Below are positions 1 to 40,529 of a DNA stretch of 40,529 nt, piece by piece. Numbering within the stretch: the first letter of the stretch is position 1; every line of letters begins with the position of its first letter. The notes under the pieces are model-generated. The model was not told the DNA's origin and searched no databases. It saw only the letters and a program-made list of their open reading frames with translations. Both the position numbers and the translations under genes were made by a program. The stretch comes from Thermococcus sp. JdFR-02 (GTDB lineage: Archaea > Methanobacteriota_B > Thermococci > Thermococcales > Thermococcaceae), in the NCBI GenBank assembly GCA_002009975.1, contig MTLP01000032.1, forward strand, positions 127,443 through 167,971, in the 5' to 3' direction.

Positions 1-164
1 CCTGCCATTAAACCAGTTCCCAAGTGTATAAAACCACTAATCTCAAAACCAATGTAGTGTTGTAGAGGAACACCATTCTCTAACAACTGCTTCAAATCTT
101 CAACTGTTAGAACCTCTTCCACTGGTTTTCTTATAATCAAGTTTAGTCTCTCTTCAATATTCAT
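1..164 (-). CDS. tyrS: Tyrosine--tRNA ligase, N-terminal part (truncated by the window edge; not in the ORF track)
   Basis: Manual minus-strand translation from ATG at 164 gives [55 protein letters not shown]. It has the archaeal Tyr[10 protein letters not shown] motif and a HIGH-like HLGT; GGTGGTGA RBS upstream. Confidence 0.93.
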
Positions 165-408
165 AACATCACCACCTTAAGCCAAAGACGTCTTAACCCT
201 TTAAGTCTTTTACGTTAATGTTGAGAGTGAAATACTCGACAAATTTAATTCTAAATCGACTTTCAGATGATTTAAAATTTGACTTTCATATGTTAAGCTC
301 ATTCATGCTCCCTTTAGTAATAATAAAGGCATTTGGGATTATTCTAAGTCAATGGTGTCATAACATTTATAACTATGATGTTTACTAAAATTTTATTTGG
401 TGAATACC

Positions 409-1548
409 ATGAGGAAGTTTGCCATAATTTTGTTAGTACTAATGTTTTTTGGAGCTTTTAGTTTTGTATTTGCAAGTGCTACAACGGTAGCAGTAGACTT
501 AGCACATGGTGAAAACGACAAATATCTCGCAAGCGATGCTATTGATAGGGATACAAATGAAACTTTAGCACACGGAATTGTTAAGACCATAACAGATGTA
601 AAATGGGGCTATTTTGGCGATCCAACACAAGCAGATGTCCTTGGGATAACACATCTTGGAGAAAAGATAACTGCAGATGCTTTAAAGAATGTTGACGTAT
701 TAATTATTGGACAGCCTTCAAGTCCCTTTGAACCAGATGAAGTCCAAGCAATTGCTGAGTGGTTTAAGCAGGGTGGAAAGGTCCTTTGGGTTGCTGGAGA
801 TAGCGACTATGGTAGCGGTGTTCAAGTCCAAGATGTTGTAAACTCAATTCTTGATCAATTAGGTGTCGGCAAGTTAAGACTTGACCTCTGTTCAGTTGAA
901 GACCCAGTTAGCAATGCGGGTAGGGGTTATAGAGTAGTCGGTGTTGCCAACCCAGATGAAAACACACCAGGAAGAGCATTAATAGTTTCAGGATTCACAA
1001 AAGGTGGAAAGGTTCTCTATCACGGTCCAGGTGTAGTTGCATGGGTAGATGAGAACGGAAACTGGCAACAATTAGTTGATGGGAACGTTCCAGAGAATGT
1101 TTACAGAATCGTCAAGACAACAGAAAACGGACAAATCGTTGAGAACAACGACCCACCAGCTTACGCCTACTTAGCTGGTGATACTGGAGTTTTCACACTC
1201 CTAGCAGCTGAAGTTATTAAATTTGGAGACAAGCAAAGCGTGTTAATCGTTAGCGGTGAATCACCCTATGGTGACTACGAGCCAACATGGTCACCAAAGT
1301 ATCACGGAGTTCCATTGGATGGTCCAGTCTTCGTTAGCAATATACTTCACTGGGCAATAGAACAAGCAAGCAAAGTTGAGCAACCAATCCCAACAGTAAC
1401 TGTTACCGAAACCGTAACCAAGACCGTCACTGAGACAGCCACCGAGACAGTAACAGAAACAGTCGAAGCTCCAGCTAAGGGTGTTTGTGGTCCTGCTGCA
1501 TTGCTTGGACTAGCACTAATACCACTGCTTCTAAGAAGAAAGAAGTGA
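409..1548 (+). CDS. Secreted CGP-CTERM-anchored surface protein (GATase-like/DUF4350-like domain) associated with an ABC transporter
   Basis: Signal peptide MRKFAIILLVLMFF; AVDLAHGE and DVLIIGQP..F...E...I..W...GG pattern; Thr-rich linker; C-terminal GVCGPAALLGLALIPLLLRRKK. Start moved to ATG 409, behind a GGTGA RBS. Confidence 0.8.
   Translation: MRKFAIILLVLMFFGAFSFVFASATTVAVDLAHGENDKYLASDAIDRDTNETLAHGIVKTITDVKWGYFGDPTQADVLGITHLGEKITADALKNVDVLIIGQPSSPFEPDEVQAIAEWFKQGGKVLWVAGDSDYGSGVQVQDVVNSILDQLGVGKLRLDLCSVEDPVSNAGRGYRVVGVANPDENTPGRALIVSGFTKGGKVLYHGPGVVAWVDENGNWQQLVDGNVPENVYRIVKTTENGQIVENNDPPAYAYLAGDTGVFTLLAAEVIKFGDKQSVLIVSGESPYGDYEPTWSPKYHGVPLDGPVFVSNILHWAIEQASKVEQPIPTVTVTETVTKTVTETATETVTETVEAPAKGVCGPAALLGLALIPLLLRRKK
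1393..1465 (+). repeat. Thr-rich (TVTE)n linker repeat within the CDS
   Basis: Encodes TVTVTETVTKTVTETATETVTETV. Confidence 0.8.
1471..1548 (+). repeat. 78-bp direct repeat, copy 1 (CGP-CTERM coding sequence)
   Basis: 76/78 identical to 8650-8727; both mismatches are synonymous. Confidence 0.95.
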
Positions 1549-1577
1549 AATTTCTCCCTTTCAATCCTTTATTTTTA
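1549..1577 (+). terminator. T-rich archaeal terminator candidate
   Basis: Pyrimidine/oligo-T tract immediately after the stop codon. Confidence 0.45.
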
Positions 1578-1603
1578 ACATTTTCATGAAACAAAAATTT
1601 AAA
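1573..1603 (+). promoter_or_regulatory. BRE/TATA promoter with an upstream AACAT-N4-ATG motif
   Basis: TTTTAACATTTTCATGAAACAAAAATTTAAA, 24/31 identical without gaps to 21985-22015. Confidence 0.55.
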
Positions 1604-1639
1604 GAGCTTTTTGTTAAACTTCATCAGAGGTGATTAACG

Positions 1640-3082
1640 GTGAAGAAAAACCTCGCTTTGCCTATAATTATGCTACTTTTGGTTAGTGTCATTGCAGGAT
1701 GTATTGGGGGAGGTGAAACTCCCACTACAACAACACCTGGAACTTCCGAAACAACTGCTTCAACAACCCCCACTGAAGAAATAAAGAGAGAGCCAACAAA
1801 GCTCGTGATTTTAACAAGACATGATACCACAATCCAGATGTTGGTGAAACAACAGTTTCTAAAAAGCGAAATCGCGAAAAAATACAACATAGTTGACCTA
1901 ATATTTAGAAATGCTCCTGCATCACAATGGAAAGTTTTCATTGAGAGAGGACAAGCTGACATAGGTTGGGGTGGAGGACCAACGCTCTTTGATGACCTCT
2001 TTAAGCAAGGATACCTAGCTCCAATTGACGATCCTCAAGTTTTGGGACTACTCGGTACTGACATACAGGAGAGCATTGCTGGAATGCCAATGGTAAGGAA
2101 AGGAGATGATGGAAAAGTTTATTGGATTGCCGCAGCATTGTCTTCCTTTGGTTTCACAATCAACAAGGATGTTTTAGCTAGATGGAACTTACCAGCTCCA
2201 GAAAAGTGGGAAGACATAGCAAGTGAAACCTTTGCCATTGATCCCCCACAAGTTGGAATTGCTGATCCAACAAGAAGTACCTCAAACACAAGGATTTACC
2301 AGATTATCCTCCAAGCCTTTGGATGGGAAGAAGGTTGGAAGGTATTAACAATAATCGCGGCAAATTCAAAGATTTATGACGCAAGTGATGCAGTTAGAGA
2401 AGCTGTAATTGCTGGAGATATAGCGGTTGGAAATACGATTGACTTCTATGGTTACACTGCAATGAAGCTCAACCCATCTTGTGTCTATGTAGTTCCAAAA
2501 GGAGAGAGTGTCATCAATGGTGACCCCATTGCTCTGTTAAAGAGTACAAGAAATAAAGAAGCAGCACAGGCATTCATTTATTGGGTATTAACCGAAGGAC
2601 AAAAAGTTTGGTTAGATGAGAACATTAACAGAATGCCAGTCAATCCAAAGATATTTGACACACCAGAAGGGCAAAAGAGACCAGATTTGAAGAAAGCTTA
2701 TGAGTTAACACTAAAGACTCAAGGAATTCAATTTGATGATGCAAAAGCTTTAGCAACTGAGAAAGCTTTGCAATACTACTTTAAGGCTACCTTGGTTGAT
2801 GCAAGCCAAGAACTACACAGAGCATGGGTTGCATTGGTTAAAGCTTACAAGCAAGGTAAGATAAGTAAGGACAGATATGAGCAATTAAGGGCTATGCTCC
2901 TAGAACCCATAAAGTTTAAAGACCCAGACACCGGTAAAATCGTGACTTTCACAGAAGAATATGCGGCAAAGATAAATGATAGACTAGTTAAGGATGCTTC
3001 ATTTAAAGACCAATTAATGCAAGAATGGAGAGATGCTGCAAGAGAAAAATACAATAGAGTATTAGCGGAGGTGCAAGGATGA
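1640..3082 (+). CDS. ABC transporter substrate-binding lipoprotein (Fe3+/thiamine/AfuA-like family)
   Basis: Lipobox IAGC, Thr-rich linker, ADIGWGGG, IADPTRSTS and GDPIALLK motifs; GGTGA RBS before GTG. Confidence 0.88.
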   Translation: MKKNLALPIIMLLLVSVIAGCIGGGETPTTTTPGTSETTASTTPTEEIKREPTKLVILTRHDTTIQMLVKQQFLKSEIAKKYNIVDLIFRNAPASQWKVFIERGQADIGWGGGPTLFDDLFKQGYLAPIDDPQVLGLLGTDIQESIAGMPMVRKGDDGKVYWIAAALSSFGFTINKDVLARWNLPAPEKWEDIASETFAIDPPQVGIADPTRSTSNTRIYQIILQAFGWEEGWKVLTIIAANSKIYDASDAVREAVIAGDIAVGNTIDFYGYTAMKLNPSCVYVVPKGESVINGDPIALLKSTRNKEAAQAFIYWVLTEGQKVWLDENINRMPVNPKIFDTPEGQKRPDLKKAYELTLKTQGIQFDDAKALATEKALQYYFKATLVDASQELHRAWVALVKAYKQGKISKDRYEQLRAMLLEPIKFKDPDTGKIVTFTEEYAAKINDRLVKDASFKDQLMQEWRDAAREKYNRVLAEVQG

Positions 3083-4914
3083 GAATAAGCAAATGGAGTG
3101 AAAAACTCTTTGGGACTCCCTTGTTTGAGCCCCTTGTTGCCTTTTCTTTTCTATTTCCGTTATTGTACTTAGTTGTGTTTTTAATTGTTCCCGTCTTAGC
3201 AATGCTTTTTATAGCCTTCACCTATGAAGGTAATTTCTCACTTCACTGGTTTAAAAGCATCTTAGGATCAAGCTATTACATACAGCTCCCTCCACAGGGA
3301 GATTTTGTTACTAAACAGGTAACCGCGACTGGTGAGACCATATATTTAATTAGGGGAATAGATTTTGGGGTTATAATCAACTCCTTAGTCGTCGCATTCT
3401 TTGTAACTCTATTGGCTTCATTAATAGGAACCATCTTCGCATTTGTGATGGCAAGATATGATTTTAAAGGAAAGAACTTCTTTAGAATTGCCTTGTTTAT
3501 TCCCCTTTTAGTCACTCCCTTTGTGAACGCATATGTAATTAAAAGAATGTTCATAGAATATGGTCTTGTGAATTTCATCCTTCATGACATCTTCCAAATT
3601 CCCTTTAGGATTAAAATAGATGGTTTAGTTGGTGTTGCCTTAGCTCAGGCAATGGCTTACTATCCAATAGTTTATCTAAACGCTTATGCAAGCTTCATTA
3701 ACATAGACCCAACTTTGGAGGAACAAGCAGAGAACTTGGGAAGTAAGAGCTTTCACTTATTTAGAACAGTGACATTTCCCTTAGCTCTGCCTGGCATAGC
3801 GGCTGGAGCAACCTTAGTATTTATATTCAGTTTGGAAGACCTAGCAGCTCCAATAGTTTTCCATGGTGATCCTTTAGCAAAGAAATTGATGTCATTCCAA
3901 ATATTTAGCAAATTCATCAGCGAATTTGGTGAAAGAAGTCCAGAAATAGCTGCTTTATCAATTATTATGCTCACTTTAGCCATTCTAGCGTTCTTAGGCA
4001 TTAGAAAATACGTTAGCCTAAGGCAGTATGCGATGCTCAGCAAAGGTGGAAGATGGAAACCAAGGGTAAGTGACCCAAGACCATGGCAGAAGGTTATAAT
4101 TTACGTGCTTTTATTGCCACTCTTATTGTTCACAATATTTCCACAAATCGGCGTTGTTCTCCTAGCTTTCTCAAAGCAATGGAGTGTTACAGTTCTACCA
4201 CACGGTTTCACCACAAACTACATCAAAGAGATGATAATAAATCCAGACGTTAGAAGATATATTGTAAACAGCTTAGTCTATTCAGGTTCAGCAGTCATTT
4301 TAATAATCTTGCTTGCAGTAACCTCTTCATACGCTGCTGGAAGATTTAAAGGCGCATTAAGTCCAGTGTTGGAAAGTATCGTCATATTGCCAATTGCCGT
4401 TCCAGGTATAGTTGTTGCCATGGGATACTTTTACTTCTTCTCAAACCTATTCCCCAACACAATCTTAGACCCAGTGAGCATTACATTTAATCCAGCATTC
4501 GTGCTCATACTTTCCTATTCAATTAGAAGACTCCCATTCGCAGCACGTTCTGTCTATGCTGGATTGCAACAAGTGCACGTGTCATTAGAGGAATCATCTC
4601 TAAACCTTGGTGCATCGAGATGGAAAACTATAACTGGAATACTGCTACCATTAATTTCGCTGAACGTCTTTGGCGGTGGAATGCTAAGCTTTGTCTATGC
4701 GATGAGCGAGACAAGTACAAGTATTACCCTAGGTTCGATTGCAATAGAAAAAGCTCCAATAACGGCGTTTATGAAAGATATAATGCTCTCAGCGGCAGGA
4801 AGTGTTAATATTGCGGCAGCGTTGGGTGTGCTGTTAATTACAGTCCAAATAATTTCAATAGTTGTTGTTAACATAATAACCAAGCAAAGATATGCCTTCA
4901 TAGGTTTAACATGA
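3079..4914 (+). CDS. ABC transporter permease with two fused membrane domains (FbpB/ThiP-like)
   Basis: Many TM helices and two EAA-like loops (LEEQAENLG, LEESSLNLGAS); ATGA overlap with the upstream gene. Confidence 0.9.
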   Translation: MRISKWSEKLFGTPLFEPLVAFSFLFPLLYLVVFLIVPVLAMLFIAFTYEGNFSLHWFKSILGSSYYIQLPPQGDFVTKQVTATGETIYLIRGIDFGVIINSLVVAFFVTLLASLIGTIFAFVMARYDFKGKNFFRIALFIPLLVTPFVNAYVIKRMFIEYGLVNFILHDIFQIPFRIKIDGLVGVALAQAMAYYPIVYLNAYASFINIDPTLEEQAENLGSKSFHLFRTVTFPLALPGIAAGATLVFIFSLEDLAAPIVFHGDPLAKKLMSFQIFSKFISEFGERSPEIAALSIIMLTLAILAFLGIRKYVSLRQYAMLSKGGRWKPRVSDPRPWQKVIIYVLLLPLLLFTIFPQIGVVLLAFSKQWSVTVLPHGFTTNYIKEMIINPDVRRYIVNSLVYSGSAVILIILLAVTSSYAAGRFKGALSPVLESIVILPIAVPGIVVAMGYFYFFSNLFPNTILDPVSITFNPAFVLILSYSIRRLPFAARSVYAGLQQVHVSLEESSLNLGASRWKTITGILLPLISLNVFGGGMLSFVYAMSETSTSITLGSIAIEKAPITAFMKDIMLSAAGSVNIAAALGVLLITVQIISIVVVNIITKQRYAFIGLT

Positions 4915-4923
4915 GGTGAGATT

Positions 4924-5988
4924 ATGGTTGAAGTCAAACTCAAAGATGTTGTCAAAACCTTTGGAGAAACAGTTGCGTTAAAGGGAGTAGATTTAGAAAT
5001 AAAGCATGGAGAGCTATTTACATTGCTTGGACCTAGTGGTTGTGGTAAGTCAACTACTTTGAGAATCATAGCTGGTTTAGATTTCCCAGACAGGGGAGAA
5101 ATATGGTTTGACGACAGTGAAGTGACATATCTAAGCTCAAGCGAGAGAGGAGCAGTTTTGGTTTTCCAAAACTATGCGTTATGGCCCCATATGACAGTTT
5201 ATGACAACATAGCCTATGGTTTGAAAGTCAGGAAGCTTCCTAAGAGTGAAATAGATAAAAAAGTCAGATGGGCTTTGGAATTAGTTAAACTCGAAGGTTT
5301 TGAGGATAGATACCCAACACAGCTAAGTGGTGGACAGCAGCAGAGAGTTGCAATTGCTAGAGCCTTAGTTGTCGAACCAAAGCTTCTCCTTTTAGACGAA
5401 CCTCTCTCAAACTTAGATGCAAAGCTTAGGCTCGAAATGCGTTCAGAGATTAGGAGAATTCAAAGAGAGCTTGGAATCACCGTTATATACGTTACCCACG
5501 ACCAAGAGGAAGCAATGGCAATAAGCGATAGAATCGCTGTGATGAACATTGGAAATATTGAGCAAGTTGGAACACCTAGAGAAATCTACGAACAACCAAG
5601 AACAGAATTTGTCGCATCATTTATGGGTAAAACCAACGTTATTCCAGCTAAAGTGGTTGAAAGAGAGGAGAATAAGGTTACTGTTGAGTTTGAAAGCTTT
5701 AGACTTGATGGACTAACATACAACGAAAAGAACGACAATGTGGTCATAGTTATTAGACCAGAGCGTATAAGCTTACATCCAATAGAAAATGCGGTTACTT
5801 TAACGGGCAAAGTTGATCTTATAGAATACTATGGATTCTTCATTGAAATCGTTGGCCTCTTTGGAGAAAAGAGGATCATAGCAAGAACAATAAGTGACAA
5901 GGACATTAAAGGTTTAAAACCTCAAGGAGAGGTTACCTTCTATATTAACAGGGAAGACATATTAGTTTTGCCAAGACAACAGCTATAA
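4924..5988 (+). CDS. ABC transporter ATP-binding protein (FbpC/PotA-like, with TOBE domain)
   Basis: Walker A GPSGCGKS, signature LSGGQQQ, Walker B LLLLDE, H-loop VTHD. Confidence 0.95.
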   Translation: MVEVKLKDVVKTFGETVALKGVDLEIKHGELFTLLGPSGCGKSTTLRIIAGLDFPDRGEIWFDDSEVTYLSSSERGAVLVFQNYALWPHMTVYDNIAYGLKVRKLPKSEIDKKVRWALELVKLEGFEDRYPTQLSGGQQQRVAIARALVVEPKLLLLDEPLSNLDAKLRLEMRSEIRRIQRELGITVIYVTHDQEEAMAISDRIAVMNIGNIEQVGTPREIYEQPRTEFVASFMGKTNVIPAKVVEREENKVTVEFESFRLDGLTYNEKNDNVVIVIRPERISLHPIENAVTLTGKVDLIEYYGFFIEIVGLFGEKRIIARTISDKDIKGLKPQGEVTFYINREDILVLPRQQL

Positions 5989-6019
5989 CCTTCTCTTTAC
6001 CCATTATTTTGGTGATTTT

Positions 6020-6628
6020 ATGAAGGATATTTTTGAAGAGGGAAAAGTATACGAAGTTTTGCTTGTTACCAAGAGCAATGTAACCCCCATTGGAGTTGTT
6101 AGAAAGGGCAATAAATTTCATTTTAAGCTCTTTGGTGGGAAAAGCTTTCAGGAGATTAAAAATTCACCTTTTGCTGTACTTCATGTAATTCAGGATGTTG
6201 AGCTTTTAATCAAAGCAGCTTTGAACATGGAGTTAAATATAGAGTTTGAAGATGCAAAAACAGTTCCAATCAAGAGAATTAAAGGAATGCCAGCTACAAT
6301 TGAGGGTAAAGTGGAATGGAAAGAAGAGCAGTGGAAAGATGAACTTGGAGAAACGAAAGTTCTAAGTTGTGTTTTAACTCCCACATATCAGGAGATGTCT
6401 CTTATTCCAATAAAACCTCTAAGCAGGGCAGATTACGCACTTTTAGAGATGGGAGTTCTTTTGACTAGACTTTTTGTTGCTACAAGGAAGAATAAGGTTG
6501 ATCTTGCGAGGAAGATATATTCAAAAATTTGGGAAAACTATCAGCTTTACAAGCATTTAGGTGGAAAAAGTGAACTTGCTGAAAAAATTATCGGTCTAAG
6601 TGTGATTTCCGTGAGATGGAACACATAA
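6020..6628 (+). CDS. DUF447-family protein (split-barrel-like)
   Basis: EVLLVTKSNVTPIGV N-terminus and LSRADYALLEMGVLLTRL C-terminal motif, typical of archaeal DUF447; GGTGA RBS. Confidence 0.7.
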   Translation: MKDIFEEGKVYEVLLVTKSNVTPIGVVRKGNKFHFKLFGGKSFQEIKNSPFAVLHVIQDVELLIKAALNMELNIEFEDAKTVPIKRIKGMPATIEGKVEWKEEQWKDELGETKVLSCVLTPTYQEMSLIPIKPLSRADYALLEMGVLLTRLFVATRKNKVDLARKIYSKIWENYQLYKHLGGKSELAEKIIGLSVISVRWNT

Positions 6629-6726
6629 TGTCAATCTTTAAACGCTTGTTATTGATTTATTCACAAATTTGTGTTGGAGTAAGGTTTTATATTTTAACAA
6701 CGCAATTTTTCTTTTGGTGGTATCTA

Positions 6727-8727
6727 ATGAGAAAGGCACTTGCATTGCTTTTGGTGTTTATGACTTTCTCTTTAATTCAAGTGGTTCCAATAAAAGCAGA
6801 AGTTTTTCCAATGGATGTTGTGACTTTCCCTGCTACCGGAAGTCCAGCAATAGCAAAGCCTGGAGAGACGATAACATTACAAGTAGCGGAAGGCGTCGAG
6901 ATAACTTCACTTTCGATAATCTCAATCCTAAATGGTCCCTATGAACTTCCAATAGTTAAAAAAGAAGGCACTAGTATAATAGCTAAAATACCAGAAAATG
7001 TTGTTCCAGATGCATACTTCCTGCAAGTTAAGTCAAATAAAGGGGAAGTCATAATTCCCAATGGTGTTTGGGTTCTTGAAGAATATCCAAAGGTTCTCAG
7101 GATTGCACATGGAAGTGACTTACACGTGACAAGTGGAGCAAAAGTCGGTTATGTGAAGGGAGAGCAGTTCTGTAGAAGCATCTTCAAATGTGGAGAAGGT
7201 GCAATTCCACTAAATAGCTACGTAGCAACAGACAGCTTTTACACATACTGGGCAATGAAAGATGTGGATGTTATTGTAGCAACTGGAGATGTTGTAGATA
7301 CAGCTGGTGATTCAAAAGGATACCAATTACTTGTAGATACTATTGAAAATGCTGTTGCTGCTGGAAAGCCAGTCATAGTCATAAAAGGAAACCACGATGA
7401 TCCACCCCAGTACTATGCAAAGCTTATTGGTCCAAAATACTTTAATCTGACAATTGGAAAGTTCTTAATTATTGGACTAGATAGCAGAGGAGAAGAAGCT
7501 CATCCAGATATGGCTCAGTTAAACTGGATGGAAAAAGTTTTGGAAGCTAATCCAGACAAAATACCCATTATTTTGGTACATCATCCCTATTGGTACACAA
7601 CTCCAGAAGGAAGAAGTGGAAAGATTGAAGGATACAGCGTCTTTGATGATTGGGAAACAATTGCCCCATGGGTAAGCTGGTATTGGATCGGAGGTCCTGA
7701 GAGAAAAAGTGAGGACATTGCAAAGCGTTTCTTGGAGGATGTTGAGAAATACAACATCAAACTTGTCTTATCTGGTCACGTTCACGCAGATTATGTACAA
7801 GTTTACATTGACAAGAATGGAAATAAGCACTGGTTTGTCACTTCAACTACAACTGGAGCACCAGATAAGAGAGAAGAAAACAATTGGTACGGTTCAAGAA
7901 TAGTTGAGATCGACGAGGAAGGAAATGTGAGATTGCCAGGAATTGAAGAGATGTTTGGAACAATATTTGGACCTTTAAGCTCTTATCCAGTTCCTCAAGA
8001 GTTCATGGTAATTAGAAAGACAAGCGACTTTGGATCAGCGGTTAAGTTCATAAACGGATTAGAGGAAATCAGCGGAAAATTTGTTTTGGTTGTTCCAGAG
8101 GGAGCAAAAGTTGATGACTCTGCTACAACTGTAAAATACAAGGTCTTAGGAGAAAGGACAATTGGAGATAAGCACTACATGCTCTTTGAGATAACGATTC
8201 CAAAGGGAGAGAGCCAATTGGTTGTTAGCAAAGGAAAGGACACCAAAAAACCAGAGATTAGCATAGCTTACACCTCCCCATCAAAACCAGTAAAAGGAAG
8301 ACCCTTCAAGGTTTACTTTAAAGCAACGGATAATTTAGGAATAAAGGATGTCTACATTGAAATTGAAGTAAACGGAGAGGTTAAGAGATATCCGGGAGAA
8401 CCAACAAAAGGAGATCCAAAGGGAGAATTCTTCCTAGCCCAAGTACCTGGCGTTAAGTCAGATAAATACATAATAAGAGCCGTCGCAATAGACTTCTATG
8501 GAAATAAAGCCACTGCAGAAAAGGGAATAGGAATGGAAGTAACAACTACAACGACGGCAAAACCAGAGCAAACCGTGACTGAGACAGTAACTGAGACGGT
8601 TACCGAAACTACGACTACAACTACAACGGTTACTGAAACTACAACAGTTCCAGCTAAGGGTGTTTGTGGTCCTGCTGCATTGCTTGGACTAGCACTAATA
8701 CCACTACTCCTAAGAAGAAAGAAGTGA
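6727..8727 (+). CDS. Secreted calcineurin-like metallophosphoesterase with Ig-like domains and a CGP-CTERM anchor
   Basis: Motifs SDLH, GDVVD, GNHD, HHP and GHVH. Signal peptide from ATG 6727 (GGTGG RBS), Thr-rich linker, CGP-CTERM tail. Confidence 0.88.
   Translation: MRKALALLLVFMTFSLIQVVPIKAEVFPMDVVTFPATGSPAIAKPGETITLQVAEGVEITSLSIISILNGPYELPIVKKEGTSIIAKIPENVVPDAYFLQVKSNKGEVIIPNGVWVLEEYPKVLRIAHGSDLHVTSGAKVGYVKGEQFCRSIFKCGEGAIPLNSYVATDSFYTYWAMKDVDVIVATGDVVDTAGDSKGYQLLVDTIENAVAAGKPVIVIKGNHDDPPQYYAKLIGPKYFNLTIGKFLIIGLDSRGEEAHPDMAQLNWMEKVLEANPDKIPIILVHHPYWYTTPEGRSGKIEGYSVFDDWETIAPWVSWYWIGGPERKSEDIAKRFLEDVEKYNIKLVLSGHVHADYVQVYIDKNGNKHWFVTSTTTGAPDKREENNWYGSRIVEIDEEGNVRLPGIEEMFGTIFGPLSSYPVPQEFMVIRKTSDFGSAVKFINGLEEISGKFVLVVPEGAKVDDSATTVKYKVLGERTIGDKHYMLFEITIPKGESQLVVSKGKDTKKPEISIAYTSPSKPVKGRPFKVYFKATDNLGIKDVYIEIEVNGEVKRYPGEPTKGDPKGEFFLAQVPGVKSDKYIIRAVAIDFYGNKATAEKGIGMEVTTTTTAKPEQTVTETVTETVTETTTTTTTVTETTTVPAKGVCGPAALLGLALIPLLLRRKK
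8650..8727 (+). repeat. 78-bp direct repeat, copy 2 (CGP-CTERM coding sequence)
   Basis: 76/78 identical to 1471-1548. Confidence 0.95.
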
Positions 8728-8732
8728 TTTTC

Positions 8733-10649
8733 CTATCTTTCTTCTTTATAAAATCTTTTTAGCAATAGCTTCATCTTTTCTAAGGTTACAACCCTCATAG
8801 AGTCAAGCATCCAATCCGGTAAATCCTTCTTTATTGACCTCCACAAAAGGCGATAGTCCAAAACTATTATTGCTCCCCTTTCTTCTTCACTTCTATGCAC
8901 CCTACCAGCGGCTTGAACCAATTTTCTATGAGCTGGAAGATAGTAACCATAATATCTACCTTTTCCAGGGAATTTCTTTTCAAAATACCTTATCTGGGCT
9001 TGAACTCTTGGAGTAGGTCTTGCATAGGGAATCCCAACCAAAATCACACCATTCATCTCATCTCCACTATAATCTTGTCCCTCACTATTTCTACCACCAG
9101 TAACACCCAACAAAACACCACCATCTCTTTTAGACTCCTCTTTAAACGCTTTAACCAAGAGATCATTTTCTTTTGAGGTTGCGTTCTTTTTTTCGATAAA
9201 GACTTTTTTCCCAACTTCCTCCTCTATTCTTAGATGTAAATTAACTGAGATTAATCCCTCTAAAACTTCATAAGAAGCTGTAAATACTCCAACATTCTTT
9301 GGAATTATTTTTGCAGCTTCGATTATGTAATTGGACAATTTTCTGTACAATTCCAAGTTTCTTTCCTCACCTCTCGTTGAAACATCCTTAGCAACTAAAA
9401 CAATTGCATTTTCTTTCTTTACCATTCTTGGAAACTTCTTTAGCTTAGCCTTTATCCCCATTATGTCTGAAAATGCTTCTAAAGGTGTTAAAGTTCCAGA
9501 CATAAATATTGCCGACTGGACGTTTTCTACAAACTCCAAAGCTTTTGAAGGATCCAAAGCCACTAACTCCAAAGAAAAGCCTCCATTAATCTTACTCATT
9601 ATAAACAGGTAATCTTCCCTTCCAATAACAGAGAGCCAATTTACCAAAAATTCTGCTGTCCTTCCAATGTAAGACCTTGGAGGCTTGTTCTTTTCTATCT
9701 TATCTTCCCTAACAGCATCTCCAACCTCAAGCATTGTGTTTAAGAATCGAATCAAAAACTTCTCATCAATTCCTAAAATGTCAAAAACGTGCATAAAAAT
9801 ACTTTCTGGTAAAATTGGGGTTTCAGTTATATCCCTATCTTTAAGCTTTTCGTCGTAAAGATTTTCAAGACCTTTAAGAAAAATGCTCAAAAAATTAGCT
9901 ATCTCATGTTCCTTATACTGTTCAGCTTCTTTTATTGCCCTTAAAATGCTGATAACACTTAGTTTATCGCTTAGAGCTTCAATAGCTTGATTTGGTAAAT
10001 TGTGAGCTTCATCAAAAATGACTATCAAGTCCGACAAATCAAGGTCAAAATACCTCAGGAAGTTCTCTCTAATTGGGGGGCTTATCATGTAAAGATAACT
10101 CGCCACTATCACATTTGCCTTTAGCGCAATCTTGCGCGTTAGCTCGTAAGGGCAGAACTCTAAAAGTTGGGAATACTTTAAAACCTCAATTGGCTCTGAA
10201 GGATTTCCCAAGAAGTAGTTAGCAATCTCCTCAAACTCTTCCTTCTTCTTTTTGACATTCTCGTAGAATGGACACTTCTTGAGCTTCTTTAAATTTTTAC
10301 AAACTATCATAGCATTGTATGCGTCGGGAGCAAAGTTGAGTATGTACTGATGAAGACACAAATCTTTTCGGCTCCTAAGCGCTACCCCACCTATAGGATT
10401 CTTTTTGTTTATGGCTTTCAGCTCCTCAATAACCCTATCCATCTGCTTATGCGTCCTTGCTAAATAGAGAACTTTGTATCCCAAGCTTAGAGCATAGGGC
10501 AAAACACCGGCTAAAACACTGATCGTCTTTCCAAAACCTGTAGGAGCTTCAATAATCACGTTTTCTCCATTTCTAACTACCTCATCAACTAACTTGATGA
10601 ACTCTTCTTGGTTCGGTCTTAACGTTGGATATGGGAAATAATCGCTCAT
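8733..10649 (-). CDS. xpd: XPD/Rad3-family Fe-S DNA helicase
   Basis: Q-motif LRPNQ, APTGFGKT, four Fe-S cysteines (DLC..C..CPFY..CPY), DEAH, SGTL, QAAGRVHR. Confidence 0.93.
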   Translation of the reverse strand: MSDYFPYPTLRPNQEEFIKLVDEVVRNGENVIIEAPTGFGKTISVLAGVLPYALSLGYKVLYLARTHKQMDRVIEELKAINKKNPIGGVALRSRKDLCLHQYILNFAPDAYNAMIVCKNLKKLKKCPFYENVKKKKEEFEEIANYFLGNPSEPIEVLKYSQLLEFCPYELTRKIALKANVIVASYLYMISPPIRENFLRYFDLDLSDLIVIFDEAHNLPNQAIEALSDKLSVISILRAIKEAEQYKEHEIANFLSIFLKGLENLYDEKLKDRDITETPILPESIFMHVFDILGIDEKFLIRFLNTMLEVGDAVREDKIEKNKPPRSYIGRTAEFLVNWLSVIGREDYLFIMSKINGGFSLELVALDPSKALEFVENVQSAIFMSGTLTPLEAFSDIMGIKAKLKKFPRMVKKENAIVLVAKDVSTRGEERNLELYRKLSNYIIEAAKIIPKNVGVFTASYEVLEGLISVNLHLRIEEEVGKKVFIEKKNATSKENDLLVKAFKEESKRDGGVLLGVTGGRNSEGQDYSGDEMNGVILVGIPYARPTPRVQAQIRYFEKKFPGKGRYYGYYLPAHRKLVQAAGRVHRSEEERGAIIVLDYRLLWRSIKKDLPDWMLDSMRVVTLEKMKLLLKRFYKEER

Positions 10650-10720
10650 GTTCTCACATAGAAAAAGTTATTAATTAAAGGGATTTTATATTTTTCCCAA
10701 GAACGAATGGAGGCTTAAAT

Positions 10721-12011
<1,291 letters not shown>

Positions 12012-12062
12012 TTAGATGTTCATCTTAATGGTCGAGTTGGAAATATTTAAAGGTTTAGGTGA

Positions 12063-12488
12063 ATGAAAGAAAAATATAAGACCTCAGACGTCAAACTAAA
12101 ACACATGAAACAGAGAGAAGCAACTGGAATATTAATCACAATTCTCTGGATCCCTATGGTATATCTTCTGAAAGACACAAATTGGTTTCTTCCTTTACTA
12201 TCATTCCCTTTTACAGTTATACTCGCCCTTCTTGTTCTAAAGGAATTTCAAGTTAGATATAAGCTCTTTTTTACAGGAGTAATCATCTCTTATTTAATAT
12301 CCATAATCCTATGGATAGGTCGAGAATATAATCATATCAAGACCTTAATCAGCCACGATCTTGATGATGCCCTCTCCTTGCTTTTTGGAACCTCTCTAGT
12401 TTTGGCTTTTTATGTCTTCTTATTCTTTATTGGATGGGTGATTTATGCGCTTAAATTTGAGGAAAAATCCCAAAATTTTAAATCTTAA
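12063..12488 (+). CDS. Hypothetical membrane protein (about 4 TM helices)
   Basis: Hydrophobic segments throughout; no recognised motif. Confidence 0.6.
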   Translation: MKEKYKTSDVKLKHMKQREATGILITILWIPMVYLLKDTNWFLPLLSFPFTVILALLVLKEFQVRYKLFFTGVIISYLISIILWIGREYNHIKTLISHDLDDALSLLFGTSLVLAFYVFLFFIGWVIYALKFEEKSQNFKS

Positions 12489-12505
12489 AAAACCATTTAG
12501 TTTTT

Positions 12506-13195
12506 ATGTTGCTGAAGCTTCCAATAATTGACTGTGTCTTTCTTGAGAGAATTAACCGCTTTGTTGCCTTAATAAAGATCAATGGGAAAGTTAAGAGAGC
12601 CTTAATCACAAATACCGGTCGTTTAGAGAAATTTATGGTTAAAGGGAGAAAGGCTTTTTGCATGCCAAAGCAAGGCGGAAAAACAGAGTTTATTCTAATT
12701 GGATTTGATGAGGGAGAAAAAGGAGCCATAATAGACACGAGAACCCAAGCAAAAGCCTTTGAAAAAGCCGTTGAGATGGGTTTGATCACTTGGCTTAAAA
12801 ACTGCAAAATAAAGCATAAAGAGGTTAAAATTGGAAGTTCTCGCTTGGATTATTTGTTGGAATGTAATGGGGAAGAGATTTGGGTTGAAATGAAAAGTGC
12901 GGTATTGCGTGAAGGGGAATATGCAATGTACCCAGATTGCCCAAGTATTAGAGGACAAAAGCACATAAAGGAGTTGATTACCCTAAAGGAACAGGGAAAG
13001 AAAGCAATGATTCTATTTATATGTGCATTGCCAAATGTGAAAAAGTTTAAACCCTACGAAAAGGGAGATCCAGAAATTGCAAAGCTTTTAAGATTAGCAA
13101 AGAAGAAGGGTGTTGAAATTAGGGCAATTGGAATTAGTCTTTTGCCAAGTGGAGAGGTTGTTTTAGAGAATGAAAACTTAGAAGTTGAGGTTTAG
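12506..13195 (+). CDS. sfsA: DNA/RNA nuclease SfsA
   Basis: FLERINRF, NTGRL, SRLDYLL, WVEMKS, YPDCPSIRGQKH. Confidence 0.93.
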   Translation: MLLKLPIIDCVFLERINRFVALIKINGKVKRALITNTGRLEKFMVKGRKAFCMPKQGGKTEFILIGFDEGEKGAIIDTRTQAKAFEKAVEMGLITWLKNCKIKHKEVKIGSSRLDYLLECNGEEIWVEMKSAVLREGEYAMYPDCPSIRGQKHIKELITLKEQGKKAMILFICALPNVKKFKPYEKGDPEIAKLLRLAKKKGVEIRAIGISLLPSGEVVLENENLEVEV

Positions 13196-14078
13196 AGAGA
13201 TGGTTATTGTTAAAGGCATTGGCTTGGACAGCTCTTCAAAAATTGCCTTTCAAAGTCACGCTCATACTGACCATTTTGTTAGCGGAAGACTTATTATAGC
13301 TACAAAAGCAACGAAATATTTAAGCCACTTAAGAAAAGGTGGCTTCTACAAGGTTTATCCTTTCAATAAGAGCTTTTATATTGGTGATTACAAAGCTAAG
13401 CTATTACCTGCAGGACATATGTTAGGTTCTGCACAAATTTATATTGAGTTTGACGAATTCTCACTCTTATATACAGGGGATGTAAAATGGTTTAAGCTTA
13501 GAACCGCAGAGAAAAGTTGTTTTAGAAAAGCAGATGTCCTGATGATTGAAGCAACATACGGTGTACCAATGTTCAATTTTCCAACTCCAAGAGAAGCTGA
13601 GAAAAAGTTAATTGCCTTTGTTGAGGAAGCCTTAGACAGGGAAAAGACACCAACACTCTATGCAAATCAAGTTGGAAAGGCTCAAGAGCTTTTAAAAATT
13701 CTCGATATTCATGGTTATTCTGTCAAGGCTTCAAGACAAATAGTGAAGTTTGCAAAGGTTTACGAAAAGTTCTGGATAAAATTTAACAATATCTCAAAAG
13801 ATGGGGAGGTTACTTTGAGAGGTGTGAAAACTCAAAAACCTGAGAATTCTCTTTCTCCTTCCGAGCTTTATGTCTCTGGCTTTGGTCAATTAAAGTTAAG
13901 CAACCATGCAGATTTCTGGGAATTGATGAGAATCATTGAAAAAGTTAAGCCCAAAAAAATATACACTCTCTATGGCTACGCTGAAGAATTTGCGAGGTTA
14001 TTAAGGGGATTGGGATACAATGCAGAATCTTTACGTAATGATGCGTTACCACTAAATATTTATCCCTTTAAAGGATAA
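13185..14078 (+). CDS. MBL-fold/beta-CASP-like nuclease
   Basis: SHAHTDH, AGHMLGS, YTGD, EATYG and SNHAD motifs. The start may be ATG 13200. Confidence 0.85.
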   Translation: MRFREMVIVKGIGLDSSSKIAFQSHAHTDHFVSGRLIIATKATKYLSHLRKGGFYKVYPFNKSFYIGDYKAKLLPAGHMLGSAQIYIEFDEFSLLYTGDVKWFKLRTAEKSCFRKADVLMIEATYGVPMFNFPTPREAEKKLIAFVEEALDREKTPTLYANQVGKAQELLKILDIHGYSVKASRQIVKFAKVYEKFWIKFNNISKDGEVTLRGVKTQKPENSLSPSELYVSGFGQLKLSNHADFWELMRIIEKVKPKKIYTLYGYAEEFARLLRGLGYNAESLRNDALPLNIYPFKG

Positions 14079-14197
14079 TTAAGTTTATGAAACGTAATTT
14101 GTTAAAGGGCTATAATGCAAGAAAAAACAGGTACCTTCTCCTTATGATTATTAGGAATAAGCGTAGAGTAATTAGGAAAAGGGAACTAGTATTTGAG

Positions 14198-14503
14198 ATG
14201 AAGCTTCAAAAGATGCTTGATATTATAGATGCTGTAGAAAACTGGGTTGAAGTTGCAGATATCGATAATTCACTTAAATTAATGTTTCTACATTTTCTTC
14301 GAAGCTTTACCAGTAAAATTTCAACTTTTACATACAGAGATACTGCAAAAAATCTTTTTTATTTTGAGTTGAAAGATTTAGAACGCAAATTAGACTCCTT
14401 GGCAGATAAGATATCTCAAAAAAGTCCCTTCTTTAAAACCCTGTATTTTAGGCTTAAATTAGCTCTGGATGAGTTTTATAAAGAGTTTGGCATAGAGAGA
14501 TAG
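14198..14503 (+). CDS. Small helical hypothetical protein upstream of kaiC
   Basis: ORF open from 14087; probable start MKLQK at 14198. Weak similarity to the product of 15902-16201. Confidence 0.6.
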   Translation: MKLQKMLDIIDAVENWVEVADIDNSLKLMFLHFLRSFTSKISTFTYRDTAKNLFYFELKDLERKLDSLADKISQKSPFFKTLYFRLKLALDEFYKEFGIER

Positions 14504-14550
14504 GTATTCTTAAATAGTAATATTGACCAAGATACAGTTGGTGAGAATTC

Positions 14551-15909
14551 GTGAAAAGCGGAATCAAATTCTTTGATGAAAATATCGTAAAAGATGGGTT
14601 TCCAGAAGGATCACTAATTCTGATTGCTGGAGAACCAGGGGCAGGAAAAACAATTTTTGCTTCTACATTTGTTTATAACGGAATGGCAAAATTCGGAGAG
14701 AAAGGGATTTACGTTTCACTTGCAGAGACAAAAGAAGACTACTATGAAGAAATGAAAAAGCTTGGGATGGATTTTGAAAAGTTTGAAAAAGAAGGCCTCT
14801 TCAAATTTATTGATCTCGTTACTGTAACCTCTGAAACTATTGAAAAAGAGATTGAGCTTATAATGAAGGAGATTATAACTTTCCAACCAAAGAGAATAGT
14901 TATTGATCCTATAAGTGCTTTTGCACAACTTTTGGGTGCTGAAAAAACGAGAATCTTTCTTCATACAACCTTAGGACGTTTTATTAAAGCTTATAACACT
15001 GTCACCTTTTTAATTGCTGAAAAACCGCTTGGGAGAGAAGTTATTGGATATGGCGTTGAAGAATTCATTGTTGATGGCGTGATTATACTTAAATATATCA
15101 AAATGGGAGAAATAACCAGAAGGGTCATGGAAATTCCAAAAATGAGGAAAAGAGATATTGAGAGAGCTCAATACGAATATGCAATAACAAATGAAGGTAT
15201 TGAATTCTTAGCTGTTCCAGAGCTTATTAGGGGAGAGAAAGAAGCATCCATGGAAAAAGTAACCACAGGAATCAAAAAATTAGATGAGCTTTTGGAGGGT
15301 GGTGTTTATAAAGGCTCCATAACTCTTTTTGTTGGAATGACGGGTACGGGAAAAACCACCTTTGGTTTGCATTTTGTAATAGCAAATGCTCTCCAAGGGC
15401 GAAAAGCAGCTTATGTATCATTTGAAGAGCCAATAGGGCAGGTAATAAGGACAGCAAAAAACTATGGGATGCCAATTGATGAGCTTTTAAAACAAAACTT
15501 AAAGATGTTTAGCTGGGTTCCAGAGGCAAGAACACCAGTTTACACCTTCCTAAAACTTAGAAGGATAATAGAAGAATTTGAACCAGAAATTCTCGTCATT
15601 GAAAGTTTAACTGCTTTAAGAGAACATATGGACGAAAAAGAACTGATAAAGATGATTCGCTATCTTAATTTGCTTGTAAAAGAGCACGACATAGCCGTTT
15701 ACATAACTCTAAATGCAGAGACAGACTTTGAAACAGTTCCATTTACAAAAGCAAGCACATTGTCAGACAATATAATCGGCTTAAAATACGTGATTAAAGG
15801 AGATTCTATAGAACGCAGACTTGCAATAATTAAGTCAAGAGGTTCAAATCACTCAAGGAAGATTTACAAATACGAGATTACCGATAAGGGGGTGGTAATT
15901 TATGAATGA
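14551..15909 (+). CDS. kaiC: Double-domain KaiC-like ATPase (KaiC/RAD55 family)
   Basis: Two Walker A motifs (GEPGAGKT, GMTGTGKT); CI GVEEFIVDGVIIL and KMR; CII SFEE, ASTLSDNII and KSRGSNH. Confidence 0.9.
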   Translation: MKSGIKFFDENIVKDGFPEGSLILIAGEPGAGKTIFASTFVYNGMAKFGEKGIYVSLAETKEDYYEEMKKLGMDFEKFEKEGLFKFIDLVTVTSETIEKEIELIMKEIITFQPKRIVIDPISAFAQLLGAEKTRIFLHTTLGRFIKAYNTVTFLIAEKPLGREVIGYGVEEFIVDGVIILKYIKMGEITRRVMEIPKMRKRDIERAQYEYAITNEGIEFLAVPELIRGEKEASMEKVTTGIKKLDELLEGGVYKGSITLFVGMTGTGKTTFGLHFVIANALQGRKAAYVSFEEPIGQVIRTAKNYGMPIDELLKQNLKMFSWVPEARTPVYTFLKLRRIIEEFEPEILVIESLTALREHMDEKELIKMIRYLNLLVKEHDIAVYITLNAETDFETVPFTKASTLSDNIIGLKYVIKGDSIERRLAIIKSRGSNHSRKIYKYEITDKGVVIYE

Positions 15910-16201
15910 AGCTCAAAACGTTGTCATTAAAGCCGTCATTTATGCAATAGAAAAAGCCGACCCTACACTCAAAAATCTTTTGGAGTTTCATTTAAAGAGC
16001 ACAACAGGGAAAGGATTTGAATTAGCTTATGAAAATCCAGAAGAATTTAAGAGAAGTGTTTCTAAGCTCTTTGGAGAGTACAGTGGAAGGTTATTGGAGA
16101 TGCTCATTATAGGTTACTTCAAAGAAAATGTTGGACTTAAGGGAGATGTAAACAACTTAGAAGAGCTTGTTGTTTACCTCAAAAAGATATATGGTGAGTA
16201 A
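15902..16201 (+). CDS. Small KaiC-associated helical protein (resembles NitrOD5/DUF3227-like output domains)
   Basis: Overlaps the kaiC stop; pattern LEFHLKS..GKGFELAYENPEEFKRSVSKLFGEYSGRLLE. Confidence 0.65.
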   Translation: MNEAQNVVIKAVIYAIEKADPTLKNLLEFHLKSTTGKGFELAYENPEEFKRSVSKLFGEYSGRLLEMLIIGYFKENVGLKGDVNNLEELVVYLKKIYGE

Positions 16202-16901
16202 AGTGCAGTCCAATCCATTAGACATTGTAGCAGCATCTTCTAAGAGGATAACCCCAACTCTTATTCAGTATGAAGTCGGAAGCGAGGTTGAAATTATAAT
16301 TTTTAACCTACTCTCAGAACTCAAGAAATCCTATGAAAAGATAATAATAGTTTCATTCTACGATGCATATGCAACACTTTTGAGATATCTGAACAGTGTC
16401 TTCAATCCCCAAAATGTTCAGGAGGTTTTTGATGATGTTTATTTGGTCTCAATAAGCCCTCTTCTTGAAGTGAATTTAAAGCCCAATGATGTGATAAAAG
16501 CCGACCAGCATGAAATAATCTCTGGAAGACTTTTTGAGATTACAGGATTAATAGAAGAAAAATCCTTAATCCTGATCTTAGGTCCCGACTTTTTTGGCAT
16601 CAAGATTGGAAAGGATTCATTAATAGAACTCGTACCATCCCTAATGACCACTTTAAGCAGAAAGAAGGACCTCAACATAATAATAACGCTAAATATCAAA
16701 ATTTTTCCAGAGAACATAATTGAGATAATAAACAGTTTTGCATTTAACGTTATCAAACTAGGAGTTGAGGTGAGTAATTCCAAAATTAAACGCCAAATGA
16801 CCATTTTAAGGAGTGTTTTTCTCGAATACAATCTTAAAAGATGGTACTATAAACTTTTAGGCAAAACTTTAATTTTTACCCCCGCTTTTTCAGAGGACTA
16901 A
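16191..16901 (+). CDS. Degenerate KaiC/RecA-fold protein (DUF257-like) lacking Walker A
   Basis: TLIQY, IIIVSFYDAY, LILILGPD, FAFNVIKL and QMTILRS follow the RecA-core strand order with no P-loop. Probable start ATG 16191. Confidence 0.6.
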   Translation: MVSKVQSNPLDIVAASSKRITPTLIQYEVGSEVEIIIFNLLSELKKSYEKIIIVSFYDAYATLLRYLNSVFNPQNVQEVFDDVYLVSISPLLEVNLKPNDVIKADQHEIISGRLFEITGLIEEKSLILILGPDFFGIKIGKDSLIELVPSLMTTLSRKKDLNIIITLNIKIFPENIIEIINSFAFNVIKLGVEVSNSKIKRQMTILRSVFLEYNLKRWYYKLLGKTLIFTPAFSED

Positions 16902-16944
16902 TTTTTTAAGCACTCTTCTTTTTTACCTATATAACCAACTAGGG

Positions 16945-17925
16945 GTGATGTTCATGGAGGTTAATCTAAATGAGCAGAAGGTTGTTAAAGACATTAAAAT
17001 TGAGAAAGGAATGAATGTTAATCAGATTACAAAGCAACTTTATGAAAGCGGGGGCTTTGTTGCAAAGAAATTTGGCTTAGCTGTAGAGATTCTCGAGAGA
17101 ATGGTAAAAGATGAAAACACGTTTAGATTTTTGAGCTTTCCAGCTTGTATAATGGCAACAGGAACGAGAGGAATTATAGTTGAACTCATTAAGAAGAGAC
17201 TCTTTAATGCTGTAATAACGACATGTGGAACCTTAGATCACGACTTAGCTCGCTTATGGAAGCCCTATTATCATGGCTCATTCTTAATGGATGATAGAGA
17301 ACTTCACAAGCAGGGAATTAATCGTTTAGGAAACGTATTAGTTCCAAACGACAGCTATTGGGTAGTTGAGGAAAAACTTCAAAATATACTCCAAGAAATC
17401 TATGATGAAGGAAAGAGAAGGTTAGCTACTTACGAGTTAATTTGGGAAATAGGAAGGCGATTGGAAAATGAAAAAGGAAAGGAGAACAGCTTGATATATT
17501 GGGCTTATAAGAACAGGATTCCAGTTTTCGTGCCGGGAATTACAGATGGTGCAGTTGGATATCAAATTTGGCTCTTTGCTCAAGATAAGAGTGATTTCAT
17601 CATTGATGTTTTTAAAGATGAGAGCAAGTTGGACGAGATAATGGCAACTCTTGATAGGGAAAACAAAAAAAGCGGCGCTTTGATGATAGGTGGTGGAATA
17701 AGCAAGCATCATACAATTTGGTGGAACCAGTTCTACAAAGAAGGCTTGGATTACGCTGTTTACATAACAACAGCCGTTGAATGGGATGGCTCATTAAGCG
17801 GAGCAAGAATAAGGGAAGCTGTATCTTGGGGTAAAGTTAAGGAAGACGCAAGATACGTTACTGTTGAAGGAGATGCAACACTCTTATTACCATTCATGAT
17901 CGCCGCCCTTTTGGAAAGGCTCTAA
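16945..17925 (+). CDS. dys: Deoxyhypusine synthase
   Basis: GGFVA, ITTCGTLDHD, GINRLGNV, ITDGAVG, IGGGISKHH, DGSLSGA and EAVSWGK (catalytic Lys). Confidence 0.95.
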   Translation: MMFMEVNLNEQKVVKDIKIEKGMNVNQITKQLYESGGFVAKKFGLAVEILERMVKDENTFRFLSFPACIMATGTRGIIVELIKKRLFNAVITTCGTLDHDLARLWKPYYHGSFLMDDRELHKQGINRLGNVLVPNDSYWVVEEKLQNILQEIYDEGKRRLATYELIWEIGRRLENEKGKENSLIYWAYKNRIPVFVPGITDGAVGYQIWLFAQDKSDFIIDVFKDESKLDEIMATLDRENKKSGALMIGGGISKHHTIWWNQFYKEGLDYAVYITTAVEWDGSLSGARIREAVSWGKVKEDARYVTVEGDATLLLPFMIAALLERL

Positions 17926-17958
17926 TGCAAAAGAGGAGAAGGAGTTATCTCTTTTAAT

Positions 17959-18126
17959 GGGGCTAATGCCCCCATATTCCCCACAAATTTTTGGGACATA
18001 AAAAGGGCTTGCTTTAAAATGAAAAGTTGAAAATAACACATAGAATGGATTTAAAACGGAACACAAATTAAGCAAACTAATTCTAAAAAACTAACTTTGA
18101 TCAAACTTTTACTTAGCAAAAGTTTG
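17959..18126. repeat. Hairpin-bounded intergenic element (REP/MITE-like remnant candidate)
   Basis: Hairpin GGGGC-TAAT-GCCCC at 17959-17972 and 9-bp inverted repeat CAAACTTTT-N7-AAAAGTTTG at 18102-18126. Confidence 0.4.
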
Positions 18127-18191
18127 TTAAGAAGGGGGTAATAACCCGCCCAAGTTCATTGAATCCTCCTTCGGAGGTACTCCCCGGGCAT
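18127..18191 (-). ncRNA. Candidate structured small RNA or micro-ORF leader
   Basis: GC-rich island. The minus strand folds GCCCGGG/CUUGGGC (two G-U pairs) around CCUCC-GAA-GGAGG; BRE/TATA-like CGAAATGCTTTTTAG upstream. Confidence 0.45.
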
Positions 18192-18283
18192 TTTATAATT
18201 ATGTGTCATTACTAAAAAGCATTTCGCTTCAACTTGCCTTGAAGTTTTAGGAATTCTTAAATCCAATGAGAAAAATATAACAA

Positions 18284-19198
18284 ATGGGGATAATTATGAG
18301 AAAGAGATTCTATGTGAGTGTGTTAATTTTGATAATTCTTGCATTAGCTTTTGTTATAGGGAATTATTTTGGAGGTGTTAAGGAGAGCCCTTATGAAAGC
18401 TATTCTGATCAAATTTATACTCCAGCAGCAAAGAAGGGCTTGAGTTTTGAAATTCTTCCTCAAAAACAAGTTCAATACACACCAACAGCTACGCTTGCAA
18501 CTCCCGAATACAAGCAAGTTACAAGTGAAGTATTGGTTCAAAGGCTTAAGAAGGATTACTACATAACAATCCAAGACGATGATCCAATAAGCGTTGCAGA
18601 AGCGATAAAGGAAAAGGTTTCTTCCTTAAACGGATATGTAATAACAGAAGAACTCAGCAAAAGTAAAAGCTTAACAGTCTATTACCTTGAATTTAGAATA
18701 CCAAATGATGCCGCAAGCGAAGAAGAAATGGGAACTTTGTTAAAAAGTTTCAACGTTAGAGAGCTTAGACTTGAAAGTGAAGACGTTACAAGCAGATATA
18801 ATCAAATTATTGCAGAAATTCAAAGCTTGGAAGAGGAGTTAAAGCATTTGCAGGAGTTTTACAGCAAAGCTGAAGATGTAAATGACTTAATGAACATTGA
18901 AAAAAGGATAAGCGAAGTTAACTCTCGTTTGAACTACTTGTATCTGCAAAAAGATTATTATGAAAAAGTCACCGACTACATCACGTATCATGTTAGAATT
19001 GAAAGCAGAGAAGAGCCTGTTTTTGAGGCTGAACTTAACCTCATGAAAACTATATATCAGGCAGTTTATGCATTAATACTTATAATTAGAGGGTTAATTG
19101 CATTAACCATAATATCCCTGCCATTTGTAGGGCTTTATCTCCTTGGAAAAACGATATACAAAAAATACTACAAAGCTATCCAAAAAGAAAAGGAGTGA
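18284..19198 (+). CDS. DUF4349-domain membrane protein
   Basis: N-terminal TM, GYV..E, EFRIP, SEDVTSRY, coiled coil, DYITYHV, C-terminal TM. Confidence 0.8.
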   Translation: MGIIMRKRFYVSVLILIILALAFVIGNYFGGVKESPYESYSDQIYTPAAKKGLSFEILPQKQVQYTPTATLATPEYKQVTSEVLVQRLKKDYYITIQDDDPISVAEAIKEKVSSLNGYVITEELSKSKSLTVYYLEFRIPNDAASEEEMGTLLKSFNVRELRLESEDVTSRYNQIIAEIQSLEEELKHLQEFYSKAEDVNDLMNIEKRISEVNSRLNYLYLQKDYYEKVTDYITYHVRIESREEPVFEAELNLMKTIYQAVYALILIIRGLIALTIISLPFVGLYLLGKTIYKKYYKAIQKEKE

Positions 19199-19605
19199 AT
19201 TTAATGAGAGTTGAACTTAAATTCTATCATTTGGAGGAGATACTTAAAAAAGCCAAGGAAAGTAAAATTGAGATCTGCGGATTTCTTCTCGGGCAAAAGA
19301 AAGGAGAAAGTGTCATAATAGAGGAAATAGCTTTTGCTGAGAACAAACTCAACTCACCAGTTGAATTTGAAATTGATCCATTAGAAATCGTGAAAATTCT
19401 CGATTACGCAGATAAAAAAGGTCTTGAACCTGTTGGCTTGTTCCATTCTCATTTATGTAAACCAATACCTTCTGGAAAAGACATTAAAGGCATGAAAAAC
19501 TGGAGAAACATTTGGTTAATAGTTGACAATAGGGGAAATTATGGAGCTTTTGTTTTAAATAAAAACAATAAAATAAAAGAAGTTGAAATTTTAATAAAGA
19601 AGTGA
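19195..19605 (+). CDS. JAMM/MPN+ metalloprotease (desampylase-like)
   Basis: EICGFLLG and FHSHLCKPIPSGKD, matching E-xn-HSH-x7-S-x2-D. Confidence 0.88.
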   Translation: MNLMRVELKFYHLEEILKKAKESKIEICGFLLGQKKGESVIIEEIAFAENKLNSPVEFEIDPLEIVKILDYADKKGLEPVGLFHSHLCKPIPSGKDIKGMKNWRNIWLIVDNRGNYGAFVLNKNNKIKEVEILIKK

Positions 19606-19650
19606 AAAACTTTTAAGATATAAAAGACAAACTATGTTCCTGGTGAAATT

Positions 19651-20145
19651 ATGGATCCAAAAGCGAAGGATGCGATGATGATGCTAAAAAATTCATCGCC
19701 AGAAGTCATAATAAGCTGTGTAATAATAAATGAAACAAAGGAAATGGAACTGTATAAAATGCTTTCTCATATTGCGCCTGAAGTAGACGGAGCAATCTTT
19801 TTTTCTGGACTCTCAAAAGAAGTTAAAAGAGTAAAGGAATTCTTAGAGAAAGTTTACGGCAATCTTTTTCCAGAAATTGATATTGTGGAAGATGTTCCAA
19901 CTCCGGTCAATCTCATAAATCCCGAGGAGTATTTGGAGGTTGAGAGTTATGAGAGTCTTCTCCATGCTCTTCTGGATGTTGAAGAAGAGGTGGTAAGATT
20001 TTATAGGGAACTTTCAGGAAGTTGTAGTGATAACGATTTAAAGAAGCTTTTGGAGTTCTTATCTCAAATAAAAGAGCGTCATAGAGACCTAATAAGAGCA
20101 GAATATGAGCTATATAAAAAATTAAAAGGAGCTAATCGATCTTAA
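19651..20145 (+). CDS. Ferritin-like/rubrerythrin-related protein
   Basis: Four-helix pattern ALLDVEEEVVRFYREL...KERHRDLI; GGTGA RBS. Confidence 0.7.
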   Translation: MDPKAKDAMMMLKNSSPEVIISCVIINETKEMELYKMLSHIAPEVDGAIFFSGLSKEVKRVKEFLEKVYGNLFPEIDIVEDVPTPVNLINPEEYLEVESYESLLHALLDVEEEVVRFYRELSGSCSDNDLKKLLEFLSQIKERHRDLIRAEYELYKKLKGANRS

Positions 20146-20860
20146 TCTCAATCCTACCTTCTCTGTAACCTTTCATCGAAGAAAGCAACCCCCTTATGGT
20201 TTTTTCAACCATTTCCTGAACCCAATCTTTCATGGGTAAAACTTTGCCATCAATTTTGACTGTCACCTTAGGCTTTGAACTCAAAACAACACAATCTTTG
20301 AGGGTCTTTTCTCCTTTAACAATTAGTTTAGCCATGTTATAACAATCAAAGCCGCACATATGGCAATCAATATTTGGAAGAATAAACCCCCTTTTCTCAA
20401 TTAAATCTGCAAGTGCTTCTGGTTTTGTTAGAGCGTTTATTATTGGCAAACCTCTAACTTCACCTTCCATTTCATTAGCGAAGACTCCACTGACGGCTAT
20501 TGCCAATTCATCATATAATTCTTCAATGTCCTGCTTGTTTCTTGCACAAATTATTTTTGGAACATGTTTAATGGATTTAAATCCCTCTAAGAGCAAGAAA
20601 TCAACATCAGGCATCATAGAAAGGAAACCATTCAGGTCTCTGTTTTTAAAAAGTAATGCCTCTGTATCATTGGCTTTAACTAAAACGTAGTCAGCTATCT
20701 GGTTAAAGCGCCAAGTATCTGATCCTTCCCTATCAAAATTGGCATGCATACTTTTTGCTATCCCAACTCTATAACCTCGCTCCGTCAAAACCTTTGCAAC
20801 TTTTTCAATAACAACAGTTTTTCCACTTTTTTTGAATCCCACAAAAGCAACAGCCTTCAT
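20132..20860 (-). CDS. mobB: Molybdopterin-guanine dinucleotide biosynthesis protein B with an Fe-S domain
   Basis: GFKKSGKT, DREGSDTWR, LLEGFK; C-terminal CHMCGFDC...DC. Confidence 0.9.
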   Translation of the reverse strand: MKAVAFVGFKKSGKTVVIEKVAKVLTERGYRVGIAKSMHANFDREGSDTWRFNQIADYVLVKANDTEALLFKNRDLNGFLSMMPDVDFLLLEGFKSIKHVPKIICARNKQDIEELYDELAIAVSGVFANEMEGEVRGLPIINALTKPEALADLIEKRGFILPNIDCHMCGFDCYNMAKLIVKGEKTLKDCVVLSSKPKVTVKIDGKVLPMKDWVQEMVEKTIRGLLSSMKGYREGRIEIKID

Positions 20861-20869
20861 TTAATCACC

Positions 20870-21094
20870 TCACTCTAACAGCATTAACCAGTTCATATCA
20901 TCAATTTTGACAATTAGGGCTTTCCCTTTATTACCCGCTATGTCAATGACATCTTCCAAAACCAGTATTTCCTCGTCAAATTCTTTTAAAATTCCTGTGA
21001 AAATATGATCACTATTAACTGAAACAGCAACCTTTTTTCCCACCCACCCCTTTAAAGTCTCATCAAGTAGAAAGGTCTTCACTTCTTCAACCAT
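20870..21094 (-). CDS. Sm-like (LSm) protein
   Basis: Sm1 motif GKKVAVSV...FTGILKEFDEEILVLEDV; ATG 21094 behind GGTGGTGA. Confidence 0.75.
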   Translation of the reverse strand: MVEEVKTFLLDETLKGWVGKKVAVSVNSDHIFTGILKEFDEEILVLEDVIDIAGNKGKALIVKIDDMNWLMLLE

Positions 21095-21127
21095 TCTCAC
21101 CACCTTGCTAAGATTAGCATAAAAGGA

Positions 21128-21133
21128 TTTAAA
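21128..21133. promoter_or_regulatory. Palindromic TATA box (TTTAAA), probably shared by the divergent LSm and sRNA genes
   Basis: A-rich BRE-like flanks on both strands; about 25 nt from both the box C and the LSm leader. Confidence 0.5.
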
Positions 21134-21152
21134 GTTGTTTGTTTGAATAAAA

Positions 21153-21208
21153 TTTAGTGATGAACCTTTGACATGCTGAGTAGTGATGAATACGGGAGTG
21201 TCTGATCA
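21153..21208 (+). ncRNA. Box C/D methylation-guide sRNA
   Basis: C GTGATGA 21157-63; 12-nt guide ACCTTTGACATG; D' CTGA 21176-79; C' GTGATGA 21183-89; 12-nt guide ATACGGGAGTGT; D CTGA 21202-05. Confidence 0.93.
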
Positions 21209-21901
21209 AATTTTAATAATCTTTGCTTTTCCATTTTTTTCAAGCCAATCTAAGAGTTTTTGGGCAAATTCAAACTTTTTCCTCTTAGTTTCCCATATTG
21301 GAACATGATTTGAGAAATTGGGCTTACTCCACTTCCCAACTATTTCACCAAAATCAAAACCTATTAGATAAATTTCTTTAGCACCCAAGGCTTCAGCTAA
21401 GAAAGCGGCTCTATCCCCATCTGTAAAACCGCCAAAGTTGTAAATTATGTCTAAAGGCTCAGTTTGGCAAGTTCCAAGAACATTTTTGAGCCTTGGAACA
21501 AGAGCTCTAAGCTTTTCAATATTATCACCATGAGCATGAACCACAACAAACGCTCCTAACTCATTTGCTTCCTTTATATCTTCAAAACGCCCATCTAAAT
21601 CGGTGACAATTATGTGGGGAGTTAAGCCATATTCAAGAAGAGCAGAGGTTGCACCATCAGCAGCAATAAAAGTTCCTTCTTCAAAGTTATAACACTTTAA
21701 TGCATCTTCTAAGCTTGGAGCGGCACCAAAAATATAAACATTCCCTTTAATGACACGCTTAAGAGTTTCAGCATCTATATAATTCTGATTTTCGATTAGA
21801 AGCTCTCTCAATATGAAAGATGCTTCTCTATCCTCCTTTGAGTTAAATCCCATAACCCTTACAATCTCGTCGTAAAATGGTTTCCATTCTTTCCATCTCA
21901 T
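21206..21901 (-). CDS. mptE: 6-hydroxymethyl-7,8-dihydropterin pyrophosphokinase (DUF115)
   Basis: IAADGA, IVTDLDG, VHAHGDN, NFGGFTDGDRA, GFDFG. Real start MRWKEW at 21901. Confidence 0.88.
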   Translation of the reverse strand: MRWKEWKPFYDEIVRVMGFNSKEDREASFILRELLIENQNYIDAETLKRVIKGNVYIFGAAPSLEDALKCYNFEEGTFIAADGATSALLEYGLTPHIIVTDLDGRFEDIKEANELGAFVVVHAHGDNIEKLRALVPRLKNVLGTCQTEPLDIIYNFGGFTDGDRAAFLAEALGAKEIYLIGFDFGEIVGKWSKPNFSNHVPIWETKRKKFEFAQKLLDWLEKNGKAKIIKI

Positions 21902-21984
21902 GTTCTTAAATTTAGCATTACTTTTTAAATTTGCTTTGTTTATTTGGTACCATCTTGAATCCATTAAATGCTCAAATTTGTTAC

Positions 21985-22016
21985 TTTTAACATAATTATG
22001 TTGAAAAAATTTAAAT
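21985..22016 (+). promoter_or_regulatory. Palindromic operator abutting the BRE/TATA of the dpp operon
   Basis: Perfect 14-bp palindrome AACATAATTATGTT at 21989-22002, followed by GAAAAAATTTAAAT. Confidence 0.65.
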
Positions 22017-22052
22017 CCATCAATGCTCTTTACTACTCTTTGGTGAACTAAT

Positions 22053-23624
22053 ATGAAGAAGCCAGTACTTTCTTTGTTCTTAGTTAGCTTGTTTGTACTT
22101 GCAGTTGTTGCCAGTGGGTGTATTGGTGGAAAAGAAACAACACCTACCACAACTACAGGATATGCCGAACAAATAGTGATTGGTGTTACTGATAAAGTTA
22201 CAGATTTAGATCCAGCAAATGCATATGATTTCTATACGTGGGAAGTTTTGAACAACGTTATGGAGGGTTTAGTAAAATATAAGCCCGGAACCTTAGAGAT
22301 TGAACCTGCTTTAGCTGAAAAATGGGAGGTAAGTGAAGACTCCAAAGTTTGGACGTTCTATCTAAGAAAAGATGCTAAATTTGCAGATGGAACACCTCTA
22401 AAGGCTCAAGATGTTGTTAGAAGCATTGAAAGAGTTATGAAAATTAACGGAGACCCAGCATGGTTAGTTACAGACTTTGTTGAAAAAGTGGAAGCAAAAG
22501 ATGATTATACCGTTGTGTTCTACTTGAAAGACTCCATATCCTACTTCTTAGCCTTGTTAACAACTCCCCCCTACTTCCCTGTACATCCAAATTATAAACC
22601 AGACGCTATTGATTCAGATCAAACAGCTGGAGGAGCTGGACCATATAAGATCGCAAAGTGGGTCAGAGATGAAGAGTTAGTTTTAGAGGTTAATCCAAAC
22701 TATTACGGTGAGAAGCCAAAGACTCAAAAGATTATTATCAAATTCTATAGAGATGCCTCAACTATGAGATTAGCCCTTCAAAATGGAGAAATAGACATAG
22801 CTTGGAGAACTTTAAGACCAACTGACATTGAGAGCATAAAGAAAGAAGGGAAGTTCAGTGTTATTGAAGTTCCTGGAGGTTTCATAAGATATCTATGTTT
22901 AAACACTCAAAAAGACCCAACTAAAGATGTAAAAGTCAGACAAGCCCTAGCAGCAGCAATTGATAGGCAAGATATTTCAAACAAAGTGTTTAAAGGAACT
23001 GTTGAGCCATTGTACAGCTTGATTCCAAACGGAATGTGGTCACACATCGATGTATTCAAAGAGAAATATGGTGATGCAAACGTTGACTTAGCAAAGAAAC
23101 TCCTAAAGGAAGCTGGCTATGATGAGAACAATCCACTTCAAATAGAACTTTGGTACACTCCAACTCACTATGGTGACACAGAGGCAGATTTAGCCCAAGT
23201 GTTAAAGGAACAATGGGAGAACACTGGAGTGATTAAAGTTGAGATAAAGAGTGCTGAATGGGGAACCTACGTTGACTACGCGAGAAAAGGTCAAATGATG
23301 GTGTATCTTTTAGGTTGGTATCCAGACTACTTAGACCCCGATGACTATACAACACCCTTCCTAAAGAGTGGCGCCAATAAGTGGACTGGGACTGGATACA
23401 GCAACCCAACTATGGATGAAATACTAACAAAAGCTCAAACAATTGTTGATCAAAAAGAGAGAGCTAAGTTCTATGAACAAGCTCAAAAAATCTTAGCTGA
23501 AGATGTTCCATTTATCCCATTAATACAAGGAAAACTCTACGTTGTCACAAGTCCAAAGGTTAAGGGAGTTGTCATTGGCCCAGACATGATCTTTAAGTAC
23601 TACACCCTCTATAAAGAGGCTTGA
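22053..23624 (+). CDS. dppA: Peptide/nickel ABC transporter substrate-binding lipoprotein
   Basis: Lipobox ASGC, LDPA, EPALAEKW, KFADGTP and GWYPDYLDP (SBP family 5). Confidence 0.92.
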   Translation: MKKPVLSLFLVSLFVLAVVASGCIGGKETTPTTTTGYAEQIVIGVTDKVTDLDPANAYDFYTWEVLNNVMEGLVKYKPGTLEIEPALAEKWEVSEDSKVWTFYLRKDAKFADGTPLKAQDVVRSIERVMKINGDPAWLVTDFVEKVEAKDDYTVVFYLKDSISYFLALLTTPPYFPVHPNYKPDAIDSDQTAGGAGPYKIAKWVRDEELVLEVNPNYYGEKPKTQKIIIKFYRDASTMRLALQNGEIDIAWRTLRPTDIESIKKEGKFSVIEVPGGFIRYLCLNTQKDPTKDVKVRQALAAAIDRQDISNKVFKGTVEPLYSLIPNGMWSHIDVFKEKYGDANVDLAKKLLKEAGYDENNPLQIELWYTPTHYGDTEADLAQVLKEQWENTGVIKVEIKSAEWGTYVDYARKGQMMVYLLGWYPDYLDPDDYTTPFLKSGANKWTGTGYSNPTMDEILTKAQTIVDQKERAKFYEQAQKILAEDVPFIPLIQGKLYVVTSPKVKGVVIGPDMIFKYYTLYKEA

Positions 23625-23651
23625 GCTTTTCTTTTCTTTATCTTTCTTCTT
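23625..23651 (+). terminator. Oligo-T terminator between dppA and dppB
   Basis: GCTTTTCTTTTCTTTATCTTTCTTCTT directly after the stop codon. Confidence 0.55.
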
Positions 23652-23674
23652 ATCAAAACCTACGGGTGGTTTAA

Positions 23675-24694
23675 ATGGCGAGGGGAGTTGGAAGTTACAT
23701 AATAATAAGAGGTTTAATGATCATTCCCACGATTTTGATCCTCTATACAATTGTATTCATCTTTTTAAGAATTTTACCTGGTGATCCTATTTTAGCTGTT
23801 GTTGGAACTAAAAATATTCCTCCCGAGCAGTTAGCCCACTTAAGAGCTATGGCTGGTCTTGATAAGCCATTATATGTACAATATTTTGATTACCTCTTTA
23901 GGATGATTAGAGGTGATTTTGGAGTTACATTAGCTTTCCCACAAGGAAAGCCCGTTTGGGAATACTTAAAGCTCAGATTTCCCGCAACCTTGGAATTAAC
24001 TATCTTCTCGTTCACAGTTAGTGTGTTGTTGGGTTTAATAACCGGTGTAATTGCTGCTAAAAATAAGGGAACAAAGATTGACACATCTATGCGGATTTAC
24101 AGCATAGTTGCGTATACCCTTTTTATTCCATGGTTTGGTATGATGCTTCAATATTTATTTGGAGTTCACTTCCATCTCTTGCCAACTTCTGGAAGAATTG
24201 ACCCTGGAATAGATTTGCAAAGAATAACTGGTCTCTATGTTTTGGATAGCATTTTAACAGGCAACTGGGAAGCATTTACAAGTGCAATAAGACACTTAGT
24301 TTTGCCAAGCATAACCTTAGGAATGGTTTTGAGTGGAGCATATACAAGGTTGGTCAGGAACAACATGGTAGATGTTTTGAGCCAAGATTTCATACGCTCC
24401 TACCATGCGAGAGGTGTTAAGCACTGGAAAGTGACCCTCTATGCTCTAAAAAATGCGTTTATTCCAGTGATAACTTTAATGGGGCTTCAATTCGCAATCC
24501 TCTTAGGTGGTGCAGTTTTAACAGAAACTACATTTAGTTGGCCCGGAATGGGGACATTCATAGTGGATAGAATTGATTATAGAGATTACAATGCTATTCA
24601 GGGTGCAGTTGTTTTCTTTGCATTCTTCGTGGGCTTGATAAGCTTAGTGGTTGACGTGATTTATGCTCTCCTTGATCCAAGGGTGAAGTATTGA
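23675..24694 (+). CDS. dppB: Peptide ABC transporter permease
   Basis: LPGDP, GLDKPLYVQY, RFPATLEL, ETTFSWPGMG. Confidence 0.93.
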   Translation: MARGVGSYIIIRGLMIIPTILILYTIVFIFLRILPGDPILAVVGTKNIPPEQLAHLRAMAGLDKPLYVQYFDYLFRMIRGDFGVTLAFPQGKPVWEYLKLRFPATLELTIFSFTVSVLLGLITGVIAAKNKGTKIDTSMRIYSIVAYTLFIPWFGMMLQYLFGVHFHLLPTSGRIDPGIDLQRITGLYVLDSILTGNWEAFTSAIRHLVLPSITLGMVLSGAYTRLVRNNMVDVLSQDFIRSYHARGVKHWKVTLYALKNAFIPVITLMGLQFAILLGGAVLTETTFSWPGMGTFIVDRIDYRDYNAIQGAVVFFAFFVGLISLVVDVIYALLDPRVKY

Positions 24695-24704
24695 GGTGAT
24701 TTAA

Positions 24705-25553
24705 ATGGAGATCATAACTAAAATTGTGCATCCAATTTTTGAGAAAAAGCCTGGAAGAGGGCTTTTAATTTTTGGTTTAGCAATTGTGATCATAGTGATT
24801 TTAATGGCAATTTTTGCTCCACTTATAGCTCCATATGATCCAACTAAAACAAGCGATGATTCTTTTCAACCCCCAAGTGCTGAGCATTTAATGGGGACAA
24901 ACAGGTTAGGACAAGACGTTTTCTCAAGGATCGTTTGGGGTTCAAGAATAGTTCTTTATGTTGTTTTTATCGCAACCCTGCTTTCAATGAGCATAGGAAT
25001 TCCCCTTGGACTAATATCTGGTTATCATGGCGGAAAAATCGATAGAGCTTTAAGTATCATAATGGACAGCATCTATGCATTCCCTGCATTAATTTTAGCT
25101 ATAGTTATTGCTGTAGTCCTTGGTCCAAGCCCTATAAACACGGCAATAGCAATCTCATTTGTTTACGTTCCAACTTACTTTAGAATGGTTAGGGGACAGA
25201 CCTTAAGTTTAAAGGAACAACTATTTGTTGAAGCAGCAAGAGCAATTGGTGCAAGGGACAAGGAAATAATGGTGAAATATATATTGCCAAACTTAGCTCC
25301 AACCGTTTTGGTTGTGTTTACATTAAGTGTTGCAGATGCTATTTTAACAGAAGCTGGATTAAGCTTTCTAGGTTTATCCGTAACTCCTCCAACGCCAGAC
25401 TGGGGATACGATCTTAGGGTAGGACAACCATTCCTTTTGGATGGCTATTGGTGGTTAGTATTTTTCCCTGGAGCTATGATCATGCTTTTAGCAATGGCGT
25501 TCGCTTTGATAGGGGAGGCTTTAAGCGAAAGGATTTCCTTAGCAACGAGGTGA
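24705..25553 (+). CDS. dppC: Peptide ABC transporter permease
   Basis: APYDP, HLMGTNRLGQDVFSR, EAARAIGA, EAGLSFLGL. Confidence 0.93.
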   Translation: MEIITKIVHPIFEKKPGRGLLIFGLAIVIIVILMAIFAPLIAPYDPTKTSDDSFQPPSAEHLMGTNRLGQDVFSRIVWGSRIVLYVVFIATLLSMSIGIPLGLISGYHGGKIDRALSIIMDSIYAFPALILAIVIAVVLGPSPINTAIAISFVYVPTYFRMVRGQTLSLKEQLFVEAARAIGARDKEIMVKYILPNLAPTVLVVFTLSVADAILTEAGLSFLGLSVTPPTPDWGYDLRVGQPFLLDGYWWLVFFPGAMIMLLAMAFALIGEALSERISLATR

Positions 25554-25558
25554 GCAAA

Positions 25559-26530
25559 ATGAAAACAATAATTGATGTTAAAAATCTCAGCATTTATTAT
25601 TATACCTTAGCTGGAATTGTTAGGGCGGTTGAAAATGTATCCTTTAGTATAGGAGAAAAGGAATGGGTTAGCTTTGTTGGAGAGAGCGGTAGTGGAAAAT
25701 CAACAGTAGCCTATGCAATTCTTAACTTAGTACCCTCTCCAGGAAAAATTGTTAATGGAAAAGTTGTCTTTAATGGGAAAAACCTATTAGAGCTTGATGA
25801 AGAAGAAATGCGGCAGATTAGGGGAAAAGAGATAAGCATGGTGTTCCAAGATCCAATGACAAGCCTAGATCCTTTAAGAAAAGTTGGAGACCAGATAGCA
25901 GAGGTTTTAATAGAACATGGAGCTGAGAAGGAAGAAGCATTTGAAAGGGCAAAGGAGCTTTTGAGGATGGTTAACCTCCCAGAAGATAGAATAAACTACT
26001 ATCCTCACCAACTCAGTGGAGGTCAAAGGCAAAGGGTTGCAATTGCGATGGCTATGGCTTTCCATCCAAAGCTCCTTATAGCAGACGAACCAACAACGGC
26101 TTTAGATGTTATAGTTCAAGACTCTATAATGGACTTAATTGCAACATTAAAGTCCAAAGGGACAAGTATTTTCTTTGTTACCCACGATATCTCCTTAGCT
26201 GCTGAGAGGAGCGATAAAATAGCCGTAATGTATGCAGGGAAATTGGTTGAATTTGGAAAGGTTGAACAAATACTTGATAATCCTTTGCATCCTTACACAA
26301 AAGCTTTGCTTGAAAGTGTTCCAGATGTGTGGAGCGAAAGGAAAGTTAGTGCTATCCCTGGCTATCCACCAGATTTAAGGAATCCACCAAAAGGATGTCG
26401 TTTCCATCCGAGATGTACAATCTTCAAGATAAAGAAAGAGCTTCACGGAATATGCAACGAGTTAGAGACAGAACTAATTGAAGTAGAAAAAGATCACTTT
26501 GTTGCCTGCCACCTTTATAGGAGGAGATGA
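25559..26530 (+). CDS. dppD: Peptide ABC transporter ATP-binding protein
   Basis: GESGSGKS, LSGGQRQR, ADEPTTALD, HPYT, GCRFHPRC. Start ATG 25559 behind GAGGTGA. Confidence 0.93.
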   Translation: MKTIIDVKNLSIYYYTLAGIVRAVENVSFSIGEKEWVSFVGESGSGKSTVAYAILNLVPSPGKIVNGKVVFNGKNLLELDEEEMRQIRGKEISMVFQDPMTSLDPLRKVGDQIAEVLIEHGAEKEEAFERAKELLRMVNLPEDRINYYPHQLSGGQRQRVAIAMAMAFHPKLLIADEPTTALDVIVQDSIMDLIATLKSKGTSIFFVTHDISLAAERSDKIAVMYAGKLVEFGKVEQILDNPLHPYTKALLESVPDVWSERKVSAIPGYPPDLRNPPKGCRFHPRCTIFKIKKELHGICNELETELIEVEKDHFVACHLYRRR

Positions 26531-27522
26531 AAATGAGTGAGCTCTTGAGAGTTGAGCATCTTAAGAAGTATTTCCCTGTAAAACGAAGCATCTTAGAAGT
26601 TCTAACCAAAAAAGAAGAGAAGTTTGTGAGAGCAGTTGATGATATTAGTTTTAGCATCGAAAGAGGTGAAACCTTAGCTTTAATTGGAGAAAGCGGTTGT
26701 GGTAAAACAACAACTGGAAGGGTTATTTTAAGACTAATTGAGCCAACAGAAGGTAAGATAATCTTTGACGGAATTGATATTACTAAATTAGGAAAAGAAC
26801 AGCTTAGAGAAATAAGAAAAAGGATGCAGATGGTTTTCCAAGATCCATATGCAAGTTTAAGTCCAAGAATGAAGATTGGAGATGCCATAGCACATCCACT
26901 TCTAATTCACGGATTAGCTGATAAAGAAGAAGCTAAAGAATTAGCATTACAAATGCTTAAAAGAGTTGGATTAACGCCAGAAGATGAGTTCTACAACCGT
27001 TATCCTCACCACCTAAGTGGAGGACAAAGACAGAGGGTCGTTATTGCAAGGGCAATGATTCTAAAGCCAGATTTTGTTGTAGCAGATGAAGCGGTTTCAA
27101 TGATCGACGTTTCAATGAGGGCTTCAATTTTAGAACTTCTAGAGAGCTTTAGGGAGGAATACAACTTAACAATGCTTTTCATAACTCACGATATAGCGGT
27201 AGCTAAGCTCATAGCAGATAGAATTGCGGTTATGTATCTAGGTAAAATCGTGGAAATTGGACCAACAGATGAAGTTTTGAATAATCCAGCACACCCATAT
27301 ACTTTAGCGCTAATTCAAGCTGTGCCTTCAATCGTTAAACGGGAAAAGAAGAAGATGATCGAGATTACCGGTGAAGTTCCAAATGCTGTAAATCCACCGA
27401 GTGGCTGTAGATTCCACCCAAGATGTCCCTTTGCAGATGAACTTTGTAAAACTAAGGAGCCAGAGCTAATCGAGATTGGCAAAAATCACTTTGTTGCTTG
27501 TCACCATCCCGTAAAAGATTAA
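26527..27522 (+). CDS. dppF: Peptide ABC transporter ATP-binding protein
   Basis: GESGCGKT, LSGGQRQR, GCRFHPRC, VACH. Confidence 0.93.
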   Translation: MKMSELLRVEHLKKYFPVKRSILEVLTKKEEKFVRAVDDISFSIERGETLALIGESGCGKTTTGRVILRLIEPTEGKIIFDGIDITKLGKEQLREIRKRMQMVFQDPYASLSPRMKIGDAIAHPLLIHGLADKEEAKELALQMLKRVGLTPEDEFYNRYPHHLSGGQRQRVVIARAMILKPDFVVADEAVSMIDVSMRASILELLESFREEYNLTMLFITHDIAVAKLIADRIAVMYLGKIVEIGPTDEVLNNPAHPYTLALIQAVPSIVKREKKKMIEITGEVPNAVNPPSGCRFHPRCPFADELCKTKEPELIEIGKNHFVACHHPVKD

Positions 27523-27995
27523 CTCCGTTTATTCTTATTTCTCAGCTTTCTATCAATCTTTATCATCTCGTTCCATTGTCTGCCGGGCCAATAAATTTGA
27601 CCACATTTTGTGCACACATAGAATTCATCATACTTCGCATAGACGTTATGCGGTACTTTAGATTTAATCTCCTCTTTTTCAGCTTTTCTTATTAAACCAT
27701 TACACTTCGGACATCTTGCATTTGGTGGAAAAAGCTCCTCAAAAGTAAAGCCAAAATTTTTGAGCTCTTCAAACTGTTCTTCAAGCTTGTTTGAGCGTAA
27801 AAGAATGACTCTTCTGCTCCTTTCAGCGAGTCCGCTATCTCTCGTTAGAATTAATCTATCTTCCTCCTCCGCTATCTTTAAAATCTCGTCATCATCAACT
27901 AAGCCATAGATAACATCATAACCATAAAGTCTTAACCATCTAGCCAATCTTCCAAGCATTGCATCAGCTATCAGTTTTGGTTTCATTCTCATCAA
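27519..27995 (-). CDS. Mut7-C RNase domain protein (PIN-like with Zn ribbon)
   Basis: DAMLGRLARWLR..GYD, LTRD, RCPKCNG, CTKCGQIYWPG. The exact start is uncertain. Confidence 0.88.
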   Translation of the reverse strand: MMRMKPKLIADAMLGRLARWLRLYGYDVIYGLVDDDEILKIAEEEDRLILTRDSGLAERSRRVILLRSNKLEEQFEELKNFGFTFEELFPPNARCPKCNGLIRKAEKEEIKSKVPHNVYAKYDEFYVCTKCGQIYWPGRQWNEMIKIDRKLRNKNKRS

Positions 27996-28078
27996 AAATA
28001 TTGGTTTGTCTTTAAGCTAAAAAGCTCTTTTGGTAAAGGCTAAAATATTAAAATTTGAAGCACAGAGTTTATCAAGTG

Positions 28079-28672
28079 ATGAAAATGATACTGAAATTAG
28101 CCAAGAAAAGAAAGACTGTTAGAAAGTTTAAACAAGAAAATGTTCCTGTTGAAAAACTTTTAAAATGTATTGAAATTGCAAAAGAGGCTCCTTCTGGAAT
28201 GAATGCTCAACCATGGCATTTTCTGATAGTCAGTGACCCAATAGTTAAGGCAAATATAAGAAGGATGTGTGAAGATGGTGAAAAGACTTTTTATGAAAGG
28301 GTTAAAGGAGAGTTGGGAGAATGGCTTAAAGATAAAGGATTTACTTGGAAAAAGCCGTTCTTAGAGGAAGCACAGCTTTTGCTTTTAGTGTTCTCCTACA
28401 CAAAGGCTCCATATTCAAAGGAGTCAACTTGGTTAGCTATTGGATACCTTTTGCTTGCCCTTGAAGAAGAGGGATTAGGAACAGTTACATATACTCCATC
28501 AAATCCAGGAGAAATTGCAAAATTAGTGGGGGCACCAAAAGAATATAGGCTTGAGACAATTCTGCCCATCGGTTATCCTAACGATAAAAAGCCCAAAGAG
28601 CCTAGGAAAAATCTTGAAGAGATTGTGAGTATGAACAAATTTGAGAATAACATTCAGCCCTTATTCCATTAA
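28079..28672 (+). CDS. Nitroreductase-superfamily flavoprotein, iodotyrosine deiodinase-like
   Basis: RKTVRKF and APSGMNAQPW; lid E-x3-Y (EKTFY) and W-x-K (TWKKPFL); TVTYTP. Confidence 0.8.
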   Translation: MKMILKLAKKRKTVRKFKQENVPVEKLLKCIEIAKEAPSGMNAQPWHFLIVSDPIVKANIRRMCEDGEKTFYERVKGELGEWLKDKGFTWKKPFLEEAQLLLLVFSYTKAPYSKESTWLAIGYLLLALEEEGLGTVTYTPSNPGEIAKLVGAPKEYRLETILPIGYPNDKKPKEPRKNLEEIVSMNKFENNIQPLFH

Positions 28673-29115
28673 AAATCTCTCAAATTTTCTCAAAATTTCT
28701 ATCTGTTCTTCAGTTTCAACAGCTGAAGGCTTAAAACTCCTCACTGTAATTATTGCATCTCTCCAACTTAAACCCCTATAATAAATAAGATAAGCAGATG
28801 CTATCGTTCCACTTCTCCCGCTTCCGCCTAAGCAGTGAATTAGAACTTTCTTTCCTCTCTTAGCTCTTTCATGAATCCATTTAACTATTTCATAGAGTTG
28901 CTCTAAAGTTGGTGCACTGAAATCTTCTATCGGCGAGTATAGAACTTCAACTCCATATTTTTCCCACTCTTTCAAATCGTACTCAAGCTCATACTCATAA
29001 GTAAGCACAACAACTGCCTGAAATTCCCTAGCCAGCTCTGGAATCTCTTCTTTATAGGGCATAGGTGAAAATGCAACATTTTTAGTTATGAATTTTGGAT
29101 AGACCATAATCATCA

Positions 29116-29116
<1 letters not shown>
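28661..29116 (-). CDS. Protein tyrosine/dual-specificity phosphatase
   Basis: HCLGGSGRSG (CX5R), PIEDFSAP, AVETEEQ. Confidence 0.92.
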
Positions 29117-30452
<1,336 letters not shown>

Positions 30453-30493
30453 TTATTAAGCGGTAACCCTTAAAGCCTTTTGGAGGTGGAGAG

Positions 30494-30925
30494 ATGATAA
30501 TCCTAATTTATCACAACATTAATGCCACTCGCAAACTTGAAGAGATGACCAAGATAGCCTTCGGTTTTGATGTTGATTTGTTTGTAGTTTCAAAGCCAAC
30601 GGGTTCTGCTGCTCAATCGGGAGTACCAGAAATCCACAAGCAAGCTTTTAGAAAGGGAAAGAATATTTTGATTGTTGGTGATTTGCGTGATGCTATTGAA
30701 CTGATTCAACCAGATGAAATTTATACGATAACAAAATTTGGAGAAAAACCAAACTTTGAAGAACTTAGAGAGAAAGCTAAGGAAAAGAAAGTTGTGTTTG
30801 TTTTTGGAGGAACTGAGCCGGGGTTATCAAAGAAAGAGATTGAGCTTGGGAAGCCTATAAACATAAAATGGGAAATCGGAGAAATTGGAGAAGCTGCAAT
30901 ACTCCTTTATGAACTCAAAAGGTGA
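30494..30925 (+). CDS. DUF2122/SPOUT-like protein (often annotated RecB-family nuclease)
   Basis: HN, GSAAQSGVPE, DLRDAIEL, FGGTEPGLSKKE. Confidence 0.7.
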   Translation: MIILIYHNINATRKLEEMTKIAFGFDVDLFVVSKPTGSAAQSGVPEIHKQAFRKGKNILIVGDLRDAIELIQPDEIYTITKFGEKPNFEELREKAKEKKVVFVFGGTEPGLSKKEIELGKPINIKWEIGEIGEAAILLYELKR

Positions 30926-32535
30926 GCATTTTGAAAAAGATTGTATCTCTTTTATTAATATTAATCATAATCGCATCGGGTTGCTTAGTAAAACAGCCCG
31001 CTGAGGTTAGATTTGAGATAGATAAAAAAATCGTGCAAACTGGAGAAACATTCCATTTAATCGTAACTATAAACAATACTGGAAAAGTTGCGTTTATTAA
31101 AATGGAGGATTTAATAGAGCTACCAGAGGGATTCACTATTCTGCAATCCCCTTCATTTCCAAGTCCTTTGAAAGTTGGTGATGTAACAGAGTTAGTATGG
31201 GTCATAAAAGCCCCCTCCACTCCAGGGGTTTACACAATAAAAGTTCCGCTAAAATTTATTGACGAGTTGAATCGCCCTTGGGGATTCTATCAAGAGTTCA
31301 CAATATCTGTAGTAAAGAAAGGAACTCCACCTCAATATTATGGAAAGCTTGAGGCTTCTTTAAACCTTCCTCAAAAATCAAGTGGAGGTTCTATATTAAA
31401 TGTCACCCTCACTCTAAAAAATAGCGGAAATGCTCCAATTGAGATTAAGGAGATTTCACTCAAACTGCTTGAAGGATTAGTTGTGTTGAATCAGCCTCAA
31501 CTACCTAGGAGCATAGGACCGAACATGAACTATGTGATTACCTACAAGGTTAAAGCGAGCTATCAATACATTTCGGGCTACATAACTGTAATAATAGATT
31601 ACATCGAAAACAACAAAGAAAAAAGGAGAATTGAGAGCCAGTTCTTGGAAATTACATGGAGACCATGGCTAAAACCTAAAGATGTTCTTAAAGAAGCTTA
31701 TGGGGATAAATACGTCTGGATAGAGAATGAGTATCTGGTTGATGGTTATTGGAGTAGCAAGTTTAACTCCACATCATTTGTTAATCTCAACTCATTAAGA
31801 GATTACTCACTTCCTCTTGTTTTAAGCTCTAAGTCTGAATTCGAAGCTGCAAACATAATATACAACTGGATTAAGGAGAACTATAAACTTGGAGATGTCA
31901 CGATAACTTTAGATCCCTTAAGAATTATAGAACAAAGAAAAATAAGCTATGCTGAGAGTCAAATTCTCTTTACAGCTATGATGCGCTCCATAAGTGTGCC
32001 TTCGAGAATAGTCACTTTATACAACGGCAGCGACTGTACCCTAAGACCAATTTCTGAGTTCTATTATGAAAACAGCTGGTATATTGTGGATTTTGAGAAC
32101 AACTTTATTGGAAGTAGGGATGATTATATAGTCACTCCATACTTCCCAAAGATCTATCAGCTTATAACTAAAGAAAATTACAGGATAGTTGCTCAAGCTC
32201 CAGAAGACCTTGAAGGTCATGAACACTTAGAATTAACCCCTGATTATTTAGCAAACCTCAAAGATAGACTAAAATCAAAGGTCGAGAAGAAATTCAACCC
32301 AACTTTGAGACCAAAGTTTACAAAGATGCTTGCTGACATGAGCGAAAATGAACAAATCTTCACGCTATTCTTATTTGCCTCTGCACCAGAGAATGAACTA
32401 AATGAATTGTTTTCAAAGTATGATCCAAAAGAAATTTCCAAGGGAACAAAAACACTTTATGAGTTCTATAAAGATAAGGAATGGCCCGAGAACTTCATTA
32501 AATACTGGTATATCCTTAGGGGGGTTTACAAGTGA
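30922..32535 (+). CDS. Lipoprotein with Ig-like domains and a degenerate transglutaminase-like domain
   Basis: Lipobox ASGC; INNTG and LKNSG Ig-like repeats; IYNWIKEN...[15 protein letters not shown]...WYIVD. Confidence 0.75.
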
Positions 32536-33080
32536 TAGTTGTCCTAAGATTAGGACACAGACCTGAGAGGGATAAGAGAATAACAACTCACGTTGCTTTA
32601 ACTGCAAGGGCTTTTGGAGCAGATGGGATAATAATTACAACAAGAGATGAGCATGTAGAAGAGAGCGTCAGAGATGTGATTAAACGCTGGGGAGGACCCT
32701 TTTTTATCGAATTTAACGAAAATTGGAGAAAGATTTTAAGAGAGTGGGACGGAAAGATAGTTCATTTAACCATGTATGGAATACCTGTTGATGAAATTTT
32801 ACCCAAAATAAAAGAGGATATGAAAAAAGGTGAAAACTTGCTAATTGTTGTAGGGGCAGAAAAAGTTCCAAGGGACGTTTATGAGCTTAGTGATTACAAT
32901 GTTGCAATTGGAAACCAGCCTCATAGCGAAGTTGCAGCATTAGCCGTTTTTTTAGACAGACTTTTAGAAGGAAAAGGTCTTAAAAAAGAGTTCAAGGATG
33001 CAAAGGTTAAGATAATACCCCAAGAAAGGGGAAAGAAGGTAATCAGCTTGGAGAGTGAAGAACATGCTGAACAAGTATAG
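32532..33080 (+). CDS. trm56: tRNA (cytidine(56)-2'-O)-methyltransferase
   Basis: [40 protein letters not shown]. Confidence 0.95.
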
Positions 33081-33624
33081 ACCTCTTGTCAAAGGCTATC
33101 TTGAGGCGATTGTTAAGCCTTTAGCTAAAATCGGGATAACTCCAAACATGCTAACTATAATTGGGCTTTCAATAACTCTAATTGCTTCTTACCTCTTTGC
33201 CTTAGGGGATCAAAGATTGGCAGCTATATTTTTGATATTTGGCTCTTTTATAGATGCATTAGATGGCAGCTTAGCAAGGCTAACTGGAAAAACTTCGAGG
33301 TTTGGAGCATTTTTGGATTCAACTACAGACAGAATAAGCGATGGAGCCGTTCTTTTTGGAATAGCCTATGGAGGATTAGTTAATTGGGAGATTGCATTTA
33401 TTGCTTTAATTGGATTCTATTTGGTTAGTTATGAGCGTTGTAGAGCAGAATTAGCGGGAAGCGGGAGTTTAGCGATAGGAATAGCGGAAAGAGCCGAGAG
33501 GTTGATAATTATAATATTGTTTGCTTTAGTGAAGAGAGTTGAGTTAGGTGTTTACATTGCAACAGCTTTAACTTGGATAACCGCTTTGCAAAGATTAATA
33601 GAAGCAAAGAAAAGGCTTGGCTAG
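33064..33624 (+). CDS. pgsA: Archaetidylinositol phosphate synthase (CDP-alcohol phosphatidyltransferase)
   Basis: TPNMLT and DALDGSLAR...[13 protein letters not shown] motifs. Confidence 0.88.
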
Positions 33625-33654
33625 CTTTAATTTCAAAAATCAAAAAAGAAAGTA

Positions 33655-34680
33655 TTATCTCTTCACAAACCAGCTCTCCAATGTAAATTGCCTTCCTGCT
33701 CTAACCGCTTTTTTAAGTCTTTGCAATCCGTTTTTGACTCTTTCTTCACTAAAGTCATGTTCATCGCACAGGAATTTTAGAACTCCTTCCTCATCCGGCA
33801 TTTTCCATTCAAGTTTGTATTCATCAGTGACAGGAGGATTTAGGAAAAACTCTTTAATAGCGTACAAATCAACGTCGCTGTGTTTAATATAAAGTGCAAA
33901 GGGGTCTTTTTTATACTTAACAATCTCTAGAGCTTTTTTTGGTCCGATACCTTTAATTCCACCTGGATTGTAATCTGTTCCAACCAAGATTGCCAGTTCT
34001 ATTAGCTTTTCCCTTGTAATCTTAAGTTCCTTCAAAACTTCTTCCAAAACTATAAGCTCTGGCTTAATCTCAACGTAAATGTCCTTTCCTGGCAATTTTC
34101 TTCTTCCCGTAATTGTAAGGTTTCTAACCAATCTAGGCGTTCCAAACAAAAGAGAGTCGTAATCCTGAGATGCCGATGCCCAAACGTTGCCTTTTAAGAC
34201 CATATAAGCTGCTTGAGCTTCACCCTCACTTGGTGCTTGAACCCAAGGAATCCCCATAAGCTCTAAAAGCTTCTTTGCATCATTGATGAGCTGTTCGTTA
34301 ACCTTTGTAGCCCTTTGAGCGTATTTTTTAGCCTCTTCAAGTTCTCCAGCTGCTAGAGCTTCCTCCCATTTCACTTTAGCCTCTTCTCTCGCTTTCTCCC
34401 TCATTTCCAGTTCCTTCTTTTTGAATTCTGGAGGCTTTCCATCAAATACGTATGCAGGCTTTATCCCTGCTTCCATAAGGTTTATAGTTCTATAAAAAAG
34501 TCCTGATAGGTGAGATGTTATTCTCCCCTTCGAATCCATTAAAGGCGTTCCATCTCTTTGTCTAATCGTAGAGAGAAACTGGTAGACAGCATTAAATGCA
34601 TCAATAGCAATTTTTCTGCCATTGAGATTTTCAATTTCAATCTCTTTTTTAGGAATTAACTCACCAATAGGAACTCCCAT
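33655..34680 (-). CDS. fen: Flap endonuclease 1
   Basis: MGV start, IDAFN, EGEAQ, SQDYDS, GTDYN; C-terminal PIP box QFTLESWF. Confidence 0.97.
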
Positions 34681-35105
34681 TATGCCTCACCCACTTTAAT
34701 ATATAAATATCCCAACACAAATATAAGTACTGCTATTGCAAAGAGCTTTATTGAATCCAACTCTTTAAAATCAGAAGTAACCACAATTTTTTGAATTAGA
34801 GCAACAATTCCAACTTCAAGAATGTGGCTTAAACTTACACGGTGCTGCCTTAGGTAGATAATCAAAATGCGGTAAGTTTCAATTAGTATAATCGTCACAA
34901 GAACATTGGCAACTAAGAATTTTGGCTCCACAACGTTGTATGTAAGCTTAAAGTTCAGATAAATGGAATAAAGAGTTAGGTAGAGTATGAAAAAGAGAAA
35001 TATCATGACGACTAGGTCAAAGGCAACCTCTAACATTTTTCTGAAAACTTTATGAACTTGAGTATATTGAGCTATTTTTTCCTCCTCAATTCTTGTCATT
35101 GGCAT
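34680..35105 (-). CDS. PsiE-like membrane protein
   Basis: Four TM helices, IILIETYR...[15 protein letters not shown]. True start probably ATG 35105 or 35099, since the ORF-track start lies inside an sRNA. TAATG coupling to fen. Confidence 0.72.
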
Positions 35106-35160
35106 CAGCCTACCGAAAAGGCTCATCACCCTTCAGTGAGGGGAAGGCTCATCATCACTT
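35101..35160 (-). ncRNA. Box C/D guide sRNA overlapping the psiE-like start codon
   Basis: C ATGATGA 35155-49; guide GCCTTCCCCTCA; D' CTGA 35136-33; C' GTGATGA 35129-23; guide GCCTTTTCGGTAGG; D CTGA 35108-05; TTTAAA at 35179-84. Confidence 0.9.
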
Positions 35161-35408
35161 TTACTTTCTGTGTTTAACTTTAAAACATTGCTTCCTTAAT
35201 TAGTTTGTGGGCATATGACTCAAAGTGATCTTGGAAAGCTACTGATGACCTGCAAATGCATATAAATTTTGATTCCTCTTCAAAGTTTTCAATTCTTAAT
35301 TTTCATGCATTTTGAAATTGAAGCCTTTTTAGTACTTACTTTTTTTTTCAAAACGAATTTTACTATTATAAATCAAAAAATTTAAATAGCATAATAGATA
35401 TAACAGTT

Positions 35409-36626
35409 ATGAAACTTCCTGTGGTGATGTCAATGCAATGGAGGTTGTTCGGTGTTTTGTTACTTGGTTTGTTGGTTTTGAGTTCGTTTGGTAGTGCGGC
35501 AGTGCCAAGTAAGGGAGTTTCTCCAGCACTTGCTGAAAAAGTTGCCAGAAGCTATGTGCAGTGGATTGCTGTCAACATCCCTGACTTTAAAGAGTGGAGG
35601 GATGTAACTCTTGGAAAGCCTGTCACGTATTATTTCCCTAATGGTGAGAAAAGTGCTTATGAATTTGCAGTTTTCAAGAACGGTAAGAGTGTTGGGTTTA
35701 TTCTTGTTTCGGCAAGAAAAGACATGCCTCCAGTTTTGGAGTTTAGCAAAGCAAAACCACCAAGCTGGAAGTTAGAGAAAGTTAAAGAGCTTGCAGAAAA
35801 GAAGGGTTATAAAACTGGGAGACTGCTTTATTATGGAGCACTAACCTACAGCATTGATATTGGAAATGGGAAAGCAATAGGATTAAAAGACATGAAAATG
35901 AGAGAATATCCAATGAAAGTGGAATTAAAATTCAACAAAGAAAAAGCAAGAAGCACAGAATCATACACTTCTCTATCTTTGACTTTATCAACAACTCCTA
36001 TATTTTTAGATGGGAATAGCATAGAAGGAGTGCCCGCATGGACATCAGAAGACGATGGAGGATCGAGTATACAATACCCCAATAATGTGGGTTTAGCATC
36101 AGATCCATGGGATGATTGGGATGGTTGCTCTCCAATAGCTGCTTCAATGGTGATTGCATATTATGAACCCCAATTACGAGATGATTGGAACAGAGAAGCA
36201 ATTATTGATATTCTACACCACACTATGGGTACAGACTATAGCGGAAGTACAGTACCCTGGAACATAGATACAGGGATTGATTGGTTTGATGACGAATATA
36301 ACGACTTACGCAATCAAGGAATAGTAAGTGATCCACTTTATCACACATTTGATGGATCAAATGATTACTATGTTTCTCAGGATGATGTCATTAGAGAAGT
36401 CGACAATAAGCAACCCTTTGTGTTAAACATGTTTCCATATGGTAGTAGCTTAACTGAAGGGCATTCTGTTACAGTAGTGGGATACTCAAGATGGTTATAT
36501 TCAGACGGAACATCCAGCTGGATAGTGATGTATCTTGAAATTCATAATACTTGGGATTATTATGCTACATACATAACATTTGGAGACTGGACTACAGCGG
36601 TAGCAACATATGTAGATGCCTATTGA
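35409..36626 (+). CDS. Secreted papain-like cysteine protease (C39-like/C10-like) with an Spi/I69-like propeptide
   Basis: Signal peptide; GFILVSARKDMPPVLEFS pro-domain motif; catalytic GCSPIAASMVIAYY, GHSVTVVGY and IHNTW. The start may be ATG 35433. Confidence 0.8.
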   Translation: MKLPVVMSMQWRLFGVLLLGLLVLSSFGSAAVPSKGVSPALAEKVARSYVQWIAVNIPDFKEWRDVTLGKPVTYYFPNGEKSAYEFAVFKNGKSVGFILVSARKDMPPVLEFSKAKPPSWKLEKVKELAEKKGYKTGRLLYYGALTYSIDIGNGKAIGLKDMKMREYPMKVELKFNKEKARSTESYTSLSLTLSTTPIFLDGNSIEGVPAWTSEDDGGSSIQYPNNVGLASDPWDDWDGCSPIAASMVIAYYEPQLRDDWNREAIIDILHHTMGTDYSGSTVPWNIDTGIDWFDDEYNDLRNQGIVSDPLYHTFDGSNDYYVSQDDVIREVDNKQPFVLNMFPYGSSLTEGHSVTVVGYSRWLYSDGTSSWIVMYLEIHNTWDYYATYITFGDWTTAVATYVDAY

Positions 36627-36634
36627 AAATGTAC

Positions 36635-36663
36635 ACCTCTCTTTTTCATTTATTTTTGTTTTA
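36635..36663 (+). terminator. T-rich terminator candidate
   Basis: CTCTCTTTTTCATTTATTTTTGTTTT after the stop codon. Confidence 0.45.
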
Positions 36664-36683
36664 AAAAGTAGGGGTAATAAGCC

Positions 36684-37409
36684 ATGAAAACGGAAACAAA
36701 AAATACAAAGAATAAGAAGAATAAGGATATCCTTGTCATAATAGTCTTGCTATGCGGCATTGTGGTGCCTTTCCTCCTTCAGTATGTATTAATTTTTATA
36801 GCAGAGCTCTTTGGCTTAAGATTATCATTTTTCACAGCTTTTATTATTCCCGCATTAGTCGCTTCGTTGCTCCCAGCATTCTATGCAGAAATTTACATTA
36901 AAGAGTCTGACACTGCAATAAAAGCGTTTACAGCAACATTACTCCTCGCCTTTTTCATACCATTTATACTATCACTTAGAACAGGCCCAAGCCCTCAAGT
37001 GGCAGCTTACCTTACAATATCCCCAAGAGATAGACCCGGCTTTAATTCGCAAAATCATGAATGGCTTGAGGAATATTCATTTCTACCAAAGAACTACAAC
37101 GGCTTATGGGCTGGACAAGTTTCAGATTATTACATAGCAATTTACACTTGGCGGGAAAACATTTTCTTGGGAGAATATCTGTGTAGGAAAGCCTTCAACT
37201 CCGCAGAAAAAGAATTAAAATCCAGGGAGTTTAAAGAAGTAAACCTAACAATTCGGAGAGAAGCCTACAGGAAAGCTATCTTATCAAACAAGACTAGTCT
37301 AGTTTACATCGAATGCTCTAAAAGACTTGGGTATCAAAGACTGATCTTTCTCGTTGGAACAGCCAATAAAACCAAAGAATTTATCGAATTCATTGAAAAT
37401 CTTAGATGA
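36684..37409 (+). CDS. Hypothetical membrane protein (3 TM helices plus a C-terminal soluble domain)
   Basis: Three hydrophobic segments, then about 140 polar residues; GGGGT RBS. Confidence 0.7.
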   Translation: MKTETKNTKNKKNKDILVIIVLLCGIVVPFLLQYVLIFIAELFGLRLSFFTAFIIPALVASLLPAFYAEIYIKESDTAIKAFTATLLLAFFIPFILSLRTGPSPQVAAYLTISPRDRPGFNSQNHEWLEEYSFLPKNYNGLWAGQVSDYYIAIYTWRENIFLGEYLCRKAFNSAEKELKSREFKEVNLTIRREAYRKAILSNKTSLVYIECSKRLGYQRLIFLVGTANKTKEFIEFIENLR

Positions 37410-37533
37410 TAATATTTTAAATCTGCATTTTTAGGGTTTTCACAATTTCAATAATGTTCTGTCTTTTCTTGTTTCAAATTGGGTAATGATACTTCAACAA
37501 CAATTGTTCAAAACCATGATTTATTTTAACAAG

Positions 37534-37576
37534 TGCCGATAGGACAATCGGCAAAATGATAAGGGAAAAGTTATAA
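37534..37576 (+). promoter_or_regulatory. Inverted-repeat operator plus BRE/TATA of acdA
   Basis: TGCCGAT-N6-ATCGGCA at 37534-37553, then GGGAAAAG-TTATAA at 37563-37576. Confidence 0.55.
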
Positions 37577-37623
37577 CTATTTTGCTCTAACTTTTCCTTG
37601 TAAAGCTAACTGAGGTGGAAGAG

Positions 37624-39009
37624 ATGAGCATAGAAGCCCTTTTCAAGCCAAAAAGTATTGCTGTCATAGGTGCATCAGGGAAACCTGGAAAGATAGGTTA
37701 TGCAATCTTGAAGAACTTAATCGAGTATGGCTATGAAGGAAAAATATACGCAGTAAACGTTAAAGGCGGAGAAATAGAGATCAGTGGGAGGAAATTCCAA
37801 GTATACAAAAGTATTTTGGATGTTCCCGATGAAATTGATATGGCTGTTATAGTTGTTCCAGCTAAGTTCGTTCCTCAAGTTGTTGAGGAATGTGGAAAGA
37901 AAGGCGTTAAGGTTTTGCCAATAATTAGCTCAGGGTTTGGTGAACTTGGACCAGAGGGCAAAAAGGTTGAAGAACAATTAGTCGAAACCGCTCACAAGTA
38001 TGGCATGAGAATTCTTGGACCAAACATCTTCGGTGTCGTTTACACACCAACTAAGATAAACGCTACATTCGGTCCTAGAGATGTTTTACCCGGAAAACTT
38101 GCCTTAATATCACAAAGCGGTGCTTTGGGAATAGCTTTAATGGGATGGACAATTCTTGAGAAAGTTGGACTTTCAGCATTAGTTAGTATTGGAAATAAGA
38201 GTGATATCGATGATGCTGACCTTTTAGAGTACTTCAAAGATGATGAAAACACTGGTGCAATTTTAATCTACATGGAAGGAGTCAAGGATGGTAGAAAGTT
38301 CATGGAAGCCGCTAAAGAAGTTAGCAAAAAGAAACCAGTCATTGTTATTAAAGCAGGAAGAAGTGAGAGAGGTGCAAAAGCTGCAGCTTCACATACAGGT
38401 TCATTGGCTGGAGCAGATGCAATTTATACTGCAGCATTTAAGCAAAGCGGTGTCTTGAGAGCTTTAACAATTGGCGAAGCTTTTGATTGGGCAAGAACAC
38501 TAAGCAATTTACCAGAGCCACAAGGAGAGAACGTTGTTATCTTGACAAACGGTGGTGGAATTGGAGTTATGGCAACAGATGCTGCTGAAGAAGAGGGATT
38601 AAAGCTCTATGACAATCTAGAAGAGCTTAAAGTATTTGCAAACCACATGCCACCCTTTGGAAGCTATAAGAACCCAGTTGACTTAACAGGTATGGCAGGC
38701 GCTCAAGCTTATGAGGGTGCTGTTAGAGATGCATTAGCTCACCCAGAGATGCATGCAATAGCCGTTCTTTACTGCCAAACTGCAGTTTTGGATCCAAGAG
38801 ACTTAGCAAGGATCATAATTGAAGAGTATGATAAGAGCGGAAGAAAGAAACCATTGGTTGTTGCAATCGTTGGTGGAATTGAGGCAAAAGAAGCTATTGA
38901 CATATTAAATGAAAACGGCATTCCAGCGTATCCAGAACCAGAGAGAGCTATTAAGTCATTAGCCGCTTTATATAGATGGGAACGCTGGAAGAAGAGCAAG
39001 AAAGCGTGA
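37624..39009 (+). CDS. acdA: ADP-forming acetate--CoA ligase, alpha subunit
   Basis: FKPKSIAVIGAS, GPNIFG, SQSGAL, ASHTGSLAG (phospho-His), TNGGG, NPVDLTG. Confidence 0.95.
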   Translation: MSIEALFKPKSIAVIGASGKPGKIGYAILKNLIEYGYEGKIYAVNVKGGEIEISGRKFQVYKSILDVPDEIDMAVIVVPAKFVPQVVEECGKKGVKVLPIISSGFGELGPEGKKVEEQLVETAHKYGMRILGPNIFGVVYTPTKINATFGPRDVLPGKLALISQSGALGIALMGWTILEKVGLSALVSIGNKSDIDDADLLEYFKDDENTGAILIYMEGVKDGRKFMEAAKEVSKKKPVIVIKAGRSERGAKAAASHTGSLAGADAIYTAAFKQSGVLRALTIGEAFDWARTLSNLPEPQGENVVILTNGGGIGVMATDAAEEEGLKLYDNLEELKVFANHMPPFGSYKNPVDLTGMAGAQAYEGAVRDALAHPEMHAIAVLYCQTAVLDPRDLARIIIEEYDKSGRKKPLVVAIVGGIEAKEAIDILNENGIPAYPEPERAIKSLAALYRWERWKKSKKA

Positions 39010-39040
39010 GTTTTTCTTTTAATTTACTTTTAATTTTCCC
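39010..39040 (+). terminator. Oligo-T terminator candidate
   Basis: GTTTTTCTTTTAATTTACTTTTAATTTT after the stop codon. Confidence 0.5.
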
Positions 39041-39084
39041 TAAAACTTTAAAGTTTTGTAGAGATACATAGTTTTGGTGAGTTT

Positions 39085-39783
39085 ATGTTAATCGCTTTAA
39101 TCTCTGACATACACTCTAATTTTGAAGCTTTAGAAGCCGTTTGGAAAGAAATCAAAAAAGCTGACGTGATTTTTTGCATGGGTGACTTAGTGGGCTATGG
39201 AGCAAATCCCAATGAAGTTGTTGAGTTCTTTAAAGAGCAGATGAAAAAAAGAGAGATCCTCTGTGTTCGTGGCAACCATGACAATGCTGTCGCTTTTGGC
39301 ATTGATTGGGGCTTTAATCCCTATGCAAGACTTGCAGTTAGATGGCATCAACAAGTTATGACCACTGAAAATCTAGAATTTTTAAGGAAGTTGCCAATTA
39401 GGGAACTCTTTACTGACGATACTGGAAGAACTTACCTTTTAATTCATGGCTCCCCAAGAGTACCTTTAGACGAATACCTTTTTCCTTGGCTTCCAAGAAG
39501 TGAATTTAGAGATGTTCTAAGCCATATGAAACAAGATGACCTAATAGTTGGGCACACTCACATGCAGATGCTCATTGAGATGGAAGGAAGAAGAATCATT
39601 AACCCTGGAGGAGTAGGACAACCAAGAGATGGAGATTGGAGAGCAGCTTATGCTTTCATTGATACAGAAACTCAAGAAGTAGAGTTTAAAAGGGTCGAAT
39701 ATGACATAGACAAAGCAGTGAAAAAGATAATAAACGCTGGATTACCTGAATTCTTAGCCTATAGGCTTTATGAGGGATATTAA
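39085..39783 (+). CDS. Metallophosphoesterase (YfcE/MJ0936-like)
   Basis: SDIHSN, GDLVGYG, RGNHD, HGSP, GHTH, NPGGVGQPRDG. Confidence 0.92.
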   Translation: MLIALISDIHSNFEALEAVWKEIKKADVIFCMGDLVGYGANPNEVVEFFKEQMKKREILCVRGNHDNAVAFGIDWGFNPYARLAVRWHQQVMTTENLEFLRKLPIRELFTDDTGRTYLLIHGSPRVPLDEYLFPWLPRSEFRDVLSHMKQDDLIVGHTHMQMLIEMEGRRIINPGGVGQPRDGDWRAAYAFIDTETQEVEFKRVEYDIDKAVKKIINAGLPEFLAYRLYEGY

Positions 39784-39813
39784 TCAAAGCAAAGAAAGTG
39801 GGATTAAGTTGCT

Positions 39814-40101
39814 CTATTCCCTCGTAGTGATGCCCCTAAGCTTTGACTTAACTGTCAATCTTGCTGAGTCAATAATTATCACTTCTCCTATGCTTTTTAC
39901 AGCACTAAATGGAATTAAAAGCAATCCTTCATGATCGGTGACAAATTCGCTTGTGTCCAAATCTTCATCTGGTTCTGCAACTATAACCAACAACTCTCCT
40001 GTCTCTTCATCGAAGCTTAAATCGTAAACCCATCCAAGCCTTACACCAGTATCACTAATCAACTCAACATCCCTAAGCTTTGATGCCCTTATCTTTACCA
40101 T
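39814..40101 (-). CDS. PRC-barrel protein (CdpB-like cell-division factor candidate)
   Basis: ASKL..VELISDTG.RLG.VYDLSFDEETG...IPFSAVKSIGEVII. Confidence 0.82.
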   Translation of the reverse strand: MVKIRASKLRDVELISDTGVRLGWVYDLSFDEETGELLVIVAEPDEDLDTSEFVTDHEGLLLIPFSAVKSIGEVIIIDSARLTVKSKLRGITTRE

Positions 40102-40224
40102 CGTTTTCACCTCAAAAATTTAAACCACGTAAAATAATCCATCTTTGTGTATAAATTATTTTTCCTTACAGCTTTAAGGGTTTTTATTGAGAATCAACTT
40201 ATGCATTTAAAAGTAAAAGAGAAA

Positions 40225-40529
40225 TTAGCCTGTAAGGTAGTCAATTTTCTCATAGGGTTCTCTCCTTACGGCTTTCTTACTCTCCTCAAAGCTCTTGTAA
40301 TACTCGAGTATATATTTGTCTACGCTTGGTCTTACCTTTTTCAGAGCTTCTTCAAAGTCCCTTCTTTTAACAACAAGACTTCCTAAGAACGCTTCACTTA
40401 GCTCCTCGAATATACCAGCTCTCTTCACTCCTTCTTTTAGTGCTCTTCTCATTGCTGCCATTGCGGCTTCCCTAACCACTGCCGCTAAGTCAGCACCAGT
40501 ATAACCTTCAGTCTTCCTAGCAATTTCTT
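40225..40529 (-). CDS. cdc48: CDC48/VCP-family AAA ATPase, C-terminal part (truncated by the window edge)
   Basis: The frame stays open to the window end: EIARKTEGYTGADLAAVVREAAMAAMRR...DFEEALKKVRPSV. Confidence 0.9.
   Translation of the reverse strand, partial: EIARKTEGYTGADLAAVVREAAMAAMRRALKEGVKRAGIFEELSEAFLGSLVVKRRDFEEALKKVRPSVDKYILEYYKSFEESKKAVRREPYEKIDYLTG

What the first reader, a model, noticed from the sequence alone, without database searches (positions are those of the whole stretch)
14198..16901. Four-gene KaiC signalling module without KaiA or KaiB
Seen: four co-oriented, partly overlapping genes, namely a small helical protein, a full CI-CII KaiC, a 99-aa helical protein and a P-loop-less RecA/KaiC-fold (DUF257-like) protein. 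They sit between housekeeping genes (MBL nuclease and dys). Known: archaeal KaiC-like ATPases and inactivated KaiC-fold domains have been proposed as signalling hubs, but few are characterised. Inference: a self-contained phospho-switch or timer in which the dead KaiC-fold subunit and the small proteins stand in for KaiA/KaiB as regulators or outputs, in a non-phototrophic hyperthermophile.
Basis: partly seen in the sequence, partly recalled or inferred. Interest (0 to 1): 0.8.

Follow-up and report, generated by a model that had tools for sequence, protein, structure and literature searches.

The report
Conserved three-gene KaiC operon, Thermococcaceae
A two-domain KaiC kinase is always followed by a small helical adaptor and a catalytically dead KaiC-like protein, forming a conserved three-gene unit in Thermococcus/Pyrococcus relatives that matches a published, still untested idea of KaiC-based signalling in archaea.

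Summary
The four genes exist as described, with two corrections. The first gene most likely starts at 14087 (138 aa), not 14198. The last gene has a KaiC fold and no P-loop, but it is not a Pfam DUF257 member.

The conserved unit has three genes, not four:
- kaiC, 14551-15909
- a 99-aa NitrOD5 protein (PF11537; its Pyrococcus horikoshii orthologue is PDB 2P9X), 15902-16201
- a dead KaiC-fold protein, 16191-16901

In 81 genomes of the family, all 26 with this kaiC type carry both partners directly downstream. A second two-domain kaiC type (15 loci) keeps NitrOD5 but lacks the dead subunit. Distant uncultured archaea keep the triad amid unrelated flanking genes.

The upstream helical gene occurs in only 7 of 81 genomes (two genera). 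It lies behind a conserved TATA-like box that precedes kaiC, and it carries two frameshifting insertions in a ~97% identical strain.

No KaiB is found, and KaiA gives only a sub-threshold match. The orthologous KaiC (PH0833) autophosphorylates at 75 °C in print. A DEATH-like helical partner standing in for KaiB was proposed in 2016-2017. I therefore file this as a new member of a known, uncharacterised kind. Binding and any timer behaviour remain untested.

The parts
14087..14503 (+). orf1: 138-aa protein with a basic N-terminal helix and a four-helix bundle. It is a lineage-specific neighbour, not part of the conserved core.
   Evidence: ORF. No Pfam, NCBIfam or PADLOC family. The N-terminus is conserved in 6 of 6 orthologues. 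The model has pLDDT 79.5 and is all-helical. Only generic helical-bundle fold matches were found. Present in 7 of 81 family genomes. Three indels fall in it in a ~97% identical strain.
14510..14517 (+). TATA-like element TTAAATAG, 34-41 nt upstream of the kaiC start. It is the candidate promoter of the triad, followed by GGTGAG at 14540-14545.
   Evidence: Sequence. The core TTAAATA is invariant in 7 of 7 aligned loci. It keeps its distance to kaiC in L028 despite a ~210-bp insertion upstream. The archaeal TATA consensus is recalled, not tested, and no transcription start site was mapped.
14551..15909 (+). kaiC: 452-aa two-domain (CI-CII) KaiC-family ATPase and autokinase.
   Evidence: PF06745 twice, E 3e-101. 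Aligns to solved KaiC residues 23-478 at E ~1e-56 to 1e-64. S-T aligns with S431/T432, the CII EE is kept, CI has AE instead of EE, and there is no C-terminal tail. Two Walker A motifs in 16 of 16 orthologues; invariant residues. The orthologue PH0833 autophosphorylates at 75 °C (PMC5520375).
15902..16201 (+). NitrOD5 (PF11537): 99-aa helical adaptor or output protein, with a start that overlaps the kaiC stop by 8 nt.
   Evidence: PF11537, 112.8 bits. PDB 2P9X (PH0832), E 9e-26. 41 of 43 family matches lie directly downstream of a two-domain kaiC, and the other 2 lie beside decayed kaiC loci. The overlap with the kaiC stop is kept in all loci examined.
16191..16901 (+). orf4: 236-aa KaiC-fold protein without a P-loop (a pseudo-ATPase). 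It is the third gene of the triad and belongs to a small family without a Pfam or NCBIfam model.
   Evidence: Foldseek matches KaiC, FlaH and PH0186 at E ~3e-9. hhalign to KaiC CII gives probability 62%, E 7e-5. The Walker A position reads YE[IV]GS[ED][IV]E, and 0 of 16 orthologues have a Walker A. Only 16 representatives at E <= 0.001 among 1.84 billion proteins. Adjacent to kaiC in 26 of 26 genomes.

Best explanation
The region holds a conserved, self-contained three-gene operon, kaiC-nitrOD5-ikaiC. It is orthologous to the locus around PH0833 and PH0832 of Pyrococcus horikoshii.

Shown:
- KaiC is an intact double-domain KaiC-family ATPase. It keeps both P-loops, the CII catalytic Glu pair and the Ser-Thr pair that is phosphorylated in cyanobacterial KaiC.
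- It lacks the C-terminal KaiA-binding tail.
- The genome has no KaiB and no KaiA above threshold.

Shown for the orthologue, in print: autophosphorylation at 75 °C, independent of KaiA.

Inferred:
- The KaiC hexamer acts as an ATP-driven phospho-switch.
- Its state is read or set by two proteins made in fixed proportion from overlapping reading frames.
- The first is the 99-aa NitrOD5 helical adaptor. The same domain serves elsewhere as the output domain fused to response-regulator receiver domains.
- The second is a catalytically dead KaiC-fold protein that keeps the fold, the Walker-B-like Asp and some interface residues, but cannot bind ATP in the usual way.
- Together they most likely form a KaiC-centred complex that passes the signal to unknown targets by protein-protein contact.

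The upstream 138-aa helical gene is a lineage-specific neighbour with its own promoter-like element, not a core subunit. Nothing here shows oscillation or timekeeping.
For: Gene identities.

Linkage in 81 family genomes:
- 26 genomes have this kaiC type (59-77% identity). All 26 have NitrOD5 and orf4 directly downstream on the same strand.
- 15 loci of a second two-domain kaiC type (40-43% identity) all have NitrOD5 downstream and no orf4.
- 41 of 43 above-cut-off NitrOD5 matches lie next to a two-domain kaiC. The other 2 lie beside kaiC remnants.
- The triad is kept in three distant 'uncultured archaeon' loci, L033-L035 (KaiC 45-55%, orf4 32-38% identity), with unrelated housekeeping flanks.

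Operon structure:
- The kaiC stop and NitrOD5 start overlap in every locus examined.
- A TATA-like box is invariant in 7 of 7 loci upstream of kaiC.
- RNA-library contigs X7 15803-16505 and X8 15513-16393 bridge kaiC, NitrOD5 and orf4.

Biochemistry and literature:
- PH0833 autophosphorylates at 30 and 75 °C without KaiA (PMC5520375, passages read).
- NitrOD5 also occurs as REC-NitrOD5, and Galperin 2018 counts it among archaeal Death-like domains (PMC5847659, passages read).
- A DEATH-like partner was proposed as a KaiB substitute in PMC4858521 (passages read).

orf1 is outside the core: 7 of 81 genomes, and its indels in a near-identical strain.
Against: - No binding, phosphotransfer or output has been shown for any partner.
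- The module is dispensable and often decays. It is absent from 55 of 81 family genomes at the thresholds used.
- Among the 26 carriers, kaiC is interrupted, frameshifted or stopped in 3 (G005, G016, G062) and orf4 is split in 1 (G017). orf4-only remnants occur in 3 further genomes, and one locus has lost kaiC.
- KaiC scores below the curated 'circadian KaiC' equivalog cut-offs (285 vs 408 bits and 203 vs 546 bits).
- Its CI domain has only one of the two Glu residues.
- RNA contigs cannot prove a single transcript, and an RNA library may hold DNA.
- The homology of orf4 to KaiC rests on a fold match with a pLDDT-71 model and a 62%-probability profile alignment.
- I could not read the 2017 KaiC-hub paper. 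What it says about this exact locus is therefore unknown to me.
Confidence: 0.6

Rival explanations
1. One reading: all four genes, including the upstream small helical protein, form one module. In it the two small proteins and the dead subunit replace KaiA and KaiB.
For: orf1 lies directly upstream of kaiC on the same strand in all 7 genomes that have it. It is a conserved intact ORF in 6 of 6 aligned orthologues, with 78% mean column identity.
Against: - orf1 is found in only 7 of the 26 genomes with this kaiC type, and only in two genera.
- It is missing from the triads of the other three genera that carry this kaiC type and from the distant MAG loci.
- A conserved TATA-like element lies between it and kaiC. 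In L028 about 210 bp are inserted between them.
- In a ~97% identical strain, the only indels between 12917 and 17048 are a 3-nt deletion and two 1-nt insertions inside orf1.
Confidence: 0.12
2. The triad is a true timekeeper (an hourglass or damped oscillator) rather than a plain switch. NitrOD5 and/or the dead subunit would provide the delayed feedback that KaiB gives in cyanobacteria and Rhodobacter.
For: KaiC is full-length CI-CII, with the Ser-Thr phosphosites and CII catalytic residues kept. The orthologue has autokinase activity. Published speculation mentions KaiC-only or KaiB-substituted timing systems in archaea (PMC5520375 and PMC4858521).
Against: - No evidence of rhythmic behaviour exists for this module.
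- DNA of this or a near-identical organism was found in subsurface, marine-sediment and vent metagenome runs (mostly small shares). A daily cue is not obvious in such habitats.
- CI, which sets the slow pace in cyanobacterial KaiC (recalled), has lost one of the two Glu residues.
- The module is patchy and often decayed.
Confidence: 0.1
3. This is not signalling. It would be a RecA-superfamily machine with another job, such as assembly or chaperoning of a structure (as ArlH or GvpD do) or DNA/RNA transactions. The dead subunit would be a structural ring partner and NitrOD5 a substrate adaptor.
For: KaiC-family proteins include ArlH/FlaH and GvpD; weak family matches appear, and orf4 has faint ArlH/FlaH matches (E 0.017-0.05). 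In this lineage the neighbours are nuclease-like genes (sfsA, MBL-fold exonuclease-like).
Against: The flanking genes differ between genera and in the distant MAGs. No archaellum, pilus, gas-vesicle or repair gene travels with the triad. The closest relatives of KaiC by sequence are bona fide KaiC proteins, not RadA/RadB or ArlH.
Confidence: 0.13
4. It is an accessory conflict or defence cassette carried between genomes.
For: The distribution is patchy (26 of 81 genomes), the genomic contexts vary, and the module often decays.
Against: PADLOC gives only generic P-loop matches for KaiC and nothing for the other three proteins. The flanks are housekeeping genes, not islands. No nuclease, toxin or other effector domain lies within the triad.
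Confidence: 0.05

Closest known systems
Pyrococcus horikoshii PH0833 (KaiC3 homologue) with PH0832 (PDB 2P9X) and the gene downstream of them
   Same: It has the same three genes in the same order (locus L023). KaiC is 68% identical, NitrOD5 48% and orf4 44-45%. The NitrOD5 of L023 reads letter for letter as the 2P9X chain. PH0833 was shown to autophosphorylate at 75 °C.
   Different: The window's copy sits between an MBL-fold gene plus orf1 and dys. In L023 the flanks differ and orf1 is absent. No function is published for PH0832 or for the third gene in the papers I could search (6 papers held a term; the one relevant paper, PMC5847659, held only PF11537).
Archaeal KaiC-like ATPase signalling hubs with DEATH-like adaptors and inactivated KaiC domains (Makarova, Galperin and Koonin 2017, not held here; Makarova et al. 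2016 PMC4858521; Galperin et al. 2018 PMC5847659)
   Same: It shares a KaiC-family ATPase, a small alpha-helical protein of the family those authors call Death-like (NitrOD5), and a KaiC homologue with a dead ATPase site. It also shares the proposal that the helical protein may replace KaiB.
   Different: The 2016 passage concerns the arCOG01174/arCOG03758 pair beside type IV pilus genes. Here the ATPase is a full two-domain KaiC and no pilus genes are nearby. Whether the 2017 paper lists this exact triad I could not check (supplements closed).
Cyanobacterial KaiABC and proteobacterial KaiBC (Rhodobacter) clocks
   Same: It has the double-domain KaiC fold, Walker motifs, the CII EE pair and the S431/T432-equivalent S-T pair. 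These KaiC proteins are the best structural relatives of both KaiC and orf4.
   Different: There is no KaiB and no KaiA. There is no C-terminal A-loop or tail and no coiled-coil extension, since the protein ends at the residue aligned to KaiC 478. CI has AE instead of EE. It scores below the circadian-KaiC equivalog cut-offs. The partners are unrelated in fold to KaiA and KaiB.
DUF257 (PF03192), the family of KaiC-like proteins expanded in this genome
   Same: Members are single-domain proteins of about 220-250 aa found in the same genomes.
   Different: orf4 has no PF03192 match at E <= 0.1, while 15 other places in the genome match. orf4 belongs to a much smaller family of its own (16 representatives).

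Membership tests
KaiC family (Pfam PF06745), double-domain form | Two tandem RecA-like KaiC domains, each above the Pfam cut-off | tested here: met
   PF06745 at 337.9 bits (cut-off 26.6) in 2 stretches. The genome scan shows both halves, 214.9 and 136.8 bits.
KaiC family (Pfam PF06745), double-domain form | A Walker A P-loop in both domains | tested here: met
   GEPGAGKT at residue 27 and GMTGTGKT at residue 262. Two motifs are present in 16 of 16 orthologues.
Bona fide circadian KaiC (NCBIfam TIGR02655 / PRK09302 equivalogs) | A score above the curated equivalog cut-off | tested here: not met
   203.3 bits vs 546.25 for TIGR02655, and 284.9 bits vs 408 for PRK09302.
Bona fide circadian KaiC (NCBIfam TIGR02655 / PRK09302 equivalogs) | A phospho-acceptor Ser-Thr pair in CII (S431/T432 of S. 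elongatus) | tested here: met
   S402-T403 align with S431-T432. T403 is invariant and S402 is present in at least 90% of 16 orthologues. Phosphorylation of these residues was not tested.
Bona fide circadian KaiC (NCBIfam TIGR02655 / PRK09302 equivalogs) | A catalytic Glu pair in both CI and CII | tested here: not met
   CII keeps the EE pair (E292, E293). CI reads AE, SE or NE, and only E59 is invariant. The role of each Glu is recalled, not tested.
Bona fide circadian KaiC (NCBIfam TIGR02655 / PRK09302 equivalogs) | A C-terminal A-loop or tail that binds KaiA | tested here: not met
   The 452-aa protein ends where the alignment reaches residue 478 of the 519-aa KaiC. The position of the A-loop is recalled.
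KaiABC / KaiBC oscillator system | KaiB (PF07689) encoded in the genome | tested here: not met
   0 matches at E <= 0.01 in a genome that is 99.99% complete. The control search rings in 5 of 14 control genomes, among them S. elongatus; 1 of the 5 is over the cut-off, and the output does not say which.
KaiABC / KaiBC oscillator system | KaiA (PF07688) encoded in the genome | tested here: not met
   Only one match, at 21.1 bits and below the 22.2-bit cut-off, inside an 880-aa ORF on another contig.
NitrOD5 (Pfam PF11537) | A score above the Pfam gathering cut-off over the whole domain | tested here: met
   112.8 bits vs 27, covering profile positions 3-94 of 94. The solved relative 2P9X matches at E 9e-26.
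Archaeal Death-like adaptor domains (Makarova 2017, as cited by Galperin 2018) | A Death-domain-like helical fold | not tested
   The assignment of NitrOD5 to this family is taken from PMC5847659.
DUF257 (Pfam PF03192), considered for orf4 | A match to the family model | tested here: not met
   No match at E <= 0.1. 15 other places in the same genome match at 35-200 bits.
Inactivated KaiC-fold protein (pseudo-ATPase), for orf4 | A RecA/KaiC fold | tested here: met
   The top Foldseek PDB hits are KaiC, FlaH (4yds) and PH0186 (2zts), at E 2.7e-9 to 1e-8, probability 1.00 and TM 0.58-0.65, from a model with pLDDT 71.4. hhalign to KaiC CII gives probability 62%, E 7.3e-5.
Inactivated KaiC-fold protein (pseudo-ATPase), for orf4 | Loss of the nucleotide-binding P-loop | tested here: met
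   No [AG]xxxxGK[ST] in 0 of 16 orthologues. The loop after strand 1 reads YE[IV]GS[ED][IV]E. Failure to bind ATP was not measured.

The most novel reading that the evidence does not exclude
The dead KaiC-fold protein may be a pseudo-subunit that docks on the KaiC CII ring and is itself phosphorylated in trans.

In the profile alignment, its invariant Ser182 falls on KaiC T403, the T432 equivalent. Its invariant Arg207 falls on KaiC K428, a residue that reaches into the neighbour's ATP site in cyanobacterial KaiC (that role is recalled).

Together with the NitrOD5 adaptor, this would give a three-protein, KaiB-free delayed-feedback device: an energy-charge or temperature hourglass in hyperthermophilic archaea. 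The same adaptor domain is plugged into receiver domains in ammonia-oxidising archaea. That would link two phospho-signalling worlds through one output module.
Probability: 0.08. Interest if true: 0.8.

Novelty: new member of a known kind. Interest (0 to 1): 0.4.

Why it matters
KaiC-like ATPases are among the most expanded regulatory families in archaea. This genome alone has 17 PF06745 matches and 15 DUF257 matches. Yet almost none has a known partner or output.

This triad is a compact and strictly linked case:
- One kinase whose orthologue is already active in vitro at 75 °C.
- One 99-aa partner whose orthologue already has a crystal structure.
- One dead paralogue.

That makes it a practical entry point for testing the 2016-2017 proposal that archaeal KaiC proteins signal through Death-like adaptors and inactivated paralogues.

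The scan adds three things:
- The module has three genes, not four.
- In this family, NitrOD5 is essentially never found away from a two-domain kaiC.
- The third gene defines a very small, unannotated family that also turns up in distant archaeal MAGs. The one source name seen for a member is 'hypothetical protein', from an Asgard-labelled MAG.

Tried and rejected
**Complex prediction.** I sent KaiC + orf4 + NitrOD5, with NitrOD5 as partner and alignments A4, A6 and A5. The verdict was 'no answer'. The score was 0.61, but the control with KaiC replaced scored 0.68. This is neither support for nor evidence against any binding.

**The 2017 KaiC-hub paper.** It is not held under its PMC id or DOI, so I relied on passages of papers that cite or precede it and on recall. 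Supplements are closed. The arCOG tables there may already list this triad.

**orf1.**
- No family in Pfam, NCBIfam or PADLOC.
- Foldseek PDB gave no match at E <= 0.001.
- VIA-align wide gave best Z 11.0 against assorted four-helix bundles, below the ~13 level that the tool says is common for helical bundles.
- The protein atlas gave only leads under 0.9 and chemoreceptor-type four-helix-bundle look-alikes 'under the bar'.
- I therefore name no family for it.

**orf4.**
- A profile search against PDB sequences gave 0 matches at E <= 10.
- The word-based homologue search found only 2 proteins.
- The 255-aa divergent gene upstream of the triad in L018 looked like a further dead KaiC by eye. It has no Pfam hit and no relation to orf4 (hhalign probability 0.07%), so I dropped the idea.

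**Other searches.**
- The search for related loci with the wide alignment A3 failed for lack of a conserved stretch. I repeated it with A1.
- Defence reading: PADLOC gave nothing specific.
- Earlier findings of the scan: nothing to show near this place.

**RNA contigs.** Neither X7 nor X8 has a listed piece covering most of orf1 (about 14164-14516) or the orf1-kaiC junction, and X7 has none over 16520-16720. An X8 contig begins at 14517, but a contig end cannot show a transcript start.


Full report
**What is in the sequence**

Between 14087 and 16901 there are four ORFs on the + strand.

- orf1 (14087-14503, 138 aa) has no Pfam, NCBIfam or PADLOC family.
- The second ORF (14551-15909, 452 aa) is a two-domain KaiC: PF06745 at E 3e-101 in two stretches.
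- The third ORF (15902-16201, 99 aa) matches PF11537 'NitrOD5' at 112.8 bits against a cut-off of 27. It also matches the solved structure 2P9X, 'hypothetical protein PH0832', at E 9e-26 over its whole length.
- The fourth ORF is listed from TTG 16167. The conserved start is ATG 16191, preceded by GGTGA in the orthologues and equal to the 236-aa database protein.

The flanks are sfsA (12506-13195), an MBL-fold exonuclease-like gene (13185-14078) and deoxyhypusine synthase (16945-17925). The 5' limit of 14198 is an internal Met. The 37 basic residues before it are conserved in all 6 orthologues aligned.

**The KaiC**

It aligns end to end with solved KaiC proteins, query 3-450 against residues 23-478 of the 519-aa protein, at E 1e-56 to 8e-64.

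- Both Walker A motifs are present in 16 of 16 orthologues.
- The CII Glu pair is kept.
- The Ser-Thr pair that is phosphorylated in cyanobacteria aligns with S402-T403. T403 is invariant.
- In CI the first Glu of the pair is Ala, Ser or Asn in all 16.
- The protein ends where the KaiA-binding C-terminal part of cyanobacterial KaiC would begin (the position of that part is recalled).
- It scores under the curated cut-offs of the 'circadian KaiC' equivalogs.

The genome is 99.99% complete. It has no KaiB match, and only a sub-threshold KaiA match inside an unrelated 880-aa ORF.

The orthologue has been partly characterised. Schmelling et al. 2017 (PMC5520375; abstract and passages read) cloned 'Pyrococcus horikoshii OT3 PH0833' and the Thermococcus litoralis homologue. 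They found autophosphorylation at 30 °C independent of KaiA, and also at 75 °C. PH0833 is the neighbour of PH0832. The 99-aa protein of my locus L023 reads letter for letter as the 2P9X chain. Its genome handle has only one KaiC match at E <= 1e-60.

**The fourth gene**

A model built from 14 sequences (pLDDT 71.4, pTM 0.77) matches KaiC, FlaH and PH0186 structures at Foldseek E 2.7e-9 to 1e-8, probability 1.00, TM 0.58-0.65 and 9-16% identity. A profile-profile comparison places residues 40-233 on KaiC CII 277-452 (probability 62%, E 7.3e-5).

It is not DUF257. There is no PF03192 match at E <= 0.1, although 15 other places in this genome match that family.

The family is very small. A profile search of 1.84 billion representatives found 16 proteins at E <= 0.001. 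One cluster member comes from a MAG labelled Asgardarchaeia and is named 'hypothetical protein'.

**Which genes belong together**

I scanned 81 genomes of the window's family, which contains P. horikoshii and Thermococcus MAGs.

KaiC matches at E <= 1e-60 fall into two groups:
- 26 genomes have a 59-77% identical copy, which I call group A.
- 15 loci have a 40-43% identical copy, group B, all in one genus. Four of these genomes have both groups.

All 26 group-A genomes have a NitrOD5 match and an orf4 match directly downstream on the same strand. All 15 group-B loci have NitrOD5 downstream and no orf4. Four fetched group-B loci confirm this.

Of the 43 NitrOD5 matches above the cut-off, 41 lie beside a two-domain kaiC. 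The other two lie beside a kaiC remnant (L048) or a locus where kaiC has been replaced (L046).

Of the 28 genomes with a full or near-full orf4, 26 have group-A kaiC beside it. One is cut by a contig end, and one is the locus that lost kaiC.

Across the phylum, NitrOD5 was found in 42 of 96 genomes of this family and in 0 of 36 genomes of the other families searched.

The pattern scan of named genome records returned 9 loci. Several are the same genomes as above, judged by matching contig lengths or coordinates: L027 with L014's contig, L028 with G042's locus, L031 with G051's and L032 with G058's. Three 'uncultured archaeon' loci (L033-L035) carry the triad with KaiC at 45-55% and orf4 at 32-38% identity. 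One locus (L029) is cut by the contig end. Their flanks are ribosomal-protein and other housekeeping genes with nothing in common.

The kaiC stop overlaps the NitrOD5 start in every locus examined. The overlap is 8 nt in the family and 4-17 nt in the distant loci.

**orf1 is not part of the core**

- It was found in 7 of 81 genomes. These are the window's own genus and 6 of 8 genomes of one other genus; the two misses there are 75% and 80% complete. It was found in none of 72 genomes of the other four genera.
- Between orf1 and kaiC lies a TATA-like TTAAATA, invariant in 7 of 7 loci and followed by GGTGAG. In L028 a ~210-bp insertion separates orf1 from this element but not the element from kaiC.
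- In a ~97% identical strain (DNA contig X4 record 7, 12917-17048, 124 substitutions), the only indels listed within that contig are a 3-nt deletion at 14119 and single-A insertions after 14207 and 14417. All three are inside orf1. The first two are also seen in the RNA-library contigs of X7.
- Its fold is a four-helix bundle with a basic N-terminal helix, and nothing specific matched.

**Expression**

Two metatranscriptome libraries from one sample hold contigs 95-99% identical to the window. X7 record 16 (15803-16505) and X8 record 23 (15513-16393) each run from kaiC through NitrOD5 into orf4. This fits co-transcription but does not prove it. Contigs do not show single molecules, and RNA libraries can contain DNA.

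**How it most likely works**

Shown: the gene identities, the strict linkage and overlapping frames, and the absence of KaiB and of KaiA above threshold.

Shown for the orthologue in print: KaiC autokinase activity at high temperature.

Inferred:
- KaiC is a hexameric phospho-switch.
- NitrOD5 and the dead paralogue are made with it in fixed proportion and bind it or each other.
- NitrOD5 carries the state onward. This role is suggested by its use elsewhere as the output domain of receiver-domain proteins (REC-NitrOD5 in Nitrosopumilus; PMC5847659).
- The dead paralogue keeps an Asp at the Walker-B position (LGLD). In the low-confidence profile alignment it also keeps a Ser on KaiC T403 and an Arg on KaiC K428. 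It could therefore act as a ring partner, a decoy or even a substrate.

No evidence bears on oscillation.

**Arguments against weight or essentiality**

The module is missing from 55 of 81 genomes at these thresholds, and it decays:
- kaiC is interrupted by about 0.7 kb in G005, frameshifted in G016 and stopped in G062.
- orf4 is split in G017.
- orf4-only fragments remain in G021, G044 and G060.

**Comparison with what is known**

Galperin et al. [quoted passage not shown] They also use the term iKaiC for inactivated KaiC domains described there.

I could not read the 2017 paper. From recall, it proposes KaiC-like ATPases, inactivated homologues and Death-like adaptors as signalling hubs.

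The window's module is therefore a new member of a known but experimentally uncharacterised kind. I found no paper on the function of PH0832 or PF11537 beyond these. A search for PH0832, DUF3227, 2P9X and PF11537 returned 6 papers, of which only PMC5847659 was relevant.

**Verdict**

- Interest is moderate. The triad is a clean, tractable test case for the archaeal KaiC-hub hypothesis, but it would not surprise a specialist.

Noticed in passing
L043-L045, L047 (group-B loci); window 16945-17925: The second two-domain kaiC type (40-43% identity), paired with NitrOD5, lies convergent to a ~590-620-aa HEAT-repeat protein and a diphthamide-synthesis (PF01866) gene. The window's triad lies next to deoxyhypusine synthase. 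Both neighbours modify translation factors. This may be coincidence, because the flanks differ in other genera.
   Followed up: partly
L020 (G005), L024 (G016), G062:C2:158918-160201, L025 (G017), L046 (G096), L048 (G065), L026 (G021): The module decays often. kaiC is interrupted by about 0.7 kb in G005, frameshifted in G016 and carries an internal TAA in G062. orf4 is split in G017. In G096 kaiC is replaced by a MinD/ParA-like gene, leaving a truncated NitrOD5 and orf4. G065 keeps a kaiC remnant with NitrOD5, and G021 keeps only an orf4 fragment.
   Followed up: partly
G000:C11:21074-22081 (another contig of the same genome): An 880-aa ORF gives a weak KaiA match (21.1 bits, just under the 22.2 cut-off) and a weak KaiC P-loop match (20.7 bits).
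   Followed up: no
whole genome G000: The KaiC-type repertoire is large: 17 PF06745 matches (12 over the cut-off) and 15 DUF257 matches, several in tandem pairs (for example C1:179704-180998, C8:85951-87185, C5:103249-104496).
   Followed up: no
L028:2090-2300: About 210 bp are inserted between the orf1 stop and the TATA-like box of kaiC in one Thermococci MAG. The insert was not examined.
   Followed up: no
window 14040-14086; L013-L017 upstream of orf1: An A/T-rich TATA-like element lies about 25-35 nt upstream of the orf1 start, inside the end of the MBL-fold gene. It reads AAATATTTAT in the window and AAAAATATTTAAGG in the sister genus, where it is conserved.
   Followed up: partly
window 13185-13195 and 12506-14078: sfsA and the MBL-fold gene overlap by 11 nt. 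The MBL-fold gene matches 'ligase-associated DNA damage response exonuclease' at E 2e-35, below that model's cut-off.
   Followed up: no
L034:448-1818: In one distant MAG the gene upstream of the triad is a 456-aa protein whose N-terminus looks by eye like a HAMP-type signalling protein. This was not tested.
   Followed up: no
window 17933-18199: The related strain in runs X4, X7 and X8 shows several small indels and a 49-nt skip (18048-18098) in the spacer after dys. This spacer is a variable intergenic stretch.
   Followed up: no
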